Positions 1 to 32,000 of a DNA stretch of 32,000 nt are shown here, in pieces. The stretch is from assembly GCF_040732315.1 (NCBI RefSeq), contig NZ_CP160388.1:1794494-1826493 (forward strand), written 5' to 3'. A program made the translations under genes and the position numbers. The stretch is from Alicycliphilus soli. GTDB lineage: Bacteria > Pseudomonadota > Gammaproteobacteria > Burkholderiales > Burkholderiaceae_C. The notes under the pieces are model-generated. The model did no database searches and was not told where the DNA came from. It was given only the letters and a program-made list of their open reading frames with translations. Position 1 is the first letter of the stretch, and every line of letters begins with the position of its first letter.

Positions 1-330
1 GTCGCAGGCCGTGAGCTGCGTGGGCACGCAATAGGCCTGCACGGGCAGGCGGCTGTCCTCGCCGGGCACCGCGCCGTCGTCGAGCGGGGCGACCTCGATC
101 TGCCCCGTCACCTTGAGCTCTATGGCCTCGTGCGGCTGGGTCAGCGTGAGCGTGTGGGTGACGTTGCCGTAGGCGTCCACCTGCTCCTCGAGCAGGCCGG
201 GCGCCTCGATGTTCCAGCGCAGCACGCGCTGGTGCTCGTCCTGGCGCGGCGTCAGGCGCAGCACCTGGATGCTGTAGCTCACGGGGTCGGTGTAGTGGTA
301 GCGGGTGGTGTGCCTGATGAGATGGCGCAT
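1..330 (-). CDS. transglutaminase-like protein, N-terminal part (rest of gene lies beyond the window start)
   Basis: Absent from the ORF track because no stop falls in the window. Reverse-strand ATG at 330-328 opens MRHLIRHTTRYHYTDPVSYSIQVLRLTPRQDEHQRVLRWNIEAPG..., the usual N-terminal domain of bacterial transglutaminase-like proteins. It sits downstream of the ATP-grasp/alpha-E pair. Confidence 0.7.
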   Translation of the reverse strand, partial: MRHLIRHTTRYHYTDPVSYSIQVLRLTPRQDEHQRVLRWNIEAPGLLEEQVDAYGNVTHTLTLTQPHEAIELKVTGQIEVAPLDDGAVPGEDSRLPVQAYCVPTQLTACD

Positions 331-359
331 GTCTGGCTCCTGGCTTTGTCTCAAACTTG

Positions 360-390
360 ATAGCTGCTCGCGCTTGCCCCACAAGGGCTA
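360..390 (+). repeat. REP-type hairpin repeat, family 1, copy C (intergenic, overlaps the alpha-E stop codon)
   Basis: ATAGCTGCTCGCGCTTGCCCCACAAG at 360-385 is the exact reverse complement of 6279-6304. GCGCTTG/CAAG(G)GC forms the hairpin stem. Confidence 0.7.
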
Positions 391-1368
391 GGCACTCAAA
401 GGAAGCAGAAAATCACTGCCGATGCGCGTGCCCAGGTGGTTGATGCGCGCGAGGAAGTTCGTCAGAAAGCGGTGCAGGCCCGGGCCGCGCAGAATGTCCT
501 CGATGCGGCCGTACTCGAGCTCGGCCAGCAGCAGGCCGGCCTGGCGTTCGGTCTCGGCCGAGCGATCATTGGCCACGCGCGCCAGGCTCTCCCTCACGCC
601 GCGCACCAGCGCCACCAGCGAGCTCGGCAGCGTGGTGTTGAGCACCAGCAGCTCGGCCACGCGCGAGGGCGTGACCACGTCGCGATAGACCTTGCGGTAG
701 ACCTCCAGCGCCGACACGCAGCTCAGGATGGCGGACCAGCGGTAGAACTCGCCCGCGTCGGCATCGAGCGCCTTGCCCTGCGCCGCCGTGGCGCCGCCGC
801 CGGCCAGGGCCTCGTGCTCGTGAAAGCGCACGTCGAGCATGCGCGCCATGTTGTCGGCGCGCTCGAGCTGGCTGCCCAGGCGCATGAAGTGCAGGGCCTC
901 GTCCACGAGCATGGTGTTCTCTGTCACGCCGCGCACCAGGTGCGCGCGGCGCTTGATCCACTCGAAGAACTGCTCGGGGTTGCGCTCGAGCACGCCCTCG
1001 TCGAGGTCGCGCAGCAGCGTCAGCCAGGTGAGGTTGATGGTCTCCCACAGCTCGGTGGTCAGGCTGCCGCGCACGGCGCGTGCGTTCTCACGGCAGGCGC
1101 GCAGGCAGGCGTAGATCGACGACGGGTTGTCGGCGTCGCGCACCATGAAGTGGATCACGGCCTGGGGCTCGGGGTCCCCGTAGCGCGCGGCAAAGTCGTC
1201 TTCCAGCTCGAACAGGCGCAGCATGGCCTGCCAGGACTGGCGGTGCACGGCCGCGTCGCGCGGCAGCAGGGCCAGCTGGCTGTTGACGTGCAGCATGCGG
1301 GCGGTGTTCTCGGCGCGCTCGATGTAGCGGCACATCCAGAAAAGATGGTCGGCGGTGCGGCTCAGCAT
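388..1368 (-). CDS. alpha-E domain protein (DUF403-type)
   Basis: ORF 388..1776 trimmed to the ATG at 1368 (MLSRTADHLFWMCRYIERAENTARMLHVN...), the characteristic alpha-E N-terminus. The upstream extension is Arg/Pro/Gly-rich and overlaps the preceding gene. Confidence 0.85.
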   Translation of the reverse strand: MLSRTADHLFWMCRYIERAENTARMLHVNSQLALLPRDAAVHRQSWQAMLRLFELEDDFAARYGDPEPQAVIHFMVRDADNPSSIYACLRACRENARAVRGSLTTELWETINLTWLTLLRDLDEGVLERNPEQFFEWIKRRAHLVRGVTENTMLVDEALHFMRLGSQLERADNMARMLDVRFHEHEALAGGGATAAQGKALDADAGEFYRWSAILSCVSALEVYRKVYRDVVTPSRVAELLVLNTTLPSSLVALVRGVRESLARVANDRSAETERQAGLLLAELEYGRIEDILRGPGLHRFLTNFLARINHLGTRIGSDFLLPLSA

Positions 1369-1394
1369 GGCTTGGTGTCCTTCCTGTCGTTGCG

Positions 1395-2837
1395 TCACTC
1401 TTCCAGCACCCAGGTGTCCTTGGTGCCGCCGCCCTGGCTGCTGTTGACCACGAGCGAGCCCTCCTTGAGCGCCACGCGGCACAGGCCGCCGGGCACGGTG
1501 CGGATCTCCTTGCCGCACAGCACATAGGGCCGCAGGTCCACATGGCGCGGGGCCACGCCCGATTCGACATAGGTCGGCGTGGTCGAGAGCGCCAGCGTCG
1601 GCTGGGCGATGTAGTGGGCCGGGTTGGCCTGGATGCGCGCGCGGAACTCGTCGAGCTCGGCGCGGCTGGCCGTGGGGCCGACGAGCATGCCGTAGCCGCC
1701 CGCGCCATGCACCTCCTTGACCACCAGCTCGGGCAGGTGGGCGAGCACATGCGACAGCTCCTTGGGGCGGCTGCACTGCCAGGTGGGCACGTTGGAGAGG
1801 ATGGGCTCCTCGCCCAGGTAGAAGCGGATCATGTCCGGCACGAACAGATAGGTGGACTTGTCGTCCGCCAGCCCCGTGCCGATGGCGTTGGCCAGCGTGA
1901 TGCGCCGCGCCCGGCAGGCCGAGAGCAGCCCCGGCACACCCAGGGCCGAGTCGCCGCGGAAGGTCAGCGGGTCGAGAAAATCGTCGTCCACGCGGCGGTA
2001 GATCACGTCCACGCGCTGCGGCCCGCGCGTGGTGCGCATGTAGACCGTGTTCTGGTCCACGAACAAGTCCTTGCCCTCGACCAGCTCCACGCCCATCTGC
2101 TGCGCGAGGAACGCGTGCTCGAAGTAGGCCGAGTTGTACATGCCGGGCGTGAGCACCACCACCGTGGGGTCGTCAATGTTGCGCGGGGCGACCTCGCGCA
2201 GGTTGTCGAGCAGCATGTCGGGGTAATGGGCCACGGGGGCCACGCGCTCGCGGCTGAACATCTCGGGCATGAGCCGCATCGACATCTTGCGGTTCTCGAG
2301 CATGTAGGACACGCCCGAGGGCACGCGCAGGTTGTCCTCCAGCACATAGAACTCGCCCGCGTTGGCGCGCACTATGTCTATGCCCGCGACATGGCAGTAG
2401 ATGTTCTCGGCCACGGTGACGTCCTGCATCTCGGGGCGGTACTGGGCGTTCAGGAACACTTGCTCGGGCGGCACGATGCCCGCGCGCACGATGTCGTGGT
2501 CGTGGTAGATGTCGTGGATGAACATGTTGAGCGCGCGCACCCGCTGCTTGAGCCCCTGGTCCAGCCAGCGCCATTCGGCCGCCGGGATGACGCGCGGGAT
2601 CAGGTCGAACGGGATCAGGCGCTCGGTGCCGTCGGCGTCGCCCGCCATGGAGAAGGTGATGCCTATGCGCCGGAAGTTCAGGTCGGCCTCCAGGCGCCGC
2701 GCCGCCATGGCCTGTGGGGGCTGGGCCGCGAGCCACTGGGCAAACGCGCGGTAATGCGGTCGCACCTGGCCGCCTTCGTCCAGCATTTCGTTAAAGGCGC
2801 GTTCGGAGATGGTTTTTTCGGCAACTGCGTCGCTCAT
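1395..2837 (-). CDS. circularly permuted type-2 ATP-grasp protein (DUF404/DUF407-type)
   Basis: ORF 1395..3008 trimmed to the ATG at 2837 (MSDAVAEKTISERAFNEMLDEGGQVRPHYRAF...). Length and sequence are typical of the family that pairs with alpha-E proteins. Confidence 0.85.
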   Translation of the reverse strand: MSDAVAEKTISERAFNEMLDEGGQVRPHYRAFAQWLAAQPPQAMAARRLEADLNFRRIGITFSMAGDADGTERLIPFDLIPRVIPAAEWRWLDQGLKQRVRALNMFIHDIYHDHDIVRAGIVPPEQVFLNAQYRPEMQDVTVAENIYCHVAGIDIVRANAGEFYVLEDNLRVPSGVSYMLENRKMSMRLMPEMFSRERVAPVAHYPDMLLDNLREVAPRNIDDPTVVVLTPGMYNSAYFEHAFLAQQMGVELVEGKDLFVDQNTVYMRTTRGPQRVDVIYRRVDDDFLDPLTFRGDSALGVPGLLSACRARRITLANAIGTGLADDKSTYLFVPDMIRFYLGEEPILSNVPTWQCSRPKELSHVLAHLPELVVKEVHGAGGYGMLVGPTASRAELDEFRARIQANPAHYIAQPTLALSTTPTYVESGVAPRHVDLRPYVLCGKEIRTVPGGLCRVALKEGSLVVNSSQGGGTKDTWVLEE

Positions 2838-3056
2838 CGGCGGGTCCTCCCATGCTGCGCAGCAAGAAGCTGCGGATGCAGGGGACAAAGCAGATACCGT
2901 GCCATCGGCCGTGCGCGGCATTGCGCGGCCTGGCTGAAGGGGGCGATGGGTGCGCGGCCCTGGCGGGAGCGCACCGCTGTGGTGCGATGCGGGCGGGCAT
3001 GCGCGCACCGCAGCGGGGCAGGTGTGCCTGTCGCGCGTGTTGTCGGCCGCGCTGTA

Positions 3057-3338
3057 TCAGCCCCGTTCTATGGGCAGGCCCAACCGCAGGGCCACGGCGC
3101 CCACGCTGCCGCCATTGCTCACCTGGGTGTAGCCCTGGGCGCGCAGCCATTGGGTGGCCATGTCCGAGCGCGCGCCCGAGATGCAGCACAGAATCACCGG
3201 CGCATCGCGCCGCGGCAATGCGCTGCAGGCCAGGCGGGCAAGGTCGCCCAGCGGCAGATTGATGGAGCCCGCGACATGGCCGTTGGCAAATTCTTCGGGT
3301 GAACGCACGTCCACCACCAGGGCCGTGGTTTCGCTCAT
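3057..3338 (-). CDS. single-domain rhodanese-like sulfurtransferase
   Basis: MSETTALVVDVRSPEEFANGHVAGSINLPL...VILCCISGARS shows the rhodanese fold motif and a CxxGxRS active-site loop. Trimmed from ORF 3057..3920. Confidence 0.85.
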   Translation of the reverse strand: MSETTALVVDVRSPEEFANGHVAGSINLPLGDLARLACSALPRRDAPVILCCISGARSDMATQWLRAQGYTQVSNGGSVGAVALRLGLPIERG

Positions 3339-3349
3339 GTGGCCACCTC

Positions 3350-3559
3350 TCAGCAACCGGGCTGTATGCCCAGCTTGCGCAGAATGCTCTCCATCAGGCA
3401 CCAGCGGGTGAGCCCGCTTTGCAGCAGGTTCACGCCCACGAAGGCGGTGAAGGCCAGCCACCACTGGCTCATGAAAATGGGGCTGCCGGGTATGCCCAGC
3501 GCCAGGCTCAGCAGGATGAAGCTGCCAGCAATGATGCGAACGACTTGCCATGAGGTCAT
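3350..3559 (-). CDS. DUF2892 (YgaP C-terminal-like) small membrane protein
   Basis: 69 aa with two hydrophobic helices and the conserved LLQSGLTRWC motif. Usual partner of rhodanese genes. Confidence 0.75.
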   Translation of the reverse strand: MTSWQVVRIIAGSFILLSLALGIPGSPIFMSQWWLAFTAFVGVNLLQSGLTRWCLMESILRKLGIQPGC

Positions 3560-3604
3560 GAAGGTTCTCCTTTGAAGAAGCGATGAAAAAGCGGTGTCGG
3601 GGGT

Positions 3605-4753
3605 TCAGCGGTACTGGCGCAGGTAGCGCCGCTCGAAGGCGCGCTTGGCCCAGTGGAAGGCGCGCGAGCTCGGCAGCACCAGGTTGCGCCGCGCATTGCG
3701 CAGCACCAGGGTGCCGCCGTCGATGGAGTCGATGATGCAGGCCAGCTCGGCCGCAAAGCCCGCCGTCTGCGGCCGGCCTGCCAGGCCGTCGAGCAGGTTC
3801 TGCGCCGCGGCGCGCGCGTGCAGCTCGGCCATGTGGGCCTGCTTGGGAGCCCAGTCGGGCCCGGGGAAGCTGCCCGCGTCGCCCACCACATAGGCGTGCT
3901 GCCAGCCCTCGATGCGGCATTGCGCATCGGCGCGCACCAGGCCGCCGCTCGAGCGGGGCAGGGTGGTCTGGTCGAACCAGGCGTTGCCCGTCATGCCGGG
4001 CATGAAGAGGATCAGGTCGGCCGCGATCTCGCCGCCCTCGGTCACGACCTTGTCGGCCTCGAAGCGCAGCAGCTTGTGCCCCAGGTGGGTGCGTATGCCG
4101 CGGCGCGCCATGGTGGCCAGCAGGCCCTGCACGGCCTTCGCTCCCAGGCGGTTGCCGGGCTCCGCGCTGGGGTTGAAGAACACCAGCTCGAAGCGCTCGC
4201 GCCGGCCCTCGCGGCGCAGCTGGGTGTCGATGCCGAAGAGAAACTCGAACATCGGCCCGCCGCGCACGGCCTGCTGCTCCTGCGGATTGGCTGCAAAGCC
4301 GATGGCGATGGTGCCGCCCTGCATGGCGCGCAGGCGGTCGCGGATCTTCTCGGCCGCATCTATTCCCTCGCAGGGCGTGATGGCGTGCTCCACGCCAGGC
4401 AGCTTCTTGATGAAGCGCCCGCCCGTGGCGATGACCAGCGCGTCGTTGGCCACATCGCCCGCCGTGGTGCGCACCGTGCGGCCGTCATCGGACAGGCCCG
4501 TGACCTCGGCCGCCACATGGCGCACGCGCATGCGCTCGAAGAACGGCGCGAGCGGCACGACGAGCTGCTCGCGCGTGCGCAGGCCGCTCGGTATCCAGAT
4601 GATGCTGGGCAGGTAGTGCAGCTCGGCGCGCGGCGACACCAGCGTGATCTGCACATCGCCGCTGCGCCGGCGCAGCTCGCGCACCGTGGCGAGGGCGCCA
4701 AAGCCGGCGCCCAGCACCGTGATGTGGGGGGCGGCATTTGTCGGGGCGTTCAT
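3605..4753 (-). CDS. FAD-dependent pyridine nucleotide-disulfide oxidoreductase, sulfide:quinone oxidoreductase-like
   Basis: N-terminal Rossmann motif ITVLGAGFGALA. Start set at ATG 4753 (MNAPTN...), preceded by GGGAG. Operon context with DUF2892 and rhodanese. Confidence 0.75.
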   Translation of the reverse strand: MNAPTNAAPHITVLGAGFGALATVRELRRRSGDVQITLVSPRAELHYLPSIIWIPSGLRTREQLVVPLAPFFERMRVRHVAAEVTGLSDDGRTVRTTAGDVANDALVIATGGRFIKKLPGVEHAITPCEGIDAAEKIRDRLRAMQGGTIAIGFAANPQEQQAVRGGPMFEFLFGIDTQLRREGRRERFELVFFNPSAEPGNRLGAKAVQGLLATMARRGIRTHLGHKLLRFEADKVVTEGGEIAADLILFMPGMTGNAWFDQTTLPRSSGGLVRADAQCRIEGWQHAYVVGDAGSFPGPDWAPKQAHMAELHARAAAQNLLDGLAGRPQTAGFAAELACIIDSIDGGTLVLRNARRNLVLPSSRAFHWAKRAFERRYLRQYR

Positions 4754-4846
4754 GGCTGGGCTCCCGGCAGGGGGCGTTGTCCCGGCGCTGTGCACCTCAT
4801 GTGCCGGGACAGGTCGAATGCGCGACCGAATAATGTCATTGAAATT

Positions 4847-4883
4847 GCTCCTTCAGCTTTATCCATCAAACGCTGGCAGCTAT
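4847..4883 (-). repeat. REP-type hairpin repeat, family 1, copy E (diverged, intergenic)
   Basis: GCTCCTTCAGCTTTATCCATCAAACGCTGGCAGCTAT aligns over most positions with the reverse complement of copy B (25307-25348). Confidence 0.5.
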
Positions 4884-4894
4884 TAATATGAGAG

Positions 4895-6312
4895 TTAGTT
4901 GTCGCCAGGTGCCGACTGGCTCGCGCGGCGCAGCGCCGCCTCGTCCAGCCGCCCGGCGAGCTGCGCGAGCTGCAGCTCGGCGAGCAGCAGGCGGCTCATC
5001 GCCTGGGCCAGGGCCAGCTGCGTGGCGGCAAGGTCGTTGTCTGCGCCCAGCAGGTCGAGCAGGGTGCGGTGCCCCACCTCGTAGCCGGTGCGCGTGGCGT
5101 CCTGGCGCGCGCGGCTGGCCTGCAGGGCCTGCTGCAGCGCCTGCACCTGCTGCTCGCCGCTGCGCAGGCCCAGCCAGGTGGCGTGCACCTGGCGCGCGAC
5201 CTGCTCGCGCGTGGCGTCCAGGCGCGCCTGGGCCTCGTTCCAGCGCGCCAGGCTTTCGTCCTCCTTGGCCGAGCGGTAGCCGCCCGTGTACAGCGGCACC
5301 GTGAGCTGCACGCCGAGCAGGGCGCGCCGGTCCTTGTTGCGCGCGCCGCTGCCGTAGTCGCCGCTGCCCGACAGGCGCTCCTGCGCGGCCTGGGCCACGA
5401 GCTCGAGCCGCGGCGCGGCGCTGGCGCGGTGCTTGTCGGCCTCGGCGCGCGCCAGGTCGGCGGCGAGCTGCTGCAGCCGTATGCCGGGATTGCCCGCGGC
5501 GGCTTGTTCCTGCCACAGCGCCAGGGCTTGCGCGGTGGGCTGCATGACCTGGGGGATATGCGCCACCAGGCCGGCGTCGGGCAGGCCCGTGCTGTCGGCC
5601 AGCCGGCGGCGCTGGATGTCGAGCTCGGCCTGCGCGGCCAGGCGCCGGGCGTCGAGCTGCGCCTCCTGCGCGCGGGCCTCGTGCACGGCGGTGATGGGGG
5701 CGGCGCCGAGGTCGAAGCGGTCCTGCGCCTCGGTGGCGGCCCGGCGCACGGCGTCCAGCTGGCCGTCTAACAGGCGCAGCGACTCCTGGGCCAGGGCCAG
5801 GTCCAGGTACTGGCCCGCGGTGCGCAGCATGGCCGCCTGCTGCGCGGCCTGCCATTGCAGCTCGCCCATGTCGGCCTGCAGGTGCAGTTGCTGCTGCTGG
5901 GCGCGGCGCTCGGGGTCGTAGAGCGGCTGGCTGGCCTGCAGCGCGATGCGCGTGGCCGTGCCGCCGTTGACGGAGGTGCCGAAGTCCACGCCATTGTTCG
6001 TGCCCATGCCCGGGGCGCTGAACTGCGCGCCGCGCATCTGGCTCTCGCCATGGCCCCAGCCGGCCGCGGTCGTCATGCCCAGGGTGGGGCGCCACAGGGC
6101 GTCGGCCTGGCGGCGCTGCGGCTCGGCCGCGCCATGGGCGGCGCGCGCCACGGCAAGCTCGCGGTCATGGCGCTCGGCCGCCTGCCAGGCCTGCAGCAGG
6201 TCGGTGGCGTGGGCGGCTGGTGCCATGGGCGCCAGCAGCAGGGCGGCGGCGAGTTTGAGGCCAAATATGGCCTTGGCGCTTGTGGGGCAAGCGCGAGCAG
6301 CTATGGTTTTTG

Positions 6313-6316
<4 letters not shown>
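4895..6316 (-). CDS. TolC-family outer-membrane efflux protein
   Basis: ORF 4895..6856 trimmed to the ATG at 6316, which overlaps the RND stop as ATGA. Signal peptide ends ...LLLAPMAPAAHA/TDLL. Two coiled-coil-rich repeats typical of OEP proteins. Confidence 0.85.
6269..6304 (-). repeat. REP-type hairpin repeat, family 1, copy A (inside the first codons of the OMP gene)
   Basis: 6279-6304 is the exact reverse complement of 360-385. Stem GCGCTTG/CAAGCGC. Translated as TIAARACPTSAKAIFGLKL. Confidence 0.7.
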
Positions 6317-9546
<3,230 letters not shown>

Positions 9547-9547
9547 G

Positions 9548-10591
9548 TCAGCGCACCCTTGCCGCAGCCTGGGGCGACTGCGCCACCTGGTCGCCCGCGG
9601 CCAGGCCGCTCAAAACCTCGACCATCTCGCCCTGGGGCTGGCCCAGGCGCACCTGGCGCAGCTGGGGCCGGCCGTTGGCGCCGCGCACGTACACGCCCGT
9701 CATCTCGGCGCGGCGCACCACCGCGCTGGCGGGCACCAAGAGGCGCTGACCTGCGTCCTGCGCGCCGCCCTGCCACCACAGGCGCGCGAATGCGCCGGGC
9801 AGGGCGCCCGCCAGGTTCTCTGGCATATTGTTCGGCAGTGGCACGCGCACGGTGACGGTGTGGCTCAGCGGGTCGGCCGTGGGCAGCACCTGGATCTGCG
9901 CGGCGGCAATGTCCAGGCGCTGGCCGGCAAGCTCGACCTGCACGCCCGCGGCCTGGCCGAGCTGCTGCGCCTGCTGCTGGGTGAGGGCGGCGGCCACGCG
10001 CAGCTGCGCGGGGTCATACACCGACAGCAGCGGCCGGCCCGGCATGGCCATGTCGCCCAGCGCCACGGGCACGCTGGCCACCACGCCGGCATAGGGCGCC
10101 TTGAGCACAAAGAGGCCCGACTGCGTGGCCGCCACACCGGCCTGCGCCTGCAGCGCCTGCACCTGGGCCTGGGCCGCGCGCCATTGGGCCTCGGCGGCAT
10201 CCAGCGCCGCCTGGCTGATGTAGCGCTTGGCAAACAGCTGCCTCTGGCGCTCGTACTCCTTGCCCGCCACCTGCAGATGGGCCTGGGCGGCAGTCACCTG
10301 CGCCTGGCTGGCGCTCGCGCCCTGGTGCGCCATGCGTGCGTCTATGCGCAGCAGCTCCTGGCCTGCGCGCACGCGGTCACCGGCCTTGACGGGCAGCGCA
10401 ACGATGGCGCCCGCCACCTGGGCCGACAGTTGGGTGTCGCGCACGGCCTCCACCTTGGCGTCGCTGCTCTGCCAGCCGGCCTGGGCCGACTGCACGGCAA
10501 CATAGTCGAGAACAGCGGGCTCGGCGGCCCGCACGGGCGACAGACCCGCATGAGCGGCAAGCAAGAGAGGCAGCCAAAGGCGATGAGGCAT
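9548..10591 (-). CDS. RND efflux periplasmic adaptor (HlyD/MFP family)
   Basis: Signal peptide MPHRLWLPLLLAAHAGLSPVRA, a coiled-coil hairpin (AQA repeats) and beta-barrel regions. Sits 1 nt upstream of the RND gene. Confidence 0.85.
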   Translation of the reverse strand: MPHRLWLPLLLAAHAGLSPVRAAEPAVLDYVAVQSAQAGWQSSDAKVEAVRDTQLSAQVAGAIVALPVKAGDRVRAGQELLRIDARMAHQGASASQAQVTAAQAHLQVAGKEYERQRQLFAKRYISQAALDAAEAQWRAAQAQVQALQAQAGVAATQSGLFVLKAPYAGVVASVPVALGDMAMPGRPLLSVYDPAQLRVAAALTQQQAQQLGQAAGVQVELAGQRLDIAAAQIQVLPTADPLSHTVTVRVPLPNNMPENLAGALPGAFARLWWQGGAQDAGQRLLVPASAVVRRAEMTGVYVRGANGRPQLRQVRLGQPQGEMVEVLSGLAAGDQVAQSPQAAARVR

Positions 10592-10612
10592 GGGATGAGC
10601 TTTCTGATGGTT

Positions 10613-10650
10613 TCATTGATTATTTAACCAAGTAGCTAATTAGTCAATGA
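10613..10650. promoter_or_regulatory. imperfect 38-bp palindrome in the divergent MFP/ArsR intergenic region (candidate ArsR-type operator)
   Basis: TCATTGATTATTTAACCAA/GTAGCTAATTAGTCAATGA. The outer 7-mers TCATTGA and TCAATGA are perfect complements, and 14 of 19 positions pair overall. AT-rich in a GC-rich background. Confidence 0.4.
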
Positions 10651-10694
10651 TGTACCATGTGCAGGCATGAGCGCACACCGAATGGAGCGAAGTG

Positions 10695-11033
10695 ATGAAG
10701 GAATTGCCCCCTGAAGCCCTGGATCAGGTCGCCGCCTATTTCCAGGTGCTGGCCGAGCCCACGCGTCTGCGCATCCTCAACCTGCTGCGCCAGGGCGAGC
10801 ACAACGTGGGCGAACTGGCCCAGGCCTGTGGTTACACGGCGGCCAACATCTCAAGGCATTTGTCGTTGATGACCAAGCAGGGCATCGTCTCGCGCGAGGG
10901 ACGCGGCACCAGCGTGTACTACCGCCTGACCGATGAGTCGGTCGACGCGCTGTGCGACCTGGTCTGCGGCAACATCGCGCGCCGACTCGAGCAGGCCGCG
11001 CAGACCAACAGCGCATTTCGTGAGCGCCTGTGA
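10695..11033 (+). CDS. ArsR/SmtB-family transcriptional regulator
   Basis: Winged-HTH signature LAEPTRLRILNLL...VGELAQACGYTAANISRHLSLM. GGAG lies 7 nt before ATG 10695. Confidence 0.85.
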   Translation: MKELPPEALDQVAAYFQVLAEPTRLRILNLLRQGEHNVGELAQACGYTAANISRHLSLMTKQGIVSREGRGTSVYYRLTDESVDALCDLVCGNIARRLEQAAQTNSAFRERL

Positions 11034-11222
11034 GTGACATCCCTCGGGTTCAGCATGTGCTGGGTTCGAAGGACTCCGCTTGGGCTCACCGTTGGCAAAC
11101 TGAGCCGCGCAGAAGTCACGGGTCAAATACAGGGTGGGGCTTGACTGATCCGAAGACTCGATAGGGTTCGTCGGCAATGCCCGTCGGATATGCGATCAAC
11201 AGCGGAACACGATGCCAATCAT

Positions 11223-11250
11223 AGTTAACATAATATACAGAGGCGGTTTG
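11223..11250 (-). other. dif-like XerC/XerD site L
   Basis: Minus strand reads CAAACCGCCTC-TGTATA-TTATGTTAACT. The central hexamer is identical and the XerD arm matches 10/11 to E. coli dif (GGTGCGCATAA-TGTATA-TTATGTTAAAT). The XerC arm is non-canonical. Confidence 0.7.
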
Positions 11251-11500
11251 CTTGATCGAGCAGGGCGGCGCGAATCTCGGGGTTCTTGACCCGTTCGGCT
11301 GCTTGGTCAAGCACCACGCTAGCAGGCGCAATGCCTAGCATCTGCGCTACACTAATTGAAGCACGTTCATCCAATGTTGAGCCTCGTTTTCTGTAGAGGC
11401 TGATTGTTGCTTGGGTGATTCCAAGTGCTTTTGCGACGGCATAGTCGCTAGCAAATCCGCGTTCGTTCTTGACGCGGTCAATCCATTCAAAAGCCTTCAT
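11225..11500 (-). CDS. phage repressor-like HTH protein (XRE/CI-type)
   Basis: 91 aa with an HTH (YAVAKALGITQATISLYRKRG). Divergent from the phage early operon. The last five codons and the stop lie inside dif-like site L. Confidence 0.7.
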   Translation of the reverse strand: MKAFEWIDRVKNERGFASDYAVAKALGITQATISLYRKRGSTLDERASISVAQMLGIAPASVVLDQAAERVKNPEIRAALLDQANRLCILC

Positions 11501-11632
11501 GTTTGACTCTTCTGTTGCGTTGGCGATACGTTGCGCATGGTAGTTAAAGATTTAAAGACCTTCAAGTATTAGAGGGTATCAAATGCTTTGAGGTGTTTTG
11601 AGTACATTTCGGCTCATCAATAGGGAGTCGGC
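11501..11632. promoter_or_regulatory. divergent phage control region
   Basis: AT-rich. Tandem TTAAAGA (11544-11550, 11552-11558). TTTGAG repeated at 10-bp spacing (11587-11592, 11597-11602). Leftward candidate promoter TTGAAG (complement of 11560-11565), 17 nt, TACCAT (complement of 11537-11542). Confidence 0.35.
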
Positions 11633-12019
11633 ATGTCTCAAACACAAGTCATCTATCAGGGCGAGCGGTATACGGTGCGGCGCAAGGTCGGCAACGTGCT
11701 CGAACTTGCCTATGACACGGGCTCATTCTTCCGTCTGGTGCATGCCACCAGCGTAACCCCTTGTCCTGCCCTTGCGGTCGAAACGGCTGCATGTGGTTTG
11801 CCGACTCCAGCAGCCGCGCAGGGGCGGGACAACCGGGCCGCGTGGCTCTCTATTGCGGACTTTCTTGCCCTTGAAAATCTTCGTGGTGTCCTGCGTGACC
11901 GTGCGGCGCAAGCATGCGCCGGCATGGGCACGAGCTCCGCGAGGGCGCAGGCCGGCGCATGCTTGGGGGCCGCTCAAGTCCTCCCCCATGGTAATCACGG
12001 GGAGAACACCGAATGTTGA
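11633..12019 (+). CDS. hypothetical phage protein
   Basis: GGGAG RBS before the ATG. First gene of the rightward operon. No recognisable motif. Confidence 0.5.
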   Translation: MSQTQVIYQGERYTVRRKVGNVLELAYDTGSFFRLVHATSVTPCPALAVETAACGLPTPAAAQGRDNRAAWLSIADFLALENLRGVLRDRAAQACAGMGTSSARAQAGACLGAAQVLPHGNHGENTEC

Positions 12020-12543
12020 AAGTCGCTGCGCTGTTTGTTCGTTCTGACAGTCACTACAAAAAAATGGGTTGTGATTGTTACGACTTCGAACGTAATGCGT
12101 TGACCTGGCCGGGGGGTGTGCCTTCTGTAGCGCATCCGCCTTGCAGGGCATGGGGGCAGTTATCGCAGTTCGCGAAGCCTCGGGATGGTGAAAAAGAGCT
12201 TGCTCCGTGGGCGGTTGAGCAGGTTCGGCGGTTTGGCGGCGTCGTTGAACATCCCTATGCTTCCCGGTTGTGGGCAGTTATGGGCTGTGGTGGGTTCGGC
12301 CTGCGCGATCGCTGGGGCGGTGTGCTGATACCGGTTATGCAATCGTGGTGGGGCCACAGAGCGCCGAAAAAAACGGCGTTGTACATCGTGGGGCCAGTGC
12401 CTGCGCTACCTGACCCGGTGGGCGTCGCAACGGGTCGGGTTGAATTGATGGGTAAACGCGAGCGCGAAATGACCCCGTTTGAGTTTGCGCGTTTCCTCGT
12501 GGATATAGCACGTGAATCAAAAGGTTTTGGGGGTGCGGTATGA
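12013..12543 (+). CDS. hypothetical phage protein with C5-methyltransferase-like motif order (no motif I, no TRD)
   Basis: GGGGAG RBS 8 nt upstream. ATG overlaps the upstream stop (ATGTTGA), and its own stop overlaps the Rep start (ATGA). Motifs: HPPCRAWG, GGVVEHP, APKKTALYIVG, MTPFEFARF. Confidence 0.55.
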   Translation: MLKVAALFVRSDSHYKKMGCDCYDFERNALTWPGGVPSVAHPPCRAWGQLSQFAKPRDGEKELAPWAVEQVRRFGGVVEHPYASRLWAVMGCGGFGLRDRWGGVLIPVMQSWWGHRAPKKTALYIVGPVPALPDPVGVATGRVELMGKREREMTPFEFARFLVDIARESKGFGGAV

Positions 12544-13793
12544 CCCGTCCAGCAGGAACCCGGCTGAACAAGCATTCCAAAACCTGCGCGCTGGTGCTTG
12601 ATGGGTCGGAAGTCAAAGCGCGGTTGATGATCGAGCGACGCGAAACCAAAATGCCGGTGCATGTGGATTGGGTGCGGTTCACGGCGCTGGTGCGTAATGC
12701 GCCGACACCTGAGGTCGATGTACTCTTTCCTGAACCCGTGGAGTTGCTGAGTCTTGCTGAACAGGACGAAAGTGAACGGCGAAAAAAGCGCCTGCGCAAA
12801 ATGCTCGCGGAACTGCCTGACCCGCAATACGCGCCAGGCGGGCAAGCTCTGGAACTGGCGGAAAAAGTGGCGTCGATCCTTGGGGATGAATTCGTTGTCG
12901 TTTCTGAGCTTCGCAAGGGTCACGACTTCTATGCAAAGCGCATCAGTATCGAGCGTCACGGCTCTGAAGTGGGATGGGTCGGCTTCGGCGCAAGCGGCGA
13001 TAGCCCACGGCAAAAAGCGCAATCGCAAACCCTGCATGTCAATCTTTACGGCACGGCGTGTACCTTTGCCAAGGCGGGATGGCGCGATGCCATTGCGGAC
13101 CTGGTTGATGAGCTGGACGCCAAAATAACCCGCGTTGATCTGGCGTTGGACTTCTTCGATGGCCTCGCCGGTGGCATGCGTCGAATCAAAGCCGACTATG
13201 AGCATGGCTTGATGGATTGCGGCGGTAAGCGCCCCAAGTGCAACATGGTTGGCGACTGGTCAAACGGCCCAGTCGAGGGCAAGGGGCGTAGCTTCTATAT
13301 CGGCTCCAAGGAAGCCGGAAAGCAAACGAACGTCTACGAAAAAGGGCATCAGCTTTTTGGCGAAAAAGATGCATCCGGCTGGATCAGGGCTGAATTGCGG
13401 TTTGGCAACAAACTTCGCGTTCTGCCGTCTGATCTCCTGCGTTACCCGGCATCAGGCTTTGCCGGTGCCAGCGACTGGCACGCGGCGCTGCTCAATGAGG
13501 CGGGCGCTACGGTTGACCCGTTCAAAGTGCCTTGTGAAAAGCGCTTGGCGGCGGAAACCATCGAAGCGGAAGTAACCCGTAATGTGCGATGGGTGCGTGA
13601 CGTTGCGGGCGCGTCCCTGTCCCTGGCCTTTCAGTACTTGGGCGAAAACGCCTTTCTCGAAATTGTGAATCCAAAAGCGGTTCCGGGTCGTCTGCGTCGA
13701 TTCAGCCGTGATGAGATTCGTTGTGCCTATGAAAAAGCGCATGGGCGTGTTTATCGGCCAGCGGGGACGGGTCAACCTTGCGTAACGGCTTAA
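12540..13793 (+). CDS. rolling-circle replication initiation protein (Rep_trans / RstA-like)
   Basis: VDLALDFFDG and RSFYIGSKEAGKQTNVYEKGHQ resemble the conserved blocks of filamentous-phage Rep_trans initiators. 417 aa. An internal start cannot be excluded. Confidence 0.75.
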   Translation: MTRPAGTRLNKHSKTCALVLDGSEVKARLMIERRETKMPVHVDWVRFTALVRNAPTPEVDVLFPEPVELLSLAEQDESERRKKRLRKMLAELPDPQYAPGGQALELAEKVASILGDEFVVVSELRKGHDFYAKRISIERHGSEVGWVGFGASGDSPRQKAQSQTLHVNLYGTACTFAKAGWRDAIADLVDELDAKITRVDLALDFFDGLAGGMRRIKADYEHGLMDCGGKRPKCNMVGDWSNGPVEGKGRSFYIGSKEAGKQTNVYEKGHQLFGEKDASGWIRAELRFGNKLRVLPSDLLRYPASGFAGASDWHAALLNEAGATVDPFKVPCEKRLAAETIEAEVTRNVRWVRDVAGASLSLAFQYLGENAFLEIVNPKAVPGRLRRFSRDEIRCAYEKAHGRVYRPAGTGQPCVTA

Positions 13794-13819
13794 TCAACTG
13801 ACCAAAAGAAGGAAGCATC

Positions 13820-14143
13820 ATGCAATTTAAGTCCGAAGTCATCATTCACGGCATCAAGGAAAGCAAAGGCAGTATTGAGGGCCGGGAGTTTTCGAGTACG
13901 ACATTCCATTGTGAAGTCGATCTCGCAGAAAACAGCGCGGGTCGCTCCATCGGTCGCGCAACCCGTCCCTTCAAATTGGGCGATGCTAAGGAATTCGACA
14001 AGTGGTCACACCTGGGCGATTCTCTGCCGATCAAGGCAATTGCCACGTTTGAAATGGCGGCGGCTGCGCAAGATGGCACGAAAATGGTGTTGGTCGATAT
14101 TCGTCCGGTCGAAATGGCAAAGCCTGCGCAAAAGGCGGCGTAA
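13820..14143 (+). CDS. putative ssDNA-binding protein (g5p analogue)
   Basis: 107 aa directly after Rep with a strong RBS (GAAGGAAG). Assigned by position and size only. Confidence 0.45.
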   Translation: MQFKSEVIIHGIKESKGSIEGREFSSTTFHCEVDLAENSAGRSIGRATRPFKLGDAKEFDKWSHLGDSLPIKAIATFEMAAAAQDGTKMVLVDIRPVEMAKPAQKAA

Positions 14144-14145
14144 AA

Positions 14146-14358
14146 ATGCGCTACGTCATCCAAAGCGCATTTACGGGCGCATTCCTCGCGCCGAATCCCG
14201 ATGATGGGCAACCCGAATGGGTCATGCTCCTGCGGGATGCTTGCGCGGTGGATGACTTGGAAACCTGCGCGCAATTGATCGAAGATCATTGCGACTCATA
14301 CCATAAGGCGGTCGTCGTTGATTTGCGATGTTTATACAAAAACCCGCAAGTCGAATAA
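14146..14358 (+). CDS. hypothetical small acidic phage protein
   Basis: 70 aa. Starts 2 nt after the upstream stop. No motif recognised. Confidence 0.4.
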   Translation: MRYVIQSAFTGAFLAPNPDDGQPEWVMLLRDACAVDDLETCAQLIEDHCDSYHKAVVVDLRCLYKNPQVE

Positions 14359-14440
14359 TGGCGTGTGCAGCATATAGGCGTTGATGACGCCTATCTGATG
14401 CGTATGCATCATTTTCTCAACTACTTTTGGAGGTTCGAAT

Positions 14441-14641
14441 ATGAACACGAAAAACGCTCTGCGCTTTGGCGCTATCCCTGCCGGTCTGCTCGGTGCTTTC
14501 GGCGCTGCCAATGCTGCGGTTCCGCAGGAAATTACTGACGCCATCAGCACCATGCAGGCTGACGGCGTGACGGTGGCAACTGCCTTTGTGGTTGCGGCTA
14601 TCGCCGTTGCAGCAATCAAGTTCCTGCGCTCGGCAAAGTGA
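14441..14641 (+). CDS. major coat protein (g8p-like)
   Basis: Signal peptide MNTKNALRFGAIPAGLLGAFGAANA. The mature part has an acidic N-terminus (PQEITDAISTMQAD), a hydrophobic core (VATAFVVAAIAVAAI) and a basic C-terminus (KFLRSAK). GGAGG RBS. Confidence 0.8.
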   Translation: MNTKNALRFGAIPAGLLGAFGAANAAVPQEITDAISTMQADGVTVATAFVVAAIAVAAIKFLRSAK

Positions 14642-14958
14642 GCTATCAGGTCGGCGCAACCTGCTATGGCAGCGCAGTAGATGCGCTGTCTGCTGTCGCC
14701 TCGTCGCAAGTCGGGGCGGTCGTCGTGCATGGTGGCGCGGCCTACGTGGTGGGAGTTCAGGCTGTCGGGCCTGACTCCATCACGTATAGCCTGCAACCCG
14801 TCGCCGGGGGGCAAGCTATCCAAAGCGTCGTTGCGCTGACTCCGCAACCGTGCGGCCTGCTTGAGTGGCAAGACGGTTTGGCGCTTGGGTGGGCTGTTGC
14901 GGCGGCCTGGATCGCTACGGCGGCAATACTGCATCTTCGTAAGGCTGCGCACCAATGA
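14638..14958 (+). CDS. putative minor coat / membrane protein
   Basis: GTG start overlapping the coat stop (GTGA). C-terminal TM segment LALGWAVAAAWIATAAILHL followed by RK. Confidence 0.45.
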   Translation: MSYQVGATCYGSAVDALSAVASSQVGAVVVHGGAAYVVGVQAVGPDSITYSLQPVAGGQAIQSVVALTPQPCGLLEWQDGLALGWAVAAAWIATAAILHLRKAAHQ

Positions 14959-15001
14959 CACCGGATTTCGCAATTATGTTTTTGGCCGTCGCAGGGTTGG
15001 C

Positions 15002-16399
15002 ATGGATCGTTTCGCAAAACTGGTAATCGCTGCTGGCCTGGGCCTGGCGTCGTTTTCGGCGTCTGCGGGCTATGCGTGGCCGTCTGATCCGGTGGGGTTC
15101 ACGCGGTCGGGTGCATGGGGCAAGGGGTACGGCTACGCGGCGGCGGCTAACGATCAATTATTCGGTAGCGGGAAAATCATCTATCAGAGTAACGGGTTAA
15201 AGGTGCCTGTGCCTGGTAGAGTTACAACAATGCCGGTTGCGTATCGGCTTGCGGCGAATGCGCCGCGATATGCAGCGCGGGCGCTTTATCTGCATCCTGG
15301 CGCGCGGGCGGCTATGGGGATAGCGGCATGGCTCGGTGCGGCGGGGTTGGTATGGGATGCCGCGCAAAACGCATGGGTGAGGCCGGATGGGAGTTCAGGC
15401 ACGGTGTCGGACGGATATGAATACAGCCCTGGCGGTGAGCAGTATTACCCGACGCCTGAGCAAGCGTGTGAGGCGCATATGGCGACATACACGGGGCCTA
15501 TGTTTGCGACGTTTAAATCGATTAAACCGTTTGGGGCGTCATATCAATGTATATTTAGGAAATATATAGTTAATGAGGATGGGTCGCAATCGGTAATTAA
15601 TGAGAATACGACGCATATTCTGAATAAACGGCAGAGTCAGTGTCCGCAGGGTTGGTATCACACGTCAGCAGGTTGTACACAGAACCCGCAGCCTAATAGA
15701 GTGACGCAAGAGGAATTTGAGGAGCTTTTGTCACCTAAGCCAATGCCGGAAACGGTGCCGCAGGAGTTGCCGTATCCAACGCCTTTGCCGGTTGATCCGA
15801 CGCCGGGGCCATGGGTTAATCCGGAGCCTGGCGATAATCCCAAGCATCGGCCTACGTTTATTCCGAATGGCGATCCGGTGCCAAATCCTAATTACAACCC
15901 TAATGCAGAACCAAGCACAGAAAATCAGCCATATGTCGAGCCTGGCACGCATGTAAAACCGTCGCCAAGTCCAGAAGACCCGTGGCGAATAGAAATCAAG
16001 CCGGTGAATCGTCCGAAGCCCAGTCCGGAGTCGGGGCCGGAGCAGCAGCCAGACCCTAACCCGGATGAAAACGGCAATACCAATACGGGCGACAAGCCGA
16101 AGGAAGATCCGGGGTTGTGTGAGTTGTACCCGGATATTCTCGCGTGCGTGAAGCTGGATACGCCAGACGAGGAAGAATTGCCAGAGTCGGAAAAGCCGAT
16201 TGCCGTCACACCTGATGCGGGGTGGGGGCCTGATGGCGGGTCATGTCCTGCGCCTCGCATGCTCACGGTTCAGGGGCGTCAAATCCCGATACCGTTTGAT
16301 TTGTTCTGCGTCTATATGTCGGGGCTTCGGCCAATCATCATTGCCATGGCCTGGCTGAGTGCTGCGTTTATTCTGGTCGGCGCAAGGGAGGGCGATTGA
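15002..16399 (+). CDS. adsorption protein (g3p-like)
   Basis: ORF 14861..16399 trimmed to ATG 15002. Signal peptide MDRFAKLVIAAGLGLASFSASA, a long Pro-rich linker (PQPNRV...PDPNPDENG), and a C-terminal anchor LRPIIIAMAWLSAAFILVG. Confidence 0.65.
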   Translation: MDRFAKLVIAAGLGLASFSASAGYAWPSDPVGFTRSGAWGKGYGYAAAANDQLFGSGKIIYQSNGLKVPVPGRVTTMPVAYRLAANAPRYAARALYLHPGARAAMGIAAWLGAAGLVWDAAQNAWVRPDGSSGTVSDGYEYSPGGEQYYPTPEQACEAHMATYTGPMFATFKSIKPFGASYQCIFRKYIVNEDGSQSVINENTTHILNKRQSQCPQGWYHTSAGCTQNPQPNRVTQEEFEELLSPKPMPETVPQELPYPTPLPVDPTPGPWVNPEPGDNPKHRPTFIPNGDPVPNPNYNPNAEPSTENQPYVEPGTHVKPSPSPEDPWRIEIKPVNRPKPSPESGPEQQPDPNPDENGNTNTGDKPKEDPGLCELYPDILACVKLDTPDEEELPESEKPIAVTPDAGWGPDGGSCPAPRMLTVQGRQIPIPFDLFCVYMSGLRPIIIAMAWLSAAFILVGAREGD

Positions 16400-16677
16400 T
16401 GGGCTTTGGAACCTTCTTGGCGTCCCTGGCGGGGCCAATTGTTAAGCGGGCCATGATCGCGCTAGGGTTCGGTGTCGTGTCATACGCGGCGATGACGGCG
16501 GCGCTGAATGCGGCGCTGTCTGCGGCTAAAAACGCATGGGCGGGGCTGGCGGGCTTTCCTGAGGCGCTACAGCTAGTGCAACTGGCCGGGATCAATACGG
16601 CTGCATCCATCATTGCCGGGGCGCTGGTGGCGCGTGTGGCGATGCAAAGCCTTAAAAAATTCGAGGTTGTCAAGTGA
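16399..16677 (+). CDS. g6p-like minor coat protein (DUF2523-like)
   Basis: ATG overlaps the g3p-like stop (TGATG) and is preceded by GGGAGGG. Small hydrophobic Ala/Gly-rich protein placed between g3p and Zot. Confidence 0.55.
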   Translation: MGFGTFLASLAGPIVKRAMIALGFGVVSYAAMTAALNAALSAAKNAWAGLAGFPEALQLVQLAGINTAASIIAGALVARVAMQSLKKFEVVK

Positions 16678-17864
16678 TAACGCTGCTGACGGGCATGCCG
16701 GGCGCGGGCAAAACGGCGGCCATGATCGACTTGTTGCAAGACCTGGCGAAAGATCGTCCGGTGTTTGTGCATTTCGACCCAAAAGAGCGTTTGCGGCCAG
16801 AGCAAAAGCTTTTGCACGAAACTCTGCTTATTCCGCATCAGCCGGTCAATGCGGCGACCTGGCACGAGGAAGTATCTGACGGCGGGATATTGGTCATCGA
16901 CGAGGCACAGGGCTGCTGGCGACCACGCGGGCCAGCGGCCAAAGTGCCGGAGGCAATCGCGGCGCTCGAAACCCATCGGCACGCGGGGATTGATATTTTC
17001 ATTACCACGCAAAGCCCCAGGCTGATTGATGCCAACGTGCGCGGCCTGGTCGGGCGGCATGTGCATATTCGGGACACTGGGTGGTTGGGCCGGTGGTGGT
17101 ACGAGTGGCCGGAAGTGAATGAAGGTCTGGCCTGGAAAACATGCCCAGTCAAAAAGCGGTACAAGCTGCCGCGCAAAGTGTTCGACCTGTACGCAAGCGC
17201 GAACGAGCACCACAAGCCGGTTCGTGCTGCCCCGAAAACCCTTGCGCTGGTGGCGGTGCTGCTGGTGTGTTTGACAGTCCTGGTCGGCCTGATCGTGCGG
17301 ACCTTCAAAAATCACACGGCAGAGAAACCAGCGGCGGCGGTGCCTGCGCCCCAAGCGCCCCAGGTGCCCCAAGCATTGCCAGTAAACCCGGTGACGGTCG
17401 AAGATGATGATGGTATGAACGGGTCGTTGGATGAGCGTATTGCGTTTGTTCCGCGTCTGTCTGATCGACCCTGGACGGCTCCGGCGTATGACGGTTATCG
17501 GGTCGTCGTCCATATGCCGGTCGTTGCCGGTGCCATCTGCAAAGGGGATGAATGCATCTGCCTGACGGCGGACGGGGCGAAAGTGCCTGATATGAGCGCG
17601 GCGGCGTGCAAGACCTGGCTGCAATCGCCACGGCCATTTAACCCGTACGTGCTGCCGCCTCCGCCAGCGGCTAGCGTCCCTGTCGGTCGTGGCGGGCGCG
17701 GCGGTGCTGTTTCGGGTGATACTGAACCCGGCGAACGTCAAACCGTTGCTGTTCCTGGCGGGAGCGCAAACGTAGTTCCCATGGCTGACGTTTCCGTGAA
17801 TCTGCGAAGCGCAATAGCAGGTACAGGGCAATACCGGCCAGCAGGATCAGGCCAGCCACTGTAA
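16674..17864 (+). CDS. Zot / pI-like phage assembly ATPase
   Basis: Walker A GMPGAGKT, Walker B ILVIDEAQ, a central TM segment LALVAVLLVCLTVLVGLIV, and a Cys-containing periplasmic C-domain. GTG start overlaps the upstream stop. Confidence 0.9.
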   Translation: MITLLTGMPGAGKTAAMIDLLQDLAKDRPVFVHFDPKERLRPEQKLLHETLLIPHQPVNAATWHEEVSDGGILVIDEAQGCWRPRGPAAKVPEAIAALETHRHAGIDIFITTQSPRLIDANVRGLVGRHVHIRDTGWLGRWWYEWPEVNEGLAWKTCPVKKRYKLPRKVFDLYASANEHHKPVRAAPKTLALVAVLLVCLTVLVGLIVRTFKNHTAEKPAAAVPAPQAPQVPQALPVNPVTVEDDDGMNGSLDERIAFVPRLSDRPWTAPAYDGYRVVVHMPVVAGAICKGDECICLTADGAKVPDMSAAACKTWLQSPRPFNPYVLPPPPAASVPVGRGGRGGAVSGDTEPGERQTVAVPGGSANVVPMADVSVNLRSAIAGTGQYRPAGSGQPL

Positions 17865-17909
17865 AAGGGTCTGCGAGAAAATCGACGGTCATCCCTCTAG
17901 GTTACTTCA

Positions 17910-18179
17910 TTAGTCCCAAAAGCCGCGCAAAGCGGCTTTTACTTTTTGACCCAGTGCGCGCGCGGCGCGTGCGGCGTCCTTTGCCCATTGCGGCGTCACC
18001 TTGGGCGCGGGATGCGCGATGCGGCCAGCAGCCGCAAAGGCCTTGCCGCGCGCGGCGCGGATCTGGCGCTGGATGCGCGTCGTAGGCCGTGGCAAAGCCC
18101 ACACCAGGGCGCGGCCAAACGGAAGCGGCAATTGCAGCGCGAGGGCGTCGGGGTGCTTGCGGTAGTTTGCAGCGATCAT
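17910..18179 (-). CDS. hypothetical basic phage protein
   Basis: ORF 17910..18251 trimmed to ATG 18179, with AGGAG 9 nt upstream. 89 aa, Arg/Lys/Ala-rich, no motif recognised. Confidence 0.4.
   Translation of the reverse strand: MIAANYRKHPDALALQLPLPFGRALVWALPRPTTRIQRQIRAARGKAFAAAGRIAHPAPKVTPQWAKDAARAARALGQKVKAALRGFWD
17918..17947 (+). terminator. rho-independent terminator after the structural operon (possibly bidirectional)
   Basis: AAAAGCCGC-GCAAA-GCGGCTTTT followed by ACTTTTT. Lies inside the last codons of the minus-strand ORF 17910..18179. Confidence 0.6.
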
Positions 18180-18423
18180 GGCGCTAATCTCCTGAGTCGA
18201 ACGAGGCCAGCACGCGGCGCGGGGTGGCCTTGTTCGCGAGGAGCGATGCACAGCAGGGACAGCTATTTGTCAAGGGGCCGCGCGGAAATCGCAGCCCGGA
18301 GCGCAGCGGAGGGACCGATTGAGCACGGCGGCGAAGCCCGAAGCCCTTTACAAATAGATGGCGCTGCGGTAAATGCCCAGCTGGCCTGTGCCATAGGGCG
18401 TGCTAGGTCTGGCGCGGTGCTGG

Positions 18424-18735
18424 TTACGCGGCGCGGAAAAATGGCCGGTTCGCGGCGCGGTCGTTGCTGTCCAAAAGTCTCTCAAGCTCTCGCACCTGGC
18501 GTACGAGGCGGGCATTTTGGGATTGCAGCGCCTGGGCTAATCCGTGCTGCACCTGGGCGTAATTGTGGGCGTCGCAATCAGCGGCTGATCGTCCCCAACG
18601 TGTTTCCCAAAAAAGCGCCAGTAGCACCGGGCGCGGTGCGTCGTCGGCCTGTAGATACCGGCGCATCGTGCGCTCTGTGATACCCAGTAACTTTGCAACC
18701 TGGGCGGGCGATGCGCCCAGGTCATCAAACATCAT
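18424..18735 (-). CDS. HTH DNA-binding protein (putative phage regulator)
   Basis: MMFDDLGASPAQVAKLLGITERTMRRYL is a clear HTH, followed by a C-terminal coiled-coil-like LVRQVRELERLL. Start taken at the ATGATG at 18735. Confidence 0.6.
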   Translation of the reverse strand: MMFDDLGASPAQVAKLLGITERTMRRYLQADDAPRPVLLALFWETRWGRSAADCDAHNYAQVQHGLAQALQSQNARLVRQVRELERLLDSNDRAANRPFFRAA

Positions 18736-18882
18736 GGTCAAGCTCGGCAGACTGCGGGGGCTTCGGAACATAAAAGCCCCAATGCATAACTAGCACGGCT
18801 TGTCAATAGGGAAAAAACTGACCACGGTTTGACTTGGCGCAATCGGCGGGAGCGTCGAAGCCTCTCCAGCGGCTTTTTCAGG

Positions 18883-18910
18883 ATTAAACATAATATACAT
18901 CGTATCCAAC
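18883..18910 (-). other. dif-like XerC/XerD site R
   Basis: Minus strand reads GTTGGATACGA-TGTATA-TTATGTTTAAT. Central hexamer identical, XerD arm 10/11 to E. coli dif. Same orientation as site L. Shares the 13-mer AACATAATATACA with site L. Confidence 0.7.
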
Positions 18911-18996
18911 ACTTCGGAGGCTATGTTTGACCTGCCAAGACCCAGTAACCTGGGTCCTGACCCTTCCCCTGATTCGTGGATTGCTTGAACTACGGC

Positions 18997-19587
18997 TTAC
19001 GCCGCCGGTGGTACGTGCACCGGTTGCTGTTGCCGGCGTCGAATCGAGCGATGCCCACCAAGTAGTGCCAAGGCACCGACCACCATCAGCCAAGACGGCG
19101 GTTCGGGCACGGCATTGGTGAAGTTTACGATCACCTTGGTGCCGTCGACGTAAGAGAGACCGCTCCAATTGATGGCGATACGCCCGCTGTCGAAGCTGAC
19201 GCGGCTGGCGTCAAAACCGGTCATGGTCGTCGTTGGGTCGACCGCCGCAGCGACAATATCCAGTGGACCGCCTGATATGAGATCAAACACCAACCCGTTG
19301 AAGGACGTACTGTTCCACGTCGGGGCTAGAAGCGACGTAGTTAGCAACAGGGCCAGCGAATTGTCGGAAAAGTCGACACTGATCTGCGTGACGCCTTCTA
19401 CATCGAACAATGTTTCATTACCCGCTCCGACGGTGAAAGTTGACGGCGATACCGATGCGCCGCTATAGGCTGTGGTGATGTCGGGATGGGCGTAGAACGT
19501 CGAAAAGCCTTTGCCGACCAAGCCCGCATGGGCCGCTGATGCCATCACTAGTGCAGCGGCCGAAACGATCAGTTTGACAGCAGACAT
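18997..19587 (-). CDS. PEP-CTERM sorting-domain protein
   Basis: Trimmed to ATG 19587 (GGAG RBS). Signal peptide MSAVKLIVSAAALVMASAAHA. C-terminal VPEPPSWLMVVGALALLGGHRSIRRRQ combines the PEP motif, a TM segment and a basic cluster. Confidence 0.75.
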   Translation of the reverse strand: MSAVKLIVSAAALVMASAAHAGLVGKGFSTFYAHPDITTAYSGASVSPSTFTVGAGNETLFDVEGVTQISVDFSDNSLALLLTTSLLAPTWNSTSFNGLVFDLISGGPLDIVAAAVDPTTTMTGFDASRVSFDSGRIAINWSGLSYVDGTKVIVNFTNAVPEPPSWLMVVGALALLGGHRSIRRRQQQPVHVPPAA

Positions 19588-19762
19588 GATCGACTCCACA
19601 AAGTGCGTGATGCGAGAGGATTGTCCATGTCGCGGATGGTTGTCAATCCACACCAACCGGGATGGCGGCCAAGGTCCTGGCGCGCTAGCTAGATGAGCTT
19701 TGAGGTACAGCATGGACCATGCTGCATTACCCCGCCCAACAGGGCATCAGCCTGTCACCAAC

Positions 19763-19796
19763 AAAAAAGCGCACTATCGAAATGATAGTGCGCTTT
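19763..19796 (-). terminator. rho-independent terminator downstream of tRNA-Lys
   Basis: Perfect 10-bp stem GCGCACTATC/GATAGTGCGC with a 5-nt loop, followed on the minus strand by TTTTTT. Confidence 0.8.
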
Positions 19797-19808
19797 CCTT
19801 GTGTGGTT

Positions 19809-19884
19809 TGGTAGGACGTACAAGATTCGAACTTGTGACCAACGGATTAAAAGTCCGCTGCTCTACCAACTGAGCTAACGTCCC
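19809..19884 (-). tRNA. tRNA-Lys (anticodon UUU)
   Basis: Reverse complement GGGACGTTAGCTCAGTTGGTAGAGCAGCGGACTTTTAATCCGTTGGTCACAAGTTCGAATCTTGTACGTCCTACCA folds as a 76-nt cloverleaf. Anticodon loop CTTTTAA, encoded CCA. Closely similar to E. coli tRNA-Lys. Confidence 0.9.
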
Positions 19885-19916
19885 ACGGTTTTGCTCGATT
19901 GCAGTAAAGACGTAAA

Positions 19917-20699
19917 TTATAGCGTGGTTTTGTAGGTGCGCTGGGCCAGTCGATCCAGTACCCAACCTGCGGCACATTGCCCGAAGGTCGCGGTCACGGC
20001 CACGGATGATCCATAGCCATGGCAGTTGAGTGTTCCGTCGCCGTTCTGCAGCGCACAGGATCCATGCGGTGGCGCTACGGCCTCCCTGCTGAAGACACAG
20101 GTTACGCCCATGCGCTTGCCATCCCGCGCGGCTCCATGCTCCCTGCGCAGGCGATAGCGCAGTTGTGCGAGCAGCGGATCATGCGTCACCTGGGCCAGAT
20201 CGTCCACATCCACCTTGTAGGCGAGCCGCTTTCCTCCAGCAGCACCCACGGCAATGAATGGCACGTGGTGCCTTTGCGCCCATGCCACCATCGCCGTCTT
20301 GGCGCGCACCTGGTCGCAGGCATCGATCACGGCATCGACGCGGGCTGGCAGGATGTCGGGCCAGTTCGCTGGTTCGACGAAATCCTCGACGCATTCGACC
20401 TGGCATTCGGGATTGATGAGCGCGATGCGCTCGGCCATGGCATGCACCTTGGCCTGGCCCAGGGTCGTGGTCAGCGCATGGACCTGACGATTGATGTTGG
20501 ACTCGGCCACATGATCGAGGTCGATCAGCGTCAGGCACCCTACCGCGCTGCGTGCCAGCGCCTCTGCCGCCCAGGAGCCAACACCACCGATGCCGACGAC
20601 GACCACGTGGGCGGCACGGATGCGCGCCGCCCCTTCCACGCCATAGAGCCTGTCCAGGCCCCCGAAGCGCCGCGTCAGATCCGTCTGCGAGTCCTGCAT
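19917..20699 (-). CDS. tcdA: tRNA threonylcarbamoyladenosine dehydratase (ThiF/MoeB-family, TcdA/CsdL-like)
   Basis: Trimmed to ATG 20699. FGGLDRLYG...VVVVGIGGVGSWAAEALARSGV-type Rossmann motif and LIDLDHVAESNINRQ. Confidence 0.8.
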   Translation of the reverse strand: MQDSQTDLTRRFGGLDRLYGVEGAARIRAAHVVVVGIGGVGSWAAEALARSAVGCLTLIDLDHVAESNINRQVHALTTTLGQAKVHAMAERIALINPECQVECVEDFVEPANWPDILPARVDAVIDACDQVRAKTAMVAWAQRHHVPFIAVGAAGGKRLAYKVDVDDLAQVTHDPLLAQLRYRLRREHGAARDGKRMGVTCVFSREAVAPPHGSCALQNGDGTLNCHGYGSSVAVTATFGQCAAGWVLDRLAQRTYKTTL

Positions 20700-20704
20700 G
20701 GGAC

Positions 20705-21493
20705 TCACTTCAGGCGCGCCAGGCGTTCCTTGGCAGCGGCCGCGGCCTCGGATTGAGGATAGGCGCGCAGCAGATCTTCCAGCGTCTTGCGCGCGGCGCG
20801 GGTGTCCTTGAGCTCGATCTGGCAATTGGCGATCGACAGGGCTGCCTCGGGTGCGCGCGCATGGTCGGGGGCGCTCGCCAGCAGGCTCTTGAAGTTGCCT
20901 ATGGCCTGCTTGTACTCACGCGTCGCGTACTGCGCATTGCCAAGCCAGAAGCGCACCGACGGCAAGTAGCCCGACTGGGGATACGCGCCGACAAATTTGC
21001 CGAACGCCGCCGCCGATTCAGGAAATTTGCCTGATCGGAACAGCGCGAGCGCGGCCTCGAAGTCGCGCTTCTCCGCAGGGTCGGCACGAAACTCGCGGCC
21101 ATCCAGCGTGATGGATTCAGGCTCGAATTTGCGCAGGCGTTCATCGACGCCCTGTGCCATGTCTTTCTGACGGCGCTGCAGCTCGGCCACATCGCGCTGA
21201 AGCTGTTCGTTCTGCCCACGCAGCGTGGCCTGCTCCGTGCGCAGCGCCTCGATCTGCGTCTGCAGATCCAGCAGGCTGCGGCGCAGTTGCGACACCTCGT
21301 CGGTGGAGCGCTCGCCCGCGCGCTGATTGGCCTGCTGCAGGCTGTCAACGCGCTGGCGCAGCTCCAGAATGGCTCGGCGCGCCTCATCGTCCCCAAACAA
21401 CGCGTGGCTGGGCATCGACCAGGTCGCGGCAACGGCAAAGACCGCCGCGCCGAGCGCACGCGAATGTTGAAGCAAAGACATGCGCGCAGCCAT
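20705..21493 (-). CDS. cpoB: Tol-Pal system protein CpoB/YbgF
   Basis: Signal peptide, N-terminal coiled coil (LRQRVDSLQQ...), C-terminal TPR region. Start overlaps the pal stop (TGATG). An alternative start at 21481 is possible. Confidence 0.85.
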   Translation of the reverse strand: MAARMSLLQHSRALGAAVFAVAATWSMPSHALFGDDEARRAILELRQRVDSLQQANQRAGERSTDEVSQLRRSLLDLQTQIEALRTEQATLRGQNEQLQRDVAELQRRQKDMAQGVDERLRKFEPESITLDGREFRADPAEKRDFEAALALFRSGKFPESAAAFGKFVGAYPQSGYLPSVRFWLGNAQYATREYKQAIGNFKSLLASAPDHARAPEAALSIANCQIELKDTRAARKTLEDLLRAYPQSEAAAAAKERLARLK

Positions 21494-22029
21494 CAGCGGT
21501 ACGACAGTTCGACGCGACGGTTCTGCGCGTAGGCGCTTTCGTTGTTGCCCTGCGCCGCCGGTTTTTCCTCACCGAAGCTCACTGCCTCCATCTGTGCATC
21601 GGGCACACCCAGCAGTGCCAGCGAACGACGCACGGCTTCGGCGCGCTTCTGACCCAGAGCCAGGTTGTATTCACGGCCGCCGCGCTCGTCGGTGTGGCCT
21701 TCCAGAGCCACCTTGCGTGCGGGAGAGGCCTTCAGGAAGCGTGCGTGGCCTTCCAGAACAGACTGGTAGTCAGGCTTCACGACGAAGCTGTCGAAGTCGA
21801 AGTAAATGATGCGCGCCACGCCTGCCGGGCCGGCTGCATCACGGCCAGACTGGGTCAGATCGACCGGTGCCACGCCGCTTTGGCTTGCGCCGCCGGAGCT
21901 GCCCGTCGTGGAGGTGGCGCCCTTGTCTTCGACGGGAGCCTCGTCGAGCTTGACGCCCGAGCTGCAGCCAGCCATCAGGGCCGCAATGGTGAGAGCGATG
22001 GAAACGCGTTTGAGTTGGATGTGCTTCAT
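21493..22029 (-). CDS. pal: peptidoglycan-associated lipoprotein Pal
   Basis: Lipobox LMAGC and an OmpA-like C-terminal domain (YFDFDSFVV...GHTDERGGREYNLALGQKRA). Confidence 0.9.
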   Translation of the reverse strand: MKHIQLKRVSIALTIAALMAGCSSGVKLDEAPVEDKGATSTTGSSGGASQSGVAPVDLTQSGRDAAGPAGVARIIYFDFDSFVVKPDYQSVLEGHARFLKASPARKVALEGHTDERGGREYNLALGQKRAEAVRRSLALLGVPDAQMEAVSFGEEKPAAQGNNESAYAQNRRVELSYR

Positions 22030-22070
22030 AAGAAAGTGCCTACATCAGGCGTTGAGAAACCAAGGAATCA

Positions 22071-23390
22071 TTACTTCTGAAAGGGCCCCCAGTCGGGCTC
22101 GCGGATGTCTCCGCCCTGCCCCGCCAGACGCGCCTTGATCTTGCCGTCGAGCGTGGTGGTCATGAGCGCCTCGCGGCCCTGCTGCTGGGTGGCATACAGA
22201 ATCAGGCGGCTGTTGGGCGCAAAGCTGGGGCTTTCATCGGCGCTGGTGTCCGTCACCGCCGTCGTCGTGCCGGACTTCAGGTCCATCACGTGCAGCTTGA
22301 ACGCTCCGCCCACGCGCGAGATATAGGCCAGCCACTGCCCGTCCGGGCTGATGGCGGGCGAGATGTTGTAGTTGCTGCCGAAGGTGATGCGCTCGGCATT
22401 GCCGCCACTGGCGCCCACGCGATAGATCTGCGGCGAGCCGCCGCGGTCGCTCACGAAGTAGATGCTGCGCCCGTCACTGGAAAAAGCCGGCTCGGTGTCG
22501 ATGCCGCTGCTTTGCATCAGGCGGCGCGGTTCACCGCCATTGGCGTCGATGGTGTAGAGCTGCGAACCACCGTCGCGGCTCAGGGTCACGGCCAGCGTGC
22601 GTCCGTCGGGCGACCAGGCCGGTGCGCTGTTGGAGCCACGGAAGTTCGCGATCAGCCGACGCCGGCCCGTCGCCACGTCATGCACGTACACCACCGGCTT
22701 GCGCGACTCGAACGACACATAGGCCAGCTGCGCGCCCGAGGGCGACCAGGCCGGCGAGATGATGGGCTCGGGGCTCGACAGTGCCGACTGCGCGTTCTCG
22801 CCATCGGCATCGGCCACCCAGAGGCTGTAGCGCGCGCCCACCTTGGTCACATAGGCAATGCGCGTGGAGAACACCCCGCGCTCGCCGGTGAGCTTTTCAT
22901 AGATGAAGTCGGCGATGCGGTGTGCCACCAGGCGCAGGTCGGCCTGGGTGACGACGAAGCTCTGCCCGCCCAGATCCTGGCCCTTGACCACGTCCCACAG
23001 CCGAAAGCGCACGTCGAAGCGACCATCGGCCAGGCGCGTGATGCTGCCGGTGCTCAGCGCGTCGGCCTTGCGCTGGCGCCACTGCGACAGGTCGGGGCGC
23101 GAGGTTTCATCGAGCGCCGCGCCCGAGGCATCGACGCCGATGAAGCGGCCGCTGCGCTCGAGGTCGGCCTGCACGATGGCGGAGATCTTCTGCGGCGACT
23201 GCGCCTCGCCGCGCAGGGGGGCAATGGCGATCGGCAGCTGCGTCAGCCCCACGCCCGTGATCTCGACACGAAACTGTGCGAGTGCGGGCAGCGCGGGGCT
23301 GGCGGCGAGAGCGGTGAGGGCATGGCGCCGCGACAGGGGCGGCAGGATGCGGGACAGGGGGGAAAGGGAAGAAGTGCGGTCAATAGTCAT
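22071..23390 (-). CDS. tolB: Tol-Pal system beta-propeller protein TolB
   Basis: Trimmed to ATG 23390. Repeated PAWSPDG / PSFAPNS propeller motifs, upstream of pal. Confidence 0.9.
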   Translation of the reverse strand: MTIDRTSSLSPLSRILPPLSRRHALTALAASPALPALAQFRVEITGVGLTQLPIAIAPLRGEAQSPQKISAIVQADLERSGRFIGVDASGAALDETSRPDLSQWRQRKADALSTGSITRLADGRFDVRFRLWDVVKGQDLGGQSFVVTQADLRLVAHRIADFIYEKLTGERGVFSTRIAYVTKVGARYSLWVADADGENAQSALSSPEPIISPAWSPSGAQLAYVSFESRKPVVYVHDVATGRRRLIANFRGSNSAPAWSPDGRTLAVTLSRDGGSQLYTIDANGGEPRRLMQSSGIDTEPAFSSDGRSIYFVSDRGGSPQIYRVGASGGNAERITFGSNYNISPAISPDGQWLAYISRVGGAFKLHVMDLKSGTTTAVTDTSADESPSFAPNSRLILYATQQQGREALMTTTLDGKIKARLAGQGGDIREPDWGPFQK

Positions 23391-23523
23391 TGGCAACCGT
23401 CGAATAACCGTCAAACAACCGTCTGAAGCCGGTCGACACAAGCGCGCATGTTACACATAGCGTAGCGCGCCATGTGACAGACTGTGCCGATCGGACATGC
23501 TCAAAACGTAGAATCCGCCCCTC

Positions 23524-25296
23524 ATGCAAGACCTCAATCATAGCGCGCGCCAGAGCGCTGCGCCGCAGACGCTCACACTTTTGGCACGCCTCAAGCGCCT
23601 GCACGCCTACTTTGGCCATCAGCGCCTGGCGTGGACCATGGCCCTGCTGGCCACCGTGGTGGCGGCCATTACGGAGCCATTGATTCCCGCGCTGCTCAAA
23701 CCCTTGCTCGATCAGGGCTTCACGGAAGGATCGTTGCAACTGTGGATGGTTCCCGTGGCCATCATCGGTGTGTTTCTGGTGCGCGGACTTTCCCAGTTCA
23801 CGGGGCAGTACGCGCTCAGCCGCATCGCCAACGAGGGCATGCTGCGCCTGCGCACCGCGCTGTTCGAGCGGCTGCTCGCGGCCGACATGGGGCTGTTTCG
23901 CCACCAGTCGGCCAGCGCGCTGTCCAACACCGTGGTGTACGAGGTGCAGAACGGATTCACCTCGCTCGTGCACGCCCTCATAGGCCTGTCGCGCGACGGC
24001 TTCACGCTCGTGGCACTGCTCGGTTACCTGATCTACCTGAACTGGCAGCTCACGCTGATCGTGGCGGTGATGGTGCCGGGCGTGGGCTGGATCATGAAGA
24101 CGCTGTCGCGGCGCCTCTACAAGATCACCAAGAGCAGCCAGCAGGCCACGGACGATCTGGCCTACGTGGTCGAGGAAAACGTGCTCGCCCACCGCATGGT
24201 GCGCCTGCACGGAGCCCAGGTCGAGCAAGGCAAACGCTTCGACAGCCTGAGCCGCCGGCTGCGCCAGCTGGCCATCAAGTCCACCGTGGCCTCGGCGGCG
24301 ATGACGCCCACCACCCAGCTGCTGGCCGCGGGCGCGCTCTCGGCCGTGATCTGCATCGCGCTGTGGCAAAGCCACGGCAATGGCGCCAAGGATGTGACCG
24401 TGGGTGGCTTTGCGGCCTTCATCGCCGCCATGCTGATGCTCATCGCCCCGATCCGCCGCCTGGCCGACGTGGCCAACCCCATCACGCGCGGCGTGGCCGC
24501 GCTCGAGCGCGGTCTGCTGCTGCTCAGCGAGGCGCCGGCCGAATCGGGCGGCAGCCATGTTGCCGAGCGAGCGCGTGGCGCCATCAGCCTGCGCGATGTG
24601 ACGGTGTCCTTCGACAGCGACCATGCCCCGGCCCTGGCCCATGTGAGCCTGGACATTCGCCCCGGCGAGGTGGTGGCCCTGGTCGGGCCGTCGGGCGCGG
24701 GCAAGACCACGCTGGTCAACCTGCTGCCGCGCTTCGTGGCCGCAAGCAGCGGCCAGGTGCTGCTCGACGACGTACCCGCCGAGGACTGGAACCTGCAGTC
24801 GCTGCGCGCGCAGTTCGCCATGGTGAGCCAGGACGTGGTCATGTTCAACGACAGCATCGCCGCCAACGTGGCGCTGGGCGCGGCCATCGACGAGGCGCGC
24901 GTGCAGCATTGCCTTGCGGCCGCCAACCTGGCCCAGCATGTGGCCGCCCTGCCCCAGGGCATGCACACGCTGGTGGGGCACAACGCCACGCAGCTGTCGG
25001 GCGGGCAGCGCCAGCGGCTGGCGATTGCGCGCGCGCTGTACAAGGACGCGCCGATATTGATCCTGGACGAGGCCACCTCGGCCCTCGATACCGAATCCGA
25101 GCGCCTGGTGCAGGAGGCCCTGCAGCGCCTGATGCACGGGCGCACCACGCTGGTGATCGCACACCGCCTGTCCACCATCGAACATGCCGACCGCGTCGTG
25201 GTGATGGAGCGCGGGCGCATCGCCGAGCAAGGCACGCACGCCGAACTGGTCGCCGCCGGCGGGCTGTTTGCGCGCCTGCAGGCGCATGGGTCGTGA
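23524..25296 (+). CDS. msbA: lipid A export ABC transporter permease/ATPase (MsbA-like)
   Basis: Six-TM domain plus an NBD with Walker A GPSGAGKTT, signature LSGGQRQRLAIARAL, and Walker B ILILDEATS. Confidence 0.8.
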   Translation: MQDLNHSARQSAAPQTLTLLARLKRLHAYFGHQRLAWTMALLATVVAAITEPLIPALLKPLLDQGFTEGSLQLWMVPVAIIGVFLVRGLSQFTGQYALSRIANEGMLRLRTALFERLLAADMGLFRHQSASALSNTVVYEVQNGFTSLVHALIGLSRDGFTLVALLGYLIYLNWQLTLIVAVMVPGVGWIMKTLSRRLYKITKSSQQATDDLAYVVEENVLAHRMVRLHGAQVEQGKRFDSLSRRLRQLAIKSTVASAAMTPTTQLLAAGALSAVICIALWQSHGNGAKDVTVGGFAAFIAAMLMLIAPIRRLADVANPITRGVAALERGLLLLSEAPAESGGSHVAERARGAISLRDVTVSFDSDHAPALAHVSLDIRPGEVVALVGPSGAGKTTLVNLLPRFVAASSGQVLLDDVPAEDWNLQSLRAQFAMVSQDVVMFNDSIAANVALGAAIDEARVQHCLAAANLAQHVAALPQGMHTLVGHNATQLSGGQRQRLAIARALYKDAPILILDEATSALDTESERLVQEALQRLMHGRTTLVIAHRLSTIEHADRVVVMERGRIAEQGTHAELVAAGGLFARLQAHGS

Positions 25297-25306
25297 TACA
25301 AAAAGA

Positions 25307-25348
25307 ATAGCTGCTCGCGCTTGATGGACAAGCGCTAGAGGCCAAAAT
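25307..25348 (+). repeat. REP-type hairpin repeat, family 1, copy B (just after the msbA stop)
   Basis: ATAGCTGCTCGCGCTTG-ATGGA-CAAGCGCTAGAGGCCAAAAT. Perfect 7-bp stem GCGCTTG/CAAGCGC. Confidence 0.7.
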
Positions 25349-25360
25349 CAATCAAACCCT

Positions 25361-25445
25361 GTCATCCCCGCGCAGGCGGGGATCCAGGCACAGCCCAGGT
25401 CGCTGCCTCGTCACAGCCGTGGATCCCCGCCTGCGCGGGGATGAC
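25361..25445. repeat. pair of inverted 25-bp REP units, family 2 (likely bidirectional terminator between convergent genes)
   Basis: GTCATCCCCGCGCAGGCGGGGATCC (25361-25385) and its exact reverse complement (25421-25445). Each unit contains its own CCCCGC/GCGGGG hairpin. Confidence 0.75.
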
Positions 25446-25547
25446 GGTGGGTTGTGCTGGCGTTGACGGCTGGTTGTGCGGGATGACCGCAGGTTAAGCG
25501 GGCGTTGCGAGAAGTCGGCAGCCGCGGCTGAAGGGCGCGGCAGTGGA

Positions 25548-27275
25548 CTAAACAATGCGCGCGATGCAGGCACCTGCCGCCTGGTAGCTGCCGGCCGCGG
25601 CCTGCAGCCGGATGCTGCCCGCGCGGTGCGCCAGCACCTGCATCTCCATCTTCATCGCCTCCATCACGGCGATCACCTCGCCGGCCTGCACGACGGCGCC
25701 CTCTTCCACCTTCCAGGCGTGCAGATTGCCCGCGATCGGTGCGGCGACGGCCGCCTCATCGGCCGGCGCCTGGGCCACGGGCGCGGTCGCCACGCCGCCA
25801 CCGGCCGCGGCCAGCCCTTGCAGCAATGCGGCCGGCAGGCCCAGCCGCATGCGCCGGCCATCGAGCTCGATGGCGCAGCGCACCAGCGTGCCGTCCACCT
25901 CGGGCGCGGCGCGCGTGGCGGCCGCGAGGTCGTGGGCGAAGTCCGTCTCTATCCAGCGCGTGTGCACCTTGAAGCCATCGGCGCCTATGAAGTCCGGCTG
26001 CTCCAGCACCGCGCGGTGAAACGGCAGCACGCTGGCCACGCCCTCGATCTCAAACTCGACCAGCGCGCGGCGCGCGCGCGCCAGCGCCTGTTCGCGCGTG
26101 GCGCCCGTGACGATGAGCTTGGCCATGAGCGAGTCAAAAGTGCCCGGCACGCTGGATCCCGCCTGCACGCCGCTGTCCACGCGCACCCCGGGGCCTCCCG
26201 GCGCATCAAAGCGTGCCACCGGCCCGGGCGTGGGCAGAAAGCCCCGGCCCACGTCCTCGGCGTTGATGCGGAACTCGATGGCGTGGCCCAGCGGCGCGGG
26301 CGTGTCGGTGATCGACAGCGGCAGGCCGTCGGCCACGCGCAGCTGCTCCACGACCAGGTCCAGGCCCGTGGTCTGCTCGGTCACCGGGTGTTCGACCTGC
26401 AGGCGCGTGTTGACCTCGAGGAACGAGATGGCGCCGCTGCCCGACAGCAAGAACTCCACCGTGCCCGCGCCCTCGTAGCCTACCTCGGCGCAGATGTCGT
26501 GCGCGGCCTGGTGGATGCGCTCGCGCTGCGCGTCGGTGAGGAATGGCGCCGGCGCCTCCTCGACGAGCTTCTGGTTGCGCCGCTGCAGTGAGCAGTCGCG
26601 CGTGCCCAGCACCACCACGCGGCCATGTTTGTCGCCGATGACCTGGGCCTCGATGTGGCGCGGCCTGTCGAGGAACTGCTCGACGAAGCACTCGCCGCGC
26701 CCGAACGCGGCCGTGGCCTCGCGCACGGCGGACTCGTAGAGCTCGGCCACCTCGTCCATGCGCCACGCGATCTTCATGCCGCGCCCGCCGCCGCCGAACG
26801 CGGCCTTGATGATGATGGGCAGGCCATGCTGCTCGGCAAACGCCAGCACCTCGGCGGCATCCTTGACGGGCTCGGGCGTGCCCGCGACCAGCGGCGCACC
26901 GACCTTGAGCGCGATCTTGCGCGCCTCGACCTTGTCGCCCAGGCGCGCGATGGCTGCGGGCGACGGGCCTATCCAGGCCAGGCCCGCGTCGAGCACGGCC
27001 TGGGCGAAGGCCGCGCTCTCGGACAGAAAGCCATAGCCCGGGTGCACGGCGTCGGCGCCGCTCTTCTTCGCAATGTCGAGCAGCTTGGCGATGTGCAGAT
27101 AGGTGTCGGCCGGACGCTCGCCGTCCAGGCCATAGGCCTCGTCGGCCATGCGCGCGTGCAGGGCGTCGATGTCGGCATCGGCGTACACGGCCACGGATTG
27201 CACGCCGTAGTCGCGGCAGGCGCGCACCACCCGCACCGCTATTTCACCTCTGTTGGCAATCAAAACTTTTTTCAT
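25548..27275 (-). CDS. biotin carboxylase fused to a C-terminal biotinyl (BCCP) domain
   Basis: [20 protein letters not shown]... is the AccC-type N-terminus, with an ATP-grasp core. The C-terminus carries the biotinylation motif [11 protein letters not shown]. Confidence 0.85.
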
Positions 27276-27280
27276 GGCGG

Positions 27281-28903
27281 TCAGGGACAGGTGATGGCCT
27301 CGAAGGGCCGGATGGGGTTGAAGCGCACCCAGGCGTTCACGGGGATCTGCCCCGCGCGGTCCAGGTGATGCGGGGCCACGCAGGCGATCACGGGGTAGCC
27401 GCCGGTGAGCGGGTGGTCGGCCAGGAACAACACGGGCTGGCCGCTGGCGGGCACCTGGATGGCGCCCGTGGGCGTGCCCTCGCTGGGTAGTTCCTGGCTG
27501 ATGGCGCGCTCAAGCGGCCGTTCGCCCGCCAGACGCAGGCCCACGCGGTTGGACTGGGGCGTGACGCGCCAGCGCTGGCGCGCGAGCAAGTCCAGCGCGT
27601 CGGGCGTGAACCAGTCGGTGCGCGGGCCCGGCACCACGTCGAGCACCACGTCCTCGTGCAGGCCGGGCAGGTTCTCTGGTGGCAGCTCGGCCGCGCCCAC
27701 GACGGCGCCGCGCTCGACGGGCCGCAGCGCGAGCACATCACCCGCGGCCAGCGCTGGCGGCCCCACATGGGCCAGGGTATCGGTGCTGCGGCTGCCGAGC
27801 ACGGGCGACACGTCAAAGCCGCCGCGCGCCGCCACATAACAGCGCGTGCCGGCCACGGGCTCGCCAATGTGCAGCATGTCGCCGTCGGCCAGCGCCAGCG
27901 CCTGGTAGCGCGGCACGCTCCAGCTGCTGCCCGCGGCGCTGGTCAGCGTGAGCGGCGCATCGGCCCCCGTGACCGCGACCACGGTGTCGCCGCGGCTCAC
28001 GAGGCGCAGGCCGCCGTTGACGGTCTCCAGGCAGGCGGCGTTCGAGGCATTGCCCACGAGCCGGTTGGCCGTGCGGCAGGCGCCCCGGTCCAGCGCGCCC
28101 GAGGCTGACACGCCCTGCCCCGCTTGGCCGGGCCGGCCCAGGTCCTGCAGCAGCGTCTGCAGGCCGGGGGCGCGCACCTGCAGCGCCGGGCCGCTCTGGT
28201 GCGGCGCCGCCACTTTCAAGGGTATTTTGGCTGCAGCGCCCTCCAGGTGGGCGCGAGCAGCTATTGATAACGTAGCAATATCGACAAAGCGCACCCGAAA
28301 GCCCGGCTGCAGCAGCGCGGGCACGGCGCGCTCGATGTCCCACATGGCCAGCGGCGTGGTGCCTATGATCTGCCAGCCCCCGGGGCTGGCCTGCGGATAG
28401 ACGCCGCTGAAGCGCCCCGCCAGCGCCACGGCCCCCGCGGGGATGCGCGTGCGCGGCGTGGCGCGGCGCGGCACATCCAGGCTCTCATGCCCGCCCGACA
28501 GGTAGGCAAAGCCCGGCGCAAAGCCGACGAAGGCCACGCTGTAGATGCTGCCCGTGTGGCGGCGCACGAGTTCGTCGGGCGTGATGCCCAGCAGCTGTGC
28601 GACCTCCGCCAGGTCCTCGCCGTCGTAGCGCACGGGGATCTCGACCAGGGTGCCGCCACGCTCCACCTTGTGGGACAGGTCGCGCGCGCAGATGGCACGC
28701 ACCAGCTCGGCCACGCCCGTGGCCGCGGGACGAAACTGCACGAGGATGGTGCGCGCGGCCGGCACCAGTTCCTCCACGCCGGGCAACGGCTCGCGCTGCA
28801 GCGAGGCCAGCAGCGCCAGGGTCTGGTCCAGGTCTGCCAGCTCGACGAGCAGCGCGTTCAGGGAGACGGGCAGGAAGCGCATGGCGGGCTCATGCGGGCT
28901 CAT
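27281..28903 (-). CDS. fused 5-oxoprolinase subunits PxpB-PxpC (KipI/KipA, allophanate hydrolase subunit 1/2-like)
   Basis: N-terminal half is KipI-like ([13 protein letters not shown]...). C-terminal half is KipA-like, starting near [19 protein letters not shown]. Start overlaps the upstream stop (ATGA). Confidence 0.85.
28225..28265 (-). repeat. REP-type hairpin repeat, family 1, copy D (in frame, at the PxpB-PxpC domain junction)
   Basis: TTTTGGC...AGCGC...GCGCGAGCAGCTATT flanks are shared with the reverse complement of copy B. The stem is replaced by a compensatory GCGCCC/GGGCGC. Translated as [19 protein letters not shown]. Confidence 0.5.
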
Positions 28904-29712
28904 ACGTGGTAGCTGCTGTCGGGCACGTCGGTGATGAACATGTAGCCCGGTGCGTGCGTCACGGCAAACGGTACGCCCGAGGCCATCACCGCCGCCTGGG
29001 GCGTGACGCCGCAGGCCCAGAACACGGGCACCTCACCGGGCTCGATGCGCACAGGATCGCCAAAATCGGGCCTGGCGATGTCGGCAATGCCCAGCGCCGC
29101 CGGATCGCCCACATGCACGGGCGCGCCATGCACCGAGGGAAAGCGCGCCGAGATGCTCACCGCATCGGCCACGCGGTGCGCCGGAATGGGCCGCATGGAC
29201 ACCACCATCTCGCCATGCAGACGCCCGGCCGGGCGGCATTGGCGACTGGTGCGGTACATGGGCACGTTGGAGCCGTCGGCGATGTGGCGCACCTCGATGC
29301 CGGCCTCCTGCAGCGGGGTTTCGAACGTGAAGCTGCAGCCAATCAGAAAGGTGACCAGGTCGGGATGCTCGACCCAGAGCGCGGTGGCGTCCTGCACCTC
29401 CTCGACCAGCCGGCCATTGCGCCAGACGCGGTACAGCGGAATGTCGGTGCGCACGTCGGCACCCTCGGCCAACACGGTGTGGTGCGCGCCGGCCTCGATC
29501 ACGTCGAGCACCGGGCAGGGCTTGGGGTTGCGCTGCGCGTACAGCAGAAAGTCCCAGGCCCAGTCGCGCGGCAGCGCAATCATGTTGGCCTGGGTCATGC
29601 CGGGTGCGACGCCGGCCGTGGGCCGCACGGCGCCCGCGCGGTATTCGGCGCGCGCCTGGCGCGCCGCGGCAACGGCGTCGCTGCGCGCTTGGCGGACTGC
29701 GTTGACTTGCAT
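28900..29712 (-). CDS. DUF1445 / UPF0317 putative hydro-lyase (D-glutamate cyclase-like)
   Basis: Trimmed to ATG 29712, with AGGAG 8 nt upstream. [34 protein letters not shown] matches the family signature. Confidence 0.75.
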
Positions 29713-29732
29713 GGTGTGGGCTCCTGACAAAT

Positions 29733-30491
29733 TCACATGAACGAGCGCACGGTCACGCCGTCACTCTCCAGCGCCATGCGCACGGCGCGCGCCATCTCCA
29801 CGGCGCCGGGGCTGTCGCCATGCACGCAGATGGACTGCGCATCCACGCGCGCGAGGCTGCCGTCGATGGCCTCGACCACGCCGTCGCGCACCAGGCGCAG
29901 CATGCGTGCCGCGACCAGGGCGCTGTCGTGCAGCACGGCGCCCTTCTCGCGGCGCGACACCAGGGTTCCCTGGGGCGTGTAGGCGCGGTCGGCAAAGGCC
30001 TCGCCGATCACGCGCAGGCCGGCATCTCGCGCCCAGGCGACGAGCGGCGAGCCGGCCAGCGCCACCAGCGCCAGGTCGGCATCGACCGCGCGGATGGCGG
30101 CGATCACGTCGCGCGCCTGGCGCTCGTCCTGGGCAATGGTGTTGTAGAGCGCGCCGTGGGGCTTGACGTAGCGCACGCGCGTGCCGGCGGCCTGCGCCAG
30201 CCCCTGCAGCGCGCCGATCTGGTAGATCACGTCGGCCACCAGGTCGCTGCTGGCCACATCCATGTTGCGCCGGCCAAAGCCCACCAGGTCCGGGTAGGCC
30301 ACATGGGCGCCCACCGTCACGCCGCGCGCCTGGGCGGCCCTGAGCGTGGCCAGAATGCCCGCCGGGTCGCCCGCGTGAAAGCCGCAGGCCACGTTGGCGC
30401 TGCTCACGATGTCCAGCATGGCAGCGTCGTCGCCCATGGTCCAGGCACCCAGGCTCTCGCCGAGGTCGCTGTTCAGGTCCATCACAGACAT
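29733..30491 (-). CDS. pxpA: 5-oxoprolinase subunit PxpA (LamB/YcsF family)
   Basis: Trimmed to ATG 30491 (GGAGG RBS). [14 protein letters not shown]...ACGFHAGDP is the family signature. Confidence 0.85.
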
Positions 30492-30510
30492 GGGATACCT
30501 CCAGCTTCTG

Positions 30511-31803
30511 CTACATGCGCGAGGGCAGCCAGAGCACGATCTCCGGCACCGCGTACAGGGCAAGCACGGCCGCCAGCATCACGAAGAACATCGGTGCCGT
30601 GACGCGTGCGATCCAGCCAATGTCGCGCTTGGTCAGGCCCTGGATGACGAACAGGTTCAGCCCCACGGGCGGCGTGATCTGCGCCATCTCGACCACCAGC
30701 ACGATGAAGACACCGAACCAGATCAGGTCATAGCCCGCGGCCTCGACCGTGGGCAGCAGCACGGCAATCGTCAGCACCACCATGGAGATGCCGTCGAGGA
30801 AGCAGCCGAGCACGATGAAGAACACGGTCAGCATCATCAGCAGCGCGAGCGGCGACAGGTGCAGCGAGCCAATCCATTCGGCCAGGTGGCGTGGCAGCCC
30901 GATGAAGCCCATGGCCAGCGTGAGAAAGGCCGCCCCGGCCAGGATCAGGCCGATCATGCAGTACACGCGGCAGGCGCTGATCAGGCCTTCCTTGAACTTC
31001 TGCCACGACAGCGATCCCTCCCATGCGGCCAGGCCCAGCGCGCCTGCCACGCCCAGCGCGGCGGCCTCGGTGGCCGTGGCAACGCCCGAGTAGATACCGC
31101 CCAGCACCAGGCCGATGAGGATCACCGCGGGAATCAGGTGGCGCGCCTCGTAGATCTTCTGCATGAAGGACATGGACATGTCCGAGGCAGGCACCTGCTC
31201 GCGGTTGAACAGCGCCCAGACGGCGATGTAGCTCATGAACAGGCCCGCCAGCATCAGCCCGGGGAAGACCCCCGCAAGAAACAGCTTGGCGATGGAGACA
31301 TTGGCCGCCACGCCGTAGACGATCATGATGATCGAGGGCGGAATCAGCAGGCCCAGGGTGGCCGCGCCGCCCAGCGTGCCCACGGCCATGGCGTCGGGGT
31401 AGCCGCGCTTTTTCAGCTCGGGCAGGGTCATCTTGCCAATGGTGGCGCAGGTGGCCGCGGATGAGCCCGAGATGGCGGCAAAGATGGTGCAGCCCACCAC
31501 GTTGGTGTGCAACAGCCGCCCGGGCAGCTTGTCCATCCACGGCGCAAGGCCGCGGAACATGCTGTCCGAGAGCTTGCTGCGAAACAGGATCTCGCCCATC
31601 CACAGAAACAGCGGCAGCGCGGTCAGCGTCCAGGCCGAGCTCGCCCCCCAGATGGTGAGCATCATGCTGTCGCCTACCGGGCGGCTGGTGAACAGCTCCA
31701 TGCCGAGCAGGCCCACGGCCAGCAGGCCCAGGCCTATCCAGATGCCAGCGCCGAGCACCGCAAACAGCGCAATGATCAGCACCAGTGCAGCCATCATGTC
31801 CAT
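30511..31803 (-). CDS. TRAP transporter large permease (DctM family)
   Basis: 430-aa polytopic membrane protein with a typical DctM N-terminus and length. GGGGAG RBS. Confidence 0.9.
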
Positions 31804-31818
31804 GTCGGTCTCCCCTGC

Positions 31819-32000
31819 TTATTCGGCCACCGACCCGGGGCCGGCAATGAACCACTCGCGCCCGCGCAGGCGCGCCACGATGGCATGCAAGAAGGCCAGC
31901 GCAAAGGCCACGCAACCTATCGCCATGCTCAGCTGCGGAATCCACAGTGGCGTGGCGTCGGCCGCCGGCGAGACGTCGTGCGTCTCGTACGACAGCCACA
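31819..32000 (-). CDS. TRAP transporter small permease (DctQ family), C-terminal part (gene start outside the window)
   Basis: Reverse-strand frame ...WLSYETHDVSPAADATPLWIPQLSMAIGCVAFALAFLHAIVARLRGREWF...* ends at TAA 31821-31819, directly upstream of dctM. Confidence 0.65.
   Translation of the reverse strand, partial: WLSYETHDVSPAADATPLWIPQLSMAIGCVAFALAFLHAIVARLRGREWFIAGPGSVAE

Follow-up and report, generated by a model that had tools for sequence, protein, structure and literature searches.

How a filamentous phage comes to be inserted in a bacterial chromosome without an integrase of its own is the question raised by a block of 7.66 kb in the 32-kb stretch of Alicycliphilus soli DNA analyzed here (the window). 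The block is of the inovirus type and is bounded by co-oriented dif-like sites at 11223-11250 and 18883-18910; GC content is 0.58 in the block and rises to 0.69 and 0.675 in its left and right flanks. Our main reading, to which we assign a probability of roughly 0.85, is that a temperate inovirus of 7,660 nt occupies a Comamonadaceae chromosomal dif site, and that this element belongs to the IMEXs (integrative mobile elements exploiting Xer), within the "left-armed attP" or RSS0/PM2-module type.

Inoviruses (Tubulavirales) are recognized by a rolling-circle Rep, a small g8p-type coat protein and a Zot/pI ATPase, encoded in a canonical order on one strand of about 5-10 kb. The module in the block is complete, with Rep_trans, Phage_Coat_B, a TspB-like g3p, DUF2523 and Zot encoded on the + strand within 7.66 kb. 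Its rightward features are as follows.

11633-12019, + strand: 128-aa ORF, the first rightward gene; homologues with 39-51% identity occupy the same position in L102, L104, L105 and L109
12013-12543, + strand: conserved phage protein phrog_12600 (PHROG E 1.9e-52)
12540-13793, + strand: Rep_trans, rolling-circle replication initiator (PF02486 E 7e-23; phrog_453 E 2.6e-67)
13820-14143, + strand: 107-aa protein in the g5p (ssDNA-binding) position (phrog_4994 E 3.9e-26)
14146-14358, + strand: 70-aa ORF kept with the replication module (tblastn matches in 42/43 related contigs)
14441-14641, + strand: major coat protein of the g8p type, 66 aa (PF05356, Phage_Coat_B, E 1.3e-9; phrog_7106 E 1.4e-13)
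14638-14958, + strand: 106-aa ORF, possibly a minor coat protein judging by position only (family searches without a match)
14996-16399, + strand: g3p-like adsorption protein with a signal peptide and proline-rich linker (PF05616, TspB C-terminal region, E 9e-9; phrog_13221 E 1.9e-27)
16396-16677, + strand: g6p-like minor coat protein, DUF2523 (PF10734 E 5e-16; phrog_1242)
16674-17864, + strand: Zot/pI assembly ATPase (PF05707 E 1.5e-20; phrog_197 E 1.4e-58)
17918-17940, + strand: terminator-like hairpin 3' of the rightward operon (9-bp stem, then a T run)

The g3p-like protein may start at GTG 14996 or ATG 15002. Rep is 32-34% identical to the Rep of Ralstonia phages PE226 and RSS1, and 48-68% identical to those in 42 of 43 IMG/VR contigs, the remaining one (L133) showing 33%. 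The preliminary description had recognized a canonical filamentous-phage module, and family matches bear this out for Rep_trans, the g8p coat, the g3p- and g6p-like proteins, Zot and the HTH genes described below. An exception is the "ssDNA-binding-like" 107-aa protein: it is conserved together with Rep in every one of the 43 related contigs, but its only match is to phrog_4994, which has no assigned function, and PDB searches gave none, so that the label reflects position alone. Neither Pfam nor PHROG matched the 128-aa ORF, and Pfam and PDB searches were without a match for the phrog_12600 protein. The assemblies index holds no exact copies of the phage proteins.

Scans of Pfam and PHROGs across 11223-18910 gave no matches to an integrase, transposase or secretin among block ORFs of at least 100 aa, in agreement with what had been proposed, and xerC and xerD are absent from the 32-kb window. 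The 13-mer AACATAATATACA occurs exactly twice in the 32 kb, at 11227 and 18887, both times on the + strand, where dinucleotide shuffles lead one to expect 0.00 copies. When the window was scanned with E. coli dif, only the following two sites were found.

11223-11250, - strand: attL (site 1), consisting of the phage XerC-side arm CAAACCGCCTC, the centre TGTATA and the host XerD arm TTATGTTAACT
18883-18910, - strand: attR (site 2), consisting of the host XerC arm GTTGGATACGA, the centre TGTATA and the phage XerD arm TTATGTTTAAT

At both sites the central hexamer agrees with E. coli dif at 6/6 positions and the XerD arm at 10/11; the co-orientation, the shared 13-mer and the match to E. coli reported earlier all hold. 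The view that each end carries a 28-bp site holds only for the right end, whose XerC arm matches E. coli at 5/11 and Delftia acidovorans dif at 10/11 positions. The left-end site is only a 17-bp half-site joined to phage coding sequence: its XerC-side arm matches both the host arm and the E. coli arm at 1/11 positions and is thus not an XerC arm. The core shared by attL and attR is 13 bp if exact, or 17 bp with one mismatch. In reconstructed attP, accordingly, the XerD arm (10/11) and the 6-bp centre are retained, next to an unrelated XerC-side arm (1/11). The phage-type arm TTATGTTTAAT is also found at attR of L098 and L132, there next to a host XerC arm of another kind, that of Acidovorax JS42 (ACTAGATACGA); the XerD arm of attR is therefore phage-derived. 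L105 repeats the whole layout with yet another unrelated XerC-side arm (3/11, by hand count).

The target site is seen in L001, a metagenomic contig in which flanks 97-99% identical to those of the window are joined through a single 28-bp site. Relative to this contig the breakpoints fall at 11239 and 18883, with an overlap of 17 bp; attL and attR are reciprocal hybrids relative to its empty site, and attR equals that site apart from one XerD-arm base. The empty site is identical at 27/28 positions to the predicted dif of Delftia acidovorans, and the target's XerC arm (...GATACGA) is typical of the family, in which this arm ends in ...ACGA (Kono 2011, supplement). Given the single 28-bp site and the match to Delftia, the insertion is precise and lies at a genuine family-type dif. 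The proposal of an integrase-less inovirus at dif is thereby supported, and the block is not a universal occupant of this locus in relatives, a possibility that the preliminary description had named as telling against it.

Other indicators of the replication terminus point the same way, though less strongly. GC skew is +0.034 in the left flank versus -0.006 in the right, and GGGNAGGG motifs (the KOPS signal) count 4:0 and 2:4 in the same two flanks, respectively, which is consistent with a terminus. A dif near ThiF was found in 0/80 related genomes, and the terminus assignment therefore leans on the identity with predicted dif sites together with the weak skew and KOPS signals. Since the prophage encodes no integrase or transposase and is seated exactly in the host dif, flanked by dif/attP hybrids in direct orientation, its recombination almost certainly relies on the XerC and XerD of the host.

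The leftward genes lie at the two ends of the prophage.

11225-11500, - strand: P16/RstR/CI-type HTH repressor (phrog_4441 E 8.5e-23; phrog_638 E 2e-16)
17910-18251, - strand: ORF113, 113 aa, co-conserved with the HTH115 gene; homologues with 50-63% identity in L096, L098, L105, L106, L130 and L132
18424-18771, - strand: HTH115, a 115-aa HTH and coiled-coil protein, candidate Xer activation factor (probable remote P15/XafT-like homologue by profile alignment and fold)

Pfam gave no match for ORF113. In the circular form the leftward order is repressor, attP (embedded in the 3' end of the repressor gene), HTH115 and ORF113, so that the 17-bp attP lies between the terminal genes at 11225-11500 and 18424-18771, as in a left-armed attP module. 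The repressor has 140 aa in the reconstructed circle and 91 aa in the prophage, where translation ends at a TAA within the host XerD arm. The same two PHROGs are matched by P16 of phage PM2 and by ORF13 of phage RSS0.

RSS0 (Restivirus RSS1; JQ408219) is the closest analogue of this attP. It infects Ralstonia, a high-GC Burkholderiales host, and integrates at dif without an integrase (Yamada 2013, PMC3816273), and so provides the precedent in a high-GC betaproteobacterium of which the preliminary description was not aware. Its attP likewise combines an XerD arm (10/11) and an identical 6-bp centre (6/6) with an unrelated XerC side (3/11), and likewise occupies the 3' end of an HTH repressor gene (phrog_638/phrog_4441) that reads leftward, with the same frame across TTA-TGT. 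In both phages the host arm contributes an in-frame TAA that shortens the repressor upon integration, from 156 to 130 aa in RSS0 and from 140 to 91 aa in the present case, and the single mismatch of the phage arm abolishes this stop. The two differ in host family, in the central region, which tracks each host's dif (GATAAA in RSS0, TATACA here), and in their proteins, which are distant (Rep 32%, Zot 34% and g3p 23% identity); homologues of HTH115 and ORF113 are absent from RSS0. It is therefore not obvious that integration needs an HTH115-like factor.

For the gene arrangement the nearest parallel is the P16/RstR-attP-P15/XafT lysogeny module with left-armed 17-bp attPs, described in 2025 for PM2-like corticoviruses and Vibrio "CTX-I" inoviruses (PMC12715192). 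As there, a repressor is followed by a 17-bp attP (XerD arm and centre) and a leftward regulator, both genes forming the prophage termini, and the repressor is homologous to PM2 P16 (BLASTP 28% identity, E 1e-5). HTH115 belongs to a family of at least 812 clusters at 50% identity, which aligns with the PM2 P15 (DUF3653) family at 88% probability (hhalign, E 2.9e-6); its best viral fold match is a Corticoviridae protein (E 8.5e-5, TM 0.76). PM2-like prophages (L136 and L139) also carry members of the family, at their dif-proximal end. A dif-like site lies 105-131 bp upstream of the HTH115 gene in 8/9 loci with enough upstream sequence, and this spacing recurs in five independent elements, among them both inoviruses and PM2-like prophages. 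HTH115 is thus probably a remote homologue of PM2 P15/XafT. It should be noted, however, that PM2 P15 is longer by about 40 aa, that DUF3653 (Pfam) was matched in none of 106 scans of the members of HTH115 alignments A1 and A2 (the window protein being in both), and that the alignment with P15 requires a deletion of about 22 residues exactly in the Pfam-modelled region; both homology and function accordingly remain at candidate level. The present module also differs in that attP overlaps the end of the repressor reading frame and is not intergenic as in PM2, and in its betaproteobacterial host with a divergent XerC arm.

XafT activates XerD and stabilizes imperfect synapses (PMC6744903, PMC9226527). 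In TLCphi of Vibrio cholerae, the system in which this function was demonstrated biochemically, there is again no integrase, a small HTH factor adjoins attP, and the attP itself pairs a canonical arm with a degenerate one around a centre of full homology; a functional dif is regenerated on one side (PMC6744903, PMC9226527). The present attP is its mirror image: XerD is the degenerate arm and XerC the canonical one in TLCphi, while here the XerD arm matches at 10/11 and the XerC arm is degenerate; for HTH115 the function is inferred.

The preliminary description had likened the attachment site to those of CTXphi, VGJphi and Xanthomonas Cf/Lf. All of these are inoviruses exploiting host XerCD at dif, but the likeness does not extend to the site, which has an XerD arm and centre, no XerC arm and no inverted second site. 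In attachment sites of the CTXphi type, a pair of inverted dif-like half-sites separated by about 90 nt forms a hairpin in ssDNA. No such folded attP is present here; when the whole 7.66-kb genome is searched for an inverted copy of the 17-bp core, the closest has 6/17 mismatches and is more than 3 kb distant, and attL, attR and the empty site are as expected from a simple reciprocal exchange of double-stranded DNA. Integration of folded (+) ssDNA, driven by XerC and irreversible, is thus highly improbable, even though the phage has, like CTXphi, a Rep_trans (RstA-like) initiator. In the Cf/Lf phages it is the XerC arm and centre that attP and dif have in common, the opposite of the identity seen here, which covers the XerD side and the whole centre. 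The route of VGJphi and Cf/Lf, in which double-stranded attP recombines with dif, XerC catalyzes the first exchange and replication resolves the junction without a phage factor, is the commonest described for inovirus IMEXs (PMC9226527), and RSS0, with the same attP design, manages without an HTH115-like gene. This route, however, needs a good XerC arm in attP, such as VGJphi retains; a canonical XerC-binding arm was not found in the present attP, where the XerC-side arm agrees with the host at 1/11 positions (3/11 in L105 and RSS0), and we regard the route as improbable.

It is also conceivable that the prophage entered dif by Xer recombination and is now an immobile remnant, without excision or virion production. 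A probe for the circular junction, the 20-mer AACATAATATACAGAGGCGG, which comprises the att core and the phage arm and is present in both attL and attP, had no match in IMG/VR or the JGI metagenomes; no episomal junctions and no free-phage contigs appeared in any collection searched, and attL lacks an XerC arm. The absence of the circular form from databases is weak evidence against its existence. Against a remnant, all module genes are intact open reading frames, the attL and attR cores are undegraded, and presence of the block is polymorphic between genomes 97-99% identical, which suggests recent movement. We therefore consider immobility rather unlikely.

With the CTX- and VGJ-type routes disfavoured, the most likely route of integration is XerD-first, FtsK-independent Xer recombination, presumably aided by HTH115. 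The phage would offer the host Xer machinery an attP with a good XerD arm and a dif-identical centre but no XerC arm. XerD would bind both partners, XerC being brought to attP by cooperativity only, and HTH115 may activate XerD, stabilize the synapse, or both, without any need for FtsK. XerD would then exchange the first pair of strands, and the Holliday junction would be resolved by XerC or by replication. Integration regenerates a near-perfect dif at attR, which is probably the working dif of the lysogen, and leaves a crippled half-site at attL, so that FtsK-driven excision should be limited. It also brings the TAA of the host XerD arm into the repressor gene, whose product shrinks from 140 to 91 aa, and separates HTH115 from the repressor gene upstream of it. 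The element is a tidy, real instance of an already known strategy rather than a new strategy.

Two dif-like sites, and only two, were found when the window was scanned with the E. coli dif sequence, at 11223-11250 and 18883-18910. Both share the 13-mer AACATAATATACA, which occurs twice in the window (11227 and 18887, identical strand) against 0.00 copies expected from dinucleotide shuffles. The preliminary description had proposed co-oriented sites bracketing the block and sharing this 13-mer, with a central hexamer identical to that of E. coli dif and XerD arms matching at 10/11; the scan and an arm-by-arm comparison bear this out, with 6/6 matches in the centre and 10/11 in the XerD arm of each site. 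The XerC-side arm matches E. coli dif at 5/11 positions in the right site and at 1/11 in the left. The features of the block are:

11223-11250, - strand, dif orientation: left site (attL), with XerC-side arm CAAACCGCCTC, centre TGTATA and XerD arm TTATGTTAACT
11225-11500, - strand: leftward HTH gene at the left end (repressor)
12540-13793, + strand: Rep_trans, replication initiator of the inovirus module
+ strand: 107-aa protein in the g5p position, sole match phrog_4994
+ strand: Phage_Coat_B, 66 aa, coat protein of the inovirus module
+ strand: TspB-like g3p of the inovirus module
+ strand: DUF2523 (g6p-like) protein of the inovirus module
+ strand: Zot of the inovirus module
18424-18771, - strand: leftward HTH gene at the right end (HTH115, 115 aa)
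18883-18910, - strand, dif orientation: right site (attR), with XerC-side arm GTTGGATACGA, centre TGTATA and XerD arm TTATGTTTAAT

Family searches thus recovered the full inovirus module predicted between the sites, and neither a recombinase nor a secretin was present among block ORFs of at least 100 aa, as had been claimed for integrase, transposase and secretin. The protein described as ssDNA-binding-like does occupy the g5p position, and it is this position that the label reflects, phrog_4994 being an uncharacterised family. The GC content of the block is 0.58, versus 0.69 for the left flank and 0.675 for the right. A nucleotide search of GenBank phages with the whole block gave no match, and exact-protein look-ups returned no record for the long ThiF ORF, Rep, the 107-aa protein, the coat protein or P0001. 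A 176-aa protein gene (12013-12543, + strand) overlaps the start of Rep; its product strongly matches phrog_12600 (E 2e-52) and had no match in Pfam or PDB searches. In the related IMG/VR contig L098, a homologue of this gene lies near the lysogeny end in reversed orientation.

A database look-up of the flanking CpoB protein yielded a 7.8-kb contig (L001; ENA ERZ27299002) with both flanks 97-99% identical to those of the window. Here ArsR is joined directly to the PEP-CTERM gene, tRNA-Lys and ThiF, and the prophage is absent. BLAST breakpoints against this contig fall at window 11239 and 18883 with an overlap of 17 bp, and the unoccupied site reads GTTGGATACGA TGTATA TTATGTTAAAT (sequence stretch ...AGTTAACATAATATACATCGTATCC...). 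At the sequence level, this comparison and the published dif predictions below demonstrate precise insertion at a bona fide dif. The tRNA-Lys gene, 0.9 kb away, was rejected as the integration target, as the breakpoints fall at dif. The XerC arm, being unlike that of E. coli, had raised the suspicion of a pseudo-dif, or of a scar left by an older IMEX (integrative mobile element exploiting Xer) carrying the PEP-CTERM gene. This was rejected because every predicted Comamonadaceae dif in the supplement of Kono et al. 2011 (PMC3025954) has the same XerC arm type, and because the window lacks a canonical CGCATAA-TGTATA site. The predicted sites are those of Delftia acidovorans (GTTCGATACGATGTATATTATGTTAAAT, 27/28 identical to the site here), Acidovorax sp. 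JS42 (ACTAGATACGA...), Rhodoferax ferrireducens (ACTTGATACGA...) and Polaromonas sp. JS666 (ATATTCCACGA...) (PMC3025954). The host itself belongs to the Comamonadaceae, and Oryzisolibacter sp. LB2S encodes a protein with 100% identity to one of the phage proteins.

Location at the replication terminus is consistent with two weak signals. GC skew is +0.034 in the left flank and -0.006 in the right, and GGGNAGGG motifs point toward the site by 4:0 on the left and 4:2 on the right (Fisher p = 0.07; this is the E. coli KOPS motif, assumed to be valid here). Across 80 Comamonadaceae loci, no dif-like site came up at distances of up to 10 kb from ThiF, and the left flank shows no synteny to those relatives. 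The locus is thus a rearrangement breakpoint with a species-specific dif position, so that synteny supports neither side of the question.

Several other features of the flanks were observed. About 25 bp of host DNA just outside the XerD arm (window 11195-11226 versus the reverse complement of L001 6811-6842) contain many differences, far beyond the 97% identity of the flank; they may have been left by past IMEX traffic or by recombination at dif. The tRNA-Lys(ttt) gene (19809-19884, - strand) is also the point at which several more contigs break; in L003, which shares the ThiF/tRNA-Lys flank (99% identical), tailed-phage genes for head closure, connector and TerL follow directly (2174-4529), which makes this tRNA a second prophage integration hot spot in the population. 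Between dif and the tRNA lies a gene for a PEP-CTERM-anchored protein (18997-19713, - strand; GC 0.55-0.58). The window and L001 do not align in the region upstream of it (19647-19745), a sign of a small variable islet. Since the gene is directed at attR and HTH115, read-through into the prophage is conceivable.

By the logic of reciprocal exchange, attL would consist of the host XerD arm, the centre and a phage XerC-side arm, and attR of the host XerC arm, the centre and the phage XerD arm. The predicted attP is then CAAACCGCCTC TGTATA TTATGTTTAAT, in a reconstructed circular genome of 7,660 nt with the junction ...GGATTAAACATAATATACAGAGGCGGTTTG.... Independent support for the phage origin of TTATGTTTAAT comes from the IMG/VR relatives L098 and L132, in which the same variant arm lies beside a different host XerC arm, ACTAGATACGA, that of Acidovorax JS42. 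In a third relative, L105, the whole layout is repeated:

L105 attL: ATTTAACATAA TATACA TTCCGGCCGCA, in overlap with the 3' end of the gene for a repressor 67% identical to that of the window
L105 attR: ATTTAACATAA TATACA TCGTATCTACC, located after an HTH115 homologue

In L105, too, the XerC-side arm bears no relation to that of the host, matching it at 3/11 positions (counted by hand). Together these layouts indicate that the attP of this phage group comprises an XerD arm and a centre but no XerC arm. A search through the phage for an inverted second copy of the core found none, the best candidate having 6/17 mismatches, which excludes a hairpin attP of the CTX type. As to the attachment site, the comparators initially suggested, CTXphi/VGJphi and Cf/Lf, therefore do not fit: the XerC-armless, hairpin-free attP resembles that of none of them. 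IMG/VR, JGI metagenomes and the assemblies index contained no circular junction or free-phage contig; recent mobility can be argued from the presence/absence polymorphism between near-identical genomes and from the intact ORFs.

Read along the - strand, the circular form has the order repressor (11500 down to attP), attP, HTH115 (18771 down to 18424) and the 113-aa ORF113. The repressor matches phrog_4441 and phrog_638, the same two families as corticoviral PM2 P16 and ORF13 of the Ralstonia filamentous phage RSS0, and aligns directly with P16 (E 1e-5). The repressor frame runs through attP. In the integrated state, a TAA supplied by the host XerD arm (TTATGT-TAA-AT) terminates it after 91 aa; the circle instead has the phage arm, TTATGT-TTA-AT, with an ORF of 140 aa. 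A single phage-arm substitution abolishes this in-frame TAA, giving TTA in the window, L098 and L132 and AAA in RSS0 (window 11225-11233 and 18883-18893; L134 6756-6774). The sole attP mismatch may therefore have been selected for coding reasons.

The attachment site has its closest precedent in RSS0, with the core published as TATTTAACATAAGATAAAT (PMC3816273). Its attP in record JQ408219, ATTTTACATAA GATAAA TCGTTGACCTG, matches the GMI1000 dif, CCATCGCATAA TTTATC TTATGTTAAAT, at 10/11 positions in the XerD arm, 6/6 in the centre and 3/11 on the XerC side. As in the element here, the 3' end of the repressor gene (ORF13) contains attP, and integration shortens the product, from 156 to 130 aa as compared with 140 to 91 aa here. 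The TTA-TGT reading frame is the same, and the lone arm mismatch (TAA to AAA) also abolishes the in-frame stop. However, structural and replication proteins are just 23-34% identical, and RSS0 has no HTH115-like ORF. The supposition that no example had been characterised from a high-GC host of this type does not hold, as RSS0 is a betaproteobacterial phage that integrates at dif (PMC3816273). The element also fits the repressor-attP-regulator order with a 'left-armed 17-bp attP' that PM2-like and Vibrio CTX-I elements were reported to have in 2025 (PMC12715192). Of 43 related IMG/VR contigs (L091-L133), 42 retain the replication trio of Rep, the 107-aa protein and a 70-aa protein, with structural and lysogeny modules exchanged around it; a dif-like site is lacking in most of these relatives. 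They form a strongly mosaic group that probably relies on several integration routes.

HTH115 belongs to a large unannotated family: a first search gave 185 matches, and a profile search at least 812 clusters at 50% identity. Invariant motifs include APR..LALFWETRWG and a C-terminal AN.P. AlphaFold predicts, with high confidence (pLDDT 88.6), an HTH followed by a long helix. Searches of Pfam, PDB sequences and PDB folds gave generic HTH matches only, and no family member scanned reached Pfam DUF3653. Profile-profile comparison with the PM2 P15 family (labelled DUF3653 by NCBI) gave 88% probability (E 2.9e-6, 83 columns), with a deletion of about 22 residues needed in HTH115. The one significant match in a viral fold search was an uncharacterised Corticoviridae protein of equal length (E 8.5e-5, TM 0.76). 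Two family members were traced to contigs L136 and L139, each at the end of a PM2-like prophage (P2_N/P2_C capsid genes) beside a dif site, one of these having the Polaromonas-type XerC arm ATATTCCACGA. Homologues 47-48% identical occur at the dif-proximal end of such prophages with double-jelly-roll capsid genes (L136 1-7223; L139 1-7229; L138 1-400), in hosts whose dif arms are of the Polaromonas type; this lysogeny gene is thus common to inoviruses and corticovirus-like phages in Betaproteobacteria. In all 8 site-bearing loci, representing five independent elements, a dif-like site in the same orientation lies 105-131 bp upstream of the HTH115 start; among nine loci with sufficient upstream sequence, only L131, with the most distant homologue (42% identity), has none. 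HTH115 proteins, a family common to inoviruses and corticovirus-like prophages in Burkholderiales, are probable minimal XafT-like factors. A promoter scan near attR gave nothing informative. The motif TGTCAATA(A)GGGAAA, whose coding strand includes TTGACA, is conserved between attR and the HTH115 start (window 18790-18815; L105 8325-8345) and may serve the lysogeny module as an operator or -35 element.

Precise insertion at dif, the absence of a recombinase, the half-site attP and the conserved module all support the proposal that this integrase-less inovirus is an XerCD-dependent IMEX at dif, to which we assign a probability of about 0.85. Exchange would be carried out by host XerCD, whose genes lie outside the window, with both partners well bound by XerD, and XerC kept on attP through cooperativity only. 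HTH115 would activate XerD, stabilise the synapse, or both, independently of FtsK; XerD would perform the first strand exchange, and XerC or replication would finish the junction. We put such an XerD-first, HTH115-assisted step at slightly below even odds. For TLCphi, XafT has been described as an XerD activator and synapse stabiliser whose expression drops after integration (PMC6744903, PMC9226527); the element here is its mirror image as to which arm is degenerate. Integration would part HTH115 from the upstream repressor gene and leave the factor low in lysogens, in parallel with the reported behaviour of XafT. The attR would remain a working dif, since its one differing base is at a position variable among natural dif sites (PMC3025954), and the armless attL would limit FtsK-driven excision.

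A joint reading, which we regard as speculative and rather unlikely to hold in full, is that the HTH115 family (at least 812 clusters) is an unrecognised class of minimal Xer activation/synapsis factor that enables XerD-first recombination without any XerC-binding arm in attP, the mirror image of TLCphi; that the module is horizontally common to inoviruses and PM2-like corticoviruses across Burkholderiales; and that the mismatch in the phage XerD arm is a coding switch lengthening the episomal repressor. The IMEX strategy itself is already known, and the moderately new content is the probable role of the HTH115 family as an XafT-like factor. The 'XerD arm plus centre only' attP, common with RSS0, raises the question of how XerC is positioned on, or dispensed with at, a site that lacks its arm. 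In practice, an HTH115 gene accompanied by a dif half-site can be used to mark out such prophages, and the divergent ...GATACGA XerC arm is relevant to dif and IMEX finders based on the E. coli or Vibrio consensus. A limited literature search found no filamentous phage or IMEX described for Comamonadaceae, to which a clean, boundary-resolved IMEX is now added. The repressor-attP-XafT-like module, recently reported in Vibrio and Pseudoalteromonas, thereby reaches the Burkholderiales, in inoviruses as well as in PM2-like prophages.

Follow-up and report, generated by a model that had tools for sequence, protein, structure and literature searches.

A strongly reduced homologue of DNA cytosine-5 methyltransferases predicted next to the replication initiator of an inovirus-type prophage

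In canonical cytosine-5 (C5) methyltransferases, the Phe of motif I and the Asp of motif III contact the adenine of SAM, the Glu of motif VI protonates N3 of the cytosine and, in M.HhaI, the second Arg of the QxRxR motif contacts cytosine O2. When SAM is absent, C5 methyltransferases catalyse deamination, aldehyde addition and decarboxylation of 5caC. The C5-methyltransferase fold is also found in proteins with a non-canonical function and with recognition parts that are reduced or absent, such as DNMT3L and fungal RID/Masc1. The catalytic Cys and motifs are missing from DNMT3L, in contrast to the family described here, and RID is a large eukaryotic protein.

Phages encode further candidates. 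Proteins annotated as 'putative C5 methylase (MAV1virus-like)' occur in phages of Firmicutes and Mycoplasma, among them Lactococcus phage P087 (gp15), MAV1 (MarMP), Streptococcus Javan prophages and S. thermophilus and Enterococcus phages. They are 212–270 residues long, lack a target-recognition domain (TRD) and are encoded in early or replication regions; MarMP adjoins RepP. Another candidate is Gp8 of Rhodobacter phage Ebor, a microvirus; in this ssDNA phage its gene immediately precedes that of the replication initiator. Gp8 was named a 'putative DNA methylase' from an HHpred match alone (E-value 2.3e-8), and nanopore sequencing of Ebor DNA gave 1.58% m5C calls (in any context) and 11.5% 6mA calls, methylation that the authors could not attribute to Gp8 (PMC11980548). 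The Ebor report was the only paper found in our literature search for characterised small C5 methyltransferases devoid of a TRD, for MarMP and for Q67472. Methyltransferases are also encoded in the replication modules of lactococcal 936 phages, where they have been assigned to CY(6m)AG (PMC4190342). We considered these as possible members of the P087 gp15 family, but dropped them, as Phi15, Phi93 and Phi145 were absent from the tblastn matches.

The window that we analysed, a 32,000-nt stretch of Alicycliphilus soli DNA (NZ_CP160388.1), contains an inovirus-type prophage at approximately 11.2–18 kb. GC content, about 0.70 in the flanking host DNA, falls to 0.52–0.62 within the prophage. The following features surround the gene of interest:

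11225–11500, leftward: HTH repressor-like gene in the left part of the prophage
11633..12019, + strand: ORF of 128 aa, sharing 7 nt with the start of the 176-aa ORF
11999..12004, + strand: ribosome-binding site GGGGAG, 8 nt before the ATG of the 176-aa ORF
12013..12543, + strand: ORF of 176 aa, a minimal C5-methyltransferase-like protein of the phrog_12600 family
12540..13793, + strand: Rep_trans rolling-circle replication initiator of 417 aa (PF02486, E-value 7e-23)

A phrog_4994 protein belongs to the same rightward operon as the 128-aa ORF, the 176-aa ORF and Rep_trans, and the rest of the prophage encodes a 66-aa major coat protein, g3- and g6-like proteins and a Zot-type assembly ATPase. 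The original prediction, made from the letters of the DNA, credited the 176-aa ORF with a good ribosome-binding site and with translational coupling on both sides. Both features can be read directly in the window: GGGGAG is 8 nt from the ATG, the ATG (12013–12015) overlaps the TGA of the 128-aa ORF (12017–12019) as ATGTTGA, and the ORF's own TGA (12541–12543) overlaps the ATG of Rep_trans (12540–12542) as ATGA. A search for a terminator-like site between the 176-aa ORF and Rep found none. The label of an 'early protein' is presumptive, deriving only from the position in the Rep operon.

The sole family matched by the 176-aa protein is phrog_12600, annotated as of unknown function (E-value 1.9e-52, residues 2–144). 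The family has 1,467 matches in a protein collection clustered at 90% and 1,374 cluster representatives at 50% identity; in IMG/VR, no fewer than 588 contigs carry a member. Ebor Gp8 belongs here as well (44% identity, E-value 1e-29). Other named carriers include the inovirus fSU1, tailed phages of Pseudomonas, Caulobacter and Ralstonia, and additional microviruses. Among cellular genomes its occurrence is sporadic, with six carriers in a sample of 401 from the phylum, in keeping with a prophage gene. Its proteins are basic: the median pI of the family is 9.3, and the 176-aa protein has a pI of about 9.3.

The motif map of the 176-aa protein, in window coordinates, is as follows:

12022..12057, + strand: residues 4–15, VAALFVRSDSHY; strand beta1 and the loop equivalent to motif I, with conserved L7, F8, S13 and Y15
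12067..12099, + strand: residues 19–29, GCDCYDFERNA; short strand aligned with motif III (GDI), with conserved D21, D24, R27 and A29
12133..12156, + strand: residues 41–48, HPPCRAWG; motif IV, in which C44 (codon TGC, 12142–12144) falls on the catalytic Cys of PPCQxFS
12235..12273, + strand: residues 75–87, GGVVEHPYASRLW; equivalent of motif VI (ENV), a beta strand ending in E79-H80-P81 (E79 codon GAA, 12247–12249)
12340..12393, + strand: residues 110–127, QSWWGHRAPKKTALYIVG; equivalent of motifs VII/VIII (compare LNAxxYGvPQxRxRvfiVG), with conserved Q110, G114, H115, K119 and T121
12394..12462, + strand: residues 128–150; variable linker of 23 residues at the position of the TRD
12463..12510, + strand: residues 151–166, REMTPFEFARFLVDIA; C-terminal helix equivalent to motif IX, with conserved R151, T154 and P155

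The original prediction had recognised a C5-methyltransferase-like order of motifs in six short strings, and all of them are found in the protein: KVAALF (residues 3–8), VRSDSHY (9–15), HPPCRAWG (41–48), GGVVEHP (75–81), APKKTALYIVG (117–127) and MTPFEFARF (153–161). In the alignments, its assignments hold for the Pro-Cys of motif IV, the Glu of the ENV motif VI, motif VIII and motif IX, and the acidic motif placed about 35 residues past PPC is indeed there, since C44 and E79 are 35 residues apart. Conservation, computed over 135 cluster representatives, is high throughout the map. L7, Y15, R27, A29, H41, P42, P43, C44, W47, G75, G76, E79, H80, P81, S84, L86, Q110 and G114 are conserved in at least 95% of sequences, K119 and T121 in at least 93%, H115, R151, T154 and P155 in at least 92%, and S13, D24 and Y124 in at least 85%. 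The putative nucleophile C44 is present in 134 of the 135 representatives and E79 in 134 of 134. Because of this conservation across the representatives, the quoted motifs are not chance resemblances.

Individual motifs depart from the canonical pattern to different degrees. The A-L-F8 of beta1 is retained, and the loop that follows reads F8-V-R-x-D-S13-x-Y15, which does not contain FxGxG; a glycine occupies position 13 in 4% of sequences. The statement that the protein has no SAM loop is therefore correct as far as the glycines are concerned, but the loop has not been deleted: it is as long as FxGxGG, and Ser 13 sits at the position of the second glycine. The alphaA/beta2 segment of canonical and MAV1-like enzymes, which includes motif II with its acidic residue, is deleted, and the model has six strands. 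The motif III counterpart is G19-x-D21-x-x-D24. In motif IV, P43-C44 aligns with PPCQ. E79 is invariant and lies at the end of strand 76–81; it aligns with ENP/ENV via the MAV1-like family, with NV replaced by an invariant HP. In the ungapped reading of motif VIII, QxRxR corresponds to A117-x-K119-x-T121, so that Thr takes the place of the second Arg. The motif IX pattern R151-E-x-T154-P155...A...L is present, and the protein stops some 10 residues past this helix, short of motif X (GN..). The segment from G127 to R151 is variable, and the linker at the TRD position is poorly conserved and spans 21–47 residues in the family, except in three of the 135 representatives (5, 6 and 61 residues). 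Judging from the alignments and from these linker lengths, both the TRD and motif X are absent, just as had been proposed on the grounds that there was no room for either.

Standard sequence searches do not reveal this relationship. The 176-aa protein had no Pfam match at E-values up to 1, and thus nothing at the gathering threshold of PF00145, and none of the best 120 of the 1,467 homologues carried a precomputed Pfam domain. Searches of NCBIfam, PADLOC and PDB sequences, using either the single sequence or a profile of 62 sequences, gave no meaningful match; PDB matches of the profile to designed helical repeats and to a ribosomal protein were discarded as chance. When the family was aligned directly with 23 PF00145 proteins from genomes using hhalign, the similarity was weak (P 0.01–0.03). 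This alignment pairs AHPPCRxWG with GGPPCQxFS and QxWFGHxAxKxTwLYivG with LNAxxyGvPQxRxRvfiVG, so that motifs IV and VIII are in register and motif VI is shifted. The direct comparison is not independent proof, because it is no better than that of PF00145 with Dam (0.021).

A much stronger connection runs through the MAV1-like proteins, which came to our attention because P087 gp15 is a BFVD fold match of the 176-aa model. The family profile aligned with the MAV1-like set with a probability of 89.6 and an E-value of 1.9e-6 over 157 columns that span motifs I, III, IV, VI, VIII and IX. The MAV1-like set, in turn, aligned with the 23 PF00145 proteins (probability 95.6, E-value 1.2e-8). Control profile comparisons were not significant, either with reversed profiles (P 0.27–0.30) or with Dam (P 0.06–0.18). 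Hence, of the profile similarity to methyltransferases expected under the original prediction, the direct part is missing in Pfam and weak against PF00145, and the part that holds is the two-step link through the MAV1-like set.

Structure-based evidence points in the same direction. An AlphaFold2 model, generated from 62 diverse homologues, has a pLDDT of 95.6 and a pTM of 0.91, and consists of six strands with flanking helices. Among the matches listed by Foldseek for the PDB almost all are C5 methyltransferases, including M.HaeIII (1dct, E-value 1.6e-4), M.HhaI, DNMT1 and DNMT3. An exhaustive VIA-align scan, run over 48,161 chains, ranked DNMT3A (Z 9.3, 158 of 176 residues aligned, rmsd 3.6) and DNMT3B (Z 9.2) highest, followed by the E. 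coli prophage methyltransferase 3g7u (7.7), M.HhaI (7.4), C5-carboxymethyltransferase, DIM2, ZMET2, M.MpeI and Dnmt2. C5 enzymes matched with Z-scores from 9.3 to 7.1 over 154–168 residues spanning model residues 1–171; a Z-score of 7–8 is common by itself, and what sets these matches apart is how much of the model they cover, C-terminal helix included, and how uniform the top of the ranking is. Other class I methyltransferases (Dam, DpnM, Erm and others) aligned over only about 100–119 residues, with Z-scores not exceeding 6.9. Both Foldseek and VIA-align thus assign the model to the C5-type class I Rossmann fold together with its C-terminal motif IX helix. The best BFVD matches (TM of about 0.6) are small viral proteins of 210–250 aa, several of them annotated as cytosine methyltransferases, and the nearest named neighbours in the ESM Atlas are viral clusters of 213–228 aa carrying PF00145. 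The prediction of a methyltransferase fold is thus borne out by four structural searches, and no unrelated characterised family was matched.

How does the protein compare with its closest relatives? Canonical PF00145 enzymes (M.HhaI, M.HaeIII, DNMT3A/3B) have the same fold over 158–168 of the 176 residues (Z 7.4–9.3), with matching positions of the nucleophile and of the motif VI Glu; the distance from Cys to Glu is 35 residues in the 176-aa protein and 38 in M.HhaI. The motif VII/VIII pattern and the motif IX helix are also common to both. On the other hand, the 176-aa protein is about half the size and is devoid of the TRD, motif X, motif II with beta2 and the motif I glycines, and it has EHP in place of ENV, AxKxT in place of QxRxR and AH-PPC in place of GG-PC. 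H41, H80 and H115 are specific to the family and (nearly) invariant, whereas canonical enzymes have G, N and V/I at these positions. The MAV1-like methylases (MarMP, P087 gp15 and their Javan phage relatives) resemble the family more closely. They share with it LF-loop-Y, (S/N/H)PPC, E(N/H)PxxSxxW, KPT/KxT and R(S/E)x(I/T)P, as well as the missing TRD and the location in phage early or replication regions. However, they keep the motif I glycines (FDSGNGS), alphaA/beta2 and an insert of about 50 residues after PPC, all three of which the family of the 176-aa protein has lost, and they have ENP where this family has EHP. The 176-aa protein is therefore best described as a further-minimised variant that fails to show most sequence-level hallmarks of PF00145 but has the same core.

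Taken together, the profile bridge and the modelled fold largely support the view that the product of the 176-aa ORF is a greatly reduced homologue of DNA cytosine-5 methyltransferases, predicted to comprise the six-stranded Rossmann-type catalytic domain alone. That this homologue is catalytically competent is a prediction we make with high confidence; that it serves as a SAM-dependent DNA m5C methyltransferase directed against restriction is putative, with the odds about evenly balanced. In the proposed mechanism, C44 would attack C6 of a DNA cytosine, and a methyl group would pass from SAM to cytosine C5. A reshaped pocket built from F8, the R10-x-D12-S13-x-Y15 loop, D21/D24 and R27 may accommodate SAM, as F8 and D21 are kept and the polar residues of the N-terminal part are strongly conserved. 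Since the motif I loop keeps its length along with these two residues, a loss of SAM binding does not follow from the loss of glycines. An enzyme devoid of a TRD would be expected to recognise only a very short sequence or to be nearly unspecific, and the ssDNA of inoviruses and microviruses might serve as its substrate. The m5C product would then shield phage DNA from host restriction upon transfer to a new cell.

Several observations speak against this reading. The motif I glycines, the acidic residue of motif II and motif X are all missing, Thr replaces the second Arg of QxRxR, and H41, H80 and H115 could signal a different chemistry or a metal site. As noted, the direct profile comparison with PF00145 is weak, and the Pfam model has no match. 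The low m5C level in Ebor DNA (1.58%) is a weak argument against dense, non-specific m5C.

Some of the same features would suit an enzyme that directs the nucleophile at C6 of a pyrimidine without SAM and employs the Cys/Glu pair on DNA for cytosine deamination, C5 hydroxymethylation, formation of a C5 adduct from another donor or removal of a C5 group, with the histidines supplying additional acid/base groups or binding a metal. The family has lost the G-loop glycines, motif II and motif X, and yet S13, Y15, D21, D24 and R27 are strongly conserved. The three family-specific histidines are located at the active-site face, the equivalent of the cytosine-O2-binding Arg (R165) is Thr, and C5 methyltransferases have known side reactions in which SAM takes no part. 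Low m5C in Ebor DNA is also consistent with such an enzyme (PMC11980548). However, F8 and D21 are retained in a protein whose loop has the length of FxGxGG, and in a survey of 63 viral loci no gene for cofactor synthesis was consistently adjacent. Moreover, in six proteins from the searched collections the family domain is fused C-terminally to a Dam-type N6-adenine methyltransferase part (PF02086), and this recurrent fusion fits a second methyltransferase. On balance, we regard a SAM-free enzyme as unlikely, although it is the strongest of the alternatives.

These fusions also bear on whether HPPC might be a variant of the (D/N/S)PP(Y/F/W) motif, which would make the protein an amino-methyltransferase acting on N6 of adenine or N4 of cytosine. 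An xPPx motif does lie at the end of beta4, Dam, DpnM and T4 Dam are among the fold matches (Z 6.0–6.9), and 6mA calls reached 11.5% in Ebor DNA (PMC11980548). Nevertheless, Dam-type matches extend over about 100 residues compared to about 160 for C5 enzymes and leave out the motif IX helix, and the profile comparison with Dam is not significant (P 0.18). The base-stacking aromatic residue is replaced by Cys, so that the protein does not contain (D/N/S)PP(Y/F/W), and FxGxG is found nowhere in it; the Glu of motif VI, like the patterns of motifs VIII and IX, is of the C5 type. The Dam fusions, for their part, already hold a separate Dam domain, with DPPY intact in five of five checked. All this makes an amino-methyltransferase improbable.

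An accessory or DNA-binding protein that, like DNMT3L, is not itself catalytic might aid Rep at the replication origin or influence a methyltransferase of the host or of the phage. The coupling to Rep in this prophage, the basic character of the protein and the missing canonical SAM motifs all agree with this possibility. So does part of the survey: the gene directly downstream is an ssDNA-phage initiator in 15 of the 63 viral loci (Rep_trans in seven, REP_ORF2-G2P in six and RepSA in two), and the family gene is directly 5′ of Rep in Ebor and fSU1 as well. In tailed phages, however, most copies are away from Rep, in early or nin-type regions. Furthermore, a scaffold would not be expected to conserve the nucleophile Cys and the catalytic Glu almost without exception over about 1,400 clusters. 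A purely accessory role is accordingly doubtful in our judgement. Finally, a Cys-His peptidase using C44 and H80, raised as an alternative reading in the original prediction, has in its favour only that these Cys and His residues are invariant and can be dismissed as highly improbable, because the fold is that of a Rossmann-type methyltransferase, no peptidase is among the Foldseek or VIA-align matches, and neither Pfam nor NCBIfam gave a peptidase match.

At 170–200 residues, proteins of this family would be by far the smallest with the catalytic apparatus of cytosine-5 methyltransferases and would thereby reveal what the fold can do without. Even ssDNA phages of 6–7 kb, in which each gene must earn its place, carry a member. 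Methylation without sequence recognition, or of ssDNA, would explain how such tiny phages evade restriction and might provide a tool enzyme; independence from SAM would mean new chemistry on an old scaffold. It is conceivable, if rather unlikely, that in this family the C5-methyltransferase core has given rise to a new class of enzymes, with no recognition domain and a rebuilt cofactor pocket. The family would then either methylate single-stranded or replicating DNA irrespective of sequence or act as a SAM-independent Cys/Glu/His enzyme (for another cytosine modification or deamination), in both cases a compact counter-defence gene of ssDNA and tailed phages. The family has been partly anticipated by the 'putative methylase' label of Ebor Gp8 and by the long-standing 'MAV1-like C5 methylase' annotation. 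New here are the MAV1-like bridge, the exact deletion map, the Dam fusions, the neighbourhood survey and the negative controls. Knowing what these proteins do would correct or justify 'putative DNA methylase' annotations, which now rest on profile matches alone.

The original prediction also suggested that a minimised or repurposed pyrimidine-C5 nucleophile enzyme, or a DNA-binding relic, may act with the replication initiator. The minimised homologue stands, but its proximity to Rep stems from how ssDNA phage genomes are arranged, as the tailed-phage copies are located elsewhere. In the 63 viral loci, other downstream genes encode NinG, NinB, an N6_N4 methyltransferase, integrases, Tad2, MazG and HNH proteins, and upstream genes encode Lar, PAPS reductase, QueC, HTH regulators and ssDNA-binding proteins. 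The family gene is thus a mobile accessory gene of early regions, travelling in the company of genes for DNA modification and counter-defence. The variation of upstream genes between loci also means that a split enzyme, with the 128-aa ORF supplying the missing parts, is not supported. A family search with the 128-aa ORF (11633..12019) gave no match; its N-terminus is fused to the methyltransferase-like domain in the relative P0089. In addition to the Dam fusions, one more protein with the family domain has a weak ParB_N match, and in one tailed phage the family gene comes immediately after an annotated Dam gene.

The absence of a target-recognition domain (TRD) is common to the C5-like family of the window and the MAV1-like 'putative C5 methylases', whose positions are as follows:

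L122, 11474-12112: MAV1-like 'putative C5 methylase' of Firmicutes and Mycoplasma phages (phage record)
L123-L128: further loci of the same proteins (phage records)

In these proteins, the KPT motif and the SYNERSNIP motif are separated by only ~25-45 residues, leaving them without a TRD, and the copy in the Lactococcus phage P087 stops short of motif IX. As the MAV1-like proteins, too, are devoid of a TRD, TRD-less C5-like proteins are, at the sequence level, a phage phenomenon of broad extent.

Outside the window, the C5-like domain also occurs in larger proteins. Five relatives (P0269, P0270, P0271, P0230 and P0238) are natural fusions in which a Dam-type methyltransferase, intact and with its DPPY motif present, is followed by a C-terminal C5-like domain. 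In another relative, P0166 (742 aa), the C5-like domain is N-terminal and precedes a weak ParB_N match.

Within the window, the C5-like gene is preceded by a small ORF and lies in an inovirus module:

11633-12019, + strand: 128-aa ORF upstream of the 176-aa C5-like ORF
11223-18910: complete inovirus module, gene content confirmed

The 128-aa ORF matched no family. Its first 45 residues share homology with an N-terminal extension in relative P0089, which runs straight into the methyltransferase-like domain as a fusion. Its C-terminal half (…WLSIADFLALENLR…LPHGNHGENTEC) matches the ORF that precedes the homologue in the IMG/VR locus L044. The ORF may encode a lineage-specific partner or a regulator.

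The module encodes an HTH repressor, Rep_trans, phrog_4994 (probably the ssDNA-binding protein), a coat protein of 66 aa, g3-like and g6-like proteins and Zot; none of the ORFs examined was an integrase. In the host DNA to the left of the prophage, a 1077-aa and a 347-aa ORF (6313-10591, - strand) look by eye like a putative RND efflux pump with the membrane-fusion protein that partners it, and a small HTH ORF (10692-11033, + strand) looks ArsR-like.
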